In this document: one piece after another, positions 1 to 64,000 of the stretch
Layout: every line of letters begins with the position of its first letter
Position numbering within the stretch: the stretch's first letter is position 1
From: Klebsiella phage vB_KpM_FBKp24
Length of the DNA stretch: 64,000 nt
Sequence record: MW394391.1
Strand: one strand, 5' to 3'
Position numbers and translations under genes: made by a program
Notes under the pieces: model-generated
The model's input: only the letters and a program-made list of their open reading frames with translations
Databases searched by the model: none
What the model was told of the DNA's origin: nothing

Positions 1-561
1 CTAGCCCGATACTGCTACACGGAGGTAACGTTTAAAAAACTCGTACTGTTTAAACTCGGCGTACTCGAGCTTATCCCCAACCGACTCCAGTAGCGCATTG
101 TAAAACGCGCGCTCATCCTGGAACACCGGGACACGGCTCCCTATAAGAAGTAATGTATCCGAATCGAGGAGTAAAGGAAGGTAGTATTCCTTCGCCATTA
201 ATCCGACGGGGGTGAACGATAACGCCGATTCGCTTTTTTCGGCGAGAGCGTCCGTCACATTAACGGAAATGCGCACTTTCTCAACCTTCTTACCACGATC
301 GGAGAGGAACAGCGCATTCCCGTCTGTGGTCGCAATGGAAGGAATGTCTTCAAAAGCGCGGTCGGTAAACCCGTTAATATAATTTTGCGTTAAAGCATAA
401 ATAATCACTTGCTCCTCTGATAGTATAGAACCTTTAGATTCTAACAACGTAGAAAAGCAAAGAAGATCTTTATAGCTAAGGTCCGGGGATGCACTAACTA
501 ACTCATCCAACCAACTCGGAACCAACGCGACACGAAGACGTTTTATTGCTGTGATCTTCAT
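1..561 (-). CDS. hypothetical protein, 3' end beyond window edge (partial)
   Basis: ORF runs off the left edge. The start at 561 faces a divergent AT-rich intergenic region (562-618). Confidence 0.5.
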   Translation of the reverse strand: MKITAIKRLRVALVPSWLDELVSASPDLSYKDLLCFSTLLESKGSILSEEQVIIYALTQNYINGFTDRAFEDIPSIATTDGNALFLSDRGKKVEKVRISVNVTDALAEKSESALSFTPVGLMAKEYYLPLLLDSDTLLLIGSRVPVFQDERAFYNALLESVGDKLEYAEFKQYEFFKRYLRVAVSG

Positions 562-618
562 AACGGCCCCTGTGGGTAATAAAAGAATTTTAACATAAAA
601 TTTGAGTGAGATGGAACC

Positions 619-2178
619 ATGAATTACAAAATGACGATTGTCAATGCCTTAGCGCTGTTGTATTGGGAAAATCAAATTCCGTCGGGCAGTGACAGTAAGG
701 CGCTCGTCAAGAACATTTTACAATATGCCACACCAGCAAAGAATTCTACCGACAGCGAAAAAGTAAAAGAAATCTACGAAGGAATTCAAGTTCTCATTCT
801 CAAGATGACTTCACGGGTGGAGCTCTGCAAGAACCGTGAATTGATTGTTCAAAACGTCAGGATGATCGCGAGCGATGAACCCTATGTTGTTGACATCGTG
901 GAAGGGGCGCTCGACTTACATCTTGATGAAGCCGCCATTAAAAATCATTGTCGCCTCCTTATACAGGAGTTAAACGACGTCATACGTAAGGCGGAATTTC
1001 GCAAACGGTTCCAAGAATTCAGTAAAGACGTTCTCTACAGTGAGGGAGAATTTCAACTCAACGAAGTCGCGCGCAGTATCATCACCCAATTTGAAGGTTA
1101 TGCACACGATAAGAGCGATCGGCCAGAACACACCCCTGGCGTCATGGACTTTGTTGACTTTAATGACACGGAATCACTGAAAGCCATCTTTACCCGAGCA
1201 CGAGATCAAATCTCTCCGGATGAGATTATTAAATTTGGGTTACAGGGATTAAACCGCATGTTCGGCGAGCAGCTGGGTGGACGTCGTGGGGAAATGGTGT
1301 TAATCGGTGGTCTCCAGCACCACTTTAAATCGGGTCTCACTATGAAGATGACGTCGGGGGCGGCGTTATACAATATCCCGAAACTAAAAGACCCGACAAA
1401 GAAACCAGCAATCGTCTTAATCTCCTCTGAGAACGATTTGCCAATAAACATGCAAACCATGTACAAACAATGCGTGGAGCCGACATTAGGGAGACAAATC
1501 AAGAAAAGTGAGATCGACCCGACAATAGCTGCACAATTCATGAAAGAGAAGTTTGCAGAAAACGGGTGGCATTTCTTGATGTTCCGTATTAACCCTGACG
1601 AGTTCACTTTCTCTTCATTGCAATCGTTGACATTAGGTTTGGAAGCGGACGGTTATGAAATTGTGGTAATGACGTTTGATTACCTCGCCATGATGTCAGC
1701 AAAAGGTTTTGATAATAATGGTATTACGGGGCGCGAAAAACAGGCCATGTTTAAACGAACCCGTAACTTTATGGTGATGCGCCACGTACTATTCATCACC
1801 CCCCATCAGCTTTCTACCGAAGCGCTGGCGATTGAGCGCGACCGTCCGGGTCAGTTCTTGAACGAGATCCTTAACCGGGCTTATTACAACGAATGTAAAA
1901 CAATTGCTCAAGAAGTGGATGTCGAAATCAATATCCAAAAACAGATTGTCGACGGGATTGCTTACCTGAACCTCGGTCGTGGTAAACACCGCGGTGTAGA
2001 CAACACGCCATTACAAGATCAACGCTGCACATATCAGTTCACCGATATTGGGATCGTTGATGATATTAATGGCCCTGACATGAGCATGAAAAAGCCTGGC
2101 GCTAACACCGCAAGTTCTGGCGGTGGGGCTGCGTGGCATCAGACTACCGATCAACTTAATGACTTTATCTTAAACTAA
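619..2178 (+). CDS. hypothetical protein (519 aa)
   Basis: Long ORF with the RBS-like gagatggaacc upstream, followed by a strong terminator hairpin. Confidence 0.6.
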   Translation: MNYKMTIVNALALLYWENQIPSGSDSKALVKNILQYATPAKNSTDSEKVKEIYEGIQVLILKMTSRVELCKNRELIVQNVRMIASDEPYVVDIVEGALDLHLDEAAIKNHCRLLIQELNDVIRKAEFRKRFQEFSKDVLYSEGEFQLNEVARSIITQFEGYAHDKSDRPEHTPGVMDFVDFNDTESLKAIFTRARDQISPDEIIKFGLQGLNRMFGEQLGGRRGEMVLIGGLQHHFKSGLTMKMTSGAALYNIPKLKDPTKKPAIVLISSENDLPINMQTMYKQCVEPTLGRQIKKSEIDPTIAAQFMKEKFAENGWHFLMFRINPDEFTFSSLQSLTLGLEADGYEIVVMTFDYLAMMSAKGFDNNGITGREKQAMFKRTRNFMVMRHVLFITPHQLSTEALAIERDRPGQFLNEILNRAYYNECKTIAQEVDVEINIQKQIVDGIAYLNLGRGKHRGVDNTPLQDQRCTYQFTDIGIVDDINGPDMSMKKPGANTASSGGGAAWHQTTDQLNDFILN

Positions 2179-2213
2179 ATTAAACCCTTTCACTCAAATC
2201 GGCATAGTGCCGC

Positions 2214-2251
2214 TCCCCTGGATAGCAAAAGCTATCCAGGGGAGGCTTTTT
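2214..2251. terminator. bidirectional Rho-independent terminator
   Basis: Perfect 13-bp inverted repeat tcccctggatagc-aaaa-gctatccagggga followed by ctttttaa. It lies between convergent genes. Confidence 0.8.
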
Positions 2252-2261
2252 AAGCGCGCCG

Positions 2262-2636
2262 TCATTTTACAGGTTTTAATGGGTTCATCTCAAGTAAGTC
2301 GGGATGGTCAGGAAAGGTTGATTTAAGTTTTCGGTATAAGCAGGTCTGGTAACGAGCAGGGTTCTCATCCACCATTGACAGAAGCTCGTCACCGCTTTTA
2401 AAAGCGCCTTCATCGGAGGTCAGGAAACCAACATAGAGGAGATGTGCATAAATCCCAGCGGTCTTATCGCTGTGCTTGTGGTTTGCACGGAGGGTGTCTA
2501 ACATATCCTTCGCGGACAAGATAGTAAAGTGGTTTAGTTTATCTATCAGATACTCAATATGGTCGAGCTGTTGTGCTGTGGTCATGCGCTTCATACGTTC
2601 GCTGTTCAACGAAGTAACGTCACCCATATTCTTCAC
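2262..2636 (-). CDS. hypothetical protein (124 aa)
   Basis: ORF whose end overlaps the upstream ORF by 4 nt (coupled). Confidence 0.5.
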   Translation of the reverse strand: MKNMGDVTSLNSERMKRMTTAQQLDHIEYLIDKLNHFTILSAKDMLDTLRANHKHSDKTAGIYAHLLYVGFLTSDEGAFKSGDELLSMVDENPARYQTCLYRKLKSTFPDHPDLLEMNPLKPVK

Positions 2637-2848
2637 CCCTCTGTTAACTCGAGATATTTCTGAGTGATTTCGTCATCACCCATGGCAGACAACTGATTCT
2701 GAGTATAACCAAACCGATACTGTAGAATTGATTCCTGGTACGCTCGCGCCGACAATTCGGTCTCACCACCGGCATCGATATGGTAACTGACCTTATCGTT
2801 TTGTTGTTTCATAGAAGGTGTCCTTGTGCGAAGAAAATAAAAATACAC
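2633..2848 (-). CDS. hypothetical protein (71 aa)
   Basis: Short ORF with an aagga RBS. Confidence 0.4.
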   Translation of the reverse strand: MYFYFLRTRTPSMKQQNDKVSYHIDAGGETELSARAYQESILQYRFGYTQNQLSAMGDDEITQKYLELTEG

Positions 2849-2871
2849 TGACGGAGTTTCCTCCGTCAGTG
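2846..2871 (-). terminator. Rho-independent terminator (minus strand)
   Basis: Hairpin cactgacggag-tttc-ctccgtcagtg followed on the minus strand by a T-rich tract. Confidence 0.7.
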
Positions 2872-2894
2872 AACCAAATGGTTTAAAAATCTCA

Positions 2895-3722
2895 TCAGAA
2901 GTCTAGACGTAGCACATAGGACATGACTGGGTTACAGTAGACCGAAGCATCCGTGAGAACCGACAAGCGCCGCGACCAGTATTGACTGGTCAATAACGTT
3001 TTATTCGTCATGGCTTTTGCCATCACCCCATAAAGGGAATAGGCTACGCCGCGCGCTTGCGATTGCATCTCAAATGCTGTACGTTCTTTACCAAAGCTAT
3101 AACCCTGCCCCGGGAAGTAGAGACTGAAGCTCTCCTCACCGTAAGGGAATTGATTGACATCCAAAGATGACCATCTAGCTATTCCCGCTAACCACGTCTG
3201 GAGTTCATAATAATCCTTACCTCGTAAAAAGAAATCCGGAGATTCGTTATTCACAAGTGCGGCGCGTTGAGCGTAGGTCAAAACTGGTGTATTAAAAAGA
3301 ATTTTCGCGCAGATGTCTTCAGGGTGAATTTTGTCGATCCAAACCAGCTCGGTATTCCATGCATATAGCCATGAGAATAATTTTTGAATATGAGTTTCAA
3401 TCAGACTAGTACTTTGCTCCGTATCGAACGTGATCGTCTCGAGGAAATTCATCACCTCAGCCGTGGCTTCTTTGGCCATAGGGTAACGATCAAGTAGCGG
3501 TTCGTAAACCCCGTTCTCAGGAAACTTAACCATGATGTAGCCATCGACTAGCGAGATCGCATAGTTGATAGTGTTGTGTCCCCACGGATCGCTGTAGAAC
3601 GGATTGAGTACTTCATCAACGGTGAGGATTTGACGTTGGTTATACGTCTTTGTTCTGGCGAGGGAGTTGTTAATCCACTGTTTGACTTTCGGTATCCAAT
3701 TCTGATTCTCCGGATAAAGCAT
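2895..3722 (-). CDS. hypothetical protein (275 aa)
   Basis: ORF with a Trp/Tyr-rich product. Confidence 0.55.
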   Translation of the reverse strand: MLYPENQNWIPKVKQWINNSLARTKTYNQRQILTVDEVLNPFYSDPWGHNTINYAISLVDGYIMVKFPENGVYEPLLDRYPMAKEATAEVMNFLETITFDTEQSTSLIETHIQKLFSWLYAWNTELVWIDKIHPEDICAKILFNTPVLTYAQRAALVNNESPDFFLRGKDYYELQTWLAGIARWSSLDVNQFPYGEESFSLYFPGQGYSFGKERTAFEMQSQARGVAYSLYGVMAKAMTNKTLLTSQYWSRRLSVLTDASVYCNPVMSYVLRLDF

Positions 3723-4302
3723 ACATTCTCCAATCGAGTTGTAGAGGTGGAAAAATCACGAGGTGCGTAAAGCGGGAAAGATGATCGTAATCAAAAAACC
3801 CGCCTTGGCTTTGATAAAACGCAATAGCTCGTTTATCCGCACGTAAGACAAGTAGTTTAACCGCCTCTTTACAGCGCGCCCCTCGAATAGATTGTATCAA
3901 TTTACCACCGAGCCCTTGTCCTCGGTATTTTTTACCGATAATAAAAGCATCAATCAAAGGGTGCTGGTCGATCATGGACAGAACATAACCCAATATACGA
4001 CCCTTTGACCTTAAGAGCCAAAGCTCAACATCACGTTGATGAACATCCATTACTTCAAGTGCCGACTCAGTAAACGACTGAATATAAAGCGATTGATGAT
4101 TCAACTTATTCAAGTGCTGTTGGAGTTCCGCCGTAAGTTCATTCAGTTGCGCTAGTTCATCAGTCGATAACTGAAAAGGTTGGTCAGGACTTAGCTTTCG
4201 GTGTTCTACAAAAAACTCACTCAGGGTTTCGCCAGGAAGAAGGTGAGTAAAGCTGCTGATACTTGTAATTTTTGCATGAGACCTGGGGTTTCGGTGTTCC
4301 AC
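3670..4302 (-). CDS. GNAT-family N-acetyltransferase (start uncertain)
   Basis: Acetyl-CoA binding motif RGQGLGGKL, and the C-terminal QSQGF is typical of GNAT. The N-terminus overlaps the upstream ORF by 82 nt, so the true start is probably internal. Confidence 0.65.
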   Translation of the reverse strand: MEHRNPRSHAKITSISSFTHLLPGETLSEFFVEHRKLSPDQPFQLSTDELAQLNELTAELQQHLNKLNHQSLYIQSFTESALEVMDVHQRDVELWLLRSKGRILGYVLSMIDQHPLIDAFIIGKKYRGQGLGGKLIQSIRGARCKEAVKLLVLRADKRAIAFYQSQGGFFDYDHLSRFTHLVIFPPLQLDWRMYALSGESELDTESQTVD

Positions 4303-5564
4303 TGTTCTTCTGCCCGTATGAGTGTACCTTCGAGGATCGTTGTTACTGACCCGTTATCGTAATAAACACGAACTGGCATTCCTGGTGTTAGCAGGCGAAT
4401 GTCGGATCGTTCCCATTTTGCTACCATGATCATCCCGTCGCGGGATGCGATTCGTGATTGTTCTCTGGCAATGTTATCGGTGATCGGGTTATCTCCCACT
4501 GGTGCAAAGGTTAGCCCGTCGGCTCTTTGATGGCGAATAATATCTGCACTAATCTCTTCGCGGTTATAGACCGCCTTGTTATCCCCGTCTACCACAACAG
4601 GCGTTTCGAAGAAATTACTGGCGCGCTGGAAATGTACCCCATTACCACCTGAGATATCCCCTGCCACGGAGATATCCTGAGTCTTCGTTCCGCCGGTTGC
4701 GATCACCTTCAGGGTTTGTCCTTCCCACTTGTACGTACAATCTGCCGTTGGAAGTTTTAACGAATCAGCAACAAAGACGGAGAGTCGTCGTTCCGTCTTT
4801 GTGAATCGTTGGGTATTGTACAAGGGATAAATATACCATCGTTGATTTTGGATAAAGGATCCGATGTCTTGATTATAGATCCCACCTTCGCGTCCTTGTA
4901 AGTAACAAGGGAGCTCTGTCATCTTAACCTGATGATCAATGATGATTTGATCCCTTACTGCTGCTTCCCCGGTAATATCCGGAGTAACGATATCGAGCCC
5001 TAATAGCGCCGGGAGCCCTGCCTGCGTATCTTCGTCTGTCTTGGCAACAATGTAGGTTTTCATCGCTTCGAATGCGCTAGTGAATCGAAAGATCCCTTGG
5101 GCCGATTTCGCCGACATGCTTAATGCGATCGGGTCAACCAACTGCACATGGAAGATCCTCAGGTCATCAGAACCGTCTGTATAAGGCACCGACTGTAGTC
5201 CGGAATCGGTTCTGAGTGAGGCGATGGAGTTATCGGAGAAAAATGCCCGGTAGGTCGTTTGTATCGTCAGTCCGTTACTGAATTTCACTTCTGAAACTGT
5301 GTCAATCTGCTCCTGAAACAGAGTCAGGTAAAGATTATCTCTTGCCTTAAATAAGGTAAGGTAATCTTTGGTGATCATAGCGACTTCGATAGTGATATTC
5401 GAACAGAAGCTCTCTGTATACGCTGACGTAATACGTTTCCCTAAAACTGCTTGGACAGGGTATTGCACCCCTTTCAGTGTAAAGATCGCCCTGAACTGAT
5501 ATCGCGGGTTCACTCCGCTACCCGCGATAGCCATAATTTGCTGACGTAAAAGTTTTGTGTTCAT
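4221..5564 (-). CDS. hypothetical protein (447 aa), virion-operon member
   Basis: ORF in a coupled minus-strand operon. Confidence 0.55.
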   Translation of the reverse strand: MNTKLLRQQIMAIAGSGVNPRYQFRAIFTLKGVQYPVQAVLGKRITSAYTESFCSNITIEVAMITKDYLTLFKARDNLYLTLFQEQIDTVSEVKFSNGLTIQTTYRAFFSDNSIASLRTDSGLQSVPYTDGSDDLRIFHVQLVDPIALSMSAKSAQGIFRFTSAFEAMKTYIVAKTDEDTQAGLPALLGLDIVTPDITGEAAVRDQIIIDHQVKMTELPCYLQGREGGIYNQDIGSFIQNQRWYIYPLYNTQRFTKTERRLSVFVADSLKLPTADCTYKWEGQTLKVIATGGTKTQDISVAGDISGGNGVHFQRASNFFETPVVVDGDNKAVYNREEISADIIRHQRADGLTFAPVGDNPITDNIAREQSRIASRDGMIMVAKWERSDIRLLTPGMPVRVYYDNGSVTTILEGTLIRAEEQWNTETPGLMQKLQVSAALLTFFLAKP

Positions 5565-6187
5565 TAGCGGTACCGTTTTCTTTTCTTCAGTACGGAGTAA
5601 TCAATACGTTCTTCGATAGGGATATAATCGGCTGCCGACTTTTTAGCAAAGACTGATTTCTGACCAAACGGGTCGGTACCAATAACGGGACCAGAATCTT
5701 TGATGATCTTCGCCAAACCGGTGACCTCTTCGTCTTTCCCGTGTTGGCGAACTTTGTTGTAGAGCTGACGGGCGAATTCGTCCATCTTCCGCAGATCTTC
5801 AAGTCGCCGTTGGGTGATTTCGGGGTCTTCACGTCGGAGACCATGAACCTGAGACTGATGCCATCGGGTACAGTCGGAGAGATGTTCCTGAATAATTTTG
5901 TTGATTTTTTCAGCGTCCTTCATCCCGTAAACTAACTCCATCTCCACGCCGTCGTGCCAGAGCTCAACCATTTCGGCGATTGTGCGCCAAACAACGGTCG
6001 GGCGTTTGGCGGCTTGAGCGTCGATGTCCGCATACCCGGTGGTAAAAATCCCCCGCTGCGCGATGTCATTCTCATCTAACGAATCCATCACTGACATTCT
6101 GACACTGAAGTGTTTATCGAAGATAAGTTCACCAGCCGTTTTCGGTTTGTGTTCAACCGTTTCAATTTTGACAGACATTGTCATCAC
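5564..6187 (-). CDS. hypothetical protein (207 aa)
   Basis: ORF whose start and stop are coupled to its neighbours. Confidence 0.55.
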   Translation of the reverse strand: MMTMSVKIETVEHKPKTAGELIFDKHFSVRMSVMDSLDENDIAQRGIFTTGYADIDAQAAKRPTVVWRTIAEMVELWHDGVEMELVYGMKDAEKINKIIQEHLSDCTRWHQSQVHGLRREDPEITQRRLEDLRKMDEFARQLYNKVRQHGKDEEVTGLAKIIKDSGPVIGTDPFGQKSVFAKKSAADYIPIEERIDYSVLKKRKRYR

Positions 6188-7557
6188 GAAAGTCCTCTTA
6201 ACGCTGCAGGGATTAACGCGTACAGAATGGGAAGGTAATAAAACTGATTAAGATCATCCCAATTCCGAGAGTCGTTAAAAAGCGCCATCAAATCTTGAGC
6301 TGAAACTTGCCCGTGATTTAATGTTTCCCAAACTAAGGTCTCAAGAACAGAGAGACTTTCCGTTCTACGACCGTAGAACATTTCAGAGAAGATATAATAG
6401 TCATCGATGGTAACATCTTTGATCCCTTTGTTCCAACCTTGGGAATACGGGATCAATACGTCTTCCGGAAAATACTGATCTAATGTATATCTGACCCGTG
6501 GTCGCGTTCGATAGCCCTGTATAAGTGAAATGACTTTTGGTTTGGCTTCCCATCCGTTACGATATCGATCGCTGTTATTCGGGAAACAAACGTACGGGAC
6601 GCCCATGTACTGCGGTCCGCGGTAAAAAGGATCGGTCAAAAATAAACTGGACTGGACTATCGGGATTTTCGTTTCCACGATGTCCATCAACAGGTCTTCC
6701 TGATCGAGTAGAGCATCAAGCACTGTTTTTATTTCACGAATTGTTCCATCCATGACGTTTAAGAATGCCATTCCATGGAAAGGACCGATATTTTCCTGCG
6801 ACCAAAGCGCTGAGACAAAAGTGGTCAGGAAAGGGTCGTAAATAATATTTCGTTTCTGACCTGGGATGGTCAGGGTAGCGTACTCTTTATCGTAAAACTT
6901 GTTGAGGTAGAACAAGGGAATACGTTCACGCCAGTCCATTAGGGTTCGGTAATCGCCGTGCGCAGAATCTGAAATCACCGGATTAATACCGGAGTCCAGG
7001 AAACTCGGAATAAAGAAATATTCCTCGACCGTTTTGTCTTTGAGTTTCTTGGCGTAATCCGCGTCAAGGAAATCTCGCATTACGTACTCGATCCGGTACG
7101 TTGTCTGCATGTAAATCGAGCGTTGTTCTGGTGGCTGCGAGATCTGGAAAATACCCACTCGGCCATCAAGCAAGGTCGCGGTAAAAAGATCACCTATATT
7201 TGGGCGAACTCCGGGATACATGTTCGCGCCCCCACGAACCGTAAACTCCTGCGTCTCTGGTCGGAATTCGGGACTGACTTGAATAGCTTCCGTTACTTTT
7301 AATTCGAGACCATTGATCTTTTTATATTGTTGGTTTATTTCCAGCCGGGAAACTTGCAGACCCGCAGGGGCGTTATCGCCATTCAGAATCTGACTATACC
7401 AGGTAACTTTCCACGGTTTACCTTCGATGGTCGTTAAGATCGTACTTAACGGCGTGTATTGGGTATCGATAGCGACATCACGATACGGCGTTTTGTTGGC
7501 TTTAAACTGAGGAAGAGGTTGGCTCGGTGCATCATCTTCTTCGTTGAATAACGACAT
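6184..7557 (-). CDS. hypothetical protein (457 aa)
   Basis: ORF with coupled ends. Confidence 0.55.
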   Translation of the reverse strand: MSLFNEEDDAPSQPLPQFKANKTPYRDVAIDTQYTPLSTILTTIEGKPWKVTWYSQILNGDNAPAGLQVSRLEINQQYKKINGLELKVTEAIQVSPEFRPETQEFTVRGGANMYPGVRPNIGDLFTATLLDGRVGIFQISQPPEQRSIYMQTTYRIEYVMRDFLDADYAKKLKDKTVEEYFFIPSFLDSGINPVISDSAHGDYRTLMDWRERIPLFYLNKFYDKEYATLTIPGQKRNIIYDPFLTTFVSALWSQENIGPFHGMAFLNVMDGTIREIKTVLDALLDQEDLLMDIVETKIPIVQSSLFLTDPFYRGPQYMGVPYVCFPNNSDRYRNGWEAKPKVISLIQGYRTRPRVRYTLDQYFPEDVLIPYSQGWNKGIKDVTIDDYYIFSEMFYGRRTESLSVLETLVWETLNHGQVSAQDLMALFNDSRNWDDLNQFYYLPILYALIPAALRGLS

Positions 7558-7569
7558 GTCTAATTCTCC

Positions 7570-9111
7570 TTAACGGAATACAAAGAGCGTATTCAATTGA
7601 GTTGGGAGGAGGATGTATCTGTATTTGGGTGAATAGTAACGTCTGGCGGTGACTTCAAGATTTCGAGCAGCGTCAACGTAATCGAGTTTGCTGATTTTTC
7701 TACCGGGTTTCGCAGTAGGGTATTGATGTTTTTCGCCATATTTAGGATCGAGTCCGTCTAATACCATTTTAAAATAATCTGGACGGCTTCTGAGCAGTTC
7801 TGCGGCGAAAGGCTGTAATACCATTAGCTGCGTAAATAAACTCACTCTGACGTGATACAGGCATCGTACGTCGAGATCCGCATCCGACCATATCGTAAGG
7901 TCTTCGTCTACTCGAATAGTACGTGGATCAAGAGGTCGATTATTCTCATAGACTGCGATATGAACCCAGCTTCCTGATCTTCGAGGTAAATAGTCTCGAG
8001 TTTCTTTCATGTACTCAATAAGGAGCGGATCAAACGCCATTTTAGGGAGATTGGTCAATGTGAGCACTTTACGGGGGTTAGTCGTGTCTACTTGAATGAG
8101 GAACTGGGTAAGGTTCGCTGTATCTGCCGCAACCTGTGTTGGCATCCAATCATCGAAAGAAGGAACAATATTCCCTCGGTTCAGATTCTTGTAGAAATAT
8201 TGATCCTGAAATAATTTACGATAACGAGTAGAGCTAATACTTCCTCGACCAGTCAAAGGATCAGCGTCGTACCAGGAGGTTTGACTGCGGTGCGTCTTAG
8301 GGACGATCTGGTTATGAATAACCAATGGGTGACTCACCATAAACGCAATCGGGCGGTCAAATCCAAAACGATAACTGAACTCGATTTCATAAGCAGTACC
8401 GTCGTCGAGTTTTTCTTCGATGGGCGGAGTATCAAATTCAAAGTTACCAAGAATATCTAATTGGGTTTCTCTGAATACGAACTGCGGTTTCTCGCCCCCT
8501 TGGGTAACAAGAACCGACCCGTCAGCCATTAGTCCTTTATTAAACCAATCAGCGAAAGTATCACCGTACCCAGCCACCTTTTCACGCATTTTGTAAAACA
8601 AGTCGAAAAAGTCAAAAAGGGTATACGGCAGTACGTAATTAAAATCGGCATAAAACGACTGATCGATAAACTGGTTACGCATAATCTTGCGCATTCTGCT
8701 CTGCCAGTTTTTGGCTTCGTTTTTATCCTTTGTCCGGTAGGTGAACGTTAACCTTGCTTTCACTGGCTCACGAATCGTAGAGAGGTACGTGTTGATTGTC
8801 GGGTCAGCCCAAACGATATTATTGTCTGGGTAGTAAAAGGCAGTGGTCAGAATATTCTCAGGCTCGGGCTCTTCTGAATAACCCACTTTCACTTTCCCGT
8901 AGAACCCAAACTTAGCGGTACTGGTGGGGTCAAATTCCTGTTGGTTTAATGTCGTTCGCCAGGTAGGAATACCGTGTTCATCGCCGGCGTATTCAATAAA
9001 GGTATCGTCTGGCATCCCGGTTACGCCGATGATCGAGCGAATCACTGCCATGGTAATTGGACGGGTAATCATGACGTCAACGTCAGGTAATTCATAAGTA
9101 AAACGTGGCAT
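7570..9111 (-). CDS. hypothetical protein (513 aa)
   Basis: Long ORF. Confidence 0.55.
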   Translation of the reverse strand: MPRFTYELPDVDVMITRPITMAVIRSIIGVTGMPDDTFIEYAGDEHGIPTWRTTLNQQEFDPTSTAKFGFYGKVKVGYSEEPEPENILTTAFYYPDNNIVWADPTINTYLSTIREPVKARLTFTYRTKDKNEAKNWQSRMRKIMRNQFIDQSFYADFNYVLPYTLFDFFDLFYKMREKVAGYGDTFADWFNKGLMADGSVLVTQGGEKPQFVFRETQLDILGNFEFDTPPIEEKLDDGTAYEIEFSYRFGFDRPIAFMVSHPLVIHNQIVPKTHRSQTSWYDADPLTGRGSISSTRYRKLFQDQYFYKNLNRGNIVPSFDDWMPTQVAADTANLTQFLIQVDTTNPRKVLTLTNLPKMAFDPLLIEYMKETRDYLPRRSGSWVHIAVYENNRPLDPRTIRVDEDLTIWSDADLDVRCLYHVRVSLFTQLMVLQPFAAELLRSRPDYFKMVLDGLDPKYGEKHQYPTAKPGRKISKLDYVDAARNLEVTARRYYSPKYRYILLPTQLNTLFVFR

Positions 9112-9179
9112 TATTGATCCCTCTGGGGCCCGAAAAAGTCATAGGAATGCAGGGCCAGAAGCCCTGCATTCCCGGTGTT

Positions 9180-10103
9180 TTAGAGGTAAATACGACCTGC
9201 GACTTCCTTGCCTGGGACATAATCTTCACGACCAATCGTCAGGTCATCCTGCGCGTTATGGTCACGGATCGCAGAACGAATAATGTCTTCGAACTTCGAG
9301 GCTTGAGCTAACGAGACCCCCATAACCCGGCGACCATTATCAGCCACACTTATCACACCGTTTTCATCGAGGTACCCTTTGAGCGTATTAACGAACGCTG
9401 TTGTTGCCAAACGGTGAGCGTAAGGTGATTCCACAACCACTTCCAAGATACTACCGCCGATTCGGCAAACAAGAATCCCAAGCTGTTGAATTTTGGGTTT
9501 GTTACTTGCAGCAGGGGTTACTTTTTCTGGTAGCGGTTGACGAGGTTTAACCTCTACCGGGAGCTCTGGGGTTGGTTGGTCTTCAGCCAAGGTAAAAACG
9601 GGCTCCTCTGCCGGAGGGGTTGCAGTAACTTCTTTTGGTTCTGCTGCAGCGGATTCCGGGAAGTCCTGGCGCACCGAACGCAGAAATTGATCGAACATTT
9701 CAAACATCACCTGACTGTTCGCAATGTACTCAAGGACGAAATCTACCGATCGGCGGTCAAAGCATTGACAACTGAACGCCTGAACGCCCGCTATACTGAA
9801 ATTGTAATTATAAACCCCGTTATCCACAACAGTATCGCCGGCGAACTGATTGTTTTGAATTTTGAAAATACGGGGGTCGGGGGTTTTAATTGTATTGAAC
9901 AATTTCTCGTAAAGCGCCGGGCCGGGGACTTTAAACTCGATCGCAATCCCGGACGGTGTTACATTGAATAAATTATCGCCGGCTTTGTCGATATTGATCA
10001 AATTACGAATAGGTTGTACACTGACGAGGAAGTCATCGATTGTACCCTCGTAAGAAAAAGATTGTTCGAATGGGGCAGCGATGTAGTGAATAATGATAGC
10101 CAT
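9180..10103 (-). CDS. hypothetical protein (revised start, 307 aa)
   Basis: The track ORF starts at 10196, but a terminator hairpin (10161-10184) lies inside that N-terminal extension. An internal ATG at 10103 (MAIIIHY) has an aagga RBS. Confidence 0.5.
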   Translation of the reverse strand: MAIIIHYIAAPFEQSFSYEGTIDDFLVSVQPIRNLINIDKAGDNLFNVTPSGIAIEFKVPGPALYEKLFNTIKTPDPRIFKIQNNQFAGDTVVDNGVYNYNFSIAGVQAFSCQCFDRRSVDFVLEYIANSQVMFEMFDQFLRSVRQDFPESAAAEPKEVTATPPAEEPVFTLAEDQPTPELPVEVKPRQPLPEKVTPAASNKPKIQQLGILVCRIGGSILEVVVESPYAHRLATTAFVNTLKGYLDENGVISVADNGRRVMGVSLAQASKFEDIIRSAIRDHNAQDDLTIGREDYVPGKEVAGRIYL

Positions 10104-10160
10104 GTTTGATCCTTGGTTTATGGATGATTTCAAAGAAACCCACAAGAGAATCAAAAATAA

Positions 10161-10184
10161 CAGAGGGACCCGAAGGTCCCTCTG
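10161..10184 (-). terminator. Rho-independent terminator inside the structural operon
   Basis: Hairpin cagagggacc-cgaa-ggtccctctg followed on the minus strand by ttatttttgatt. Confidence 0.7.
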
Positions 10185-10185
10185 T

Positions 10186-11415
10186 CTATGCCTCAACTAA
10201 TGACTCTTTACTGAGAGTTTGCAACGTACGAGAAACTTCCAGCAAAAGTCCGGAAACTTCGATCGCCGGACTCCTCGCCCACTTACTGTAGGCGGCAGGG
10301 TAATCAATCAGTGCACTAATATTTCCCTGACTTGTTTCTGGGCTATTAGCAAGGTCTGATTGTGCCTGACGAACGAAATGTCTGCACTGCTTTTCCAATG
10401 CAGAGAAGGGCTGGTCTTCTAAAAATGAAAGTAAGCGATTACCAGTATCGATAATACTGTCCTGAATCTCAATGATTTCATTTGGACGAAGGACAGAGAA
10501 CTTCACTTCAGTAACCGTCGCTAAACGGTCATCTGGAATAAGTGAAAGTTTCACCCGTTGAAGATCACGTGCTTTTTCTCGTGCCGACGAACTCACGCCT
10601 ACCTCACCTTCCTTCAGAAGACTGACACCGCCAAGCAAAGGATAAGGTTCCTTGTAGGCGGAGGCAGTCTTTTTCCATAAGTCAAGTGCTCGCGTATTCT
10701 GCGCATCGAGTAAAGTCAGGATGTCCTTATCAGTGCCTTGTGTTAAATGCTCTACTGCGGCACTCCCTTCCTTTGCAACATCGACGCACCATCCATTCAG
10801 AATACCTAACCCTTCCTGCTGGAATTGACCGTAAAACATCTTTAACGTATTGAAATCCGTTGCATGTTTACCGTTGTAGCAAAGGTGCTGAATAAACCGA
10901 CCTGATTTCAATGTCAGTTTACGTTGGGCTTTGGTCGTGCCGATTTTTTCTTCGGCCAGACGACGTATCGTGCGAGAAACATTCAAGAGTCCTCTCACTC
11001 TGATTTTGAAATACGTCCAGTAGTCATTAATCTTTTCCCAGAGCTTCTCCAAAAGCCCAGCAGCCCCTTTAAGTAATTCACCAAGTAATTCCTTCAGGGA
11101 CTCCAGTGCCGGAGTAGCCGTGATCATCGATTCGCTTGATGGCATTACGGTTGAGTATTGAGCTCCTGTGCCTTCCGCCAGAGATTCCGTAAATGACAGG
11201 ATAATTTCCAATTCTTCCGCGGTGATCTCTTCGGGGAGAATATGAAGTTTCCCTTCCTGTTCTTTTTCGTCGATGAACGATTGGCCCATTTTTTCACGGT
11301 CTCTCAGTTCGTCATATTCGTTGTCAATTTCCTGAATATCACGGCGGGCGTTGACCATGTCCCTTGTTGCGTCAATCTCTTCTTCTAGAGAAGGCGTGTT
11401 GTATTCGATAGGCAT
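10186..11415 (-). CDS. hypothetical protein (409 aa)
   Basis: ORF with an acidic N-terminus. Confidence 0.55.
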   Translation of the reverse strand: MPIEYNTPSLEEEIDATRDMVNARRDIQEIDNEYDELRDREKMGQSFIDEKEQEGKLHILPEEITAEELEIILSFTESLAEGTGAQYSTVMPSSESMITATPALESLKELLGELLKGAAGLLEKLWEKINDYWTYFKIRVRGLLNVSRTIRRLAEEKIGTTKAQRKLTLKSGRFIQHLCYNGKHATDFNTLKMFYGQFQQEGLGILNGWCVDVAKEGSAAVEHLTQGTDKDILTLLDAQNTRALDLWKKTASAYKEPYPLLGGVSLLKEGEVGVSSSAREKARDLQRVKLSLIPDDRLATVTEVKFSVLRPNEIIEIQDSIIDTGNRLLSFLEDQPFSALEKQCRHFVRQAQSDLANSPETSQGNISALIDYPAAYSKWARSPAIEVSGLLLEVSRTLQTLSKESLVEA

Positions 11416-11424
11416 AAGTAATCC

Positions 11425-12666
11425 TTAGGCTGGGGCACCTAACCGCATCGCTGGGGATATCTCTTCCTGTGGCTTTTTATCGATCGATGCGGAAATATAA
11501 CGGAGCGAAGCACGTACTGTTCTGATGGCATACTGGTAGGTCTTGTACCGATCCGAATCGATAAGTTTTACCGACGCGCGCATCAGTTTACCTAATGCAC
11601 TCAACGAGAATGTACTTTTCGCGTTTTGGTCTATTGCGGTCGAAAGACGTTTAAAGTCCGCAACAATCTTATTCAAATCATTATCTTTGTCGGGTTGCTG
11701 GCGGATGATAGCGAGTATTGCTTCAGCTTCATCGATGATTTGCCTGCATTTGTTACTGTTTAACGGCGCCCCAGAGAATGTGATCCCTGAAGTATAAACC
11801 TTCTGTAAATTAGGGGACAAATTATCCAATAATTCCACTAAGGTATCAACCCCATTAGTGTACGAGTCGTCCAACCCCATGAAACCTTGGCCATTGAAAT
11901 TTTTGACTAAAACTGAGGTTACTGCGTAACCACCAGGTAACGGGAGCGATGTAACGTCCTGAACTTTCTCGTACCCTATTTTAGTGAAAATCGTTTTTCG
12001 ATGAGCGTGATTAGGTCCGGTGAGAGTTTTGTTAGGATTAGGCTGGCTTAGTATTTTAGAGATGGGCTGTGCTATTTTTGCATACTCGTGTATTACTTCT
12101 TTTGTTTCAGCGATTTCATCAGATGAATGATCTTCGTCTGATTTTACCCACTTATCAGCAACGTCGATGACGGTGTTCGCCAAATGGAACAGGTCTTCAC
12201 GGATATTGGCCATTAACCCCACTACATTCCGGAGATTAGAAAACTTATCAGGGAATGTTTCATCTAAACGACCTTCTACTGCAAGAGCCCCTGTAATATT
12301 GGGAAGAAGTGTAATTTTATCCGATTTAAAGGAGGGGTGTGCATTTAATAATTCTTTAGCGGCTGCAACTTCTTTTTCTGCCTGTTCCCGTCCTAACATA
12401 TACTCTCTAGCCCAGTTTCTGAATTCCTGGAACCGATCCATAACCCACTGAATGAGATTTTTAACTGTCTCTTTGATTTTGTTATTTACTCGAGAAAGCG
12501 TACTTGGGGTGGTATTGTCGTAATCGGCTTCGTTAGAAACTTGGCTATTCTCTCCCATGAAAATAGCCAAGATCTTCTGCGCGTCGCTCGGAACATTCAC
12601 TGAAGATTCCAACGCAACGCCGACGGCGGAATAAGTTTCTAAATCTTTTAAAAGTTGTTCGCTCAT
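11425..12666 (-). CDS. hypothetical protein (413 aa)
   Basis: ORF. Confidence 0.55.
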   Translation of the reverse strand: MSEQLLKDLETYSAVGVALESSVNVPSDAQKILAIFMGENSQVSNEADYDNTTPSTLSRVNNKIKETVKNLIQWVMDRFQEFRNWAREYMLGREQAEKEVAAAKELLNAHPSFKSDKITLLPNITGALAVEGRLDETFPDKFSNLRNVVGLMANIREDLFHLANTVIDVADKWVKSDEDHSSDEIAETKEVIHEYAKIAQPISKILSQPNPNKTLTGPNHAHRKTIFTKIGYEKVQDVTSLPLPGGYAVTSVLVKNFNGQGFMGLDDSYTNGVDTLVELLDNLSPNLQKVYTSGITFSGAPLNSNKCRQIIDEAEAILAIIRQQPDKDNDLNKIVADFKRLSTAIDQNAKSTFSLSALGKLMRASVKLIDSDRYKTYQYAIRTVRASLRYISASIDKKPQEEISPAMRLGAPA

Positions 12667-12680
12667 TTTATTTTCCGCTC

Positions 12681-14129
12681 TTAATTAGGCTGGTTAGGTT
12701 TGTTTGAATTATTTTCAGTTTCTTCTTGTTTGTCGCTGGTCAAACACTCTTTCCCGTATTTTAACGCAGAGCGACTCGTTGTTCCGAAGAAGCTGACGAG
12801 ATTACTTGTTACACCCGACGGCATACTGGCAACGGAAGAAACAATAGAACGCAGAGCGGAGGCAATAGAGCCACCAGATTCCACATTCTCGTTGATGTTC
12901 ATATTCGCGATATTCTGGCCAGCCTGGTCGACTGCTCTGTCGATTTGACTTTTAAGATTACCCGAACCTTTCAGTTTCAGCATTGCATTAGCAACACTAA
13001 TCGCACCATCGGCGATACGTGCAACGTCTGTTGGCGAACACCGTGGAACTTCTTTGTCTTCCACCTGATGATTACGCGAATTCCAAAGTTTGTTTTCTGC
13101 CGAAGTATCGACAACTAAAATCTTGGAGAACTTGTATGCTTTGGATAAAGCCACTAAGCCCTGTACAGGGTTCTCTGACGGGTTAACAGTCACAACGATG
13201 GCTACGAGTCTGCCGTTACCTAAAAACGGCTCAGAAGCTTCTACAGACGCGTTAATAGAATCGTCACCTTTTAACAAGATCTCCGTGACGTCCTCAGTCA
13301 ATCTTTGATTCAATTCCCCCGCTATTGCGTCGGCCGGATGGGTAACTCCTTCTGATAGCGCTTGTAAGAGGCTATTGAAAGACCCCTCGCCACCTGGCTG
13401 ATACTCCGCAATAGCGGTAGCGACTCTCTCAGCGTTCTCATAAGTGTTCTCAATCGTCTTGTTGAGCACCATATCCGCAATACGTCCCAGACGATTCATT
13501 TCGTTAGCGACATTGGGCCAACCATTATCGATCAACAATTTCCCTTTGTCAGAAAACTCGATATTACCGGACCCCGGTTGGGCGTTGGTGATTTCTTCTT
13601 TCAGTCGTTCGGCGAGTTCTTTTAATTGATCAGCACCATTGAATGCGTTGTCAAGCCAATGGGAAAAACGGGAACGAGCATCCTTTAAGAATGCGGTGAA
13701 CTTCTGCCACCACTCGCGGAGGACTTCTTTAATACCTTCCAGCGCAACTTTGGATTCTTCCAATGAAATGTGGGTATTAGATTCATTGGAAACCCGTGCG
13801 CGAACAATATCCAGGCCATCGTTGAAACTATAGATATTCAAAATCGTAGCGGCTTCAACAGAAAGACCTTTGCCGGAATGAATCTCAGGAGCAATCGCGT
13901 CGTAAACCGCTTGATATTTATTGGTTTGGTCTGTCAAACTATAGAGACCGGCAATATCCGCATCAACGGGATCCATCGCGGTATCAATTTCATCGCGGGG
14001 ATCAATTTCTGAATCTTCAAACCCCAACGGACTTTCATCAAAGGATTCTGGAGATATAACTGTTTCTGGTTGGAAAGTTTCAAGTGCTGGTTTAGGTGCG
14101 CGACTCAGCACAGATTTAATCTTGCTCAT
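12681..14129 (-). CDS. hypothetical virion-associated protein, paralog of 14221..16647
   Basis: Shares a block with the C-terminal domain of the 808-aa protein (LSVEAATILNIYSFNDG vs VSVEAMQILNIFTKRDG; WWQKFTAFLKDARSRF vs WMAKFVELFKRAAANF). Confidence 0.55.
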   Translation of the reverse strand: MSKIKSVLSRAPKPALETFQPETVISPESFDESPLGFEDSEIDPRDEIDTAMDPVDADIAGLYSLTDQTNKYQAVYDAIAPEIHSGKGLSVEAATILNIYSFNDGLDIVRARVSNESNTHISLEESKVALEGIKEVLREWWQKFTAFLKDARSRFSHWLDNAFNGADQLKELAERLKEEITNAQPGSGNIEFSDKGKLLIDNGWPNVANEMNRLGRIADMVLNKTIENTYENAERVATAIAEYQPGGEGSFNSLLQALSEGVTHPADAIAGELNQRLTEDVTEILLKGDDSINASVEASEPFLGNGRLVAIVVTVNPSENPVQGLVALSKAYKFSKILVVDTSAENKLWNSRNHQVEDKEVPRCSPTDVARIADGAISVANAMLKLKGSGNLKSQIDRAVDQAGQNIANMNINENVESGGSIASALRSIVSSVASMPSGVTSNLVSFFGTTSRSALKYGKECLTSDKQEETENNSNKPNQPN

Positions 14130-14171
14130 TTCGTTTCCTTTCTACTTAGAGGAACGGAGGAAAAGTCATAC

Positions 14172-14202
14172 AAACCTACCGCCCGTAGGGGGCGGTAGGT
14201 TT
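14172..14202 (-). terminator. terminator-like hairpin
   Basis: Hairpin aaacctaccgccc-gtagg-gggcggtaggttt between paralogous genes. Confidence 0.5.
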
Positions 14203-14220
14203 GGAAGTATGATTAAAAAA

Positions 14221-16647
14221 TCACGCTGCTTTAGCGGAAGCTTCGGCGTATTGAATTGCTCCGGAAATAGTACGAAGCGCAATACCGTTAAGGCCGGCAT
14301 TGAACTGATTCAGGAACGACGCGGTGGTACTAAAGTAACGACGTACTTTACCCAGCTCTGCTTTCGCGTAGGTTGCGCGGTCGCCAGAATTTTCTGCCAG
14401 TTTGCTCAGACGTTCCAGATCACCGATCAGTTCGGTACTGAAACGCTCAGCTTCTTCCACGCCCTTAGACTGACGGATCGCAGATAAGGTTTCTGCGGCG
14501 GTTTTACCGACTTCAATAATACCGGCGCCGGACAGGCACGGAGCACTTTTGACTTCGGAATCTTTTTTCTGCGTGGACATGCTAACCTCAGGGAAAGCGC
14601 CGGAAGTATCGGTAATTAGGACGGACACCCGGAAATCGCCCAGCAGGTCTTTGGTGTATTCCATGCCATCGCCCGCTTTAAATGAGCTGCGCACCAGGGC
14701 TTTACCGTAAGACTCTCTGAAGACGTTTTCAACTTTACCGAACGCATCTTCCGGAGTTTCGCCTTTCATCAAGGCGTCGAGTACATCAGCACGAACTACT
14801 TTATGCACGGTTTCTGCGGCGTCAATAACGTTGCTGCCAGCGCCCAGTAAAGACTCTACATCGCGCCCGAAGAGTTTAAAGTTCTGAACGAAAGAACCAT
14901 CAACTTTACCGCCAGAAGTCAGTGCGCCCAGATATTCGCCATTGACTTCGCCAGTCGCTGGTTTACCCGCATCCACATTTACCAGTGCTTCTGCGCGGCG
15001 TTCCAGAATACCGACCTGATCAAAGCGTTTACGCATGGTCTCTTTGAAGTTGGCAGCGGCGCGCTTGAACAGTTCTACGAACTTAGCCATCCAGCTTTTA
15101 ATGTCTTCGCCGATAGATTCGATAGCGAGACGGGTCTGGGTACGCGCAGTGAAATTATAACTTTCCAGCGCGACGTCGGAGTTCAACGGATTACCGTCAC
15201 GTTTAGTGAAGATATTCAGAATTTGCATCGCTTCAACCGAGACACCGCCGTTGTCCAGAGAATTCTGAAGAACTTCTGCAACTTGCGGATAAGTATCCAG
15301 TGCTTCATTCAGAATACTTTCTTCGTCTTCGGTACCCGCCTGGAAATCCTCGATGATCAGGTCGTCTGCCACAACGTCACCGTCGTCGGTTTCTGGGCTG
15401 AGATCTACCGGCGCATCCGCAACTGCTTCAACAACACCTTCGGTAGGTGCTTCACCGGCTGTTTCTTCAGGGGCGGCCACTGAAAGATCTTCGGTTACTT
15501 CTGGAACAACGTCAACTGCCGCTTCTTCCGGTAAAGATTCCACTACCGGCTCAACAGCAGCATCGGCAGCCACCTCGCCTTCGCCCGGTTCTGCGCCAGT
15601 AACAACGGCAGCAGCTTCTTCCGGGGTGACTTCGGACGGAGCGTCAACGACTTGCTCTTCAACAACTTCCGCGTTCTCGGTAGAAACAACTTCGCCGGTG
15701 TTCTGGTTGCTGCCGGTACCTTCGTCGACAACTTCGGACTCTGACGGCAGTTCCGCTTCGCCTTTCCCTTCGGCAGCCGGTTTTTCTTGGGAAACTTCGA
15801 TATCGGAATTACCCGCTTCGTCAGCAACCGGTTTCGTTTGCTCCGGTTTCACTTCTTCGCCTTTGCCGGAATCGACTTCTACCTGCTCAGAGGGGAGATG
15901 TTGTTCGCCCTGGCCGGTACCGCCTTCGTTTGGCGGATTAGTACCCGCGGATTCACACGCACAGTTTTCGACAGCCGGATCAACCGGGTCGGTTTCCGGT
16001 GTTTCTTCGCCCAGATTTTCAGCAACCACTTCATCGACATCGGAGATGGTTTCATCGTTGGTCGGCTCAGTGCCTTCTGGCGTAATATCGGAGACTTCCA
16101 CCGGAGCTTCTTCGGTCTCGGTGATTTCTTCAGTTGCCTCTGGAGTGACATCGTCTTCCGACGGCGCAACAGCTTCGATTTCTTCCGCTTCTGCAATGAC
16201 TTCTTCCGGAGTCGTGTCGGCGCCTTCTGCGTTGTCAACCTCAGCAACCACCTCTGCGGCTTCCACCGGGTTACCTTCGGCAATCGCTTCGACTTGGTCG
16301 ACAGTCGCTTCACCAGAGTCGGTCACCGGGACAATCTGCGGAGGTTCAACGGGTTCGATACCATCAACCGGAACTTCGTCTGCGGGAGTTTCTTCCACAA
16401 CAGTTTCTTCTACCGGGACAACGTCCGCTGCGACTTCCCCTGCATCGACAGGGAGTTCTTCAGCCGGAGTTTCTTCCGGGTCGGTAGTTCCTTCTTCTAC
16501 CACAGTGAGATCATCCTCAACTACAGGGACCTCTTCTGTCGGCTGTGCATCGATAACAGATTGATCGACGACTTCTTCCGTGTTCTCGCTTTCAAGCGCA
16601 GGGCGATTCTGGCGCCCGAGGACACGTTGAGTGTAAGATAATTTCAT
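14221..16647 (-). CDS. highly acidic repetitive protein with conserved C-terminal domain (808 aa)
   Basis: About 500 aa of low-complexity E/P/V/T-rich repeats followed by a globular C-terminal domain paralogous to 12681..14129. It resembles the internal or ejection protein families of jumbo phages. Confidence 0.6.
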   Translation of the reverse strand: MKLSYTQRVLGRQNRPALESENTEEVVDQSVIDAQPTEEVPVVEDDLTVVEEGTTDPEETPAEELPVDAGEVAADVVPVEETVVEETPADEVPVDGIEPVEPPQIVPVTDSGEATVDQVEAIAEGNPVEAAEVVAEVDNAEGADTTPEEVIAEAEEIEAVAPSEDDVTPEATEEITETEEAPVEVSDITPEGTEPTNDETISDVDEVVAENLGEETPETDPVDPAVENCACESAGTNPPNEGGTGQGEQHLPSEQVEVDSGKGEEVKPEQTKPVADEAGNSDIEVSQEKPAAEGKGEAELPSESEVVDEGTGSNQNTGEVVSTENAEVVEEQVVDAPSEVTPEEAAAVVTGAEPGEGEVAADAAVEPVVESLPEEAAVDVVPEVTEDLSVAAPEETAGEAPTEGVVEAVADAPVDLSPETDDGDVVADDLIIEDFQAGTEDEESILNEALDTYPQVAEVLQNSLDNGGVSVEAMQILNIFTKRDGNPLNSDVALESYNFTARTQTRLAIESIGEDIKSWMAKFVELFKRAAANFKETMRKRFDQVGILERRAEALVNVDAGKPATGEVNGEYLGALTSGGKVDGSFVQNFKLFGRDVESLLGAGSNVIDAAETVHKVVRADVLDALMKGETPEDAFGKVENVFRESYGKALVRSSFKAGDGMEYTKDLLGDFRVSVLITDTSGAFPEVSMSTQKKDSEVKSAPCLSGAGIIEVGKTAAETLSAIRQSKGVEEAERFSTELIGDLERLSKLAENSGDRATYAKAELGKVRRYFSTTASFLNQFNAGLNGIALRTISGAIQYAEASAKAA

Positions 16648-16672
16648 TTACTAATTCTCCTGGAGAGAGGGA

Positions 16673-17200
16673 TTATCGGCTACTGCCGGCAACGAGTGTG
16701 AGTTCGCCGAAGATGACATTGACTGTCGCCAAGAGGTCTTCAAAGCCGTTATCGTGCTTCAACCAATGATACATATAATCTTTTCCGTCAACGTTCAGCA
16801 TCATTTTTAGTTTGGGCGCCGAACGACCGGAACGATATTTTGGCGTAGTCGCGAGTTCTCTTTCTGTTTGTAGACAATAGGCCCGGGGCACGATACCCAT
16901 TCTGCGTCTTCCGGTATTAATGAAAGAAAGCGTATCTTCGAGAAACGCACGCATGTGAGGAGTCAGCTTCGGATTGTCTTCCTGCGCCTGCAGCCATTCC
17001 GGGAAAAAACGGAACAGGTCCATCGCGCGGTTAATTAGTTTTCGACGGAACTCCCATGTGTTGGCTTCGCCTTTGGGGTCTGTGGTTGCGATTTGCCAAT
17101 AGCGAGTGATCAGGTCATCGGCAACTGCTTCTGCTTTACTCCCCTCGTACAGAGGGGATCTGAAGCCGACGGGGGTGTACTGATAAGACTGAATGTTCAT
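16673..17200 (-). CDS. hypothetical protein (175 aa)
   Basis: ORF. Confidence 0.5.
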   Translation of the reverse strand: MNIQSYQYTPVGFRSPLYEGSKAEAVADDLITRYWQIATTDPKGEANTWEFRRKLINRAMDLFRFFPEWLQAQEDNPKLTPHMRAFLEDTLSFINTGRRRMGIVPRAYCLQTERELATTPKYRSGRSAPKLKMMLNVDGKDYMYHWLKHDNGFEDLLATVNVIFGELTLVAGSSR

Positions 17201-17205
17201 CGGCG

Positions 17206-18111
17206 TTATACCCCGTAATCTCGTTCCATTTTGGAAATTTTGTAATTGAGGTCACGTAAACGTTGTTCCGTTACCGCGATGACTTTATCCTGCGCCGCGT
17301 CGGCCTGTCCTTGTTTCGCGGCCAATAACTGCGCCATGCGGAGTTCGAGTGAACGACGTTCTTCTTTCGCGCGTTTGAAACTTTCCGCCTGATACTCTAC
17401 GTAACGGGAACCGAAGAACCAAACGATATCGGAAACAACCGGAACAAACCCCATACGCAGAGGATCGACTTTCTGTTTTCCGACCATCGCATTCACGTCG
17501 TCTTCTTTGCCTGGATCGTAAACGATATCTGGTACAGATTCCAGAGTATTAAGAACCTGGCGCATTGGCTGAGCGAAGACTTTTGCGCAGCGGCAGAAGT
17601 TAATGAGGTGATCCTCTAACCATTTAACTTCGCCTTTGGTAAACGGCTCAACGGTAGCGCCGTACTCTTTACCCAGTTCCGGAATCTCTTTCCCGTAGGT
17701 GTAAAGGAGGACACGACGAGAATAGAGGGAAAAGAAGTTAATCAGACTGACGACTCGCATCAACGAAATTTTGTTGTAAGTCAGTCCATTCTTAACAATT
17801 GTCTCTGACTTGAAGGACTCTTCCAGCGCGTTTTCCAGACCCGGCATTCCTTCCGCCAGATTAGAAATCACCATCGCTAATGAATTCACAAAATTCGAAC
17901 GCGCGCCCGTTTCCCGAAGATACAGGGCGTTAATCCGTTTTACTGCGGGTGATTTAAACGGATTATTGCCAATGAACAGTTTTGCTTCCGCTGCCGACTT
18001 GAACGGAGGAAGTGTTTCTTCAATGAGGCTTTTTCGGGCCAGCTCATATTCCTCAATGATTCGAGAACGCTCGAAATTGGGGACCAGGGAACTAAAGAAT
18101 TGCTTTAACAT
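17206..18111 (-). CDS. hypothetical protein (301 aa)
   Basis: ORF. Confidence 0.55.
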   Translation of the reverse strand: MLKQFFSSLVPNFERSRIIEEYELARKSLIEETLPPFKSAAEAKLFIGNNPFKSPAVKRINALYLRETGARSNFVNSLAMVISNLAEGMPGLENALEESFKSETIVKNGLTYNKISLMRVVSLINFFSLYSRRVLLYTYGKEIPELGKEYGATVEPFTKGEVKWLEDHLINFCRCAKVFAQPMRQVLNTLESVPDIVYDPGKEDDVNAMVGKQKVDPLRMGFVPVVSDIVWFFGSRYVEYQAESFKRAKEERRSLELRMAQLLAAKQGQADAAQDKVIAVTEQRLRDLNYKISKMERDYGV

Positions 18112-18128
18112 GTTAATCCTCTCTCGTA

Positions 18129-19370
18129 TTAGAAAGTTGGCGCTTTCATGGATTTGTACATTTCAAAGATTTTCATCACATCGGGACCGCTGTTTTTGGC
18201 TGCGTTTTTCATTGCATTCAGAGACAGCTCGGTAGAACCTTCGATACCGCGGTGGAAAATCTCGACCTGTTCGTAGTTACGGTCAACGACAACCAGTAAC
18301 ATAATCCCGGAATTCTGTTCCAGGACTTTGCGGCCAGCTAACGTAGAGAGTTTTATGTTCAGTTCACGTTCGAGGATGACCCGTTGTTCTTCGGTGATAA
18401 CAACAATGTTGGACGCGGAAGCAACCGAAGGTCGGCCGGAGATTAACCCCGCCAGTGTATTTTTGCGCTTCTGCTGAATCTGTTTCAGATACAGGCCGGT
18501 ATCATCTTTAATGATATTTTTCCGGTGTTCGTCTAACAGGTCACGTACGCCAATCAGGTCAGCAAAGAACGTCAGTTTCTCTGCCTTAAATTCATACCAG
18601 CGCTCTTTAAGGTTACGGTTCTGTGCGCCGGCGGTTAAAAACAGGGTCATACTGCGGGTAGGGACAGGAACGGTTTGCAGGCGGACATTGACAGGGACTT
18701 TGATCTGATTCTCGTCCACGGCGATAGTCACTTCCAACATTTTCCCGACAGCCAGGTTACTGTTGTCGCGTAGCGCCTGCAACGTATCTTTAGACACCAG
18801 TTCAGCAGAAACCGGTTTCCCGCCATTACGAGGTTTGTCACTCGCGGCGTCGGCGCCAACATTTGACATTGGATTAGGGTTATGACCAACGCGCATCGCT
18901 TCTGTACTATGAGACGACCAGTTGATACTACCAACCTGATTACACTTAGCCAGTGTAGCCATACTCTCTAAGGACGGTAAGCCAAATTTGACACCGTCTT
19001 CTTTCGCTACGGCGGAGATGACAGCGTCGGCTAAACTGTTTAACGGGTCACGTTTTGGATTAAAACGTTCTAAACGTTTCGTAACCGAAATACCTTTGAT
19101 TTCAGCAGCCAGTGAAACAGCCTGCATGTAATAGCCGGAGAAGATATTCAGCACCGTTTGCATGATATCTTCCATATACGGTTCACGCCACAAATTCTGC
19201 TCGACTAATGTCAGCGGCTCGATACGAGTGGGCTGCGTATAATCAATGAGCGAATCTGCGGTAAAATCGCCTGCTCTGTTTTTTCTTGCCTCGTTGATCG
19301 CATTCGAACCTACCGCAGTCATTACTGCTGTCATGGTTGGGATGACGATACTTTCTACTGACAGTTTCAT
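18129..19370 (-). CDS. hypothetical protein (413 aa)
   Basis: ORF with a gaggaaa RBS. Confidence 0.55.
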   Translation of the reverse strand: MKLSVESIVIPTMTAVMTAVGSNAINEARKNRAGDFTADSLIDYTQPTRIEPLTLVEQNLWREPYMEDIMQTVLNIFSGYYMQAVSLAAEIKGISVTKRLERFNPKRDPLNSLADAVISAVAKEDGVKFGLPSLESMATLAKCNQVGSINWSSHSTEAMRVGHNPNPMSNVGADAASDKPRNGGKPVSAELVSKDTLQALRDNSNLAVGKMLEVTIAVDENQIKVPVNVRLQTVPVPTRSMTLFLTAGAQNRNLKERWYEFKAEKLTFFADLIGVRDLLDEHRKNIIKDDTGLYLKQIQQKRKNTLAGLISGRPSVASASNIVVITEEQRVILERELNIKLSTLAGRKVLEQNSGIMLLVVVDRNYEQVEIFHRGIEGSTELSLNAMKNAAKNSGPDVMKIFEMYKSMKAPTF

Positions 19371-19397
19371 CTAGTTTCCTCTGAGTTAAATAAAGGA

Positions 19398-20582
19398 GTG
19401 GAGGTAATGGCTTCATATAACCAAATCATCCAAGACAACCTTGACCTCGTTTTTCGAGCGGGCGGGCTTGGTTCTCGACGAGCAGCAGCCTATGAAATGC
19501 TTTTCGGTTTAAATTATCGAGCGCGGGGTCAGGTGGTTCCGGCACAGCGAGACCAGGTAGGTCTCACATTTTTTACCCGTCCAGACCTGAACTTACACAG
19601 GGACAACGTTACACAAGATAGGACGCTGACCGATTTGATTTCAACGGATGAGATCACTTATCCACGCGCCTTACGCGCAATTCTAGACCCAGTAGGCTCG
19701 GCAAATCCCGATTTTGATTACAGTTGTAAACTTGTTAATCCACGCAACCCTTTTATCTGCGTTCTAACGAATACGCTAAAGAGTCTTTCTGGTTTTCCCG
19801 ATAACGCTATTGGGAAATATACGAGTAATGAAGGAATTGCAGGTGAGCAGTGGGGGATGGCCGATGGTTATTACAACATTCGCGGGAATTACCAACTTAC
19901 TGCCTCTTTTGCGAACGTCGACGGCTCACCCGTTTTGAGACTCTTTGATGTTTGGGAACGGTATATGGAAAATATCCGAACCAAAAAGATGCGTCCGTGG
20001 AGCCGAAACCTTTACCGTAATCGGATGGACTATACTACGCGTATCTACCGTCTAATCCTTGACCCTGGAAGGCGTTTTGTTCAACAAATCGGGGCAACTG
20101 GTTATGCGTTTCCGATCACTAACCCACGTGGCGGGGTCATGAACTTTGATGCCGACGACAACTACGATCGTAGCACAGATTTAATCTCAGTGCAGTTCGA
20201 CGCCTACGGTGCGATCTATGACGATCCGTTATTGATTCGCCAATTCAATAAAGTCGTGGCCATGTTTAACCCTGATCTCCGTATTGTCAACGAGAGTTCG
20301 TTAAATAAAAATAACATTGCGGTCAAGAGCAACAACTATTATCGCGTCACGCCAGATCAAAGGGAATATTTAAATTATTACTGTTATCCTTTGATTCACC
20401 CTTATACCCGGGAACTTTGCTGGTTTATCGAAAAACCAATTTACGACATCATCATGGCAAATAACTTCGCCGTGCCGAATTACGATTACCAAAATCTTCC
20501 CGACGACACTGACGATACCTATACTGGTTATCAATCCAACATTTGGGATACTCTCGATTCGATTAAAGCGGGGAACACTTAA
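19398..20582 (+). CDS. hypothetical protein (394 aa)
   Basis: ORF with an aaggagtggagg RBS. It sits only 27 nt from a divergent minus-strand gene. Confidence 0.6.
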   Translation: MEVMASYNQIIQDNLDLVFRAGGLGSRRAAAYEMLFGLNYRARGQVVPAQRDQVGLTFFTRPDLNLHRDNVTQDRTLTDLISTDEITYPRALRAILDPVGSANPDFDYSCKLVNPRNPFICVLTNTLKSLSGFPDNAIGKYTSNEGIAGEQWGMADGYYNIRGNYQLTASFANVDGSPVLRLFDVWERYMENIRTKKMRPWSRNLYRNRMDYTTRIYRLILDPGRRFVQQIGATGYAFPITNPRGGVMNFDADDNYDRSTDLISVQFDAYGAIYDDPLLIRQFNKVVAMFNPDLRIVNESSLNKNNIAVKSNNYYRVTPDQREYLNYYCYPLIHPYTRELCWFIEKPIYDIIMANNFAVPNYDYQNLPDDTDDTYTGYQSNIWDTLDSIKAGNT

Positions 20583-23488
20583 TGGCCGAGTATGATCTTA
20601 GTGCAGCGTTAGCGCGTGCACCTATCAATCCGGAATCTTTTCAACGTGTAGGGATCGAATTCCTTACCAGTAAATTAGACGGCGATACGCTAGTCGACGT
20701 AAATGCCCCGGCAATTCATCTCCTGGAAGCAAGTTCTTCTATGGCCGTTTATCATATCCAAGAAAACTTTGCGTTGGACCGCAGGCATTATCGACTGTTG
20801 GCACAGAGTTATGCTGATCTTTACGGGCATATGTCCGATGCCGATTACTTAGGGCGCTTTAGCAGCCCAGGTAAAGTAACCATGCGTTATACTGTCGGCT
20901 ATGACGATGTTATTGCTTCCATGGTGGAAGTTCCGGACACTAACGTAAAACGTGTTGTTATCCCTCGCTATACCGAGGTTCGTCCGGGCGGAGACTACCC
21001 GCTTACGTTACTTTACCCTATTGAAATTCGTCAGTTGCCCCATGACGGGTTACAAGTGGTGTTCAACACGGATGAAACTACACCTATTCAAACGCTGACC
21101 GATAACGTTCTTAACTGGACTTTCTTAAAAGACCCATCCGGGAACCAGGCTACTTATCTTCAGATCGACATCCCGATGTTTCAGCTGGCTAGAAACAGCA
21201 CTATTGAACAGATCTCTGATGGTAACTCCCGTTTTGCTGTCCCTTTTACCGATAGCTACTATTACACTCGTGTATTTCAGGGGACAGAAGGTAACTGGGC
21301 CGAACTTAACACCACGCATTCATTACAGGTTTACGACGCCTCAACCCCAACTGCGATTCTACAGGTCGGGGACGGAGTCTTGAACGTCACGATCCCGCCG
21401 ATCTATTACACAGCGGGGCTCGTCTCCGGTAACCTCCGTATTGATGTCTATACGACGCAAGGAGACATCTACGAAGATTTAACTAACTTTGCCGCAGAGA
21501 AATACAGCATCACTTGGGGGACCGATTCGGATGACCCAGATCTCGATGATTACTCATCGAGTGTTCCGAATTTACCTTACGCCTGGACATCTGCTGGCGC
21601 AATTACCGGGGGAACGGACGGTTTAACTTTCGAAGAACTACGTGAACGAAACATTTACAATGTTTCAAGTAACGAAAATAATACCCCGATCACCCCAGCC
21701 CAAATTGCGGCGCGCTTAAACTTGTTAGGGTTTGACATTGTGAAGTCGCGGGACGATATTGTTGATCGTCTTTATCTCGCTACAACCACTATGCCAACAC
21801 CGCCCGAATCTCTACTTAACGCAGGAATTGCGGCGGCGATGACCACATTCCAGACAAGCATTGATAAGCTGGTATTGGTTAAAGGGGTTTACGACAACGG
21901 TGATCGAGTAACGTTATCGCCGGATGTTTTATTCACCTTGACTAATGGGGTGTTGTCTTTGGTGGATAACAATCTTCGGCCGGAAAACCTTTATAAAACC
22001 CCGGAAACCTTTGTGAACGGTGTAAACCAAACCAACTACGCGTTCACGCCGTTCCACTATGTTCTGGACACGTCGTCAAACACATTTGCTTTACGTCCCT
22101 ATTACTTACAAAATCCGGAGCAGACTCGTCGTCGGTTTATTCGTGACAACGCCACGTTACTGATTGATATCAGTACCTCCGGCTTCGACATCTCCCGGAC
22201 AACAACAGGGTACCGCCTAACGATAGCCTGTACGGCGGGTCAAAGTTATTTAGGTATTGACCCAAGTAACCGTTTTGCGCAGTTGGCATTTATTCCAGCG
22301 GGAGAAACCGCCTACGCGTACCTTAACGGGACGTATATGGGCACTACCGGAACCAGTGTCGTTTGGTCATTTGATTTTGTTACCAATTTTGACCTCGATA
22401 GCGACGATAACTTGATAGTCACTAATTTCAGTATCTTCGAGGAAGAGCCACGAAAATTGGCACTGCCTTTAGAAACGGAATTTATGTTACTACACATTGT
22501 CAACGGTGAAGTGGATGATGGTTATCAGTACTCGGCGATTGATGGTCTTTTAGGTGATTTCTTATTACCGGATGATGCAAAAGGAATTACACAAGAGTTT
22601 GTGACGCTTAAACTGGGTACAGCGCTGGACCGTCTGTGGCACGGAGCGAGAAACGTTGCGGGGTCCTATGTTTACCAAACTTACGCCAGTGACGTTCTGG
22701 ATTATTACACAACGGATATCCCCGAGTACGACAGTAACGGCATTCCCGTGTTTGTTATCGAAGACGGCGTTCCGGTAATCAGTTACGCGCACAAAGCAGG
22801 GGACCAGAAGTTAGATGCGTCAGGTAACCCTATCGTCCTGCACAAAGCAGGAGATGCGGTTCTGGATAGCGGCGGTAATCCGATTCCCATTTCTGCTCGC
22901 CCGGTATTGCGTCTGATCGATTTACTTATCGTCGACGGGAATTACGCGTTTGTTACGCAGGACACGGATAAAAGTGATTTATCGTGGACAGCAAACAATC
23001 TCGCTAATACCCAACTAGATAAACTTGAAGAATTGGGTGGGGCGGTTCTTGAAAAGACAAACATCTACCTCTACCCGAAAAGAGGGTTCGGGCCGATCTC
23101 TGTCATTGTTGATGATGGTGTTGAGAAAGTCATCGATTCGTCATTAACCTTCAGCGTTAAGTTCTATCTAACGGGCACGGCTTATCGCGATACCGACTAC
23201 CGAACCGCGTTACAAACCTTGACAGCTAAAATCCTTAATGATGGTATACGTACCGATACGGTCTCGGTCTCGACATTGGTCACGTTGTTACAACCTCAGT
23301 TGGATGAAAATGTGGTCGGTTTCGATATCAACATGTACGCGCAAGGTACAGAGATGACCACCTTCACTTTGTCGGACGCTTCCATTCAACCGACGATTGA
23401 ACGTGTCATCGAGTACACCGAAGACGGTAAGTACGCTGTGAAAGAGAACATTGAATTCTTGTTTAAAAACCATAGCGTCACCAATTAA
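20582..23488 (+). CDS. large structural-type protein (968 aa) with internal tandem repeat
   Basis: Coupled to the upstream gene (TAATGG). Contains the repeat HKAGDQKLDASGNPI / HKAGDAVLDSGGNPI. Confidence 0.6.
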   Translation: MAEYDLSAALARAPINPESFQRVGIEFLTSKLDGDTLVDVNAPAIHLLEASSSMAVYHIQENFALDRRHYRLLAQSYADLYGHMSDADYLGRFSSPGKVTMRYTVGYDDVIASMVEVPDTNVKRVVIPRYTEVRPGGDYPLTLLYPIEIRQLPHDGLQVVFNTDETTPIQTLTDNVLNWTFLKDPSGNQATYLQIDIPMFQLARNSTIEQISDGNSRFAVPFTDSYYYTRVFQGTEGNWAELNTTHSLQVYDASTPTAILQVGDGVLNVTIPPIYYTAGLVSGNLRIDVYTTQGDIYEDLTNFAAEKYSITWGTDSDDPDLDDYSSSVPNLPYAWTSAGAITGGTDGLTFEELRERNIYNVSSNENNTPITPAQIAARLNLLGFDIVKSRDDIVDRLYLATTTMPTPPESLLNAGIAAAMTTFQTSIDKLVLVKGVYDNGDRVTLSPDVLFTLTNGVLSLVDNNLRPENLYKTPETFVNGVNQTNYAFTPFHYVLDTSSNTFALRPYYLQNPEQTRRRFIRDNATLLIDISTSGFDISRTTTGYRLTIACTAGQSYLGIDPSNRFAQLAFIPAGETAYAYLNGTYMGTTGTSVVWSFDFVTNFDLDSDDNLIVTNFSIFEEEPRKLALPLETEFMLLHIVNGEVDDGYQYSAIDGLLGDFLLPDDAKGITQEFVTLKLGTALDRLWHGARNVAGSYVYQTYASDVLDYYTTDIPEYDSNGIPVFVIEDGVPVISYAHKAGDQKLDASGNPIVLHKAGDAVLDSGGNPIPISARPVLRLIDLLIVDGNYAFVTQDTDKSDLSWTANNLANTQLDKLEELGGAVLEKTNIYLYPKRGFGPISVIVDDGVEKVIDSSLTFSVKFYLTGTAYRDTDYRTALQTLTAKILNDGIRTDTVSVSTLVTLLQPQLDENVVGFDINMYAQGTEMTTFTLSDASIQPTIERVIEYTEDGKYAVKENIEFLFKNHSVTN

Positions 23489-23500
23489 CATAAGCACAAT

Positions 23501-23536
23501 AGACAGAGGAGCTTTCGCTCCTCTGTCTATTTTATT
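23501..23536. terminator. bidirectional Rho-independent terminator
   Basis: Hairpin agacagaggagc-tttc-gctcctctgtct followed by attttatt. Confidence 0.75.
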
Positions 23537-24779
23537 CTTCAGGTTGGGCGTAAACCAGAAACATGTACAGTCGTTTCAGCCAACGACGATTTTCATCGTA
23601 AAAATCACAAGCGACATCTGTGATAAATTGCATCGACTGTAATGCCGCAAACAGATTATCGCTGACCTCTCGAACTTTATAAACCGCGCTACGGTCTCGT
23701 TCGAAGTATTTAGCTTGTTCCAGTAATTTATCCATCGCCTCTAAAGAAGCATGAATCCGACGACTTACCGTAATGATTCTTTCGCTGGCAGATTCTGGAT
23801 AAATAAAGGGCGAAGTGTCTTCTTTGAGGTTTTCAAAAGCCTGTTTACAGACATCTGTGAGCGGTTTAACATCATAAGGTAATGATTTACCGCTGTGTTC
23901 TTCTTGCTCGGTGGCCAGTGTTGTCATTGCTTGGCGAAGTCGGTCGTTCAGCGAATCGCCGTTACCGTTTAACAACCGTAACAATTTCTCTAATTGTTCG
24001 GATTTAAATGGTTTGACGGTAGCGACGTCGATTTCGTGACTTTCATCCCACTTCCCGGTAACCACAGCCTTAATAAGTGACTCAAGGCGCGTAACCGTTT
24101 TTTCCATGTAATCTACAATGGGTTCGGGATGTTTTACGAGACTGCCCAGTATAGCGTTGGTCTCTTTAGAAGTAATTGCGCGATCTGCGTATACCGTATA
24201 ATTCTCCTCGATCGCAGCCGCCATCGGGGAAAGTTTAGGATCGTGCAATATTTCTTCTTTTGTGCGCATCTTAGAGTTGAAACCCATCTCCTCGATTTTC
24301 TTCAAGAACTCATCGGTTTCTGCGCGCTTCTGCTTATCAAGGGTCTTGGTAAAGAAATCAACGAAAGATTTCATTTTCTCTTTAACCCACTTAATGGCAG
24401 TTTTGATCGCATTGATCACTACCTGGGCTATTTGTTTACCAATTTCCTCGCAAGCCACTTTCTGCTGGGTTTTTGAACGTTTCAGCGTGTAGGAGTTTAC
24501 CGGGTAATGGTCTGACAACGGCGCAATATTGAGCGCCTCAACCGCAGCCATACTTGAGCGATCAACACCTTCTTTCTCTACGTTTTCTAACGTTTCATTC
24601 AGGGCGTCGAGTTGCGCATCGTCACCCACTCGTTTCACCATGTAAAAAGACCATTGGTTATTGAGTTCCATGACGATGTCACGAAGGTTCTTCCCGTCTT
24701 CGCCTATAAACGTAAAGACCCCTGGAACAGGTTTAACAATCTTTGTGTTCTTCTCCGTTTCCATCTTCATTGGTCTCAT
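23532..24779 (-). CDS. hypothetical protein (415 aa)
   Basis: ORF. Confidence 0.55.
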   Translation of the reverse strand: MRPMKMETEKNTKIVKPVPGVFTFIGEDGKNLRDIVMELNNQWSFYMVKRVGDDAQLDALNETLENVEKEGVDRSSMAAVEALNIAPLSDHYPVNSYTLKRSKTQQKVACEEIGKQIAQVVINAIKTAIKWVKEKMKSFVDFFTKTLDKQKRAETDEFLKKIEEMGFNSKMRTKEEILHDPKLSPMAAAIEENYTVYADRAITSKETNAILGSLVKHPEPIVDYMEKTVTRLESLIKAVVTGKWDESHEIDVATVKPFKSEQLEKLLRLLNGNGDSLNDRLRQAMTTLATEQEEHSGKSLPYDVKPLTDVCKQAFENLKEDTSPFIYPESASERIITVSRRIHASLEAMDKLLEQAKYFERDRSAVYKVREVSDNLFAALQSMQFITDVACDFYDENRRWLKRLYMFLVYAQPEE

Positions 24780-25773
24780 TTAAGATAGGTTTCAATTTGG
24801 TCAGAATAATGGTTTTTAGCGCAGCGTCCGTTTCATGATCTAACTGAACTTTCAGGTATTTGCGCTGGACACTCAACGCGCTTTCCTGAATCGACAAATG
24901 TGTATCCAGTAAAAACATCAGTAGTCGGATCTGTTCGACAACGCGGCTCCACGCATTCAAAAGTGGCGCTTGTGCACTATTTAGTAGTGCTTTAATAAAA
25001 TTGTCGGTGACGATGTTGTAACGCAGCGAAAGGAATTGGTCTTTTACCTGCTCCACGCCTTCAGCGATGATCTCTGGGATAAATTCATACAACGTCTGAA
25101 TAGGGTCGGAGATCAAGTAGCTATTAGGCCAGCAGATGTCGTTACCGGATGTTGGGATATACGTTTCGTCATTCGGCGGGAGTAACGAACTAGCCCCATC
25201 ACGACCCCGAAGTTGATGGCAATGGAGATCAAAATGTTTGTGGTAATTCTGATCTCTGACCTTTTCCAGATTATAAAACGTTTCCGCTAACAGCTCCGGA
25301 TCTTTATCCAACAGCGGATGAATGACACCCGCAGCAAAATAGCGGGTGTTTTGAATCAACTCGGGAAGATCCATGTAGATCGTTTTAATGGCAGAGAAAT
25401 ATTCCTCAACCAAAATCCCTTTTCGATAAAACTGATCGGTAAACCCGGTGCGCTTTGCATTAAGGGCTTGTATTGCCACCTTTAACGCAGGGTCGGTATT
25501 AGCATCGGTGTGTTGACGAATTGTTCGCATGTAAATCAAACAATCGTTGATCAGCGAATTTGTTTCCGACAAGCGTTGAATTTCCTTTTTGGCGCTAAAG
25601 AAAAGCGCCAATCCTTCATCGACAAAATGTATCTTCGGTAAAAAGATATCAAGTACAGAAACAGACTCTTCCATTTCTGTTTTTGTGGATGTCTCGTTGA
25701 CCATCTCCGCGATTCGACAACGAAGATCAGGAGAGAAATGCGGATTATGGTCTTCCAGCGAGGTGATGGTCAT
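24733..25773 (-). CDS. hypothetical protein (346 aa)
   Basis: ORF. Confidence 0.55.
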   Translation of the reverse strand: MTITSLEDHNPHFSPDLRCRIAEMVNETSTKTEMEESVSVLDIFLPKIHFVDEGLALFFSAKKEIQRLSETNSLINDCLIYMRTIRQHTDANTDPALKVAIQALNAKRTGFTDQFYRKGILVEEYFSAIKTIYMDLPELIQNTRYFAAGVIHPLLDKDPELLAETFYNLEKVRDQNYHKHFDLHCHQLRGRDGASSLLPPNDETYIPTSGNDICWPNSYLISDPIQTLYEFIPEIIAEGVEQVKDQFLSLRYNIVTDNFIKALLNSAQAPLLNAWSRVVEQIRLLMFLLDTHLSIQESALSVQRKYLKVQLDHETDAALKTIILTKLKPILNETNEDGNGEEHKDC

Positions 25774-25783
25774 ACAGTATTCC

Positions 25784-26242
25784 TTATTTCACCGCCGCGT
25801 CAGGACGCGTCATATCGAGAATAACCGGAGTGAGTTTATCTTGCAGTAAAAATGCGGCATTAGCGATGACCGCATAATCCATCCCGTCGCCCGCGAACTG
25901 CGCCAGGAAAACAGCAGCTGGGGTATTGCCGGTCAATACCGCTTCGACTTCTGCTTGGGAATGAACATGACAGGCGCGATAACGGCCCAGCCAGACTTCC
26001 TGTACGCCGGACTGGACAAGGGAAATATCCAGTAAAAAACGCTCGTTGAATTCAGAAACAAACTGAGTGATTTTCCAGCGGTATTGTTCAGTAAACCATT
26101 CCGCCGGATTTTCCACTGCGCTGTTCGGGAGCGGAAGGGAGTAGCCTAGTCCGACTGCGAGCGCTAACGACAAACGGACTTTGTCGACACCAACTACTTT
26201 AGTCAGCGGCTCGACAATACTTTGAACAAATTGGCGATTCAT
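25784..26242 (-). CDS. hypothetical protein (152 aa)
   Basis: ORF. Confidence 0.5.
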   Translation of the reverse strand: MNRQFVQSIVEPLTKVVGVDKVRLSLALAVGLGYSLPLPNSAVENPAEWFTEQYRWKITQFVSEFNERFLLDISLVQSGVQEVWLGRYRACHVHSQAEVEAVLTGNTPAAVFLAQFAGDGMDYAVIANAAFLLQDKLTPVILDMTRPDAAVK

Positions 26243-26255
26243 TTTTATTTTTTCC

Positions 26256-27593
26256 TTACTTCAGAGTTTGTAAAAGGTTTGCGGCCGCAAACAGATTATT
26301 ATTTGCTACTGACTGCAGATCTTGAAGGAGAACTCGCTTCGCTTTTTGGTCACGAGATTTGGAAGAGAAGAATAACCAAACCTTCTCGTAATACAGTTCT
26401 TTATCGTCAGTGGCTTTAATAAGCGCAGTGATAGTTTCCAGATTATGCGAAAGTACTAATCTTTGTTCAGCAGGGATATTTTTGGTTTTCATCTGCTGAA
26501 GTATTTCTTGACGTAACCGCTCTAACCGCTCACCCGGTTTATCGTAAACAATTTTGAACGGATTGAAGAGTAATACCAGTAATTCCAGAATAATAAAAAT
26601 ACTGAGTACAGGATTAATCATTGCGGCAAGAACAAAGACCACCCAACGGATGATGGTACCTGACCAAATTTGGAACTTAGTCGAATAAGAAGTGTCGCCA
26701 GACGACCGCATTATTTTATCTAATGCGGTTGCCAAAGGAACCGTCATACCCATACGAGAAGAGAATTGGTCGGAAAGACTTTCCCATGAGCGCATATCGT
26801 AAATACTGGCGCCAAATTCTGACTTAGTTTGTTCGTAGATATCAGAGAAAATGGAGATTGCAATAGTGTCGTTATCTGAAGCTTCAGCAATCATATCTTG
26901 GTTACTGATAGTTACGCCAGTAGCCGACTCAACGCCCTTGAAAATTTTCACTTTCTCTTCGGTATTTTTTGCTTTATCTAACCGTTTTACCGTATCGAAT
27001 AAAGTGAAACAAGTGCTGAAAGTATAAGACAGAGTTTCTAAATAGGAAAAAATATGACCAACCTCATGCAGCAATGCCGCTACGATCTCTTCATTGGTAA
27101 AATCATCTGCTTTGGCCATACCATAGGTAATCCCTACTGTACAGGGAACTTTTTGGAAAAACCCACCTACGGTAGCATTGGCGCGGTTAACTGAACCAAC
27201 CGCAGATTCAATATCGTTTTCCAAAACTTTACGGCCATCACCAGCTTTCTGTAGCCAGCTGCCATATGTTCTTACCATGACACTATTTTTAACAATGTCG
27301 GGCGGGATGGCAAACGCGTTAACAAAATCTTGGGGGAAGACCTTAAAAACAAGCTCGTTCAATTTGAACCGATCGCGGAGTATTTTCTGTATTACGTTTG
27401 AGAATGCATCAATTTCTTTTTGATCTGGTACTCTCACATCTTTAAATCGCACACGAAAATCTTCAAAGGCAATTATTAATTTTTTACATACCGGATCGTA
27501 GCCTTGAAAATCAATCGATTCAAAAGCTGGGATTGAAAGTCGGGAGAACTTTTCATCGAACATCACATCTCTCCTCGGAAATGTTTTCACCAA
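26256..27593 (-). CDS. HExxH zinc metalloprotease-like membrane protein
   Basis: Motif LLHEVGHIF, plus a C-terminal hydrophobic stretch of about 35 aa (IIRWVVFVLAAMINPVLSIFIILELLVLLF). Confidence 0.55.
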   Translation of the reverse strand: MVKTFPRRDVMFDEKFSRLSIPAFESIDFQGYDPVCKKLIIAFEDFRVRFKDVRVPDQKEIDAFSNVIQKILRDRFKLNELVFKVFPQDFVNAFAIPPDIVKNSVMVRTYGSWLQKAGDGRKVLENDIESAVGSVNRANATVGGFFQKVPCTVGITYGMAKADDFTNEEIVAALLHEVGHIFSYLETLSYTFSTCFTLFDTVKRLDKAKNTEEKVKIFKGVESATGVTISNQDMIAEASDNDTIAISIFSDIYEQTKSEFGASIYDMRSWESLSDQFSSRMGMTVPLATALDKIMRSSGDTSYSTKFQIWSGTIIRWVVFVLAAMINPVLSIFIILELLVLLFNPFKIVYDKPGERLERLRQEILQQMKTKNIPAEQRLVLSHNLETITALIKATDDKELYYEKVWLFFSSKSRDQKAKRVLLQDLQSVANNNLFAAANLLQTLK

Positions 27594-27660
27594 TAAAGGA
27601 AGGGGTTACACAAGAAAGTACTCCTCTCTAAAAAGAGGAGGGTTTCTATTCCTGTAGACC

Positions 27661-29430
27661 GTGAAAGTTTTAACTCAGGATGCCAGCCCAAAGATGAAAA
27701 AATTCAATCGTGAAGACATTGAGGGATTTGAATTTAAAACCTCTTTTTTTGTCCCTTCCAATGTTACTCCTGGGAGTGACCTTTTAGTTATTAAAGAAAT
27801 TATCCATTTAAAGAACGGTGAGCAACACCCTAACCTCCGGTTCATCAAAGATTTTAAACGCCCTTATTACGTCACTCGTGAAAGCCAACGAAAATACAAA
27901 GAGAAACGTGTTTGGGAAAGTATAGAGAATTTGCGCCGGTACGACTGCACGCAGTCGGGTATGGCAATGGACATCCAACGGAAGCTGAAAACGGGCCGTG
28001 GCGGAATTAAAACTCTTAATCGAAACCCATATTTATTTGGTACGGATATTTCCAGCTCTGTATTGGTAAAGCATCAATACATGACAAAGTTCCCCCACCT
28101 GAAAAGCCTTTACCGTGTTGCCCACCTTGATATCGAATTTGACGTTGTTGACGGCACTGACAGTATTAACATGATTTCTGTCTCTTGTGGCGGAATGGTT
28201 TATCAAGCTATCACTAAAGCCTACATCGGTACGGCCATTGATTTTGTACAGAAAGTCCGTGACTGTTACGAAAGGGAAGTTGTCCCTATTTTGCGGGAAG
28301 TGGACAGTCGGATTAAACAATTTAGTGATAAAGGGATAAATCATCATTTTGATCTGGACATCTACGAAGCCCATGACGAAGAAGATGCCGTTCGCTGGAT
28401 CTTTGATAAACTCCATAATGTCATTAAGCCTGATATGTTGTCTATTTGGAACTTACCTTACGATACCAAAAAGATGATGCAGGCGTTGGCGCGAAGAGGC
28501 GTGCCTTACGAAACTGTATTCAATGATCCTTCAATTCCTGATGACTTTAAATACTTTGACTTGACGGAAGGTCAGGCAAAGGTTCCTGATGCCAACGGCG
28601 TCTTTGAATCGAAAGACCCGTGTGATCGCTGGCATAAAGTCGTGAGTCCTGGGAACTTCTTCTGGGTTGACCAGATGTCGGTACGTAGGGCAGTAAGGAA
28701 ACACCTTAACAAAGAACCGTCGTATTCTTTAGGTGATATTCTCTACAAAGAACTGGGCTTCGGTAAGTTAAAAGGCGACAAAGGGATTCGTTCCACCGGG
28801 ATCGACTGGCACAAACACATGCAACGCGATGAAAAAGTTTTCTATTGCGTTTACAACATGTTCGATAACATAGGTGCTCAGCTTCTCGATGAAAAAACAG
28901 AAGACCTTCGTTCTACATTCCCTGCTCAGTGCGGTTACAGCGAATTGCAATCCTACGGTTCTCAGGGCCGTAAACTTGCCGATGACTTCTATTTTGACTT
29001 GTTAGAAAAAGGTTACGTTTTAACCGGAACGTCGGACAAGATGGAGAAGGAGCTTGACAAACACCTCGTCCCTCTGGATGGTTGGATTTCGACATTGGCA
29101 GCGCATCTTATTCATGAGGAAATGGGGAACAAAGTTCTTAAAGAACATCCCGGTACTTTCACGAAGATCGTTAAGTGGGTTCTTGATATCGACGTTAAAT
29201 CCTCCTATCCGTCTACCGGGGTATGGATGAACTTGTCGCAGGAAACGACAAAACGAGCAATGTGTAAAATTATTGGGGTAAACTTTGAGGAACAAAGAAG
29301 GGCCGGTTTAAATATTTGTGCGGGGAGGGTCAACTCGGTAGAGATTGTTACCAAGTTATGTAATGCACCTACTCAGTTGCAGATGCTTCAACGCTTTTGT
29401 AAGGCAAAAGGAATTACATTAGAAGACTAA
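27661..29430 (+). CDS. DnaQ-like / family-B polymerase-type 3'-5' exonuclease domain protein
   Basis: Exo I motif HLDIEFD, an Exo II-like WNLPYDTKKMM, and an Exo III-like YCVYNMFD. No polymerase palm motifs are visible. Confidence 0.5.
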   Translation: MKVLTQDASPKMKKFNREDIEGFEFKTSFFVPSNVTPGSDLLVIKEIIHLKNGEQHPNLRFIKDFKRPYYVTRESQRKYKEKRVWESIENLRRYDCTQSGMAMDIQRKLKTGRGGIKTLNRNPYLFGTDISSSVLVKHQYMTKFPHLKSLYRVAHLDIEFDVVDGTDSINMISVSCGGMVYQAITKAYIGTAIDFVQKVRDCYEREVVPILREVDSRIKQFSDKGINHHFDLDIYEAHDEEDAVRWIFDKLHNVIKPDMLSIWNLPYDTKKMMQALARRGVPYETVFNDPSIPDDFKYFDLTEGQAKVPDANGVFESKDPCDRWHKVVSPGNFFWVDQMSVRRAVRKHLNKEPSYSLGDILYKELGFGKLKGDKGIRSTGIDWHKHMQRDEKVFYCVYNMFDNIGAQLLDEKTEDLRSTFPAQCGYSELQSYGSQGRKLADDFYFDLLEKGYVLTGTSDKMEKELDKHLVPLDGWISTLAAHLIHEEMGNKVLKEHPGTFTKIVKWVLDIDVKSSYPSTGVWMNLSQETTKRAMCKIIGVNFEEQRRAGLNICAGRVNSVEIVTKLCNAPTQLQMLQRFCKAKGITLED

Positions 29431-29440
29431 CCAAACATAA

Positions 29441-29468
29441 ATCACTGGACCCGAAAAGGTCCAGTGAT
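29441..29468. terminator. terminator-like hairpin between convergent genes
   Basis: Hairpin atcactggacc-cgaaaa-ggtccagtgat. Confidence 0.55.
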
Positions 29469-29476
29469 TATGCATG

Positions 29477-30844
29477 TTATTTCAAGGCGCGTTTCCAGTT
29501 CCATCTTGTTGTTTTAAGTGCGGCGCCGTGCATTTTGGCCATTGAAATGCTCATAAGGATGTTACCAACTTCGGTGGCCAGCGCACCCAAAGCATTACGA
29601 CTCCCTTCAAAACGTTTGCCCATACATTTTACACAAAAGTTACCGTTTTCCGTGTGACAAAATTGTGGGGACCTGAAGATAAACGTTCTACCGTGTACAG
29701 TAGCTGCTACTTCCGGTGTCATGAGGGAGAGTTCATTTTTGTCATTGAAATAATAAGCCCAATGGAAATTCGACTCATTATCTTTCGTGACCATGTGCTT
29801 AATCCCTAATTTCGATCCGCAATCATCTTCTGTAATTTTGGTATTAAGGAAGAAACGACCGATGAACTTAGCTGCTTCACCTCCCAGTGCTGTTACTGCA
29901 CCACGGTTAAAAGAACCGTCGATGAGTGAGTTAGCCATTTCCGGTAATTTGGTGATATCCCATTGCTCGGACAGTGGGTTTTGAATCACCGTAATTTTGT
30001 TACGGTTCTCGAAGTCGTATTCTACGGCATGAGATATATAGGCTTTGGCACGTACAACATCGAAATCCTTAGACCCTGGGCGAAGGAAACCTTTTTCCGG
30101 ATCTTGGGATTGGAACTCGATATCGTACTTGATAAGTTCGGCCATAATTTTGGCGACGATAGCAGGATTATCTAGCTGATCTTTATACTGTTCGTAAAGC
30201 GCCTTTCTTCTTTCTGCCATATCGGGGGCGGTTACAATCGTGTAAGGCGTTGCCGCTGGAGCGGCCAATTGGCACCAACCTGTAATAGAGTAAGCCGCCG
30301 GGTAATAGCGTTTTTCTAGTTCATCGGTGTAGATTGCTTTAGGGTCGCGATCATTAGGGTCGTCAGGAGGAGACTGTAGCAATGCGGCTATTTTATCCTC
30401 TATCTTCCCCAGTTTAATTTGACCCGTGACGAAACTAATTTTATCGCCAAAGGAGTGGCAGAGCACGGTTTGGTTAACGAGGACATTACCCACCAAGGTG
30501 GTGATTTTTTCTTTTACATTAATCAGATCACCGGGCTGAAGTTCAATTTCATCTTTGAAGTGAAAAGGTGCTTTATTAGGTTCGGCGCCTTGTAATACGT
30601 CCCAATCTTTTCTGACCGGGTCAAAGAAAACGACCCTGTCGTCGTCAATAAAGAGTTGATAGGGGTATTCTTCAAAGTCTTGGCGTTTTGGTTCATCTTT
30701 AAAATAGAGAGGGTATTTCCCGCTGGGTCGACGTTCTTCATCTTTGGCGGGATATTGAACGATCCCGAACGCATCAATAACCCAACCCTTGTAGAGATAG
30801 CTGCCGTAGTTTAAAGCAGCTAATAAATAGTCGCGCTTAATCAT
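29477..30844 (-). CDS. RNA polymerase beta-prime-like fragment (Zn-finger and trigger-loop region at C-terminus)
   Basis: C-terminal CHTENGNFCVKCMGKRFEGSRNALGALATEVGNILMSISMAKMHGAA aligns to bacterial beta-prime C888..C895xxC898YG...[30 protein letters not shown]. Confidence 0.5.
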   Translation of the reverse strand: MIKRDYLLAALNYGSYLYKGWVIDAFGIVQYPAKDEERRPSGKYPLYFKDEPKRQDFEEYPYQLFIDDDRVVFFDPVRKDWDVLQGAEPNKAPFHFKDEIELQPGDLINVKEKITTLVGNVLVNQTVLCHSFGDKISFVTGQIKLGKIEDKIAALLQSPPDDPNDRDPKAIYTDELEKRYYPAAYSITGWCQLAAPAATPYTIVTAPDMAERRKALYEQYKDQLDNPAIVAKIMAELIKYDIEFQSQDPEKGFLRPGSKDFDVVRAKAYISHAVEYDFENRNKITVIQNPLSEQWDITKLPEMANSLIDGSFNRGAVTALGGEAAKFIGRFFLNTKITEDDCGSKLGIKHMVTKDNESNFHWAYYFNDKNELSLMTPEVAATVHGRTFIFRSPQFCHTENGNFCVKCMGKRFEGSRNALGALATEVGNILMSISMAKMHGAALKTTRWNWKRALK

Positions 30845-31676
30845 TCGTTATCTCCGGTAAGGGGAGTTTAGTGACAAGTCTGGAAATGGCCACTAATGTT
30901 TTCGGGTCGACAAAATAATGCGGTAGTTCGTTACCAATTGTTTCTTTAATTTTGTCCGTCGGTAGCCCAGCGGCGATACCTGAGAAGAGAGCCAGTTTCG
31001 CAATGACTTCCGTTGTCTGTTTTTCTTCGGATAAATAATAATCAAGGTAATTACTGATTGGTTCACCGACAGAACCACCGTCCTTAAAGTATCGGATAGC
31101 CCGTTCGATCCCGTAGAAGTTCAATGCGTTCTTTGTTCGGTTCACTAGCGGGACGTTAACGTCCTCACCTTCAGGGAACCGATATTCCATTTCGCTTAAA
31201 TAATCTCTTAAACGATAGATCAGCGAAGGGGAAACTTCAGCAGTGATTTCCAATACGACGTGAGGATCAATGGTATTATCTACGACGTGAAGTACTTCTG
31301 CGAGTTTCTCTTTAGGATTCTCTGCGACTTCTAACGCATATTTTATCGACTGAAGGTCTTCGTGGGAATCTACGTGATAAAGCGCCTGGCAAATCTTTGC
31401 CAGTAGTTCCATTTTGTCGTAAATGGGTAAGTCGTCGGTTAGGTATAAACCAAATTCTTCTATCCCTTCAGCGAGAAGATCGATCACTGTTTGATTAAAC
31501 TGAGCAATATTATCTTCTGTGCTGAACTCCTCAAGATAAGTGGTGAACTGATTAAACTGCTGTTCGAAGATGCCGGGGTCTAATCGGTAAAGAAAAGGGA
31601 GAACAACTTTATATGTTGAAACCTTTGCCTCAGGGACTACCCGGGTAAGGTAATTCAAAAGATTATCAATTAACAT
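30837..31676 (-). CDS. hypothetical protein (279 aa)
   Basis: ORF coupled to the downstream beta-prime-like gene. Confidence 0.5.
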   Translation of the reverse strand: MLIDNLLNYLTRVVPEAKVSTYKVVLPFLYRLDPGIFEQQFNQFTTYLEEFSTEDNIAQFNQTVIDLLAEGIEEFGLYLTDDLPIYDKMELLAKICQALYHVDSHEDLQSIKYALEVAENPKEKLAEVLHVVDNTIDPHVVLEITAEVSPSLIYRLRDYLSEMEYRFPEGEDVNVPLVNRTKNALNFYGIERAIRYFKDGGSVGEPISNYLDYYLSEEKQTTEVIAKLALFSGIAAGLPTDKIKETIGNELPHYFVDPKTLVAISRLVTKLPLPEITND

Positions 31677-31750
31677 TATTTTACCCTATGTAAATTTTAA
31701 TTCACATGAAGCGTAATTAGAATGAATATCTATCACTCTCAGAGGACGTA

Positions 31751-32185
31751 GTGGCCATGGCCAAATCGCGTAAAAAGAAGCCAGTTAAAAAACCTTCGTA
31801 CACGAAACTGCACGGTTACGCTTATGTGAATGATATCGTAAAGCGTTCTCCTAAACTTCTCGCTCAAGCAGCGGATGTCGTGGTCAGGTTTGATCTGCTT
31901 AAACAAGATCAGCTCTCTATGGGAGAAATCTTGAAAGGAAAAGAACAAATCAAAATCATTCTGGAAAAAGCACCCAATATACGCCAGATGCTAGATACCT
32001 TAAAAGAAGGCTTCGAGAAGCTGATTGCGTCTCCGGGTAAAAAGGATGAAGAACATTTTGCAGCGCTCGTTGGATTGGGTGCGGAGTTCGTCGCGGCGAT
32101 GACAGAGGACGTGATTGCGCCTATGGCCGAGATCGCTGAGATCGTTGAAAAAAGAACCGCAAATAAGGAACCAGTAAATGTCTGA
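31751..32185 (+). CDS. hypothetical protein with basic N-terminus (144 aa)
   Basis: ORF. Confidence 0.5.
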   Translation: MAMAKSRKKKPVKKPSYTKLHGYAYVNDIVKRSPKLLAQAADVVVRFDLLKQDQLSMGEILKGKEQIKIILEKAPNIRQMLDTLKEGFEKLIASPGKKDEEHFAALVGLGAEFVAAMTEDVIAPMAEIAEIVEKRTANKEPVNV

Positions 32186-33893
32186 TGCAGATAACATTCA
32201 GGGGACTGATGAAACCCCTTCTATTCCCACTTCTGGGGTGGGTCAACCTGTCAATAAACAAGTGATCACGGACGATGTTTTTGAAGAAGCTCAAATCGTC
32301 GCTCCTGAACCAGAAGAAGAAAAAGAAGAACCTGTAGAGACTGACTCGTCTGATGAAACGGGTCAGGAAAACAAAGAAGAGGAGGAACATCTACTTTTCG
32401 ATGTTGAACCGAATAAATTGACCATCGACCCTACTCGCCCTATCTACGTCCGCATCGACCCGGAAGAAAAAGGGATCGCTGCTTTATCCGTTCTTCCGAC
32501 GACGAGAGAAGATGCTGAGACCTTTGTAAACAGTCTCAGTACGGTGGGAGAAGAAGATCTCGAATGGGTACTGACAACAAGAAATGCCACTGATAACGCA
32601 TATTTGGGTAACGGTCTGCTCAAGGCTGCGATTCGTAAAGGCGCTAAGTGGAAAGGTCAGCTTGAAAACCCTGTAACGCCTACGCCGCTTTGCGATTATC
32701 GCAGCGCGTACAAGATCTTTGACCAACCCGCGACCAGAATCAGCGGTGCGGACGCCATTGACATGTTTACGGCGGGGACGAACCTCGGTCGACCGGTCAC
32801 GGTTCCGCTTTGGCATTCTGGTTTCTGGGTAAAGCTGAGAGCACCTTCGGCGGCGTTCCTGGCTGACATCGATCGAGCACTGGCATTCTCTCGCGAAGAG
32901 CTGGGCCTAGAGGTCTTCGGTGCTATCGGTGCTAACGACCGACTGATCTTTGATGAGATCTTGGTTGACGCTGCACTGAAATTGGTATCTGAAACCAACA
33001 TAGCTATCGCGAAGTCGCCGATGGAATTAAAAGAAGTCATTGACTACTTTGACATTGACTCTTTAATCTGGGGTATGGCGCAGGCTGCGTTCCCGGACGG
33101 TTGTGAGATCGCAATCCCATGTCCGAGTTGTCGCGGTGTAACGCACGTCAAGGCTAACCTTTTACGAATGCGTTTTGTTGACGAGTCCCGTTTAACTCAA
33201 GTGCAAATTCGTCAAATGGCAAAAGGCATTGCTCATAAAACGACTGTCGAAGAGTTGAAGAAATACAAAGAAGAATTTGAAATTCTCAACACCCAGAAGT
33301 GGGAATGGAACAAGCGGACATTTACGTTCCGTTCACCGACGATCGAAGAATATTTGACCTCCGGTCGTGAGTATATCACTTCCGTTTCCCGGGCGTTAAC
33401 AGAAACCCTGCGCGATGACGTCACTGATGACTATCGCCGTGGTCAAAGTATGAAATCAATACTGACTACGGAAGAGACGGCACGATTCCTGCATTTTATC
33501 CGGGAGATTAAAATCCCGAACACCAATGAGAAAGGGAGTGCGGATAACTACGGGATTGTTAATGACCCCCATGCTATCCTTGATATCATGCGCTATATCT
33601 CTGGCGACTATGAAGCTAGTGATGGTTTAATTGTCGCGATCAATGACTTCATTAACGATGCGATCAATACAATCATTGGTTTCCCTAATGTCAACTGTCC
33701 GGCGTGTGGGAAATTCTATCTCTCTAAAACTGGGGAAGAAACGATCATCGTCCCGTTTAATCCGGCCACGGGTTTTTTTATCCTTGCGCAACACAAGATC
33801 AGGGAAGCAGGGTCGGAGCCTCTGACGAATCTCTTGACGTTAGGTCTGACCGGTTTGCTATCCAAGGTATCGGCCAGCGAGGCTCAGGGTTAA
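32178..33893 (+). CDS. hypothetical protein with acidic N-terminal region (571 aa)
   Basis: ORF overlapping the upstream gene by 8 nt. Confidence 0.55.
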   Translation: MSDADNIQGTDETPSIPTSGVGQPVNKQVITDDVFEEAQIVAPEPEEEKEEPVETDSSDETGQENKEEEEHLLFDVEPNKLTIDPTRPIYVRIDPEEKGIAALSVLPTTREDAETFVNSLSTVGEEDLEWVLTTRNATDNAYLGNGLLKAAIRKGAKWKGQLENPVTPTPLCDYRSAYKIFDQPATRISGADAIDMFTAGTNLGRPVTVPLWHSGFWVKLRAPSAAFLADIDRALAFSREELGLEVFGAIGANDRLIFDEILVDAALKLVSETNIAIAKSPMELKEVIDYFDIDSLIWGMAQAAFPDGCEIAIPCPSCRGVTHVKANLLRMRFVDESRLTQVQIRQMAKGIAHKTTVEELKKYKEEFEILNTQKWEWNKRTFTFRSPTIEEYLTSGREYITSVSRALTETLRDDVTDDYRRGQSMKSILTTEETARFLHFIREIKIPNTNEKGSADNYGIVNDPHAILDIMRYISGDYEASDGLIVAINDFINDAINTIIGFPNVNCPACGKFYLSKTGEETIIVPFNPATGFFILAQHKIREAGSEPLTNLLTLGLTGLLSKVSASEAQG

Positions 33894-33910
33894 TTGAGAA
33901 GGCGGGCGGT

Positions 33911-34273
33911 ATGGGTAACCTTGCCGCCAAAGTGGCGTTGCGCAGGGCGTACGACCTCGATAATCAAATTTACACCGAACACGTCGATGCGAAAGAACCC
34001 TTCTCCCTTATCGCCATGCATTCAGCAGAAGCGGCGGCAAACAAAGGGAAATGGGATGATTTGTTAGAGAAGTATCACACTCACCAGATTAAGGCGTATT
34101 TCAATTACACGTTTACTGAATGGGTGAACCAACCTAACGACCTCGTTGAGAAACAGATTAATATTTCGATACGATGGAGAGAGCGTGAAGTCGGTGTGAA
34201 AGACGAAGAAACAAAAGAGTTAGAAGCCCAGTTAGCAAAGAACGGGGTTCCGATTCCTCAATCTAATGTTTAA
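33911..34273 (+). CDS. hypothetical protein (120 aa)
   Basis: ORF. Confidence 0.5.
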   Translation: MGNLAAKVALRRAYDLDNQIYTEHVDAKEPFSLIAMHSAEAAANKGKWDDLLEKYHTHQIKAYFNYTFTEWVNQPNDLVEKQINISIRWREREVGVKDEETKELEAQLAKNGVPIPQSNV

Positions 34274-34281
34274 AAGGAAAA

Positions 34282-34926
34282 ATGGCTATGGCCAATAAGT
34301 TTGATAACATTCAAAAACAGTCTCAGGCGCTCTCTGATGCAGCGGATGCAATTACAGAAGCAAATACCAGTGGATCTAATGACAATACCCCTGTGAGCAC
34401 TACAGTGGCTTCTGATAGCGCAGTAGGAGGCAGTGCGAGTGTAAGTACAGTTTCTACTGCAAGTCAAAAAAGCGCCGTGGACGCGTACGCTGGGCAGTCT
34501 GATACGGTCAAACTGATTGTCGCTCATTTAGAAACTTACGTTTTGAACATGGCGCCAGAAAAAGTTCAGACCGATACGTCTCTGAAAGAAAACCAAACTA
34601 TTCTGTATCGGACGCTGGAACAACTCGTAAACCTGTCCGACGTCAATGACTTCGCCATCTGCATGAAACGGCTGTTTGCGTTGGTGCGTAAATACGAAGA
34701 TGCTGCATTTGCACCAAATATGCGTTTCCGTCGTTTAAGTCTTTTGGCGAAAGGCGATAAGCAACTGGATAAATACATCAACTTTGTTGACATGATTTGC
34801 GCCTTTGCAGTTCCGGTGGTACGTAAGTCAATTATCCAGCGTTACAATCTGGTTCGTGCGGCTGAATTCGCCAAACCGGAATATCGTGAACGACTGATCG
34901 AATTTGTTCGCGCTATCAGCGGTTAA
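34282..34926 (+). CDS. hypothetical protein (214 aa)
   Basis: ORF with an aaggaaaaATGG RBS. Confidence 0.55.
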   Translation: MAMANKFDNIQKQSQALSDAADAITEANTSGSNDNTPVSTTVASDSAVGGSASVSTVSTASQKSAVDAYAGQSDTVKLIVAHLETYVLNMAPEKVQTDTSLKENQTILYRTLEQLVNLSDVNDFAICMKRLFALVRKYEDAAFAPNMRFRRLSLLAKGDKQLDKYINFVDMICAFAVPVVRKSIIQRYNLVRAAEFAKPEYRERLIEFVRAISG

Positions 34927-34938
34927 TTGTCATAAGTA

Positions 34939-34976
34939 CTCTCTCTTCCCGCGTTTGCGGGAAGAGAGAGCTTTAT
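34939..34976. terminator. bidirectional Rho-independent terminator
   Basis: Hairpin ctctctcttcccgc-gttt-gcgggaagagagag followed by ctttat. Confidence 0.75.
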
Positions 34977-34982
34977 AATTGT

Positions 34983-35966
34983 TTAAGCGTGTTTAAACCC
35001 TGCCCATTTAGCAGCGATGAGTTCAATGACCTTTGATCGAATATCGGCGGGAAGGTTGATGGGTAAGAAAAACTCGACTACCTTCTCCAAATCAGCAAAC
35101 GCGCTGTCTTCACTTTCTTTAAAATGTGCCGAGAAGATGGACGCTAAAGTATTAATGTTCTTTTCATCGTACATTTGCGGGTAATTAAATCCCCTGAAAA
35201 GACCCTTTAATTTTTCTAAGTCTTCGACGTTATCCAGATCAATAACCATTTTTCTTCGGTCAGACTGATTTTCTTGGATTTTGTTTACTCCGATAGCGGT
35301 AGGAGTAAAATGAGGATCTGGAACTTCAACTGGGTATAATGGTTGAACTGAGTATGGAGGAGCGTGGCGCTGGAAATGATCGATATCGACGTCTTCCCTC
35401 ATCCCCGGAAAGATTTCATCAAAACGTTCTTTGATACCCGAAGGAGTTGGTTCTTCAACACGAGAGGTATCGTTGAAGAGTAAATCAAAACCAATGATAG
35501 AAACCGATCCATTTGGAATTACTTCGCCTTCTGCTTCAGGGTCGATCTGATCTTGAGGTTTAGGGTATAAGTATTTACCGTTCGATACCAGTCGAGGTAC
35601 GAAATTATACTCCCCTTTCACAAGTCCGGTTTGGTAAGACATTAAATGGTCATGTGGGGTATTTGGGTTCAATAGCGTAATTTTACAGGAGATAATCGTA
35701 CCGGAAATATCCAGTTTGAGAAGACTGGTATTAACGGTGAACTTTGCTTCGTTCAGTAGCGGGAAGAAATTCTCCTCACGATCCCATTTCTTAGCGTCGG
35801 TACGATTGATAACACTCACGTAAGCTAACCCGGATAATGGACCTACGATGTTACCTATTGCCCGCATTAACTCTTTCACTGGGACGCCGGTGCTTTGCGA
35901 AACTTCATATAACGAAAAATAAACGATAATGCTGTCGTTACTGACTACTTTAGCTTGATGGTTCAT
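34983..35966 (-). CDS. hypothetical protein (327 aa)
   Basis: ORF. Confidence 0.55.
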   Translation of the reverse strand: MNHQAKVVSNDSIIVYFSLYEVSQSTGVPVKELMRAIGNIVGPLSGLAYVSVINRTDAKKWDREENFFPLLNEAKFTVNTSLLKLDISGTIISCKITLLNPNTPHDHLMSYQTGLVKGEYNFVPRLVSNGKYLYPKPQDQIDPEAEGEVIPNGSVSIIGFDLLFNDTSRVEEPTPSGIKERFDEIFPGMREDVDIDHFQRHAPPYSVQPLYPVEVPDPHFTPTAIGVNKIQENQSDRRKMVIDLDNVEDLEKLKGLFRGFNYPQMYDEKNINTLASIFSAHFKESEDSAFADLEKVVEFFLPINLPADIRSKVIELIAAKWAGFKHA

Positions 35967-36025
35967 CTTGACCGTACCTTTTGTTTGTTAGAGTCTCCTA
36001 GCGGACTCATAATAGTTATAGGTAC

Positions 36026-38032
36026 GTGGATTTTGTTATGAGCACTAATTACGATAGGGGAATCACTGTGTTTAATTTTGCAAAAGCAGCTTTCGGAATG
36101 GTAGAGGTTGAAGAAGCAAACGGAAAAATCAAAATCACTGCTATCCGTTCTAAAGACGCGTTAAATGAAATTTATAATACTTGGCGAACATCTCGCATTG
36201 AACAAAGTATGTTCACTAAGATTACGCCCTACAGTATCGAGTTCTATAGTTTCTTTGCAGTAGAATTCGTTTACATACTGGATAAAATTATTGCCAAATC
36301 TGGCAGAAGCATGATTGCAAAGAAAACATTGAAACAAGTTAAAGAGGGCATTTTAACAAACACTTGGATGCGTTCTACTCAGATGGATCACGATCCTATT
36401 TTAGATCGTAGTAAACTGAGTCTGTTCACTAAAAGCCCACTCCGTCATCAAATGGAATTCATCGACCTCTACGACGACGTCGTTCCTAAATGGCAGCTAA
36501 ATGGATATTGCTTAGCAATGGGGACTGGCTCAGGAAAAACTCTCTCGTCGCTAATGATTGCAGAAATGCTCAACGTTGACATTATTGTCATGATATCATT
36601 AAAGGCGTCTATTTATCGTGTCTGGGAAGATGCGATGCAAAATGATTACAAGAAGACACCTGAATATTGGATTCAGGCGCGTGATGGGTCATTACCCTCT
36701 GGAACATTACCAAAGTATTTAATTTACCACATGGAAGCCATTGGTAAATTACTGGAAGATTCCGGGCGATTCACTGGTAAGAAAGTTGCGTTAATCCTCG
36801 ACGAATCCCACAAACTAAATGAACTAACTTCTCAACGTACGCAAGATATCTTACAATTCTGCAAACGTGTTCAGCCTGTTACAACGCTATGGGCTTCTGC
36901 TACGCCTATCAAAGCATATGGCTCTGAAGCCATCCCGATGCTGGCGACATTTGATAAAATGATGACGTTAGAGGCTATGGAAGCCTTTAAGAAACTGTAC
37001 GGGAAGTCAAGTAAGAAATGTTTCGACATCATTCGTCATCGTATGGGTAATGTAACATTTAAAGTGGAGGTTGTTAAATCCAACCCAATCATCGAGAACG
37101 TTCCGGTCAAACTGAAAGACCCAGAGAAGTTTTTATTGTCTACGTTGAAAATGGACATGAAAGATTATATTCTGGAACGCATTGCGTATTGGAAAAATCT
37201 CGAACCACAAGTTAAGCTGGGTTATTATTCTGGCGTAGACAAATACGCTCGTACTGTTAAGACTAAAGAACAAGAAGCTCAATTAAAACAATACCGACGT
37301 TTTGTTGAGCAAATCTCTAAAACCACCGATTACCAAATGGTGAAAGAAGAGATGATGTTCTGTAATAAGTTCGAAAAGAATTTAATCGAACCCTTACTGC
37401 GCGGAGAAGATTTAAAGAATTTCCGTAGTTACAAATCGGTGATCAAATATTTACCGTTAAAAGTCCGTGGTGAGTGTTTAGGTAACGTCGTAGGGAAGCG
37501 AAGGGAAGAAGTTACGCTTGCTTTAATACCAGCGTGTGATCTGCCTAAATACATTAAGGCGGCGGAGAAGAAAACTATTGTTTTTACCAGCTACGTGAAA
37601 GCGGTGGAAATAACAGAAGACTATCTGGTGTCGAAAGGGTTCAAACCGGTAACTGTTTACGGAGAGGGTGAAGATTTAACTAAACAAGTGAAACGGTTCT
37701 TTGATGACAATAACATTAACCCATTAATTGCAACGTATCAAAGTTTATCTACTTCCGTTCCGTTGATTGCCGCAAACGTTATTTTAGCTATTAATGCACC
37801 GTTCCGTGATTACATCATGGAACAAGCTATTGGTCGTATTGACCGTATTAACCAAAGCGCACAAACTTATGTCTTTAAATTCTATTTGGAGACATCGGAA
37901 CCTAATATCAGTAGCCGCACACTTGATATCTTAACCTGGTCGGAAGAACAGGTGAATCAGATACTCGGTGTGAAAGAGGAAGCGGTCGCGTTGGAAGCTT
38001 GGTCGCTTGAAGCTATCCCGCAGTACACGTAA
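36026..38032 (+). CDS. SF2 DExH-box helicase
   Basis: Walker A AMGTGSGKT, motif II LILDESHK, motif VI QAIGRIDRINQ. Confidence 0.75.
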   Translation: MDFVMSTNYDRGITVFNFAKAAFGMVEVEEANGKIKITAIRSKDALNEIYNTWRTSRIEQSMFTKITPYSIEFYSFFAVEFVYILDKIIAKSGRSMIAKKTLKQVKEGILTNTWMRSTQMDHDPILDRSKLSLFTKSPLRHQMEFIDLYDDVVPKWQLNGYCLAMGTGSGKTLSSLMIAEMLNVDIIVMISLKASIYRVWEDAMQNDYKKTPEYWIQARDGSLPSGTLPKYLIYHMEAIGKLLEDSGRFTGKKVALILDESHKLNELTSQRTQDILQFCKRVQPVTTLWASATPIKAYGSEAIPMLATFDKMMTLEAMEAFKKLYGKSSKKCFDIIRHRMGNVTFKVEVVKSNPIIENVPVKLKDPEKFLLSTLKMDMKDYILERIAYWKNLEPQVKLGYYSGVDKYARTVKTKEQEAQLKQYRRFVEQISKTTDYQMVKEEMMFCNKFEKNLIEPLLRGEDLKNFRSYKSVIKYLPLKVRGECLGNVVGKRREEVTLALIPACDLPKYIKAAEKKTIVFTSYVKAVEITEDYLVSKGFKPVTVYGEGEDLTKQVKRFFDDNNINPLIATYQSLSTSVPLIAANVILAINAPFRDYIMEQAIGRIDRINQSAQTYVFKFYLETSEPNISSRTLDILTWSEEQVNQILGVKEEAVALEAWSLEAIPQYT

Positions 38033-38056
38033 CAAAAAAAAAGAATAGAGTAGACA

Positions 38057-38095
38057 GTTTCCCTACTGCCTAACGGCAGTAGGGAAACTTATATT
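38057..38095. terminator. bidirectional Rho-independent terminator
   Basis: Hairpin gtttccctactgcc-taac-ggcagtagggaaac followed by ttatatt. Confidence 0.75.
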
Positions 38096-38483
38096 AGTTT
38101 GCGTCGGTTAAATCGAGGAATTCAATCCCCATGAAAACGCAGAGAGAAGGATCGGTAGTTGACGAGTTGGCGTACATGACCCGTATACGCGTGTCAATGA
38201 ACCGTGAGACGGCTGCAGTGAACTCGATAGGGTGAATGTATTGCTCTGGGCGAATAGGGTTCTTAAACGCTTTAGGGAACGTTGGAGGAAGGGAATTAAT
38301 CAGATCATAGTCCCATTCCCCCATAGCCGCGTACGTCTTGAGCATGATCTCTGCTTTTTGTTTGGCTTCTGCGACGCAGGGCTTCGCGTATTTCACATCA
38401 GGAGAATTATACCCCTCGGCAGCCACAGAGGAGAATGCTACAGCAGAGAGGATAAATGCGATCAGTAATTTTTTCATTTTCAT
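38094..38483 (-). CDS. secreted protein with N-terminal signal peptide (129 aa)
   Basis: N-terminal MKMKKLLIAFILSAVAFSSVAAEG. Confidence 0.55.
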   Translation of the reverse strand: MKMKKLLIAFILSAVAFSSVAAEGYNSPDVKYAKPCVAEAKQKAEIMLKTYAAMGEWDYDLINSLPPTFPKAFKNPIRPEQYIHPIEFTAAVSRFIDTRIRVMYANSSTTDPSLCVFMGIEFLDLTDAN

Positions 38484-38507
38484 TTCCTTGTTGTCGGTTA
38501 CGGTTAA

Positions 38508-39044
38508 TTAAGCGGTGTAATAAATAGTGGTGATACCGAGGTCTTGGTAGAGCGATGCTGCCTTAAGGGCTTCGTAATAAGTTAAGGTGTCAAATTTTGC
38601 ACCGAGATCATGTGCAAAACAAGTTGCTGAACTGTATTTCTGCGGATAGAACTCTTTGTAGAACAAACGCTGTTGTTCTGGAATATCGTAGTGATTTGCG
38701 GCGAAACTGCAAATATACGGTTCATTAAACAAGTGACGAATAAGGGTCACTGATATGCTATTAATTTGGTGGGAAGGTACTGCTGTAATAACGGGAGCGA
38801 TAAAATAAAGCTCGCCGTGATAGATAGAATAACTAAACCCTTTGACTCCGATTATTCTAAGATACAAAAGAAAGTCTTCCCACGGCGTCTTTTCCCCGGG
38901 AGTTGGGATGTTAGTAGGCTGAAACTTGAAATCGAACATGTCTGTGTAATAAAAATTACACTTGGTCACGCTAGAAAATAAAAATCTTTTCGCGGCGAGT
39001 TCGACGTGCTTATTAACCTGGGCTTCTGTCAGCGTAGTATTCAT
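38508..39044 (-). CDS. hypothetical protein (178 aa)
   Basis: ORF. Confidence 0.5.
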   Translation of the reverse strand: MNTTLTEAQVNKHVELAAKRFLFSSVTKCNFYYTDMFDFKFQPTNIPTPGEKTPWEDFLLYLRIIGVKGFSYSIYHGELYFIAPVITAVPSHQINSISVTLIRHLFNEPYICSFAANHYDIPEQQRLFYKEFYPQKYSSATCFAHDLGAKFDTLTYYEALKAASLYQDLGITTIYYTA

Positions 39045-39357
39045 TTTGTTTCCTCATTCTATTAGGTTACATTAGAGTGATATATGCATAAAACTGAATG
39101 GAGACCCAGGTCTCCATTCAGTGGACTATAAGAAAGTTTTCACTACTGACCATCGTTCTTCTTCATTCAATTCATCGAGGTCCGGACTCGTTGTCCCTCT
39201 ACGGAAGGTTTGGCTAAATTTCTCACCTGCTTTATCAGCATCCCCTAAACAAACAAATTCATAAGGGAGTAATAACAGCTGCTGTTTAAGGTGAGGGGAA
39301 AGATCGGAGCCCAAGGCGCTCCAACTGTTTAAACCGAGAGCGTGAAGACTAGCCGAT

Positions 39358-39627
39358 TTAAAGACGGACTCCGTTAAAAATACAGGACCGGGTTGAAGTA
39401 CTAATTTCTAAGCCGAAAACACCAACATTACCAAGGAGTCTCGTAAAGTATCGCGCTTCTTTTGGATTCTTTGTTTTCTTAGGTGCCCCTGGCGTGTAAA
39501 CTTGATACCCTCTCAGTTTATGGTCGAAACCAAATAACGGGACGGTTAAGGTATCTTCAGTTAACCAGTTAGTCGGGTAACGGTTTACGTCGTAATGACG
39601 CGTAAGTAAATGTTCGGTCATGTTCAT
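39358..39627 (-). CDS. hypothetical protein (89 aa)
   Basis: ORF, weak. Confidence 0.35.
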   Translation of the reverse strand: MNMTEHLLTRHYDVNRYPTNWLTEDTLTVPLFGFDHKLRGYQVYTPGAPKKTKNPKEARYFTRLLGNVGVFGLEISTSTRSCIFNGVRL

Positions 39628-39827
39628 TGTTTAGGCTCTCTATTTGATAATCAAACCGAATGTCATTTATTCTCGGAGTTGTTCTGACCGTGAAAGAGTG
39701 GCAAAAGCAATCGTCACTAACTATCGGTTTAAAAAGTAAGTTGGGATTTTCAAATTTCAATGGGTTAGTAATGGCAGCAGATAATACAGAATTAATCTGC
39801 ATACCCACGAAAATACTGATTGCGTTC

Positions 39828-40028
39828 TTAACGAACATCATTCCTCCTTTGGTTTAATTCTGTTCTGGTCGGTTTTTCAGCATCAATAGGCTCCAACCAA
39901 AAATGATTACATTCCCTACATTCCCAAGTTATTTCATTGTCTTCCTCATCGTAGACCTGAGAGCAATTCATAGCTTGACAAATAGGGCAATCTACCCCCG
40001 TCCATTGTATTGTCATGGTTTTACACAC
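39828..40028 (-). CDS. small zinc-ribbon protein (66 aa)
   Basis: CPIC...CREC four-Cys pattern. Its start overlaps the GNAT gene. Confidence 0.45.
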   Translation of the reverse strand: MCKTMTIQWTGVDCPICQAMNCSQVYDEEDNEITWECRECNHFWLEPIDAEKPTRTELNQRRNDVR

Positions 40029-40513
40029 ATGTATTTGGTCTGCTCCAGGAAACCCTGAGACTCATAAAATTTCTGAGCAGAAGTATTGTAAAGGTGTACC
40101 GATAAACTAACCTGATCGATAGCTAGGTGTTTTGCGAACATCCTAACCTGATTCACTAATGCTTTACCATAACCGTTACGACGATAAAGGCGTTTAACGT
40201 AAAGATAACTAATCGACATCCAGTTAACGCTACCGTTAGCGATAGGCTGCGTATATTCAACAAACCCGACTACTTCTTCTTTATTTACCGCTAAGAGGAT
40301 ATTAGTCTGGTCCGTCCAACGATCGATCAGTCTTTCCGTTTTCTTCTCGTTGGTGAGAATATCTAGGTTACTCCGGGATTTCCAGAACGTGGCCTCTTTT
40401 TTATCCATGTCATGGAACATCTCTAAAAGTTCTTTTTCGTACTTGGCGGTTTCTGGGTCTTCTGGACCGAGTAATAAAACAAATTCCATTGGTTCTCTCC
40501 TGGTTGATGGCAT
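40013..40513 (-). CDS. GNAT-family N-acetyltransferase
   Basis: Motif RRNGYGKAL, and C-terminal YESQGF. Confidence 0.7.
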   Translation of the reverse strand: MPSTRREPMEFVLLLGPEDPETAKYEKELLEMFHDMDKKEATFWKSRSNLDILTNEKKTERLIDRWTDQTNILLAVNKEEVVGFVEYTQPIANGSVNWMSISYLYVKRLYRRNGYGKALVNQVRMFAKHLAIDQVSLSVHLYNTSAQKFYESQGFLEQTKYMCVKP

Positions 40514-40682
40514 AAAGGGAAGAGCTTACGCCCCTCCCTCAGCCCGAGTAATTGAATGTCTCACGACAAGCAACGTCGTATTGTTGCCACGCTGATTTCT
40601 CAGACGAAGCTACCGCGCTGGCATCGCAGTTCGGTTAACAGGTGGTGCTGTTCATAAGACAGCACCCGACTGTAAAATTAAA

Positions 40683-40835
40683 TCAACTACCCAGTTTGTC
40701 AACGACTTTGTCTTTCACTTCGTTAAACTTGTCAGCGACTTTATCCAGGGTAGGATCCATTTTCGCTTTGTGTTTACGGTAAACAAAGATTGCGATGACC
40801 GCAACAACCAGAACACCTGCAATAGTACCAATCAT
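40683..40835 (-). CDS. small single-pass membrane protein (50 aa, not in ORF track)
   Basis: Hand translation gives MIGTIAGVLVVAVIAIFVYRKHKAKMDPTLDKVADKFNEVKDKVVDKLGS. It lies downstream of the tRNA-array terminator. Confidence 0.4.
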   Translation of the reverse strand: MIGTIAGVLVVAVIAIFVYRKHKAKMDPTLDKVADKFNEVKDKVVDKLGS

Positions 40836-40888
40836 GGTATTTTACCTTTAAAAAATAAGATTAACTGATTCATAAAAATAACAGCATA

Positions 40889-40913
40889 AAGAGAGGGCCT
40901 TCCGGCCCTCTCT
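40889..40913 (-). terminator. Rho-independent terminator closing the minus-strand tRNA transcript
   Basis: Hairpin agagagggcc-ttcc-ggccctctct followed on the minus strand by a T-rich tract (tttatgctgttattttta). Confidence 0.65.
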
Positions 40914-41448
40914 CGTACTGACTTAGCGTCAAAGGAATTTGAGCAGTTAAATCGTACTGTAACCGCAGTGAAGATTTATCATGCTCGCTTTCCTTCGTGT
41001 TTCAGTCGCCACCGAAACACCTACTTTCTCGGCTATACGAGTTAGCTTAATTTCCAGATTTTTAATACCCGATCCCTTCTACGTTGGAGAAATGGATCGA
41101 ATAGAGGTGACGCCCCCCGGACATTTTTGCCGGCTTCTTATACCCCTTTCGCCGACGCATCGGCTGGGGTTAATGGTCTGTGGCCGCCTATTTTCGCTCT
41201 GAGGCGTAGGCCGCCGAAAATGACAGGCGTCATAATTAGTACCCCTCGGCCGATTCCGCGGCGCGTTTAACCGGCGGGTCGCCGAAGTCTTTGTCTCCCC
41301 AGAGTTACTACTGTGCTATTACACGGTAGACAAATCATTCAGGAATTGAACCTGAACTCCCTTAGCTAACAAGCCTCTACTATTGACCAGGAATCTAACC
41401 TGCACTCGCTGTAAACAATATCACTTGACTAGAGTAGTATTGTAAAGG

Positions 41449-41556
41449 TGGTTGATAGGTACCGAATCGAACGGCTATCTCGGGCTCCCATGTTAAGGCG
41501 CCCCTCGCATGGGAGGGGGCCTAATGCCCGCGCTTTACCTTTAAGCTAGCCTATCA
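41449..41556 (-). tRNA. atypically long (about 108 nt) tRNA-like gene, Leu(TAG)-like anticodon loop candidate
   Basis: T-arm CCGTTCGATTCGG, 3' ACCTATCA-A-CCA, a perfectly complementary 5' acceptor TGATAGG about 100 nt upstream, and a type-II-like D-arm. A GC-rich internal insertion of about 20 nt prevents a canonical fold. Confidence 0.35.
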
Positions 41557-41671
41557 TTGAAAAGGTTCTCCATACCCAGTGGGTACTACCTACACCCGCT
41601 TTCGCATCATGAATAAAGAATAGCGTCATTGACGACTAAACAATTCAACGGTAGTCTACATGGAGATAATT

Positions 41672-41761
41672 TGGCAGAGAGTGAGAGATTTGAACTCTCG
41701 GTACCCTTTCGGATACATTCCCTTAGCAGGGGAACGACTTAAACCACTCATCCAACTCTCT
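41672..41761 (-). tRNA. tRNA-Ser(GCT)
   Basis: Acceptor AGAGAGT/ACTCTCT, anticodon arm TTCCC-CTGCTAA-GGGAA, long variable arm, T-arm GAGAG-TTCAAAT-CTCTC, CCA encoded. Confidence 0.75.
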
Positions 41762-41770
41762 ATTAAAATG

Positions 41771-41844
41771 CGACTCTTCCAGGACTTGAACCTGGGACCT
41801 ACAGCTTAACAGGCTGCCGTTCTAACCAACTGAACTAAAGAGTC
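41771..41844 (-). tRNA. tRNA-Asn(GTT)
   Basis: Acceptor GACTCTT/AAGAGTC, anticodon loop CTGTTAA, T-arm CCAGG-TTCAAGT-CCTGG. Confidence 0.7.
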
Positions 41845-41850
41845 ATTATT

Positions 41851-41925
41851 TGGCGGTGCTACGGAGAATCGAACTCCGGTCTCCTCCGTGACAGGGAGGT
41901 ATCCTTTCCGCTAGACGATAGCACC
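41851..41925 (-). tRNA. tRNA-Asp(GTC)
   Basis: Acceptor GGTGCTA/TAGCACC, anticodon arm CCTCC-CTGTCAC-GGAGG, T-loop TTCGATT, CCA encoded. Confidence 0.75.
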
Positions 41926-41933
41926 TTTTTGTT

Positions 41934-42035
41934 TGGTTGTTCCCTTCCGGATTTGAACCGGCAACCTCCTGCTAAGCAGTGGGCGGCGCAGTGGCCGCCG
42001 GTGCAGGCGCTCTACCTAGTTGAGCTACGAGAACA
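41934..42035 (-). tRNA. atypical about 100-nt tRNA-like gene (anticodon unresolved)
   Basis: 7-bp acceptor TGTTCTC/GGGAACA plus ACCA, D-arm GCTC-AACTAGGTA-GAGC and T-arm GCCGG-TTCAAAT-CCGG, but the anticodon region carries a 22-nt GC-rich insertion. Confidence 0.35.
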
Positions 42036-42042
42036 TAGTATC

Positions 42043-42116
42043 TGGAGCAAGCAGCGAGGTTCGAACTAGGGGTACGGGGATCAAAGCCCCGGGCCTTAAC
42101 CGCTTGGCTATGCTCC
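42043..42116 (-). tRNA. tRNA-Gln(TTG), possibly degenerate
   Basis: D-arm AGCCAAGCGGTTAAGGC and anticodon arm CGGGG-CTTTGAT-CCCCG resemble enteric tRNA-Gln. The T-stem and acceptor pair imperfectly, so it may be a pseudogene. Confidence 0.5.
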
Positions 42117-42124
42117 TATGCGTT

Positions 42125-42208
42125 TGGTGGGGAAGGGTAGATTCGAACTACCGAAGCCGAAGCAGCAGATTTACAGTCTGACCCATTTGACCACTCTGGA
42201 ACTTCCCC
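42125..42208 (-). tRNA. tRNA-Tyr(GTA)
   Basis: GGGGAAGTTCCAGAGTGGTCAAATGG...CAGACTGTAAATCTG...GGTAGTTCGAATCTACCCTTCCCCACCA closely resembles enterobacterial tRNA-Tyr (type II), CCA encoded. Confidence 0.8.
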
Positions 42209-42391
42209 TGAATTTGGGGCCCGATTATTTCAGCGCTGCATTCTTTACTCTCGGGCCGAGGAGCACTATTAGTTTCTTCTCAGGGCGTATTGTTTTCCCT
42301 CTGAGACTTGCGCAATGTTTGAACAGGTTGATTGTTGTCTTAACATTCCGGAGAGAAAGTTACAATCTTTGTTCATAAGATATTGATTTAC

Positions 42392-42751
42392 TTAATTTTT
42401 GATCTGCACATCAGGATTCCCATTAACCGACAGCCAAATGTCGGCAACTAAAAGAATCTGTCCACCATACTGATTGACCTGCTGCCACCCATTCTTTTTA
42501 GCGGCAACTGTAATCATTGATAAAAATTGATTTTTCCAATGACTTTGATAAATCTGGGAATGATGAATTATTCGGCGGTTTTCAAACTTCTCGATGGTCT
42601 CAAATTCTTTCGTCGCGCTGATCATAGCAAAAACATCTTTAGACTTGATCAAATAAGCAGGGTCATTAATAGACCGATCGGAAGCTAAAGGAAGACGAGA
42701 AGAAATATGGTCAACGTCTTCTTGATTGTGTGCAAACGTTACGTCGTTCAT
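42392..42751 (-). CDS. hypothetical protein embedded in tRNA island (119 aa)
   Basis: ORF. Confidence 0.45.
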   Translation of the reverse strand: MNDVTFAHNQEDVDHISSRLPLASDRSINDPAYLIKSKDVFAMISATKEFETIEKFENRRIIHHSQIYQSHWKNQFLSMITVAAKKNGWQQVNQYGGQILLVADIWLSVNGNPDVQIKN

Positions 42752-42833
42752 TTTTACTTTTACCTTTTACAAGTTAGCGGTCTAAACCAAAATAGGAAGA
42801 CCAACAAAAACTGTGGGATGAATAATAATGAAG

Positions 42834-42907
<74 letters not shown>

Positions 42908-42912
42908 GTAGA

Positions 42913-42997
42913 TGGTGCCCAGGGCGGGGCTCGAACCCGCACGCGATAAAGCGAGGGATTTTAAATCCCTTGTGTCTGCCGATTTCACCACCTGGGC
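42913..42997 (-). tRNA. tRNA-Leu(TAA)
   Basis: Type II. Acceptor GCCCAGG/CCTGGGC, anticodon arm AGGGA-TTTAAAA-TCCCT, T-arm GCGGG-TTCGAGC-CCCGC, CCA encoded. Confidence 0.7.
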
Positions 42998-43002
42998 AAA
43001 TA

Positions 43003-43078
43003 TGGTGGGTCCAGCAGGTTTTGAACCTGCGACCAAGCGATTATGAGTCGCCTGCTCTAACCACTGAGCTATGGACCC
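43003..43078 (-). tRNA. tRNA-Met(CAT) (elongator/initiator/Ile2 not distinguishable)
   Basis: Acceptor GGGTCCA/TGGACCC, D-arm GCTCAGTGGTTAGAGC, anticodon loop CTCATAA, T-arm GCAGG-TTCAAAA-CCTGC, CCA encoded. Confidence 0.75.
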
Positions 43079-43129
43079 AAAAACGATCTTTTATTAAGAG
43101 CACATAAATGTACCCTTTGTAAAATACCG

Positions 43130-43294
43130 TCAGCTAGATTGTTTCTTTTTCTTTCTGAAAGCTAACTGCACATAAATAGCAATTGCACCAGCAAGAATAA
43201 TAAGCAGGACAATGTCAATCAACACACCTGCCATTCGAAACAATACTAAAAAGATGACGGCCAGTATTATTAACCAGCCGATCTTTTTCAGCAT
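43130..43294 (-). CDS. small two-helix membrane protein (54 aa, not in ORF track)
   Basis: Hand translation gives MLKKIGWLIILAVIFLVLFRMAGVLIDIVLLIILAGAIAIYVQLAFRKKKKQSS. It starts 4 nt after the SBP stop. Confidence 0.45.
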   Translation of the reverse strand: MLKKIGWLIILAVIFLVLFRMAGVLIDIVLLIILAGAIAIYVQLAFRKKKKQSS

Positions 43295-43297
43295 AAC

Positions 43298-44155
43298 TTA
43301 TTTCCCTGACGCTGTACCCTGGATACGCGCAGAGTTCTTCAGAAGAATCGTAGAGGCGTCTTCCAGTAACTGATCGCTATCGCCGGAGGTGTTTGCTACC
43401 ACCAGGGTTTTAGTGCAAGGTACTTTTACTGTCGAGTTAAAGATAATACCCGAGTCAGTAGTTGCCTTTTCGATCGTGTATACCGCTTTACCGTTTGGCA
43501 GTTTTGCATCGGCGTTCCAGGAATTGAAATCAATGATTTCCAGTCCGGAGTCTTTTTGCATAACAGCATCAAGGAACTTATTGTTTCGATCAGGCGCTGA
43601 GACCCAGAGGAATGCATCGTACTCGCCGGTATTCACTTTAGCCAGGGACCGGATACCGCCCTTAGCGTAGGTTTCAACTTTCGCGTAGTTCTTTTCCAGA
43701 GTTTGGAGATACTGCCATGAGGCATAAGATCCGGAAGTAGGTTCGCCGACGGCAATCTTGGTCCCTTCCTTCAGGTCACCTTTGCTTGTGACCTTACCGT
43801 CTTTCTTGACGGCAACGAAAACGCACTCGGAAGCCAGTTCGCCGATGATGTCAACGTTCTGTGCTTCATTAGCATGGCGTGAACGCCAGAACTGATACGC
43901 GTCAGCTTGAGTAAAACCGATAGTTGCTTCACCGGCGGCGACACGATCCAGGTTATCGAGTGATCCTTTAGAGGGGAGCACAGTGGTCTGATAGCCGTAT
44001 TCGCCGAGAGCGCTGGCTAAGTTAACACCGTATGTGGCGTTATACGTCAGACCTTGTTGACCGGTCGTGATAACAACTTTGTCAGATGCCGCAGAGGCAC
44101 CAACGGAAAGGCAAAGCAACGCTACCGAAAACACGGCAAAAGCAAGTTTCTTCAT
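43298..44155 (-). CDS. TAXI-family (TRAP-type) periplasmic solute-binding protein with signal peptide
   Basis: N-terminal MKKLAFAVFSVALLCLSVGASA, and the TAXI signature ITTGQQGLTYNATYGVNLASALGEYGYQTTVLPSKGSLDNLDRVAAGEATIGFTQADAYQF (TGGxxGxYY...G...T.GS.EN..L..GEAD.G..QAD). Confidence 0.6.
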   Translation of the reverse strand: MKKLAFAVFSVALLCLSVGASAASDKVVITTGQQGLTYNATYGVNLASALGEYGYQTTVLPSKGSLDNLDRVAAGEATIGFTQADAYQFWRSRHANEAQNVDIIGELASECVFVAVKKDGKVTSKGDLKEGTKIAVGEPTSGSYASWQYLQTLEKNYAKVETYAKGGIRSLAKVNTGEYDAFLWVSAPDRNNKFLDAVMQKDSGLEIIDFNSWNADAKLPNGKAVYTIEKATTDSGIIFNSTVKVPCTKTLVVANTSGDSDQLLEDASTILLKNSARIQGTASGK

Positions 44156-44203
44156 TTGTCAATTTCCTTGAAGGGTGTCAATGCGGTTTACCCGCTAAGA
44201 GAT

Positions 44204-44325
44204 TTGAGCGGATGACGAGTTGGCCCAACATTTGTATCAACCTGCGTCTACTAAAAAGGGCTTGCCTTTGTTTCGTGCTACCTGTAAGGGTTTAAGGTTA
44301 AGTTTGTTGCAAGTCATCCGCTCAA
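44204..44325 (-). promoter_or_regulatory. structured leader / long-range inverted repeat upstream of the SBP gene
   Basis: 13-bp arms ttgagcggatgac (44204-44216) and gtcatccgctcaa (44313-44325) enclose about 96 nt. It lies in the 5' region of the minus-strand SBP transcript. Confidence 0.4.
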
Positions 44326-44666
44326 AAGGGTGATGCTTTCTGTAAGTTTCAGCTCATTCCATTCTTTGGTTTCCGGGCCACAGTAGGATTAAAGGTGAAA
44401 GGTCTGCTGGAACAGATTTTCTTACAGAAAGGCATCGATAATAAAAAAACAGGCTTCGAGAAAAAGAGAGTTAGCTATGGGAGTTTAACTACATCGAAGC
44501 CTGGTTGGAAAATGTGTCGTTGTCTCCCCGATGAGGGGAGAACCGTAAAGCAAATGTTCTTATCTTTCCAGCCAGCCCGCTATCGAGATAATCCGAATAT
44601 GAACAATCGCTTTTTGACGTTATTTCGTAACGACGAGAGTTTACTACCGTGAAAGGAACCTTTGGT

Positions 44667-44873
44667 TCATAACTCTGACGACTGAGTAAATTTTAACCAA
44701 AGTGGTAAAGGTACTTTTTGGAATTCCGTTCCTTGACACTCATTGCAGACTAACGGCTCTTCTTTGATTTTCCAGCGCTCAAGTTGTTTCTTCGTGGCTG
44801 GGGTTAAACAATTTACGCATTGCATTTCCACTGCCATAAATTTGCCTTCTAGATAAAAGACCAATCTTCCCAT
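44667..44873 (-). CDS. small zinc-finger protein (68 aa)
   Basis: CVNC...CNEC pattern, coupled to the upstream gene. Confidence 0.45.
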   Translation of the reverse strand: MGRLVFYLEGKFMAVEMQCVNCLTPATKKQLERWKIKEEPLVCNECQGTEFQKVPLPLWLKFTQSSEL

Positions 44874-45736
44874 TCGGGACGTTTAGAGTAACAACGAGCA
44901 TAAACTTCCTTTGGTTGAATATTCTCTCCCTGAGAACACTTAAAAGCATTAGCGTATTCGTTCTTACCAGCTTTTACTCGGCGACGGTAATTTGGGTTGT
45001 TTTTACTTTGTGAGTTATTCGCCTGGCGGGATTCGTTGTATTTATCCTTCCAATGACTTTTAACTTTCCGGTCCGGGCCATAGTCATCCGAACGTTCTTC
45101 AATCACAACAGGAAACCCTTGTCGCGTCTCTTTCCACCAGACAGAGAATCCCTTCGAGACATCCCAATTTTGATTTGGGTAATGACAAGACAGAAAACGG
45201 GACGCTAATCTTTTAATGGGTGTAAGATCAAAAGCAGTTTGTAACACCTTGCTGGAATGTATTCCCATCCGTAAAAATTCTTCCGTTTGTACTACAGCAT
45301 GTCTCGGCATACGAGACACTTCGCTGTAATAAACATTAGAGTCTTTAGGATGGAAAATAACGACGCCTTCAATCGTTTTGTCTTTTACATCCGGAATTTT
45401 AATTAAACCAATATGATTCCAGTTAGGGAAATGTTTACCTTGACGATTAGCGAAGTGGAGCCATAATTCATTTTCTTTCCACTCCGCTTTTTGTAGATTA
45501 AAGCCTAAGGTTACTTTGGTCAGTTGTTCTTTGAATGTATCAAGAAAAACCTGATAAAGCTCAAAGAACTCAGCAGTCAATTTTACTTCGTTACGTGAAA
45601 CAAACTGTTGTGCGGACCATTCAAGTAAGCAATGACCGAGAATTTCCCAGTCTTTATTTTCATCAGAGAAAGCGGATATCATTTTACGGAGCCTCTGGCT
45701 CAACGTCAAAATGATAATCGTAGTTGAGTCAGTCAT
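44849..45736 (-). CDS. hypothetical protein with basic Lys/Arg/Asn-rich C-terminus (295 aa)
   Basis: ORF flanked by tRNA loci, with an RNA-binding-like basic tail. Confidence 0.5.
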   Translation of the reverse strand: MTDSTTIIILTLSQRLRKMISAFSDENKDWEILGHCLLEWSAQQFVSRNEVKLTAEFFELYQVFLDTFKEQLTKVTLGFNLQKAEWKENELWLHFANRQGKHFPNWNHIGLIKIPDVKDKTIEGVVIFHPKDSNVYYSEVSRMPRHAVVQTEEFLRMGIHSSKVLQTAFDLTPIKRLASRFLSCHYPNQNWDVSKGFSVWWKETRQGFPVVIEERSDDYGPDRKVKSHWKDKYNESRQANNSQSKNNPNYRRRVKAGKNEYANAFKCSQGENIQPKEVYARCYSKRPEWEDWSFI

Positions 45737-45793
45737 ATTGCCCTCGTTTTACAGTCTTCTACACTAAAAGACTGCACCGTAAAAAAGCATAAT

Positions 45794-45821
45794 AGAGAGA
45801 AGGGTTTAAACCCTTCTCTCT
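45794..45821 (-). terminator. Rho-independent terminator (minus strand)
   Basis: Hairpin agagagaaggg-tttaaa-cccttctctct followed on the minus strand by gcttttttacgg. Confidence 0.7.
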
Positions 45822-45984
45822 CGAGTTTGTTTGTCAAAAAGCGGTCTCTTTGAGAAAGAAACTTTTAGGGAAGAAGGGCGACGGATAAGGATATAACCAT
45901 CCTCACCGCCACCCATAGCCATTCAGCTATAAACAGAATCCAGCGCGACCTATTTCACAATAAGATTGGGTTTAGGTTTATAAT

Positions 45985-46078
45985 CTAGTGCTCTACCAGC
46001 TGAGCTATCTGCCTCCAAGAAACACTCTGTGAATGTGTCCTGGTAGGCAGAGCGGAATTCGAATCCGCGACCTCTAGA
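45985..46078 (-). tRNA. permuted or fragmented tRNA-like locus (3' half upstream of 5' half on the coding strand)
   Basis: Minus-strand 3' half TCTAG-AGGTC-GCGGA-TTCGAAT-TCCGC-TCTGCCT-A-CCA (46041-46078) is followed after a 25-nt spacer by the 5' half AGGCAGA-TA-GCTCAGCTGGTAGAGC-A-CTAGA (46015 down to 45985). The acceptor and anticodon-stem halves are mutually complementary. Confidence 0.4.
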
Positions 46079-46189
46079 ATTCTTTCCGTAAAAGAAAGAA
46101 AGTTCAGTCCGCTATTTTACTGTCTACTCTTTATCTTTAAGCGTGTGAGGCGATAAGATAAAGTTAACACTAACCATCCGAGTAGCATT

Positions 46190-46300
46190 ATGGGTGCATT
46201 GATGACTGCGTCTACCAATTCCGCCATTCTCCCATAGTTTGGTGGGAGAAGAAAGATTCGAACTTCCAGTGAGGTCACCACACCTGCTATACGGACTAAC
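46190..46300 (-). tRNA. second permuted or fragmented tRNA-like locus (type-II/Leu-like 5' half)
   Basis: 3' half GGAAG-TTCGAAT-CTTTC-TTCTCCC-A-CCA (46240-46267) is followed after 6 nt by the 5' half GGGAGAA-TG-GCGGAATTGGTAGACGC (46233 down to 46208), whose D-arm is near-identical to enterobacterial tRNA-Leu. Confidence 0.35.
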
Positions 46301-46369
46301 AATAAAGATAAAGTTGGCCTCAATCTTTATTATCAATGGGCACTCGTGAGAATACCCATTACTAACACA

Positions 46370-47137
46370 TTAAGCAGTGAAGTTTTTCAGGATCACGTTG
46401 GCCAGTACTTCGCCGATGGAACCCTGAACGACTTCGGTGCAGTTTGCGCGCATACGGGCATTAGTGACTTCAACGATCAGTTCGTCGATATCACGCAGCG
46501 CGTTGGCTTTCTGCATCGGTGTACACGCGCCAGAATAACTTTTACGCGTGAAGCTGCCGATCACCACGGTCGTTTCTGACTCTTTTACTTGCGCCGGATG
46601 ACGCTCGGTAGCCGGCGCCAGAATGATCGGGGTGAAGACTTTTTCGGTTTTCGTTGTGACTTCATCAGTCACAGTACGGAAGCCGTAAGTACTGTTAGCG
46701 TCGCGTTCCCACTGTTTGGAGGAATCCAGCGTAGGAGCAGACGCGATCAGTTTGCGCAGTTCGGCCAGACGTTTCTCCAGACCGAGGAGTTCATCTACCG
46801 GCACCGCTGGAACGAGGACTTCGCCTTTGAACATGATATCTGCTTTCGCTACCTGATTGGTCAGGGCTTTTTGCAGGCGCAGGTCTTCCGCGGTGGCGAA
46901 GTAATAGAACAGGTACTGCAGCGTTTCGGCGACGGTAGTGATCACCGGCTTGCTGGTACTTTCGCTTTTTTCGATCGCTGCGTTGGCGTCGCTATCTTCG
47001 TGCAGTTTCAGCGTTTTATCAAATCCGCTGAAGTATTCAGCCGATTTATTGAATTTTTTACTGGCGTCTTCGATCAGCACTTGCACTTGTTTAGTGCGAG
47101 TAGGTTCTGCTGCCAATACTTCGTGTAACTTAGCCAT
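46370..47137 (-). CDS. hypothetical protein (255 aa)
   Basis: ORF, followed by a strong terminator. Confidence 0.55.
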   Translation of the reverse strand: MAKLHEVLAAEPTRTKQVQVLIEDASKKFNKSAEYFSGFDKTLKLHEDSDANAAIEKSESTSKPVITTVAETLQYLFYYFATAEDLRLQKALTNQVAKADIMFKGEVLVPAVPVDELLGLEKRLAELRKLIASAPTLDSSKQWERDANSTYGFRTVTDEVTTKTEKVFTPIILAPATERHPAQVKESETTVVIGSFTRKSYSGACTPMQKANALRDIDELIVEVTNARMRANCTEVVQGSIGEVLANVILKNFTA

Positions 47138-47213
47138 TTAATTTCCTTACGATAAGAGTGAGAATAACGTCTGTTCATAGACTAGTTATCACCGTAAAAA
47201 AATAAAAAAAAAA

Positions 47214-47235
47214 GAAAGGGGATAACACCCCTTTC
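47214..47235 (-). terminator. Rho-independent terminator (minus strand)
   Basis: Hairpin gaaagggg-ataaca-cccctttc flanked on the plus strand by an A18 run (T-run on the minus strand). Confidence 0.8.
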
Positions 47236-47243
47236 TACGTTAC

Positions 47244-47825
47244 TTAATTGAGTGCTAAGCGGAAAACAATTCCGCTGTAGTGACCGCCTAAATCAAGTCT
47301 GGATGCCAGAATGGTACGAAACCCGAATGCCTTGGCGATATTACGGAACCCAGAGACATTGACAACCGGCTCGTAACGATCACCTTCGCAGTCATCGGGA
47401 AGTTCGGATTCTGTTTTGCGTAGAATAATTTCCTGAAGATCAGGAATCATCTTGAACGCATAATTCACGAGATCTTCACGTACCCAGGCGAGGTAATTGT
47501 CATAGTCAAAGTTATCGAGCATCGGGACAAGGAACAGTCGGGTACGATGGTAGTCGTTGACAGTTTCGACCAGTTCGTACGATTTTACTTTTCGTACCCC
47601 TGCGCAGTACAGATTATCCAGAGTATCCTGAAGCTCTGGATTAAACGGATGGTCTAACCCTGTCAGGTCATGGACGGTGGTGAATTCTGTTAATTCTGTC
47701 TCCGCTGCGCCCGGCGGGCAGTTGTCTGTCACGGAGATTACGATCCGTTTTGTATTTGAATCAGATACACTCCCCGACAAATTAAAGGCCGAAACAAATT
47801 TACCTAACGAAATCAATTGTTCCAT
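47244..47825 (-). CDS. hypothetical protein (193 aa)
   Basis: ORF. Confidence 0.5.
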   Translation of the reverse strand: MEQLISLGKFVSAFNLSGSVSDSNTKRIVISVTDNCPPGAAETELTEFTTVHDLTGLDHPFNPELQDTLDNLYCAGVRKVKSYELVETVNDYHRTRLFLVPMLDNFDYDNYLAWVREDLVNYAFKMIPDLQEIILRKTESELPDDCEGDRYEPVVNVSGFRNIAKAFGFRTILASRLDLGGHYSGIVFRLALN

Positions 47826-47851
47826 TTTATTTCTCCTAAAAATAAATAAAC

Positions 47852-47878
47852 GAGGGTAGGGCGATTCGCCCTACCCTC
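47852..47878 (-). terminator. Rho-independent terminator (minus strand)
   Basis: Hairpin gagggtagggcg-att-cgccctaccctc followed on the minus strand by tttatttatttttagg. Confidence 0.75.
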
Positions 47879-47882
47879 TCTG

Positions 47883-48305
47883 TTATTCTGCCATTAAAAC
47901 GCTTTTGCAAGAGAAGAGATACTCTTGTTGATCGAAATGGTCCCAGTCAACTTCAACGTAGAGTTTGATGGCGTTGGTACGACCACCGATTTTACCCTTC
48001 ATCCCGATGTGGACCCGCACGGTACCCAAACCACATTTACAGAGCCGGTCAAGTGTCTTCGCAACATCAAGGGGTCGGGAATTTTGACCGAAAGCATCCG
48101 CAAAGTCTTTACTGTTAAACCGATCGCCCTGCGAGTGAATATAGTTAGCCATTCGAATACTGATATTGTTACTTTCAGCTAAAAGCGCGGCTTCTTCCGG
48201 GGTCTCTACAAATTTCACTTCCGGGAGATAGCCTGTACCTTCCGATAACCCTTTTGCCTTCAGGATTACGTTTTGAATTTTGATTTTCTGATCTTCGGTA
48301 ATCAT
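47883..48305 (-). CDS. hypothetical protein (140 aa)
   Basis: ORF. Confidence 0.5.
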   Translation of the reverse strand: MITEDQKIKIQNVILKAKGLSEGTGYLPEVKFVETPEEAALLAESNNISIRMANYIHSQGDRFNSKDFADAFGQNSRPLDVAKTLDRLCKCGLGTVRVHIGMKGKIGGRTNAIKLYVEVDWDHFDQQEYLFSCKSVLMAE

Positions 48306-48430
48306 CGTTTTTGCCTTACTTTTCTTCCGGGGAAATTATTTCCGTGAGTTTATCAAAAGCGTCTTCATTCAAGTAGCGCGTTTGCACATAAGAGAAGTCG
48401 GTGCTTTCAACAAAGATAGAGAATGCGAAG

Positions 48431-48721
48431 TTAGCGAGGAGCTACACCAAATTTCGCGCTGAACAACTTCTGGAACCCTGCTTTAACAGACGGATTAAAG
48501 CCGCTTTCGGCCCGATGGCGATATTCAAACATAACGCCGTCTACTACCACGATAAGACGTTGGTACGGCGTTGAAGATGTCTCCGTGTTAAACGTGATGG
48601 TTGAAATTTTACTGAGTTCGAAGACATGGAAATTATCGTCTGCTTCAATGGAAATAGATTTTACGCCATTGGTAAGCTCTTTCATTTCCACTTTGAAAAG
48701 ATGACTTAAGTACGTAATCAA
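48431..48721 (-). CDS. hypothetical protein (96 aa)
   Basis: ORF. Confidence 0.4.
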   Translation of the reverse strand: MITYLSHLFKVEMKELTNGVKSISIEADDNFHVFELSKISTITFNTETSSTPYQRLIVVVDGVMFEYRHRAESGFNPSVKAGFQKLFSAKFGVAPR

Positions 48722-48732
48722 GATAGCCTCTC

Positions 48733-49902
48733 TTAAAGAAAACTGGTTTTGGTCAATTTTGCCATTTCAACGGTATTTTCCCAGTTGAGTGCTTCCGCCA
48801 AAGTAACGTCCTTACGGCCGTTAAAATCTACAGGTGGGTAATTTACAGCAGCGCGTGCACGGTTGGCTTCTTCTGGGGACAGTGATCTGAATGGCAACGC
48901 TTTGAATAATCGTCCGGGACGAATAATCGCATCGTCTACGCCTTTAAGGTTCAGAATATTAGTCGAGATAATAAATTTGACGTTACCAGAAGTAATCCCT
49001 TCTACTGCGTTCAATAACCCAGACATCAGGCTATTGCCACTTTCACGTCGTTCAAGCATAACTTGTTGGTCTTCGGTAATAAACCACGAACCATCATCGA
49101 GATCATGAAGGTAGGGAATAAGACCGGGAGAAGTCAGAACATCGGTCGTATCTGCGACGATGATGTTGTCTTGCTTTTGTTGGTTTTTCCAACGTATCAT
49201 TTCTCGAATGAATTGGCTCTTACCCAAACCAGGCGCACCATATAACACCAATACATTGTTATTGGATTTATCAAACGCCTCCGCTAATTCCGCCGGGGAA
49301 GTTGATAAATAAGGCCAAAAGCCGGTATAATCGTTTATCGTTCTTTTTGACTCTAGGCGTTTATTACGACCTACCACCGCTTTATTAACATTTAACGAAA
49401 GACGCCCTACGGTTTCCGGGAGAGGGGCAGTAAAGAAAGCAGAGACAATGTCGACAAACCCCTGGCATATCTCCTCAGGGCCATAGCAGTTTACAAAGTT
49501 TTCTGAAATGCCCGATCCGAAATAAAGCATTCCGATAATTTTACCACGATTATTCGCAAGGAGAAAACTCCCTGGTATAATTTCGGTGTGCGTGAAAACA
49601 TTAAACTCCTTCAAGTAATCTTTTAACGGACCGCCAATAAGACTATCTACTGCGCGATTTAATTCGCGTTGATTACCAACCAGCCAAAACCCTTTTCGCG
49701 AGAATGCCATCGGGCGGTTATTGACGCCTAAGAAAAGACGTATTGCCTTTTTAACAGCTTCATTGGAGTTACGTACATCAGCAGAAATACGACAAAATAT
49801 ATCGAAGAATTCCATCATCTCTTCTTTGAGTTTACCGCTATCTGCATGAGAGTTAGAGGAAAGACTTTTGGTGTAGCTATCGTTTTTACTTTCATTGGCC
49901 AT
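48733..49902 (-). CDS. classical AAA+ ATPase (paralog A)
   Basis: Walker A LYGAPGLGKSQ, Walker B-like WFITEDQ, sensor 1 plus second region of homology FIISTNILNLKGVDDAIIRPGRLF. Confidence 0.7.
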   Translation of the reverse strand: MANESKNDSYTKSLSSNSHADSGKLKEEMMEFFDIFCRISADVRNSNEAVKKAIRLFLGVNNRPMAFSRKGFWLVGNQRELNRAVDSLIGGPLKDYLKEFNVFTHTEIIPGSFLLANNRGKIIGMLYFGSGISENFVNCYGPEEICQGFVDIVSAFFTAPLPETVGRLSLNVNKAVVGRNKRLESKRTINDYTGFWPYLSTSPAELAEAFDKSNNNVLVLYGAPGLGKSQFIREMIRWKNQQKQDNIIVADTTDVLTSPGLIPYLHDLDDGSWFITEDQQVMLERRESGNSLMSGLLNAVEGITSGNVKFIISTNILNLKGVDDAIIRPGRLFKALPFRSLSPEEANRARAAVNYPPVDFNGRKDVTLAEALNWENTVEMAKLTKTSFL

Positions 49903-50009
49903 TTAAAGAACTCCTTAGTGTATTAGATTAATTTATTGACAGGTACAACCACCGGAGAAAATGCTCTGGTAGCATTTCTCACAAATGACATCTTCTATTT
50001 TCAGAATGA

Positions 50010-50375
50010 TCATTTCTTCCCTCGCGTCGAAGGTTTCTTACCGCCGATGACCGTGACCGTAATCTCTTTACTGGAAAGATAGTTATCGACGTTCGCCATC
50101 TCTTTAACCAGATCTTTATCGGAACCTGCAGATACCCGTGCCGTTTCTTTGTCGTAAGCAATCACGGCATCGACATCATCCACGGGACATTCAAGGACAA
50201 ATGCAATCTCTTCATTAGAGAGTCCCCTACTGCGTAATACGGTCGGGGAAACGGGCGCGCTGAATGCAGGGAAAAGCGATTCGCGTTCCAGAGAACGCGC
50301 TAGGTTATATGCTTGCCGATCAAGTGAATTAAAATACGTCTTTCGTGCCATTTCATTAAGTCTCCTTAAGTTCAT
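50010..50375 (-). CDS. hypothetical protein between the two AAA+ genes (121 aa)
   Basis: ORF. Confidence 0.45.
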   Translation of the reverse strand: MNLRRLNEMARKTYFNSLDRQAYNLARSLERESLFPAFSAPVSPTVLRSRGLSNEEIAFVLECPVDDVDAVIAYDKETARVSAGSDKDLVKEMANVDNYLSSKEITVTVIGGKKPSTRGKK

Positions 50376-50404
50376 TCACTGTTGTGATATAGACGTGAAA
50401 AAGA

Positions 50405-50428
50405 AACGAGAGGGGTTTCCCTCTCGTT
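50405..50428 (-). terminator. terminator-like hairpin between AAA+ paralogs
   Basis: Hairpin aacgagaggg-gttt-ccctctcgtt followed on the minus strand by tctttttcac. Confidence 0.6.
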
Positions 50429-50437
50429 TTCTGTCGA

Positions 50438-51706
50438 TTAGCGGCTGATGAAACCGCCTTGTTTGATTTCGCTCTGCAGCGCTTGATACGCTTCCCAGTT
50501 TAACGCCTCTGCTAAACTGAGTTTAGACACGCTACCGAAATCAATCGGAAGATGTCCGACTGCGGCACGCGCGGCGTTCGCTTGGTCAGGGGTTAACGAT
50601 TTAAACGGAATGACGCGTAACGTGCGGCCGGGACGATATAGCGCGTGATCAACGTCTTTCAGCGAGGTGATGTTAGTTGAGATAATGAACTTGACATTAC
50701 CGGAAGTAATTCCTTCGGCAGCATTCAGAATCCCTGCCATCAGACTGTTACCCATATCGCGAGCTTCGATCATCTCGTGGGCGTCTTCGGTCACTAACCA
50801 ACTGTTACTGGCCATGTCGTGAACGTAGGGCGTAAACTGTGGTGATTTGAACACTGGGTTGTCATCGCAGACAAATACCGTACCATGAGAGTTCGCGTCT
50901 TTCCATTTGATCATCTCAGCGATATATTGACTCTTACCTAACCCTGGTTCACCGTAAAGAATCAGTACGTTGGAGTCACTGGCTTCAAACTCCGCTGCCA
51001 TCTCACGGGGTGGTTTTGGTGCGAAGGGCCAAAAGGCTTTTGGGTCAGTCACAGGGCGCCGCTGTTTCAGTGTTTTATACTGACTTTGGATACCACCATT
51101 ACCACCTAAAAAGAGCCGGCGGATAGAAATACTCTTCTCTTTACATTGGAAACTACAGAAGATATCTTTGAGGATTTTCCCGATCGATAAGTCACCAACG
51201 TAATGAAATAGTTGTTGGCTACCGTTATCGTCCAGCTGGCAGGCCCCTACGATTTTATCCTCGCGGAAGATAAAGAAACTCCTGTGACTTAATGACTCAG
51301 TATAGATTCCGTACCGATTCATTTTGTCCAAGAAAAGTTTCAGTACTTCCATTTCAAATTGAAAGACTGCGTCGCCAAAAGGACGTTCGTAGTTAATGAA
51401 CGTGTAAATACGCACTGCTTCTCTTTCAACCTGTTGAAAGAAACGCAATAATAGTACCTGGTTATTTAAATTATCACTAACACGTTCTGGGGAGGGGTAA
51501 AGTCCTTTAAAGATCAGACTGTGGAATCGTTTAATTTCTTCGTACTTTTTAGCGCGAGACGTTTCACTGAGCGGTGGGTAATCTAATAATAGCTCATGGA
51601 AGATCGCAGTACGAGAAGCCAACTCAGTATCATTCCCTTCTTCGATTTCTTCTTCCCATGGCGCTGGGGCTTCTTCTAATGCTTCACGAATAGCTTGTAA
51701 GGACAT
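50438..51706 (-). CDS. classical AAA+ ATPase (paralog B)
   Basis: Walker A LYGEPGLGKSQ, WLVTEDAHE, FIISTNITSLKDVDHALYRPGRTL. The C-terminal 200 aa is about 55-60 % identical by eye to paralog A, while the N-terminal domains differ. Confidence 0.7.
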   Translation of the reverse strand: MSLQAIREALEEAPAPWEEEIEEGNDTELASRTAIFHELLLDYPPLSETSRAKKYEEIKRFHSLIFKGLYPSPERVSDNLNNQVLLLRFFQQVEREAVRIYTFINYERPFGDAVFQFEMEVLKLFLDKMNRYGIYTESLSHRSFFIFREDKIVGACQLDDNGSQQLFHYVGDLSIGKILKDIFCSFQCKEKSISIRRLFLGGNGGIQSQYKTLKQRRPVTDPKAFWPFAPKPPREMAAEFEASDSNVLILYGEPGLGKSQYIAEMIKWKDANSHGTVFVCDDNPVFKSPQFTPYVHDMASNSWLVTEDAHEMIEARDMGNSLMAGILNAAEGITSGNVKFIISTNITSLKDVDHALYRPGRTLRVIPFKSLTPDQANAARAAVGHLPIDFGSVSKLSLAEALNWEAYQALQSEIKQGGFISR

Positions 51707-51734
51707 TTAATGACTCCTTGAATGAAAAATGGAT

Positions 51735-52370
51735 TTATTTAATGGGGACTAATACGGGATGATTCTCTACTTTGCTGATTAACTGCGCTTTCGTTTTCTT
51801 ATTGCCTATCATAGCGTTTCCTTTACCGGAAACAAACTTCACAAATCCCTCGCCTGTTCTCAACTGGTTGAATATTACCCTGCCTTGTCTTTCGATAAAA
51901 CGACGGTCTTCCCCTAAGGCTTTATTATCGAGTTCACCTGCAACGAATTGTAACCCAAATTGATTCCCTTTGAATAATTTATTGTTACCCGATTTAAGAT
52001 AAGGAAAGTCCCCGCCGAATCCCGTTTCATCGACGTATTTAATGGAAGAAATAATGACTCTACTAGCACGTCCTTTGTCGACTGCTTTATGAATCAACCG
52101 CACGATGTCATCAGCGAGCGTTTTCCAATTGTAAGGGTACAAGTTTCCATGGAAATAAATCCCAATCAGCTGCGACAACTCCCCCTGAGTATTGATCGCC
52201 ATCAATCCGTCAAATTCACGGACTTTGTGCATATCGCTGGTAAGGCTGACAATCGGTCTTTCGCCGAAGTACATACTCGCCTGGGTCAACTCCCCGTGTT
52301 TCCCTACCGACCCAACCAACGTTTGTTTCTTATCCGTGTAACAAAAGTTTGTACTCAACACTCTTGACAT
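51735..52370 (-). CDS. hypothetical protein (211 aa)
   Basis: ORF. Confidence 0.5.
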   Translation of the reverse strand: MSRVLSTNFCYTDKKQTLVGSVGKHGELTQASMYFGERPIVSLTSDMHKVREFDGLMAINTQGELSQLIGIYFHGNLYPYNWKTLADDIVRLIHKAVDKGRASRVIISSIKYVDETGFGGDFPYLKSGNNKLFKGNQFGLQFVAGELDNKALGEDRRFIERQGRVIFNQLRTGEGFVKFVSGKGNAMIGNKKTKAQLISKVENHPVLVPIK

Positions 52371-52385
52371 TCCTTCCCTCCCGAT

Positions 52386-52757
52386 TTAAAACAATAACCC
52401 TAACGCAATGCCAACAACAGTACCAGCAACACTACCAATGACTATACCGACTAATACAGGTCGGAATACCTTTTTCAAAGCATTAGAACGCGCTCTATTG
52501 CGCTCTAAGCGTTCTTTCTCCGCCTCCCTTAGTTCTTCCTGTTCTTTCGCATTTAACCTATCAGCGTGAGCCTGAGCGTCTTCTGCGGACTCATAGATCG
52601 TGATAGTCCGACAGCCGAATTGGTCGGTCTCACGGGTATAACGATATTCGTCATCGTACCACGTAGACTTTCGATCCATCGGTAGATCGTTAATCGACAA
52701 GAGGTAGTTATCGTACATCACGACATAGCCATTTTTGTATCGATCGATTCCGTACAT
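52386..52757 (-). CDS. C-terminally membrane-anchored protein (123 aa)
   Basis: Charged coiled region followed by a C-terminal TM segment VLVGIVIGSVAGTVVGIALGLLF. Confidence 0.5.
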   Translation of the reverse strand: MYGIDRYKNGYVVMYDNYLLSINDLPMDRKSTWYDDEYRYTRETDQFGCRTITIYESAEDAQAHADRLNAKEQEELREAEKERLERNRARSNALKKVFRPVLVGIVIGSVAGTVVGIALGLLF

Positions 52758-52767
52758 TTTATCTCTC

Positions 52768-53118
52768 TTAATGTTTTCTTAGGGAGTTTGGCTGAGGGTC
52801 CGCGTATTTAAAAACAAGTAATTCCTCACCGTCGCGTTTAAAGAAGGGACGGAGAACCATAGTCCCTTCTTCATTATTCACCACAGTGAAAATTAACGCT
52901 GAAATTCCCCTCCCGCTAATAACTATTGCGGTAATACAATGTTTAAAAGATTCCTCATTCAATTCCTGAAAAGGAATGAGTAGGTAAGATCCTTCTTCCT
53001 CATTAATGGAGATGATACTCTCTCCTGTTTTAATTTCCTCGTATGTATCAGGGTTGTAAAAGTGAAAATCTCCAATTGGTGTACTTATCGAGATGTCTTT
53101 TGTTCTTTCTTTACTCAC
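52768..53118 (-). CDS. hypothetical protein (116 aa)
   Basis: ORF. Confidence 0.45.
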   Translation of the reverse strand: MSKERTKDISISTPIGDFHFYNPDTYEEIKTGESIISINEEEGSYLLIPFQELNEESFKHCITAIVISGRGISALIFTVVNNEEGTMVLRPFFKRDGEELLVFKYADPQPNSLRKH

Positions 53119-53150
53119 TTTTCTTTTCCTCTAAAAACGTCTGAAACTGT

Positions 53151-53555
53151 TTACCAAGGAATGACAGACGGATCTTCCGCTGTGTCAAACGCTCGGTATT
53201 GCGTAATGAACTCTGAAATCCCTTTTGCTACCCTGGCGTTAAAGGTAGCTCTGTCCAGCGAATGATACAGGATGATACTGTCGTCATGCCACCCCTCTTT
53301 ACTTTTCCGTAACCAATCGATAAAGAGACGCAACCCTTCCGCTTTTTCAGACGCCTGAATGAAAACCGTATACTGATCGATGTCTACTGGTTTTTCTTTC
53401 TTTAAACGTAAGAGGTCTTTTTGCAGACGGTCTACGATAAGGTCGTAACGCATCGCAAATTGATCTTCTTGGCTCAATCGATTAAACTCTAGATAAAGTG
53501 AATTTCCCATTGTACTTCCCCTTTTCGCACTGGATAATGTTTCGAGAAATTCCAA
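53151..53555 (-). CDS. hypothetical protein (134 aa, start uncertain)
   Basis: ORF that overlaps the upstream gene by 67 nt. Confidence 0.4.
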   Translation of the reverse strand: MEFLETLSSAKRGSTMGNSLYLEFNRLSQEDQFAMRYDLIVDRLQKDLLRLKKEKPVDIDQYTVFIQASEKAEGLRLFIDWLRKSKEGWHDDSIILYHSLDRATFNARVAKGISEFITQYRAFDTAEDPSVIPW

Positions 53556-53965
53556 TCGATTTCCCTTAAAGGAAATATCGCCGGGTTCTTAAGGTGGTGA
53601 CTAATAGGGTCGCAGTACTCAACGACTAAACCCTGTATTTCGTCTAACGCCGGTTTAATCACCTCTAAAAAGATTTCGGCGCAGATGCTGTAACTTAGTG
53701 ACGTGTCGATCCACAACTTCAATGTTTTTCGATCAAAGGGTTCTAATAGATCAGCTCTATTAGTGACGACGACAATACGCTCCAAGACTTTGAATTCATT
53801 AACGTCAAGTTCAACGTGTTCTTTGATCAGTTGGATCCCTTGATCCAATTCCCAATTACGGGAATAAAACCCTCGTTGAGTCAGGCGATACTGCAGAAGA
53901 GTTAAAATCTTACTTTTCCCAGTCCCGGGCGCACCTACAATTTTAAACGTTACTTTGTCTTTCAT
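53489..53965 (-). CDS. small P-loop NTPase / kinase-like protein
   Basis: Walker A at residue 10, KIVGAPGTGKSKIL. Confidence 0.55.
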   Translation of the reverse strand: MKDKVTFKIVGAPGTGKSKILTLLQYRLTQRGFYSRNWELDQGIQLIKEHVELDVNEFKVLERIVVVTNRADLLEPFDRKTLKLWIDTSLSYSICAEIFLEVIKPALDEIQGLVVEYCDPISHHLKNPAIFPLREIDWNFSKHYPVRKGEVQWEIHFI

Positions 53966-53975
53966 TCCACCCTCC

Positions 53976-54578
53976 TTATTCCAAAAAGACCCCGAAGAAC
54001 CAGCGCTGCTGCGGAGCAGCGTACTGCCCTCTCACTTTCAGGACAGGGACAGAGAATCCCTTTTCCTCAGCCACTGATTTCACTGTTTGAATGATATTTT
54101 CAAATGAGGCTTTCAGGTTCTCGCTTTCCTGCACCCCGTGTTCTGAATTAAACCCTAATACGGAAAGATCCCTTTTAAGAAACTCATCCAGTTTCCAAAC
54201 CTTATCCACATTACCTGTCCCTTCTAGCACCGGTAGATCCTCGGTATTCCGACGACGGATAAACGAGAGGTTCCAGTTCTCTCCTTCCGAGTAGGGGAGA
54301 CTTACGTAATGCGATACGAATACCTCCAGACGGTCTGTCTGTACTCTGGATACGATTCGTTTCTCGACAACCCGTTTAATCTCTTCGACGTCATCCTGTC
54401 GATTGATAAACGCCACCCCAGTACTCAGGATCTCTTCGTTGTAGAGAAACCCTGCTTTCTCAAACACTAACCCCAACCCAGCCACTGTCATCTCTTTCTG
54501 GCAGAAATTCGCAATCAGTTTCTGTTCTGCCAATAAACGGTAAACGTTAGCAGCGTACTCAATAGCGTCTTTGTCCAT
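53976..54578 (-). CDS. hypothetical protein (200 aa)
   Basis: ORF. Confidence 0.5.
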   Translation of the reverse strand: MDKDAIEYAANVYRLLAEQKLIANFCQKEMTVAGLGLVFEKAGFLYNEEILSTGVAFINRQDDVEEIKRVVEKRIVSRVQTDRLEVFVSHYVSLPYSEGENWNLSFIRRRNTEDLPVLEGTGNVDKVWKLDEFLKRDLSVLGFNSEHGVQESENLKASFENIIQTVKSVAEEKGFSVPVLKVRGQYAAPQQRWFFGVFLE

Positions 54579-54618
54579 TCTGGAATTCCTCTAGGTTAAA
54601 TTGAAAAACGTTAACGGA

Positions 54619-55023
54619 TTATTTCAACCATTCGGCTTTTGTTTTCTTCAGCAGCTGACTGATCCTGGCTTCAGAGAGACCAAAGTCAATGGCAATCGTT
54701 TTATTCGGTACTCCTTTAAAATGGAGTTTCAATACCTCCAATTCCTGATAGGCTTTCAATCCTACTTTAATCTCTTCAAGGAGGTTTTGCTTTTCTTTAG
54801 TTGACGGTTTCTTGTTCTGAAGATCATTCACTGCTTCAGCTACCTTACTCAATAGCTTAGCAGAACCTACTACCAGTTTATTCTCAATCTTATTCAATTC
54901 CAATTGATACGTATTTTTCATTTCTCCCTCCTCAAGATGCATAATCCCAGAGGAGAGTGTAGAACTCTCTCTCCAGGAATGTTGATTCGTTCTCTTCACG
55001 GATAATGTCAAGGTCAACGACAA
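54619..55023 (-). CDS. helix-turn-helix DNA-binding regulator (sigma-region-4 / LuxR-like HTH at C-terminus)
   Basis: C-terminal NKTIAIDFGLSEARISQLLKKTK. Confidence 0.5.
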   Translation of the reverse strand: MSLTLTLSVKRTNQHSWRESSTLSSGIMHLEEGEMKNTYQLELNKIENKLVVGSAKLLSKVAEAVNDLQNKKPSTKEKQNLLEEIKVGLKAYQELEVLKLHFKGVPNKTIAIDFGLSEARISQLLKKTKAEWLK

Positions 55024-55252
55024 GCGTAATCTTCATTTCAATCAGATTACTTGAAGGAGTATTACTCCCTTACGCTACTCTCTTTTCCTTAACCGTTTCA
55101 GTCACTCTGTTCCTTCACTCTAAGGAAGAGTAGCTGCAGTACGTAATAGTCACACGTGTTCGACTGGATTAACTTAAAACCCCCCTCCCCAAATCCGTCT
55201 TAATTTAGTAGAGTATTTCCAAGCCAATTCCAGTCAATTATTTCGTTACGAT

Positions 55253-55275
55253 TCACATACTAATGACATATGTGA
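55253..55275. promoter_or_regulatory. inverted repeat (candidate operator) in the 260-nt intergenic region upstream of the HTH gene
   Basis: TCACATA-n9-TATGTGA within the ORF-free 55024-55282. Confidence 0.3.
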
Positions 55276-55282
55276 AAAAAGA

Positions 55283-56239
55283 TTAATCGGGTAACTTCTT
55301 AGTAAACTGGTAACGGAATAACTCCGTTTCAATAATGGGGAAGTAAGAACGATTCCGATATTCCAACAAAATCAGATTATGGTAAAATATCGCTTTCTTA
55401 AACTCCGCATCTGATTGTTTACTGGTACGAAATTGATACAGAGAAGGGCGATCGTTATACCCTCGACCCAAGGAAACAATCAGATTAATGAGCTTCTCTT
55501 GAGTGTCTATTCCGTCCAGAGATTCACAATGATCAAAATAGCTTTTATAAACATTATCAGACGGGTCTAAGACGAACCGATAGAAATTAAATCCCGAATG
55601 TCTAATGGTCAGTTGGTATTGTTCTGGACATTTAAAAACCTCTTGAACTGAAACTCCCGTAAGGAATTCTTCGTCTACTGAATCAGCATCAGTAGTGAGT
55701 AGCTCAACAACAGATTCTTCGGGTGATAAGGCTGCTAACTGACGATCCTTAGTCCCTTGAATATTAGCAATGACCGCCTCCAGTTCAGGGTCTTTTGGTC
55801 GTGCCAATAATCCCACATCGATACCAGCCCCAGAATGAATCCCTCCCCCTGTCTTTAACTCGAGAATCATATTTTTTATCTGCTGTCGTGAATACGTCGT
55901 TAATGTCGTATCATCGTAAAACAACTGCCTATGACAATATTCCGCTTCAGCAAAAGCGTTAAGTAAACCAATGAGAGCATTGATATTCTCCTCATTTTTG
56001 TCAGTAGCGTTGAACGGTGCTGATACCACGATATTAGGGCGAAAGAAAAGGTCGCCAGGTAACCGCACTAATGTCCCGCTATTCAGTCCATTGAACTGAA
56101 TACCTAACCGATCAAATCGGTTTATCCAAGGACACCCCTTGGCATTGGTCAATGCAATTCGGAGATTTTGTTCCGGGAAATAATGGTCTAATGTTTTACC
56201 GTCAGAGGTGTCTACGACCCGATACAGAACTTTTTTCAT
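55283..56239 (-). CDS. hypothetical protein (318 aa)
   Basis: ORF. Confidence 0.55.
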   Translation of the reverse strand: MKKVLYRVVDTSDGKTLDHYFPEQNLRIALTNAKGCPWINRFDRLGIQFNGLNSGTLVRLPGDLFFRPNIVVSAPFNATDKNEENINALIGLLNAFAEAEYCHRQLFYDDTTLTTYSRQQIKNMILELKTGGGIHSGAGIDVGLLARPKDPELEAVIANIQGTKDRQLAALSPEESVVELLTTDADSVDEEFLTGVSVQEVFKCPEQYQLTIRHSGFNFYRFVLDPSDNVYKSYFDHCESLDGIDTQEKLINLIVSLGRGYNDRPSLYQFRTSKQSDAEFKKAIFYHNLILLEYRNRSYFPIIETELFRYQFTKKLPD

Positions 56240-56499
56240 TTCCTATCTCCCCCACCCAAGTACTTCAAGTTAGCAACAAAACCGCTCTTGGCTAATGACG
56301 ACAAATCCTTCTGACCGATCAGACGAAGAAAGGTACGGTTAACTACCGCGTTAGCTCGTATACCTACCGGGAGTTTACCTATCTCCCGTAAAGCGAGTTT
56401 GATACGCGTACGGAACGTTTTACACAGATTTTCATCAAAACGTGCAATCGCCTTTACTTCTGCCTCAATGACTTTCATGTTCATTCTCTTTCTCCTCAA
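56236..56499 (-). CDS. hypothetical protein (87 aa)
   Basis: ORF coupled by ATGA. Confidence 0.45.
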   Translation of the reverse strand: MRRKRMNMKVIEAEVKAIARFDENLCKTFRTRIKLALREIGKLPVGIRANAVVNRTFLRLIGQKDLSSLAKSGFVANLKYLGGGDRK

Positions 56500-56509
56500 A
56501 TTACTGTTA

Positions 56510-56875
56510 TCAGTGTTTCGTTAATAAAGGTAAAAGTTCCTCTGGGAACTCTGCTAAGGGGCGTTTCTCGCCGTCACTTCTCATGGCCACGGGAAAACCT
56601 TGTTGACTATACCCCACTACCTTAACGAGACAAATACTTGAAACGTGCCCCGCTTCAAAAACGGTTCCGTTCTTCGCCAGCCAATACTCGATAATCGTTT
56701 TCTCAGTAAAGAAATCTTTAGCCGTTGTGAGAAAACACTCAGGCGCCTCCGTATGCGTTTTAAATACTACAAGGTAATATTTATCGATTAACAGCTGATC
56801 GATGCTTAGAGAGACGTTCAGAAACGATTCAGGTCGTTTTAACTGTGTCTCGGTAATGTCAATGGAAACTTTCAC
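56510..56875 (-). CDS. hypothetical protein (121 aa)
   Basis: ORF. Confidence 0.45.
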   Translation of the reverse strand: MKVSIDITETQLKRPESFLNVSLSIDQLLIDKYYLVVFKTHTEAPECFLTTAKDFFTEKTIIEYWLAKNGTVFEAGHVSSICLVKVVGYSQQGFPVAMRSDGEKRPLAEFPEELLPLLTKH

Positions 56876-56890
56876 ACGGTGTCCCCTTGG

Positions 56891-57337
56891 TTAGAAATAC
56901 AAATGAATATCCACTAAAGATACCCCTAAAACCTCATCGGTCATACGACGAACCGTTACCGGGTCTAACTTCCCATTCCCGCACCCCAGATGCGACATCG
57001 CCAATGTATTAATCCCGTAACGTTCTATTGCTACGGCAATGTGTTCCAAACAGCTTTTAACCCATTCGTACCGAGAAGGGTAACGCCAATGGTCTTTAGT
57101 GGCGACGAGTAATAATTTCGTTCCATCTTTCGCGGTCGTGTACCAGCACATACCGGGTTTCCAATACCCTTTCCCGCATTGTTCTTTGTACTTAGAAAAC
57201 ACCTCAGGATGTCGTTGTTTGGCCTCCAGTGCAATGCCTGTACCCATCACCCCTACGCAGTTTACCGTTACGACCTTGACGGAATCTTCTACTTCGTCTT
57301 CGAATAGATTTCCTTTGCGTAATAATATTACCGCCAT
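56891..57337 (-). CDS. macrodomain protein, TARG1/DarG-type ADP-ribosyl hydrolase-like
   Basis: Aligns along its whole length with TARG1-type macrodomains: GNLFE...VNCVGVMGTGIALEAKQRHPEVF (TARG1 [22 protein letters not shown]), VATKDHWRYPS (catalytic Lys region), LAMSHLGCGNGKLD (SMPRIGCGLDRL). Confidence 0.75.
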   Translation of the reverse strand: MAVILLRKGNLFEDEVEDSVKVVTVNCVGVMGTGIALEAKQRHPEVFSKYKEQCGKGYWKPGMCWYTTAKDGTKLLLVATKDHWRYPSRYEWVKSCLEHIAVAIERYGINTLAMSHLGCGNGKLDPVTVRRMTDEVLGVSLVDIHLYF

Positions 57338-57814
57338 GTATTCTTCCCCTTACGCTTTCTGAAATTTTAGAGCATAAATCGCAGCCCTTTACGGACTACG
57401 CTAAATAAAAAATTATTTAATACATAAAAAATGATTGCCCTAAAAGAATAGGTCAACCCCGGGTAATCGGCAAGGATGTCGTTCGGTCCACACGTTCTCG
57501 CTCCGTTCCGTATCCTCTCCCTCTACGAGTGTGAGTCTACTACACTACTCTCGCTCGTGTTCCCCTCTCTCCTCTCTTCTTGCCGATTCCAATTTTGTTC
57601 ATAGAAATATAAGGAATAATTTTTTAAATTTCCAGAGAGGAATGGTAATGACTCTCTCTGAAATCTATCAGATTGAGTAAGCGATTTCTTTACAGGTTAA
57701 ATGTATTTTAACAGTAGAAATAAACTATGTTAAATTTCGATCAGAAATTTTCTCTACACTTACCGTAAGGTATAAGCTTCGCTGTTCGGTATATGTGAAT
57801 AGGCGGCGAGGTGT
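57338..57814. ncRNA. ORF-free structured region, candidate noncoding RNA
   Basis: 477 nt without an ORF of 60 aa or more in a tightly packed genome. A 10-bp inverted repeat aatcggcaag (57465-57474) / cttgccgatt (57579-57588) brackets a pyrimidine-rich CT tract. Confidence 0.3.
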
Positions 57815-58279
57815 TTAGCGCGGGCGAGCGAGGCCGCTGGCGAGGAGTCGATGGCAATCCGCCAACAGCGATAAACGATAAGGTGTAAAGTTAGCTTCAG
57901 TCAATACACCGTTATCGATTAACCGTTGGAAGAAGATACCCGAGGCAAAATCCCAAGGACACCAAAATGTTTTCCGTTCATTTGCTAATGCTAATGCCTC
58001 AGTCACTAAACGCTGCGCGATTCCTGTACCACGTAGCGACTTCTTAACGTAGAGCATTGCCGTGTAGACAAAATTTCCGCCATTTCCATCTGGTATTAAG
58101 ACGCAAACCGCCTGATAGGTATTCTTCCCTTCCGGAGAATAGAATACCGCTTTACACGGCCATTCCCCAGTACGCTGCTCATAGATTCCCTCTAGCATTT
58201 TCCCTTTTAGTAGATACAGTTCATGCTCTAAACACAAACGGTAAATTTCATTAGACCCTTCAATAACACTGTAACCCAT
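57815..58279 (-). CDS. GNAT-family N-acetyltransferase
   Basis: Motif LRGTGIAQRL (R/Q-x-x-G-x-G/A) with the GNAT beta-strand pattern. Confidence 0.7.
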   Translation of the reverse strand: MGYSVIEGSNEIYRLCLEHELYLLKGKMLEGIYEQRTGEWPCKAVFYSPEGKNTYQAVCVLIPDGNGGNFVYTAMLYVKKSLRGTGIAQRLVTEALALANERKTFWCPWDFASGIFFQRLIDNGVLTEANFTPYRLSLLADCHRLLASGLARPR

Positions 58280-58459
58280 TCTAAAATCCCCTGTACGCCA
58301 TTCTTAGCAATTGAATCGTATAATCCACCTACTTAGTCACCTAAACGAATCAAAGCGGTTAGCGTGAGTTATACTCAGCCATAGGGCTATCAATAGAGTG
58401 ATATATACTTCAAGTCCAATCGAAATTAGAGCTAATTCCTCCCTCAACATTGGCACAGA

Positions 58460-58488
58460 CAGAGGAGAGGGGACTACCCTCTCCTCTG
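58460..58488. terminator. terminator-like hairpin downstream of helicase gene
   Basis: Hairpin cagaggagaggg-gacta-ccctctcctctg followed by ttatgtttt. Confidence 0.55.
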
Positions 58489-58502
58489 TTATGTTTTAAC
58501 GG

Positions 58503-60032
58503 TTAAATGATCTGATCTAAATGTGCGGTTCGGGTACTTAACACGCGTCCTCTGAATAAGGCTTCTTTACTCCGCATGTAATCGAGGTGTTTATCGATAT
58601 TCATGCAAACAAAGCAGTGATAACTTTGAGGAACCTTTTTCTCCCCTTTCAATTCACGCAATCGCCCTAGCGCTTGAATGTTTGCGTTCGGTGAATCGAT
58701 CGCAACAGTTAAATACGCCTGAGTCAGATCGGGAATGTCTACGGCTGTACCCGATTTACCTATAGTACTAAAGATAATATCTGAGTCGAGAAGAATTTGG
58801 TAATCATCACCAGAAGTAAAAGAATTAATCACCAGACCCGGTTGACGTTTACGAAAAGTTTCCGTCAAACGTGTACACATCTCTATCGTTGCTGAGAAGA
58901 TCAATAGCTTGTGTTCAGGTTTCCGAGTACCAAGCCAGTTACTTTCCGTGTACGAATACAGCGCTTCGTGCCATCTTCGCTCTCTTTCTTTATCCGCCAT
59001 GATCCAAGCTTCATACGTCGTGTGACTGTAAGAACCTTGACCACCAACCACTTTCGCTTTCTGCCAATCTTTCAAGTTATATTGAACTTTAACCAGATCG
59101 ACGTAGACGTTGATCTTCCCTCCCTCCTTACGACATCGTTTAGGAAGGAACGTTTCGTAGATGAATAGTTGGAAATCCATCTTAGCGAAAAGCGTTGCTG
59201 TCAGATAGATCTTTTTAGGAACATGAGAATAAAGATCACTGATAAAGTGTAGATGAGTTTCTTTGTGCGCTTCATCAGTTATGACTAGCCCTATACCAAG
59301 AATCTCCCATAAATCGCGAGGGTGTATATCTTCACACCCCGATCCCACAACTTTTCCGTTACTCCAGTTTTTATAAAAATCCCTTAAGGTTGCAGTGGAT
59401 ATGAATATTGCTTTAACCTTGTCAATCCCTTTGTCTTTCACTTCTCTGAGCAGACGGTAGAGTTTAGTGCAACCGCAACAGGAACGAACTTCTTCGGGTT
59501 TGAGATTGAGCTTCTCGTAGAATTCAGGAATCCATCGATCTTCGTACCCGCCTAATGTAACAACAGCAAAACGTGTACCATTATTTTTAGCCATCGCCAA
59601 TGAACAGGCGGTCTTACCAAAACCGGCTTGAGCAGTGATAACTTTTTGAATCCCTGGCTCCGAACCAAAATCGATAATGGGAACTTGGTTTTCCCAAGGC
59701 GTGAATTCCATTTCGAATTCTACCTTGACAGGCTCGAACATGGGGACGTCTATGATCTCAACTTCGCACCCGTTCCATTGGAATTTTTCCGCCTCTTTTA
59801 AGAACCGTTCCAGTGCGTTGATGTGAAATGAAACGCATTCCGTTTCGAGATCGCGACGAGCATAAACTTTCGTGGGTTCCATTCGAAAACGCCCGTGTTT
59901 CTTTACTAGCGATTTCTCAATAAAATGTTCAGTGAATTGTCGACGGAATTGTCGACCTTTCGCGGTGGGTGCAAAGACCTCGAAATAATGGCTGTACTTA
60001 GTAATACGCAGATCCAATGTCTTAGCCCTCAC
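58503..60032 (-). CDS. SF2 DEAH-box helicase
   Basis: Walker A AQAGFGKTA, motif II VITDEAHKE, motif VI QALGRLREL. Confidence 0.7.
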   Translation of the reverse strand: MRAKTLDLRITKYSHYFEVFAPTAKGRQFRRQFTEHFIEKSLVKKHGRFRMEPTKVYARRDLETECVSFHINALERFLKEAEKFQWNGCEVEIIDVPMFEPVKVEFEMEFTPWENQVPIIDFGSEPGIQKVITAQAGFGKTACSLAMAKNNGTRFAVVTLGGYEDRWIPEFYEKLNLKPEEVRSCCGCTKLYRLLREVKDKGIDKVKAIFISTATLRDFYKNWSNGKVVGSGCEDIHPRDLWEILGIGLVITDEAHKETHLHFISDLYSHVPKKIYLTATLFAKMDFQLFIYETFLPKRCRKEGGKINVYVDLVKVQYNLKDWQKAKVVGGQGSYSHTTYEAWIMADKERERRWHEALYSYTESNWLGTRKPEHKLLIFSATIEMCTRLTETFRKRQPGLVINSFTSGDDYQILLDSDIIFSTIGKSGTAVDIPDLTQAYLTVAIDSPNANIQALGRLRELKGEKKVPQSYHCFVCMNIDKHLDYMRSKEALFRGRVLSTRTAHLDQII

Positions 60033-60139
60033 AGGTGAATAGTTGAATCACGTAGATTCTGTCGTCTATTTATTGTAGGTGTCTATAGTAAATATCCCTT
60101 AAGTTTTTACTGATTGGCTAAATAGAGAACAAAAAAAAA

Positions 60140-60165
60140 AGAGGGGACGGTAGTCCCCTCTTTTC
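60140..60165 (-). terminator. Rho-independent terminator (minus strand)
   Basis: Hairpin agaggggac-ggta-gtcccctct flanked on the plus strand by an A10 run (T-run on the minus strand). Confidence 0.8.
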
Positions 60166-60172
60166 TGTACCC

Positions 60173-62140
60173 TTAGAAACGCCGTTTTTGCATCTCGCTT
60201 TCGACATCCAGTAGCAGATGATCAAAAGGATGGTTTTCTTTTATCGGGTCATACGAGCCCGGAGAAAGCATATTTTGATACTGCTTCTCGTAAGCACATT
60301 TCACCGATAGACTACGTCCGGACATGATATCGGATTTCGTCGCAAAATATCTTCCGGTACCCTTTTTAGGTAAACGGAAATCGCCGTTCTTCGGATCTCT
60401 CGACATCATGGCATAAAGTACAATTTCGACAATCGCCAGGTTGACCGAGAATTTACGGTTTGTCATTTCAGAGATGTCTTTCAACGCCATCGCCAGAATA
60501 TCAGGATCGGTCAGATCGTAACGCAACCGTTCCTTCGATTCTTTACTGGACATGAAAATGTTGGATTTTAACTCCATCATCATTTCCAGCGTAGAGCTAT
60601 GACGTTCCGGGAATTTCAGAATACTTTCCGAAGAATCCCAGTTCTTTAAATCCACCCTGATTTTACGGCCAAAATTCTGGAACCCATAATCTTTCATGTG
60701 CTGAATAAACGCCGCAGTCAGATAAGGTTTGTAGGAAGAGTGACTTGTCGCAATCAATTCCTCTTTGATCGTTCCTTTCTCATCGCCCTGATGAACAATG
60801 ATTGTCACGTCCTCTACACCAGAAATACGCATCAGGTCCTGCGGACGGAAATCGGTCATCGCATGGATATCGGAAAGACGCGGCAGATAAGCCATATCGA
60901 TCTCAATTTCCACGTGATTGTTCCAGATGTTTTCCGACAACATCAATTCCGAGATATCTGATGCGTTAACCATATAGTCCTTGTAGAAGGGATCAATTTC
61001 AAACCCTTCCGATTCCGCTGAGCGCAATAAGTGCTTAGTGGAAATAACATCCTGTGAAACTTTTTCGTTCTGGGTAACTGTCGCAGCATGACCGAGGTTC
61101 GTCCCTTTTTGAACCGAACGCCCCAGTTGTCCCATACAAGTTGTACAGACTACCCCGTCATCCGGATGCCAACAACTGGCGACGTTCCTTAACTGGATAG
61201 TTTTACCCACCAGGAAAGTATCCCCCGCCTTGATCGCTTTCAACTCCCCTTTTTCCGTTACGTAGATTTTCCCCGGAAGAATGTTATCCAGTTCATTCTT
61301 TTTCACCGTCCAGGGAATCGTCTCAGTACTCCCACAGTCCCCTTTCCATATTTCCTTGACAACGTAGGTAAAGAGTTGAAGTTCTCGGTTATAATACTCG
61401 GTTTGTTTTACAGGGTCATCCGTAGCCTGTAACGCTTTCGAAGCATCTCGAGAAATCATGGCGAAGAAACTAGCCCGGTGTATCCCTTCAAAGAAGCCTG
61501 CATTGACTACGTTAGGAAAAATGGTTTGATCTACTTCAGAACAAAGTCCTCGTTTTCCCAGTACCTGATGGAACTGCGCCATCTTGGTTTGTCCAATATG
61601 ACAGGCCAGCGCCATACTGTTACCGCGTAAGGCGGGGTCAGTTGCAATGACCCGTGAGATCACGCCGTATGCCCGGTTTACACCAGCCGGCGATGGTTCC
61701 ATGTCGGCCAATGCATTTTGTATTTCCGGTCGATCGTAGATATCGAGTAAAGTCAATGCGTCTACCGTGTCAAGATACGCTTCACCTTTCGTGGTAAAAG
61801 CATTATGCAAACGGTTATTTCCGCGATAGATGGCTGCCTGGATGTTTTCGATATCTTCATCGGGATAGGTTTCGATAACCGCTTCCTTCATGCGGTTTAA
61901 AATCTTAAGCTCTAACCCGGGAGAATCAAAGTCATCCCAGAGATGATGACGGATACTGATTTTTGCGTCTGGATAATCACGGAAGACCTCCCAAAAATAC
62001 CAACTTACGATAGTCTGTGACCAATCCGTTTCAATCTCGCCGTCGTCGAAGATAAGACGAAAACGGTCGAAATCATTTTCTTTGGACCAAATTTCCTTTT
62101 CTGTCCAATGTGCAATATCTTCAGCCCATTCAACGCGCAT
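60173..62140 (-). CDS. RNA polymerase beta-prime subunit, C-terminal fragment (split multisubunit RNAP)
   Basis: A bridge-helix-like segment SRDASKALQATDDPVKQTEYYNREL is followed by CWHPDDGVVCTTCMGQLGRS...NLGHAATVTQNEKVSQDV, which matches the beta-prime Zn motif 2 and trigger loop. Its start overlaps the beta-fragment stop (ATGA). Confidence 0.55.
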   Translation of the reverse strand: MRVEWAEDIAHWTEKEIWSKENDFDRFRLIFDDGEIETDWSQTIVSWYFWEVFRDYPDAKISIRHHLWDDFDSPGLELKILNRMKEAVIETYPDEDIENIQAAIYRGNNRLHNAFTTKGEAYLDTVDALTLLDIYDRPEIQNALADMEPSPAGVNRAYGVISRVIATDPALRGNSMALACHIGQTKMAQFHQVLGKRGLCSEVDQTIFPNVVNAGFFEGIHRASFFAMISRDASKALQATDDPVKQTEYYNRELQLFTYVVKEIWKGDCGSTETIPWTVKKNELDNILPGKIYVTEKGELKAIKAGDTFLVGKTIQLRNVASCWHPDDGVVCTTCMGQLGRSVQKGTNLGHAATVTQNEKVSQDVISTKHLLRSAESEGFEIDPFYKDYMVNASDISELMLSENIWNNHVEIEIDMAYLPRLSDIHAMTDFRPQDLMRISGVEDVTIIVHQGDEKGTIKEELIATSHSSYKPYLTAAFIQHMKDYGFQNFGRKIRVDLKNWDSSESILKFPERHSSTLEMMMELKSNIFMSSKESKERLRYDLTDPDILAMALKDISEMTNRKFSVNLAIVEIVLYAMMSRDPKNGDFRLPKKGTGRYFATKSDIMSGRSLSVKCAYEKQYQNMLSPGSYDPIKENHPFDHLLLDVESEMQKRRF

Positions 62141-63993
62141 TACTCATCCTCTTCTGTCGCATCGGTGTCCTCTTCCGGAATTTCAAATTCGTCTTCCAGT
62201 TCGGGATCTTCAATATAACCTTCCCCATCCGATTCTGCTACATCGGAGAAATCGTCTTTGTAGCCCGGCTTACTTCTGGTCGCTGCACGTATTTTTTCCT
62301 CCTCTTCTAAGGTAATATTATCCACGTCCATGTACGCCATTTTAACCCCGGAGCAATACAGCGTGTTATTAAGGTAATTCAACGCCATGCTGTTACCCAA
62401 CGGGATTTTCTCTCTGTCGATGCTCTTATCCAGATCCACCGGATTTTCAGCAGAGATAATCTTACTCCACATGTACTCCTGAGCTTTCGGATTATTTGCC
62501 CGATCCAACATATCCGCTGCCCATTTGCCACCAACGATCCCGACGTAGTTACGAATCTCCGATTCACCAAAAAGCCGGAACGGAATCTTACGGAATGGTA
62601 AGTTGTACCGCTCACGTCCAGATGGTTTGGTAGGAACCCCATGAACCTGGCGTTTGGCAATATCGACCGCGCCCCAGTCATGACCCGTTTTCTCCAGTAC
62701 GATAACTTTGATTTCACCAATCATCGTCGGTTTCGTACTAGGGACTCGTTCCCCTAAGTCATTAATCCAGGTGACGTGCTCAACAGGTTCCGGGAAAGCG
62801 GCCCGTAAACGCCGACACTGCTCTGCCCCCAGTCCCGGGGTATACGGCGGCATATACGCAAAGATTGCGTCTTCTGCTACCGCATCGACATGTTGTTTAA
62901 TGCGTTCAAAGCCCCAGTTTTGCTCGTCGATTTTATCGAGATAAACAGGAGTTGCGGCACGATAATAACGTCGAAGTAGTTCGTAACACTCCAGATAGGT
63001 TTCTTTGGATCGACTTTCCGCCAGCATAGCCCGAATCGGTTTTTCTACGCGCTGTTCTGCAACGTAATTACAGTACTGCTCGATAAACATACTCGGGTTC
63101 ATGCGGTTAGCGATACTGAAACCGTCCACAATTAAATCGGCAGTCGTCCCGTCTGCATATTGTGGCATCTCTGCACGCGGTTTCTTCGCACAAATGACCC
63201 CTTTCATCCCATAGTCGGTTGACAACTTGTAACCGATGGTTGGCGTGATATCGTACATGAAAGAAATCTTCACGTAGAGTGTTGGGATACTTTGTTTCTT
63301 CATGCGAAAACGTCGTTTCCCTTCTGGGGCAGAAGTGAAAACTATGGCGTCGGTAACTAGCCGATGGAGCTTTTTAGACAACGCTGGTTCTTTCCCTTGA
63401 CCAGCCGAACGACGAAGTTGACGATAGACTTTCACGATACTTTCCATGTAACGCATTTTAGCCTTCCAGAGTCGAGTTATCGCGTCGTCTTCACCGTATT
63501 CACGTCCTGTGAATTCTGGCATCAGATCGAGTTTATCGCCATCGGACATCCAGAGATCGATGTCTACGACCCGCGCATCTTCTACACCCGCTTCGATGAA
63601 ATACTTCTCGTCGAAATAATAATCGTACTCCTGCATTGCAGTAGGCGTCATTTCTACTGCCCCTAACATATCGTCATATTCGCGCAAGGCCATCAGAAGA
63701 CCATCTTTACGAATAAGCTCCCCGGGCAGCGGTAAAGGACGATACCGTTTATCGTTACCGTAGCTATTGATCGGGTACTTCCCTTTCGGAATGATGATGG
63801 TCACTTCCCCAAAGCCAGTGGTCTGATTTTCCTTACACCATTCTTCAGAGACCAAGAAACCGTCCTCGGTCACCGCGTGGTGACTTTGAAAGGTTGTTTT
63901 GGTACGCGTAGAATAGATATAATCCCCTTCTGGCGTTACCCCCGGAGAACGGTTTAAACGCACCCCTCGCTGTAGAACCTCTCCTGGCCGCAT
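62140..63993 (-). CDS. RNA polymerase beta subunit, C-terminal fragment (may extend upstream beyond window)
   Basis: DYGMKGVICAKKPRAEMPQYADGTTADLIVDGFSIANRMNPSMFIEQ matches bacterial beta [44 protein letters not shown]. The C-terminal FRLFGESEIRNYV matches QRFGEMEVWALEAYGAA. Confidence 0.6.
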   Translation of the reverse strand: MRPGEVLQRGVRLNRSPGVTPEGDYIYSTRTKTTFQSHHAVTEDGFLVSEEWCKENQTTGFGEVTIIIPKGKYPINSYGNDKRYRPLPLPGELIRKDGLLMALREYDDMLGAVEMTPTAMQEYDYYFDEKYFIEAGVEDARVVDIDLWMSDGDKLDLMPEFTGREYGEDDAITRLWKAKMRYMESIVKVYRQLRRSAGQGKEPALSKKLHRLVTDAIVFTSAPEGKRRFRMKKQSIPTLYVKISFMYDITPTIGYKLSTDYGMKGVICAKKPRAEMPQYADGTTADLIVDGFSIANRMNPSMFIEQYCNYVAEQRVEKPIRAMLAESRSKETYLECYELLRRYYRAATPVYLDKIDEQNWGFERIKQHVDAVAEDAIFAYMPPYTPGLGAEQCRRLRAAFPEPVEHVTWINDLGERVPSTKPTMIGEIKVIVLEKTGHDWGAVDIAKRQVHGVPTKPSGRERYNLPFRKIPFRLFGESEIRNYVGIVGGKWAADMLDRANNPKAQEYMWSKIISAENPVDLDKSIDREKIPLGNSMALNYLNNTLYCSGVKMAYMDVDNITLEEEEKIRAATRSKPGYKDDFSDVAESDGEGYIEDPELEDEFEIPEEDTDATEEDE

Positions 63994-64000
63994 CAGTTTT

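Follow-up and report, generated by a model that had tools for sequence, protein, structure and literature searches.

A TAXI-family protein gene paired with a small membrane hairpin gene behind a structured leader in the tRNA island of Klebsiella phage vB_KpM_FBKp24

Two adjoining genes on the minus strand of Klebsiella phage vB_KpM_FBKp24 encode a TAXI-fold solute-binding protein (43298..44155; 285 aa, predicted to be exported, without a TRAP partner) and a two-helix inner-membrane hairpin protein (43130..43294; 54 aa, with basic N and C termini). All positions refer to the window, i.e., the whole 64-kb stretch of phage DNA that was analysed. The conserved partner of the phage TAXI protein is this hairpin, not a TRAP permease. 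No transporter is found with the TAXI gene and the pairing with a tiny membrane protein is constant; thus, the two genes are probably a widespread phage membrane module rather than a borrowed transport gene.

The explanation that we favor, and to which we give an even chance of being correct, is that the TAXI protein is the periplasmic ligand-binding partner of the membrane hairpin in a two-gene phage accessory module that lies behind a structured leader. The first gene would supply a Sec-exported periplasmic TAXI-fold protein that binds an amino-acid-like small molecule. The second would supply a helical hairpin that spans the inner membrane, its two termini facing the cytoplasm and its short conserved turn the periplasm. 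Since the hairpin is the constant partner, and elsewhere stands beside TerB or beside TerB and TAXI together, the TAXI protein would be its ligand-dependent partner (a sensor or modulator) and not a transporter subunit. It would act through the hairpin, which may include physical contact. The leader, built around two long helices, would set the translation or stability of the TAXI mRNA. If this reading is true, TAXI proteins are not solely transporter subunits, and phages have put one to use as the periplasmic counterpart of a tiny membrane protein. The analysis also connects the orphan TAXI genes of phages, the tci/TerB-DUF3927 genes, and the accessory genes of phage tRNA islands, all three so far unexplained. 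The hairpin partner, the tie to TerB-DUF3927/tci, and two structured leaders described below appear to be undescribed in the sources searched.

The TAXI-fold protein and its predicted ligand

The TAXI annotation of the first gene is not new. A public protein record that is 100% identical to the 285-aa product is already named 'TRAP transporter solute receptor, TAXI family [Klebsiella phage vB_KpM_FBKp24]'. This phage (phiKp24) is a jumbo phage with nucleus-shell and tubulin proteins and 9 tRNAs, and the paper describing its genome does not discuss the TAXI gene (PMC8386662). The product is a functional TAXI-fold binding protein, as concluded from its profile matches, its fold, its invariant contact residues, and a dN/dS of 0.029 against phage LPKP23, which represents the sister lineage. 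Pfam NMT1_3 (PF16868) matches at 48.2 bits, with a cut-off of 27. The TIGR02122 (TRAP_TAXI) score of 63.6 bits is under the cut-off of 84.35, and the alignment covers only profile positions 1-265 of 320. PHROG 6856, a family of unknown function, matches at 8.7e-108. The best rows of a PDB profile search with the phage protein are TAXI proteins only. An AF2 model (pLDDT 88, pTM 0.82) was compared to the PDB with Foldseek, and the top seven rows are six TAXI entries (9IBO, 4DDD, 8S4J, 9IBP, 8U79, and 1US4), with E from 1e-12 to 2e-15 and TM of 0.59-0.68. A reading made earlier from the sequence only had assigned the protein to the TAXI type of periplasmic solute-binding proteins. Profile (PF16868), fold (Foldseek), and four ligand-contact residues all agree with that assignment.

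The export signal can be read from the N-terminal signal-like segment, MKKLAFAVFSVALLCLSVGASA. It consists of MKK, a hydrophobic core, and ASA, and this pattern is kept in homologues. A reading of the protein as a lipoprotein was rejected because a lipobox is absent. Two cysteines, Cys111 and Cys247, are invariant among homologues.

Comparison to characterized TAXI proteins, which had been suggested as a route to the ligand, identified glutamate-binding members as the closest. VcGluP (8S4J/9IBO) and TtGluBP (1US4/8U79) are the best structure and profile matches. Like the phage protein they are exported and have the two-lobe fold and four lobe-1 contacts, but identity is only 16-18% and they exceed the phage protein in length by about 40 residues. 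In an HMM alignment, the invariant Y38, S65, Q83, and E110 of the phage TAXI proteins correspond to Y45, S75, Q93, and E125 of VcGluP. VcGluP uses these four residues to bind glutamate by its amino and alpha-carboxyl groups, and Y45 and Q93 are the key determinants among the contacts (PMC11574862). The invariant G142 aligns with VcGluP G156, and D157 of VcGluP is replaced by S143. We obtained no alignable counterpart of the lobe-2 residues Y200 and M201 in the phage protein. Because the lobe-1 residues that grip the alpha-amino and alpha-carboxyl groups of glutamate are retained, the predicted ligand is probably an amino-acid-like small molecule.

A membrane hairpin in place of a permease

The TAXI ORF and the 54-aa ORF are in the same frame, with TAA and GTT between them. 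The small ORF had been taken for a two-helix membrane peptide, and it holds up as a gene. Its dN/dS against LPKP23 is 0.099, i.e., it is under purifying selection, and it carries an invariant motif, R20-x2-G23-x-L25-x-D27. A small two-helix ORF adjoins the TAXI gene at 63/63 full-length TAXI loci in IMG/VR. It lies downstream of TAXI at 51 of these (Klebsiella jumbo phages and lambdoid prophages) and upstream at the other 12 (Erwinia jumbo phages and others). The downstream-type hairpins all share R20, G23, L25, and D27. A Cobetia mobile element, whose TAXI homologue has 46% identity, also has an adjoining small two-helix ORF. In the ORF list of Pseudaeromonas phage KLEP7 no obvious hairpin ORF was found next to the TAXI gene.

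A permease is missing from the same loci. No ORF in the 64-kb window has more than two predicted transmembrane segments. No TRAP permease was found at 75 phage and prophage TAXI loci, where the maximum in any ORF is three segments. As a control, four of four canonical TAXI loci have an ORF of 14-15 segments beside the TAXI gene. The absence of an accompanying TRAP permease, noted for the window in the sequence-only reading, thus extends to the 75 related loci. The phage locus differs from glutamate TAXI-TRAP systems in both respects: it is without a QM permease gene and it has a hairpin of about 50 aa.

The TAXI gene has its relatives in phages and mobile elements. In the phage collection, the nearest record is that of phage Centimanus, at 98.8% identity. 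A tblastn with the TAXI protein found Klebsiella jumbo phages at 94-99.6% identity, Erwinia and Salmonella jumbo phages at 63-72%, and Pseudaeromonas phage KLEP7 at 49%. Seemingly bacterial homologues at 72-75% (Phytobacter, Kluyvera, and others) sit in lambdoid prophages. These prophage TAXI genes precede those for holin and lysozyme, and in Phytobacter the gene is directly 3' of a Q-type antiterminator gene. The slot between Q and the lysis genes is the position of stx in Stx phages. The Cobetia homologue shares its element with genes for integrase, DnaB, and ligase. A survey of 185,579 species-representative genomes gave only six with a relative at 37% identity or more. Three Oceanospirillales relatives, the closest chromosomal ones, are orphans beside chemoreceptor (MCP) genes. 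The sequence-only reading called the gene a host-like transport component. An isolated acquisition of that kind is not what we find: the clade resides on phages and mobile elements, and its coupling to the small membrane protein is strict. This partner pattern does not favor the hijacking of a host TRAP permease.

A TAXI protein coupled to a membrane protein outside of the TRAP family is known from bacteria. In Bordetella pertussis BP0403 (TAXI-GltS), the TAXI part is coupled genetically and translationally to a non-TRAP membrane protein (PMC12344293). The phage TAXI protein is likewise paired with a non-TRAP membrane protein, but the partner in TAXI-GltS is a full glutamate symporter and the phage partner is a two-helix peptide, which is no transporter by itself.

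Probable relation to TerB-DUF3927 and tci genes

The leader that precedes the prophage TAXI genes also precedes a different gene pair. A covariance model built from prophage TAXI leaders has matches in Erwinia jumbo phages, where the match lies before a TerB-like gene; the order there is the TerB-like gene, then the small ORF, and then the TAXI gene. A pattern scan of the viral collection for the leader motif found at least 120 loci, and the counts given here refer to the 120 matches listed. Among these, the first gene encodes a TerB-like protein of 141-143 aa in 87, and an overlapping two-helix ORF follows the TerB-like gene in 84 of the 87. The E. coli prophage hairpin, a representative of the ORF that follows TerB, matches Pfam DUF3927 at 58.8 bits. 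The TerB-DUF3927 pair is present in 939 of 5426 complete E. coli genomes, at a median of four places per genome, and it corresponds to tciA-tciB(-tciC) of P1-like phages. The P1 genome paper reportedly named tciABC by homology, for tellurite or colicin resistance.

The 54-aa protein of the window has no match to Pfam DUF3927 (PF13064), even at E up to 10. In profile-profile comparison with hhalign, the TAXI-linked hairpins, including that of the window, align to DUF3927 at a probability of 72% (E 3.4e-5) over 30 columns of short, hydrophobic sequence, and the R...D motif falls in the aligned stretch. The Erwinia hairpins align at 96% (E 4.7e-9). From these two values the window hairpin is a probable, not proven, distant relative of DUF3927/TciB. 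It also fits the TciB-type layout, with about 50 aa, two helices, basic ends, an adjoining soluble partner, and a phage accessory slot. No TerB-like gene was found in the window by phmmer with two TerB-like queries against all of its ORFs. Four architectures can be laid side by side. Lambdoid prophages have either leader - TerB - hairpin or leader - TAXI - hairpin, Erwinia jumbo phages have leader - TerB - hairpin - TAXI, and the window has a different leader followed by TAXI and the hairpin. Outside the window, TAXI and TerB cassettes are preceded by the common leader motif.

The surroundings of the two genes offer a further parallel to P1. As described in the sequence-only reading, tRNA genes flank both ORFs. 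Every one of these tRNAs is encoded on the minus strand. Beyond the 3' end of the small ORF are tRNA-Met/Leu/Arg (42833-43078), followed by five further tRNAs (41672-42208), and a suppressor-type tRNA(tta) lies on the other side (46041-46125). The nearest, tRNA-Met(CAT) at 43003..43078, is 52 nt downstream of the small ORF. P1-like phages have tciA-tciB(DUF3927)-tciC and directly then tRNA(CAT), and this order of tciB, tciC, and tRNA(CAT) parallels the small ORF and tRNA-Met(CAT) of the window. Both P1 tciABC and the lambdoid TerB-DUF3927 pair thus resemble the phage locus in having a small two-helix membrane protein beside a soluble partner, in accessory slots next to phage tRNAs. They differ in that the window has no TerB, the partner is periplasmic and not cytoplasmic, the hairpin is under the Pfam DUF3927 threshold, and the common leader is missing.

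This probable kinship bears on what the module might do. The hairpin and its partner could be a Ter/Tci-type envelope module that alters the inner membrane or periplasm and so blocks superinfecting DNA, pore-forming colicins, or the like, with the TAXI protein as the periplasmic component. The hairpin and the leader relate the cassette to TerB-DUF3927 pairs and P1 tciABC, and the genes occupy moron slots, i.e., the Q-holin interval in lambdoid prophages and the tRNA islands of lytic phages. However, a purely steric blocker would not need conserved ligand-contact residues, and the literature searched contains neither a functional description of DUF3927 or tciAB nor a demonstrated function for tciABC. 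We find this explanation doubtful. For the ligand-dependent partner that we favor, the candidate roles are Ter/Tci-like protection, exclusion, and lysis timing, and the likeliest physiological role would be envelope-level protection or exclusion in the Ter/Tci sense.

A second alternative retains a role in uptake. The TAXI gene would be an auxiliary metabolic gene whose product docks on a host TRAP-QM or GltS-type symporter and raises the uptake of glutamate or a related nutrient, with the hairpin as an adaptor or unrelated. The phage protein has the fold of transporter binding proteins, and enterobacteria possess gltS. The glutamate contacts of lobe 1 are conserved (PMC11574862), and TAXI-GltS pairs do occur in bacteria (PMC12344293). 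Nevertheless, none of the 75 loci has a permease, and the strict pairing is instead with the hairpin of about 50 aa. A cytoplasmic TerB-like protein, unfit for uptake, fills the same slot behind the same leader in most prophages. Because such a protein can replace TAXI in the cassette, a transport role fits poorly. In addition, the TIGR02122 match ends at profile position 265 of 320, and the closest chromosomal relatives adjoin chemoreceptor genes and not transporter genes. We therefore consider the uptake explanation unlikely. Least likely of all, in our estimate, is a scheme that makes the DUF3927-like hairpin a membrane switch of phages whose sensor can be exchanged: periplasmic TAXI, cytoplasmic TerB, or the two together. 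In the window, TAXI would sense an amino-acid-like periplasmic molecule, possibly derived from the cell wall or from lysis, and set a membrane decision such as lysis timing (antiholin-like) or exclusion, and the new structured leaders would gate the whole cassette as riboswitch-like switches of translation.

Two structured leaders

The leader of the window is about 235 nt in length and runs from an intrinsic terminator to the ribosome-binding site of the TAXI gene. The terminator belongs to the upstream genes (44443..44503, minus strand; CAGGCUUCGA...UCGAAGCCUG followed by U7), and in the sister lineage its stem sequence is changed and its structure retained. Two domains follow, each closed by a long-range helix. 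Helix A pairs a 5' arm at 44421..44436 (GAUGCCUUUCUGUAAG) with a 3' arm at 44332..44346 (CUUACAGAAAGCAUC), both on the minus strand. Helix B pairs 44313..44326 (UUUGAGCGGAUGAC) with 44203..44216 (GUCAUCCGCUCAAA), also on the minus strand, and is a perfect 14-bp inverted repeat. This is the repeat that had been noted at 13 bp from the sequence. Helix A and the intrinsic terminator at 44503-44443 were both overlooked in that reading. The helix B repeat is the sole perfect inverted repeat of at least 13 nt with a gap of 20-150 nt in the 64-kb window, and the mean number of such 13-mer matches in first-order Markov simulations is 0.125. Domain A contains an invariant 18-nt loop block (44371..44388, minus strand; UCCUACUGUGGCCCGGAA) and domain B an invariant 33-nt block (44262..44294, minus strand; CUUAAACCCUUACAGGUAGCACGAAACAAAGGC). 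A small RNA hairpin, GCGG-GUAAA-CCGC, lies at 44183..44195 on the minus strand; the stretch after it, CACCCUUCAAGGAAA, includes the Shine-Dalgarno sequence AAGGA (44169-44165, minus strand). A CCCUU just upstream of the 5' arm of helix B (44330-44326, minus strand) is a possible anti-Shine-Dalgarno. Its pairing with the Shine-Dalgarno is predicted for the window leader in the consensus fold only.

The predicted structure also appears to be conserved. Folding z-scores of the leader are -3.0 in the window and -3.5 in LPKP23. Helices A and B are both present in the own minimum-free-energy fold of all nine available relatives, which represent only two independent lineages. In the sister lineage (LPKP23) the arms are GAUGAUAUCUACAGAU/GUUUGUAGAUGUCAUC for helix A and UUUGAGGGGCUGAC/GUCAGCCUCUCAAA for helix B, altered yet still complementary. 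Many positions of the two helices are altered in both arms between the lineages, and single variants turn G-U into G-C pairs. The 18- and 33-nt loop blocks are unchanged despite a dS of 1.17 between the lineages in the adjoining TAXI gene. The proposal of a structured and conserved leader is thereby supported within these two lineages. No Rfam family, whether of riboswitches or of other RNAs, matches it: in a permissive scan covering 41000-47000, the interval from 44156 to 44666 had no match. As for further lineages of the two-domain leader, local motif searches match Klebsiella jumbo phages only, a 15-mer scan of the viral collection for the window leader gave chance matches and one known relative only, and two metagenome scans for it gave no match.

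The region 44203-44436 might instead be a small RNA gene in its own right within the tRNA island and not the TAXI leader, for which the T4 tRNA cluster, containing stable RNAs, would be a model. It lies directly 3' of an intrinsic terminator and within a tRNA island, it has invariant loops and covarying stems, and it is unlike the leader before the same cassette in other phages. On the other hand, there is no terminator between the structured region and the TAXI start, the CCCUU by helix B can pair with the Shine-Dalgarno in the consensus fold, and other cassettes likewise have a structured leader in this place. An independent RNA is improbable in our view, to much the same degree as a role in uptake. 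As a leader, the structure would most likely control the translation or stability of the mRNA, and translation is the step on which it is predicted to act.

The second leader type is that of the prophage TAXI and TerB cassettes and the Erwinia jumbo phages. It consists of a variable intrinsic terminator and then a motif of about 135 nt, for which we built model R1. The motif comprises hairpin P1, helix a, and helix b, and helix a pairs with the apical region of a long RNA hairpin to form a pseudoknot. Pairing statistics were taken over 47 distinct sequences. P1 is 98.7% paired, with 5/5 pairs changed on both sides; helix a is 88% paired and helix b 95%, and slid controls are 31-48% paired. In total, 21 of 30 pairs are changed on both sides, compared to 11.5 +/- 1.6 in shuffles, and 0 of 500 shuffles reach 21. 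Helix c is 51.7% paired in an alignment fitted to the model that is out of register there. R1 scores 37-144 bits against the prophage and Erwinia leaders. It is absent from the window, where the best match reaches 8 bits (E 0.075 in 1 kb) and lacks the 78 positions in the center, and it has no match upstream of the P1-like tciA. The only parts of the window that resemble the common prophage leader are the small hairpin at 44183-44195 and the CACCCUUCAAGGAAA tail. The EHEC/EPEC prophage sRNAs PasA/PasC and PasD/STnc100 were considered as the leader and rejected, as they are located elsewhere, around an esterase gene.

Both leader types resemble leaders that sequester the Shine-Dalgarno, such as translational riboswitches and RNA thermometers, in that a long conserved structure with covarying stems and invariant loops runs from terminator to ribosome-binding site. 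They differ in having no Rfam match: neither type was assigned to a family when the window leader and nine related loci were scanned. These are two candidate cis-regulatory RNAs outside Rfam, one of which is widespread in enterobacterial prophages, EHEC included. In the prophage-type leaders, CCUU(U) or CUUUU pairs with the Shine-Dalgarno in the minimum-free-energy fold of all four representatives, and the leader of about 135 nt is predicted to sequester it.

A leader RNA of the TerB and TAXI cassettes

A leader RNA of ~135 nt precedes both the TerB-DUF3927 cassettes and the TAXI cassettes of lambdoid prophages and of Erwinia jumbo phages (loci L014:2873-3003, L124:11552-11688, L059:1351-1492, and L147 at ~9580-9716). 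It also occurs in more than 120 viral contigs. The predicted structure is strongly supported by covariation. The RNA is pseudoknotted, and in its predicted fold the Shine-Dalgarno sequence is sequestered. It has no Rfam entry. Weaker copies of the motif (30-51 bits) are located elsewhere in several prophage loci (L003:11522-11643, L145:8847-8993, L150:3692-3815, L207:6139-6277 and 7580-7725, and further in L133, L191, L129, and L125), and some of these have other genes downstream, e.g., in L133 and L191 a gene for a 193-aa protein, and in L003 a 252-aa gene (at 11641). The motif may be a general leader of accessory genes.

The pair formed by the TerB-like gene and the small membrane hairpin gene DUF3927 is the counterpart of tciA-tciB of P1. 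It is found at L147:9716-10308, at L277:1801-2576, and in complete E. coli genomes, where 939/5426 carry it, at a median of four places per genome. A tRNA(CAT) lies directly 3′ of the pair in P1-like phages.

Divergence and relatives of the TAXI gene

Between phiKp24 and LPKP23, a phage of the sister lineage, synonymous divergence is 1.17 in the TAXI gene (43298-44155) and 0.25 in the 54-aa ORF (43130-43294). The low value of the small ORF suggests either extra constraint at the nucleotide level beside the tRNA or recent recombination. A deletion derivative follows the leader in three compared loci (L079, L080, and L084, ~2947-3316), where the reading frame of the small protein is fused to what remains of the TAXI gene.

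Among chromosomal genes, the nearest relatives of the phage TAXI gene come from Oceanospirillales (L245:1624-3669, L246, and L247:783-2648; 37-46% identity). These are orphan genes that adjoin genes for methyl-accepting chemotaxis proteins. A different partner pattern is seen for the phage binding protein of the Ralstonia jumbo phages RP12 and RP31, in which a TRAP solute-receptor-like ORF directly adjoins ABC transporter subunit ORFs (PMC5468394).

Other elements of the tRNA island

A 119-aa ORF (42392-42751, minus strand) lies between two tRNA clusters and is conserved in relatives. Its only matches in PHROG are to the C-terminal ends of several families of unknown function. At 41938-42034 (minus strand), Rfam calls a 97-nt tRNA (38 bits) for which there is no ARAGORN call; the same slot in relatives is annotated as tRNA-Gly(tcc) or "tRNA-OTHER". 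The element is possibly a tRNA that is interrupted or of unusual form. At 45983-46076 (minus strand), a Y-RNA-like (YrlA) match abuts a suppressor-type tRNA(tta) at 46041-46125; it is weak, with 37.9 bits against a gathering score of 69. Erwinia phage Huxley has a similar weak match among its tRNAs (L059, 5447-5509). In phage Centimanus, an HNH endonuclease gene is inserted between tRNA-Leu and tRNA-Met (L001:4235-4696); this gene is absent from the corresponding site in the window (42997-43003). Another HNH gene replaces part of the tRNA cluster in phage KpLz-2_45.

Follow-up and report, generated by a model that had tools for sequence, protein, structure and literature searches.

A stand-alone DarG-type macrodomain of a Klebsiella jumbo phage is a probable AdfM-type counter-defence enzyme

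A 148-aa protein encoded in the stretch of phage DNA analysed here (64,000 nucleotides, hereafter the window) is a stand-alone macrodomain of the DarG type. We consider it probable that this protein is an AdfM-type counter-defence enzyme and that the 270-nt block upstream is the regulatory region of the macrodomain operon. Judged from the sequence, this Klebsiella jumbo phage enzyme most likely strips ADP-ribose off phage DNA and would thereby defeat DarTG2.

Results

The macrodomain gene heads a minus-strand run of genes

The source phage of the window is a Klebsiella chimallivirus. The DNA of the window is 98.8% identical to that of vB_KpM_Centimanus (Chimalliviridae, genus Maaswegvirus), split RNAP beta genes adjoin the locus, and the 148-aa protein is 100% identical to the macrodomain protein of phiKp24. 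The genes of the locus are arranged as follows:

55283–56875 (−): three packed genes downstream of the macrodomain gene, p318 (55283–56239), p87 (56236–56499) and p121 (56510–56875)
56891–57337 (−): adfM-like gene (macro) for the 148-aa stand-alone DarG-type macrodomain, a putative DNA ADP-ribosyl glycohydrolase; ATG start (ORF list, Pfam, phmmer, AF2/Foldseek, BLASTP, DarG HMMs, residue alignment)
57338–57814 (−): intergenic region of 477 nt between the GNAT and macrodomain genes; the 226–242-aa gene(s) found before macro in relatives are missing here
57815–58279 (−): gene for a divergent GNAT-fold acetyltransferase of 154 aa (ORF list; Pfam Acetyltransf_1; acetyl-CoA motif R83-G-T-G-I-A)

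The two open reading frames at 56891–57337 and 57815–58279 and the noncoding stretch of 477 nt had been claimed in an earlier note on this DNA, and the ORF list bears them out: no ORF of at least 50 aa is present in 57338–57814, which is among the longest non-tRNA gaps of the window. The same note had placed the macrodomain gene at the end of an operon, which is the reverse of the actual order. The gene lies downstream of an RNAP–helicase–GNAT cluster, is the first minus-strand gene past the gap and heads the run macro, p121, p87, p318, with spacers of 15, 10 and −4 nt; its ribosome-binding site is AAGGGGAAG. The genes p121, p87 and p318 accompany macro throughout the clade (tblastn synteny), and their products gave no Pfam or PHROG matches.

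The 148-aa protein belongs to the DarG family

Pfam Macro matched the 148-aa protein with an E value of 7.8e-10 (39.2 bits, cut-off 22). When the PDB was searched with phmmer, the macrodomains of Mtb DarG (5e-20) and Thermus DarG (2e-18) were the best sequence matches, whereas TARG1 was found at 2e-4, 16 orders of magnitude weaker than DarG. The AF2 model (pLDDT 93.8) gave the DarG structures 5m3e, 5m3i and 5m31 as top Foldseek matches (TM 0.90–0.91; 0.91 for 5m3e) and TARG1 as the next-best structural match (TM 0.85). Comparison of profile and fold with both proteins, as proposed in the earlier note, thus favours DarG (5e-20 and TM 0.91 against 2e-4 and TM 0.85). The protein aligned nearly end to end, over residues 7–137 with Thermus DarG and 7–147 with TARG1, and the Foldseek alignment spans 151 columns; together with the Pfam Macro match this agrees with the end-to-end DarG-like macrodomain that had been described.

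Models built for the antitoxin matched over the macro half only, both in PADLOC (DarG model, E 6.5e-38, HMM positions 2–143 of 329) and in NCBIfam (antitoxin_DarG, E 4.6e-37, positions 3–146 of 338), where the score of 128.1 lies below the equivalog cut-off of 250. The next NCBIfam macro family scored only 0.0066, compared with approximately 1e-37 for the DarG HMMs.

Active-site residues follow DarG

The key residues of the protein are N26, K81, W84 and G118–G122. N26, K81, W84 and the GNG loop align with N22, K80, W83 and G119–G121 of Thermus DarG, and N26 and K81 with N23 and K78 of PhiKZ AdfM, the residue numbering for Asn and Lys being taken from PMC13309987 and PMC5179494. N26, K81 and W84 are invariant across 23 family members. 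In Thermus DarG, the exchange K80A abolishes activity and N22A strongly reduces it (PMC5179494). TARG1 carries Ser, Lys, Ala and Leu-Asp where the phage protein has Asn26, Lys81, Trp84 and the GNG loop. The Asn, the Trp and the GNG loop are the three positions by which DarG and TARG1 can be told apart, and the protein agrees with DarG at each of them. From the combined TARG1/DarG subclass to which the protein had been assigned, the DarG part can be kept and the TARG1 part has to be dropped, since the position of Asp125 is occupied by Gly122. The same applies to the catalytic pair whose conservation the earlier note had asked about: the Lys is conserved (K81), whereas the TARG1 Asp is replaced by Gly122, as in DarG. 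The macrodomain is DarG-type and not TARG1-type. By hand mapping, the pocket differs from that of Thermus DarG in K29, which is T33 here, and Q34, which is E38. The exchange K29E impairs Thermus DarG; PhiKZ AdfM likewise lacks this Lys and has Ala instead.

Homology to AdfM and proposed action against DarT2

BLASTP aligned the protein with PhiKZ gp104 (AdfM) at 33% identity (E 2e-23), overall identity to validated AdfM being only 31–33%. The fold, the family, the conservation of the active site, the homology to AdfM and the phage family are established here. In RAY, the macrodomain gene lies between UvsX-like and DprA-like genes, unlike the neighbourhood in the window, and because genome position differs from RAY it is from sequence only that the protein is judged an orthologue of PhiKZ gp104.

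PhiKZ AdfM is a nucleus-imported DarG2-like enzyme that strips from DNA the ADP-ribose added by DarT2, rescues cells from DarT2 toxicity and is required on DarTG2 hosts; nuclear import by the PicA pathway, for which no sequence signal is defined, was observed under the microscope with the PhiKZ, PhiPA3 and Asesino proteins (PMC13309987). T4 Tk.4, independently named AdfM too, is required against DarTG2 (bioRxiv 10.1101/2025.11.20.689424). The earlier statement that no phage factor of exactly this type has been characterised is out of date in the light of these two reports. That an orphan DarG macrodomain carried by a phage can serve as antidote has already been published, and this gene is a probable further example. 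The proposal itself, a stand-alone DarG-like macrodomain serving the phage as antidote to DarT, is strongly supported by homology (DarG HMMs, N26/K81/W84, 33% identity to PhiKZ AdfM).

For the substrate, target system and localisation of the protein we infer the following course of events. Host DarT2 would ADP-ribosylate thymidines of single-stranded phage DNA. The 148-aa protein, probably the macrodomain half of the bacterial antitoxin DarG2 in stand-alone form, would hold the ADP-ribose in its pocket (N10, T24, N26, G118–G122) with the modified thymine stacked on W84, and would cleave the ribose–thymine bond using K81. Phage DNA would then be replicable and packageable again. By analogy with PhiKZ AdfM, the site of action would probably be the phage nucleus.

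The substrate range of a macrodomain is not fully predictable from its sequence. TARG1 and SCO6735 cleave thymidine-linked ADP-ribose too, and RNA or protein could be substrates of DarG-like folds. The protein might therefore reverse some other ADP-ribosylation than that of DarT2-modified DNA, be it of RNA (CmdTAC-type), of proteins modified by host ADP-ribosyltransferases or of the targets of a phage ADP-ribosyltransferase. The catalytic versatility of the TARG1/DarG branch, with TARG1 as the structure next to DarG, would fit such a role, as would some Streptomyces phage homologues that lie under features annotated ADP-ribosyltransferase and the fact that Klebsiella is not listed in the tblastn summary of 116 plasmid matches. 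We nevertheless regard it as unlikely: Asn, Trp and the GNG loop side with DarG over TARG1, the DarG HMMs far outscore the next NCBIfam macro family, both tested phage homologues (PhiKZ gp104 and T4 Tk.4) act against DarTG2, and Pfam found no ADP-ribosyltransferase domain in the five flanking genes.

The neighbouring GNAT is inherited with the locus in a single clade

Pfam Acetyltransf_1 matched the 154-aa protein with 25.6 bits (cut-off 20.7). The acetyl-CoA motif (R/Q-x-x-G-x-G/A) is present, and R83, G84, T85, G86 and A88 are invariant in the GNAT family. With the AF2 model (pLDDT 86) only generic and weak GNAT matches were obtained (TM approximately 0.5), no specific GNAT subfamily was found by sequence and fold searches, and among 5.8 billion proteins the homologues formed four clusters only, all from this phage clade. 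The GNAT, the one flanking gene product scanned with PADLOC, gave no match. Its substrate cannot be inferred.

In Serratia phage Moabite and in the related locus L006, the GNAT orthologue is located directly upstream of macro and overlaps it. This arrangement, the label 'phosphatase' that the macrodomain protein carries in databases (PHROG 335; GenBank annotations) and weak matches to Poa1p (E 0.005–0.012, PDB phmmer) might speak for a metabolite enzyme, either an O-acetyl-ADP-ribose deacetylase or an ADP-ribose-1''-phosphate phosphatase, perhaps in a two-enzyme cassette with the GNAT. Such a role is highly improbable. 'Phosphatase' is a legacy name for macro domains, and the Poa1p and MacroD-type models are 30 orders of magnitude worse than DarG. 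O-acetyl-ADP-ribose is a product of sirtuins, whereas GNATs use acetyl-CoA and do not make it. Moreover, a custom HMM detected the GNAT in 8 of 93 macro loci, all in the syntenic clade (later also in L094 and L095), and L005 has kept macro without the GNAT; in the window, 477 nt with a terminator-like hairpin part the two genes. Functional coupling of GNAT and macrodomain was rejected on the basis of tblastn and the GNAT HMM, which place the GNAT in one syntenic clade only, so that the functional link suggested earlier finds no support beyond gene order inherited in that clade.

A conserved noncoding block precedes the DarG-type macrodomain gene

In relatives, one or two genes (226–242 aa) lie between the gap and macro; they are absent in the lineage of the window (gene maps, p226 tblastn). 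The gap contains a conserved block with the following features:

57365–57633 (−): conserved noncoding block of approximately 270 nt (blastn, alignments)
57596–57605 (−): promoter-like motif YTATGAACA with a putative transcription start at G 57600, kept in all haplotypes
57579–57590 (−): 5′ arm, GGAAUCGGCAAG, of the 12-bp stem predicted to close a purine-rich core (RNAfold, RNAalifold)
57463–57474 (−): 3′ arm of the same closing stem (RNAfold, RNAalifold)
57380–57400 (−): terminator-like 8-bp hairpin, then (A/U)UUUAUG (terminator scan, pair table, L094 sequence)
57369–57378 (−): second TATG promoter-like motif, TTTATGCTCT, directly after the hairpin and 32–41 nt upstream of the macro ATG

Identity of the block is 85% with Siatvirus phages and 88% with the metagenomic relative L094. 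In contrast, DNA identity of the adjacent macrodomain gene is 68%, and no alignment is obtained for the remainder of the gap. Searches of up to 95 loci by blastn, tblastx and an nhmmer profile placed the block in Maaswegvirus, Siatvirus and L094 only; L004, an otherwise close relative, is without it. A 22-mer scan of IMG/VR for divergent copies returned KpYy_2_45 only, and two 20-mer scans of JGI metagenomes returned nothing and one chance match. For 57338–57814, no Rfam family was obtained at gathering score and nothing credible at E values up to 10, the best match below threshold being SNORA27 (24.7 bits; gathering score 64); with ARAGORN, the gap gave neither a tRNA nor a tmRNA. Small ORFs in the block (42 aa on the plus strand, 57476–57604, and 20 aa on the minus strand) are open in relatives but devoid of a usable ribosome-binding site, and were rejected as unproven; approximately four synonymous versus six non-synonymous changes were counted in them by hand.

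Both promoter-like motifs contain TATG, and the late promoter of PhiKZ is T(−3)ATG(+1) (PMC7598289). In the window, TATGAACA occurs six times, and four of these occurrences are noncoding and precede minus-strand genes or tRNAs. TTTATGCTCT is invariant in the block alignment, and the combination of hairpin and TTATGCT recurs at 40883–40889 and 45786–45792. Whole-window k-mer counting yielded no repeated AT-rich early-promoter motif; the TATG-type motifs came from intergenic comparison only.

The closing stem shows one compensatory change between the window and Siatvirus, from U-A to C-G, and the hairpin stem is kept in three haplotypes via wobble and compensating changes; as there are effectively only three haplotypes of the block, covariation and structural claims are weak. 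The earlier description of the gap as structured holds in part. The putative transcript from 57600 to 57373 on the minus strand folds with −65.2 kcal/mol (z −3.55), and none of 200 shuffles was as stable, whereas the 181-nt core alone is unremarkable, with z values of −0.35 for the minus and −1.7 for the plus strand.

The ordinary stability of the core, the missing gene(s) of relatives and the lack of such a gap in the close relative L004 would be expected if the 477 nt were a mere deletion scar or decaying pseudogene, functionless after loss of the 226–242-aa gene(s). We think this rather unlikely. The block aligns with intergenic DNA upstream of p226 in relatives and not with p226 itself, and tblastx detected no coding similarity of the gap in the related loci L001–L006. 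Identity of 85–88% in the block contrasts with far greater divergence in the adjoining 150 nt of the gap and in the flanking genes, the stems of the block stay paired despite substitutions, and its motifs are seen again at other gene starts of the window. Its high identity could also reflect recent recombination between co-infecting phages instead of selection.

The block is probably a putative leader or small RNA unit for the macrodomain operon. Regulation would then involve a TATG-type promoter, a structured leader or small RNA of approximately 230 nt, the terminator hairpin and a second TATG start before macro. It is doubtful that the 230-nt unit (57600 to 57373, minus strand) goes beyond this and is a true non-coding RNA of the phage, or a cis-acting leader, confined to Klebsiella chimalliviruses, perhaps tuning the anti-DarT gene or acting as RNA counter-defence. 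The template strand of the core is the most pyrimidine-skewed stretch of 130 nt in the window and contains eight TNTC (DarT2-type) motifs (99th percentile); that the unit might be a DNA-damage-sensitive leader is speculative. The TNTC enrichment was discarded as evidence of a DarT link, because higher values occur elsewhere in the window and the pyrimidine skew accounts for it.

Discussion

Distribution and significance

Homologues of the macrodomain were found in 255 of 50,697 cultured phage genomes and at no fewer than 328 IMG/VR loci, small podophages being among the carriers. The nearest cellular homologues (37–41% identity) adjoin DarT/DUF4433 genes on plasmids. The commonness of orphan DarG-like macrodomains supports the idea that phages are widely under pressure from DNA ADP-ribosylation. 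Our data extend the AdfM family to nucleus-forming Klebsiella jumbo phages (phiKp24/Centimanus, Siatvirus), which are phage-therapy candidates; an anti-DarTG2 enzyme in these phages would aid host-range prediction on DarTG2-positive strains. The gain is incremental with regard to the published antidote concept. A small lead on the arrangement of transcription around accessory genes of chimalliviruses comes from the conserved noncoding block.

Comparison with known systems

DarG of Thermus aquaticus and M. tuberculosis (PDB 5M3E, 5M3I) is the best match of the protein (36–38% identity, TM 0.91), and the catalytic Lys, the Asn, the thymine-stacking Trp and the GNG loop of DarG from DarTG2 are all kept. 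In contrast to DarG, which has approximately 330 aa with a C-terminal DarT-binding domain and is encoded next to darT, the 148-aa protein is without that domain and none of the five flanking proteins contains Pfam DUF4433; the absence of a DarT-binding domain and of a DarT neighbour is established here. The protein is an orphan antitoxin mimic of a lytic phage, not a component of a toxin–antitoxin system. Human TARG1/OARD1 shares the macro sub-fold (TM 0.85) and the position of the catalytic Lys, but its Ser35, Ala90 and Asp125 correspond to Asn, Trp and Gly, and the Lys84–Asp125 dyad is not present in the phage protein.

Among phage factors, AdfN (NADAR) and AdfA/AdfB follow the same counter-defence logic, with an orphan antitoxin-like enzyme or inhibitor directed against DarT. 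Their folds are unrelated to the macrodomain, and AdfN deals with guanine ADP-ribose made by DarT1, not with the thymidine ADP-ribose made by DarT2. T4 Tk.4 is a phage macrodomain needed on DarTG2 hosts and structurally akin to Mtb DarG (bioRxiv 10.1101/2025.11.20.689424), but it represents a much more distant macro lineage, a Tk.4 homologue of 245 aa, 19% identical, coming only 23rd in the viral fold search. PhiKZ gp104 AdfM (Morgan et al., Cell Rep 2026, PMC13309987) has a 9-residue insertion before the GNG loop that the protein of the window lacks. Both are stand-alone DarG2-like macrodomains of approximately 150–160 aa from Chimalliviridae, both match the PADLOC DarG model alike (approximately 1e-38, macro half only), and they have the active-site Asn and Lys and the motif TKD.WR in common.

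Gene layout around the macrodomain gene

The region shares 98.8% identity with Klebsiella phage vB_KpM_Centimanus (299.7 kb) and, in parts, 77-81% with the Siatvirus group (KpLz-2_45, MJ359 and others). According to NCBI taxonomy, both Siatvirus and Centimanus (genus Maaswegvirus) belong to the Chimalliviridae, the nucleus-forming jumbo phages. Phage vB_KpM_FBKp24 (phiKp24) encodes a 'macro domain containing protein' with the same sequence as the macro protein of the window (100% identity). ORF calls and Pfam searches recovered the macrodomain gene, the noncoding stretch and the GNAT gene that had been described:

56891-57337, minus strand: macrodomain gene (macro), 148 aa, good ribosome-binding site, Pfam Macro E 7.8e-10
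57338-57814: gap of 477 nt, no ORF of 50 aa or more
57815-58279, minus strand: GNAT gene, 154 aa, Pfam Acetyltransf_1 25.6 bits (cut-off 20.7)

The minus-strand order is RNAP beta, RNAP beta', helicase, GNAT, gap, macro and the downstream genes p121, p87 and p318. Since the gap precedes macro, p121, p87 and p318 in the direction of transcription, macro heads a tightly packed gene run, which reverses the earlier placement of this gene at the end of an operon.

The macro protein is of the DarG type

A PDB sequence search with the macro protein returned the DarG macrodomains of M. tuberculosis (E 5e-20) and Thermus aquaticus (2e-18) as top matches, followed by the DarTG fusion 7OMU (9e-11), TARG1 (human OARD1; 2e-4) and Poa1p (5e-3). 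Foldseek with an AlphaFold2 model built from 23 homologues (pLDDT 93.8) likewise placed DarG macrodomains at the top (TM 0.90-0.91, E about 1e-15), with TARG1 following (TM 0.85). The protein matched the PADLOC DarG model (E 6.5e-38) and NCBIfam antitoxin_DarG (E 4.6e-37; score 128, under the full-length cut-off of 250). Both models are 329-338 positions long and are covered at their first 143-146 positions only, so that the macro protein corresponds to DarG's macro half and lacks the half that binds DarT. No DarT was found by Pfam among the flanking genes tested.

In an alignment of the macro protein with PhiKZ gp104, Thermus DarG, Mtb DarG and TARG1, the macro protein sides with DarG wherever DarG and TARG1 differ. 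Asn26 and Trp84 correspond to N22 and W83 of Thermus DarG, whereas TARG1 has Ser and Ala at these positions; the GNG loop is as in DarG, while TARG1 carries Leu-Asp, including its catalytic Asp125. The catalytic lysine is kept as K81 (Thermus K80, TARG1 K84), and N26, K81 and W84 are unchanged in all 23 homologues. Thermus DarG loses its activity in the K80A mutant, with N22A as the second most damaging exchange (PMC5179494). Trp84, like Thermus W83, would stack on the modified thymine. The TARG1/DarG subclass proposed in the earlier note is thus narrowed by sequence, fold and residues to the DarG type. The same note would have given up its anti-DarT proposal had the protein fallen into a clade lacking the catalytic residues; judged from the alignment, the homologues and the Thermus mutants, the proposal is not refuted.

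Relationship between GNAT and macro

The GNAT protein is very divergent and contains the acetyl-CoA motif R83-G-T-G-I-A. A search of 5.8 billion proteins yielded only four clusters of homologues, all of them belonging to this phage clade. A PDB sequence search gave no informative match, and the model (pLDDT 86, reasonable) matched generic GNATs weakly (TM about 0.5). We found no support for the suggested functional link with macro. In Serratia phage Moabite (31% identity) and the metagenomic relative L006 (39% identity), a GNAT orthologue does directly precede macro and overlaps it, but the entire RNAP-helicase-to-macro arrangement is syntenic in phages with this pairing. Locus L005 keeps macro and lacks GNAT, a GNAT HMM had no match in the macro loci examined other than those of the syntenic clade, and in the window 477 nt and a terminator-like hairpin separate the two genes. 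O-acetyl-ADP-ribose is not a GNAT product.

A conserved noncoding block upstream of macro

In relatives, one or two extra genes (226-242 aa) separate the gap from macro; these genes are cleanly lost in the window lineage. The gap itself is probably not what remains of such a gene, because its block at 57365-57633 aligns with the relatives' intergenic DNA upstream of the extra genes; in a comparison of only about three haplotypes, identity was 85% (Siatvirus) and 88% (metagenomic locus L094). The adjoining macro gene DNA reaches merely 68%, and the other 150 nt of the gap are unalignable. The high identity of the block could reflect recent recombination. No copy was found beyond the Maaswegvirus/Siatvirus/L094 sub-clade by k-mer scans of IMG/VR and JGI or by blastn, tblastx and nhmmer on up to 95 loci; it is absent from the close relative L004. 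In the direction of the minus strand, the block contains one after the other:

57596-57605, minus strand: YTATGAACA motif, promoter-like, contains TATG
57579-57590 pairing with 57463-57474, minus strand: 12-bp stem closing a purine-rich core, one compensatory U-A to C-G change
57400-57380, minus strand: 8-bp terminator-like hairpin, kept in three haplotypes via wobble and compensating changes
57369-57378, minus strand: TTTATGCTCT, invariant, directly after the terminator-like hairpin

Four of the six YTATGAACA occurrences in the window are noncoding and upstream of minus-strand genes or tRNAs (57596-57605, 47172-47181, 42370-42379 and 40649-40658, minus strand), one of them inside a tRNA cluster gap. 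PhiKZ late promoters are defined by TATG (PMC7598289), and by its sequence YTATGAACA is a candidate TATG-type promoter of this chimallivirus. A G+C-rich hairpin followed at once by TTATGCT occurs at three intergenic sites (40883-40889, 45786-45792 and 57371-57377, minus strand), that is, at two further gene starts besides macro, and resembles a terminator and restart signal in one. The putative transcript from 57600 to 57373 folds with -65.2 kcal/mol (z -3.55; 0 of 200 shuffles as stable); the folding stability of the purine-rich core by itself is unremarkable. We read the block as a promoter, a structured leader or small RNA, a terminator and a second start for the macro operon.

A conserved gene of 225-239 aa lies directly upstream of macro in four lineages (L002 4442-5122, L004 5272-5991, L005 5311-5988 and L094 3634-5067, the last interval holding a second gene of 242 aa). 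Neither the window nor Centimanus has this gene, its absence being clean in both, and it had no match in Pfam, PADLOC or NCBIfam.

Other features of the region

The UvsW-like helicase (58503-60032, minus strand) has 509 aa, compared with about 700 aa for both MJ359 and L005 and an annotated length of 656 aa for KpLz-2_45 (L003). In the longer genes (L002 6235-8340, L003 7204-9174, L005 3155-5257), residue 140 is followed by an insertion of about 590 nt, perhaps an intein or an inserted domain, which the window lineage lacks. A strong 14-bp hairpin (GACAGAGGAGAGGG...CCCTCTCCTCTGTT) at 58458-58490, immediately past the helicase stop codon, probably terminates the RNAP-helicase unit. In L094 a 145-aa gene with a YagK_YfjJ_C domain (1890-2327) is inserted between helicase and GNAT, which marks the helicase-to-macro interval as a hot spot for accessory genes.

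An eight-tRNA-gene cluster occupies 41672-43078 (minus strand); Rfam and ARAGORN differ at a single place in it, with a 97-nt Rfam tRNA match without ARAGORN call (41938-42034) and an ARAGORN tRNA-Gln not among the Rfam matches (42043-42117). About 3 kb from this main cluster, ARAGORN called a tRNA with anticodon UUA ('tRNA-Stop', ochre-suppressor-like; 46041-46125, minus strand), which had no Rfam match at gathering score.

Distribution and comparison with known anti-DarT factors

With a tblastn threshold of E 1e-8, homologues of macro were detected in 255 of 50,697 cultured phage genomes, including PhiKZ-like Pseudomonas phages, Erwinia RAY-like phages, SPN3US, 201phi2-1 and Moabite. In IMG/VR, relatives are encoded at no fewer than 328 loci. 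One group of cultured-phage matches (H28-H38, H40, H49) comprises SU10-like E. coli podophages of about 77 kb, which also carry DarG-like homologues, and Streptomyces phages, where the feature that matches carries the annotation 'ADP-ribosyltransferase'. Jumbo phages are therefore not the only carriers of orphan DarG macrodomains. The closest cellular homologues in a plasmid search (37-41% identity) are encoded beside DUF4433/DarT genes and are genuine DarG antitoxins.

The earlier note was unaware of any characterised phage factor of this kind; two are described in the literature of 2025-2026. AdfM ('anti-DarT factor macro'), gp104 of the chimallivirus PhiKZ, is a DarG2-like macrodomain that about half of the chimalliviruses possess. 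The protein undergoes import into the phage nucleus, clears a DNA oligonucleotide of the ADP-ribose attached by DarT2, relieves the toxicity of DarT2 and is needed on hosts with DarTG2, with N23 and K78 as active-site residues (Morgan et al., Cell Rep 2026, PMC13309987). T4 Tk.4 was independently named AdfM, and its knock-out makes T4 sensitive to DarTG2 (HIDEN-SEQ preprint, bioRxiv 10.1101/2025.11.20.689424). Compared with gp104 translated from the sequence printed in the AdfM paper, the macro protein is 33% identical (E 2e-23), its N26 and K81 align with N23 and K78, and both share a 'TKD.WR' motif. This makes macro a further member of the described AdfM family, from the same phage family. 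The gene is probably best explained as an AdfM-type anti-DarT2 DNA ADP-ribosyl glycohydrolase: the proposed anti-DarT macrodomain stands as to fold, family, catalytic residues, homology to validated enzymes and phage family, and by analogy its substrate would be ADP-ribosylated DNA, its target DarT2 and its location the phage nucleus. Some residual novelty lies solely in the conserved noncoding block, the AdfM-type function itself being already known from PhiKZ and T4.
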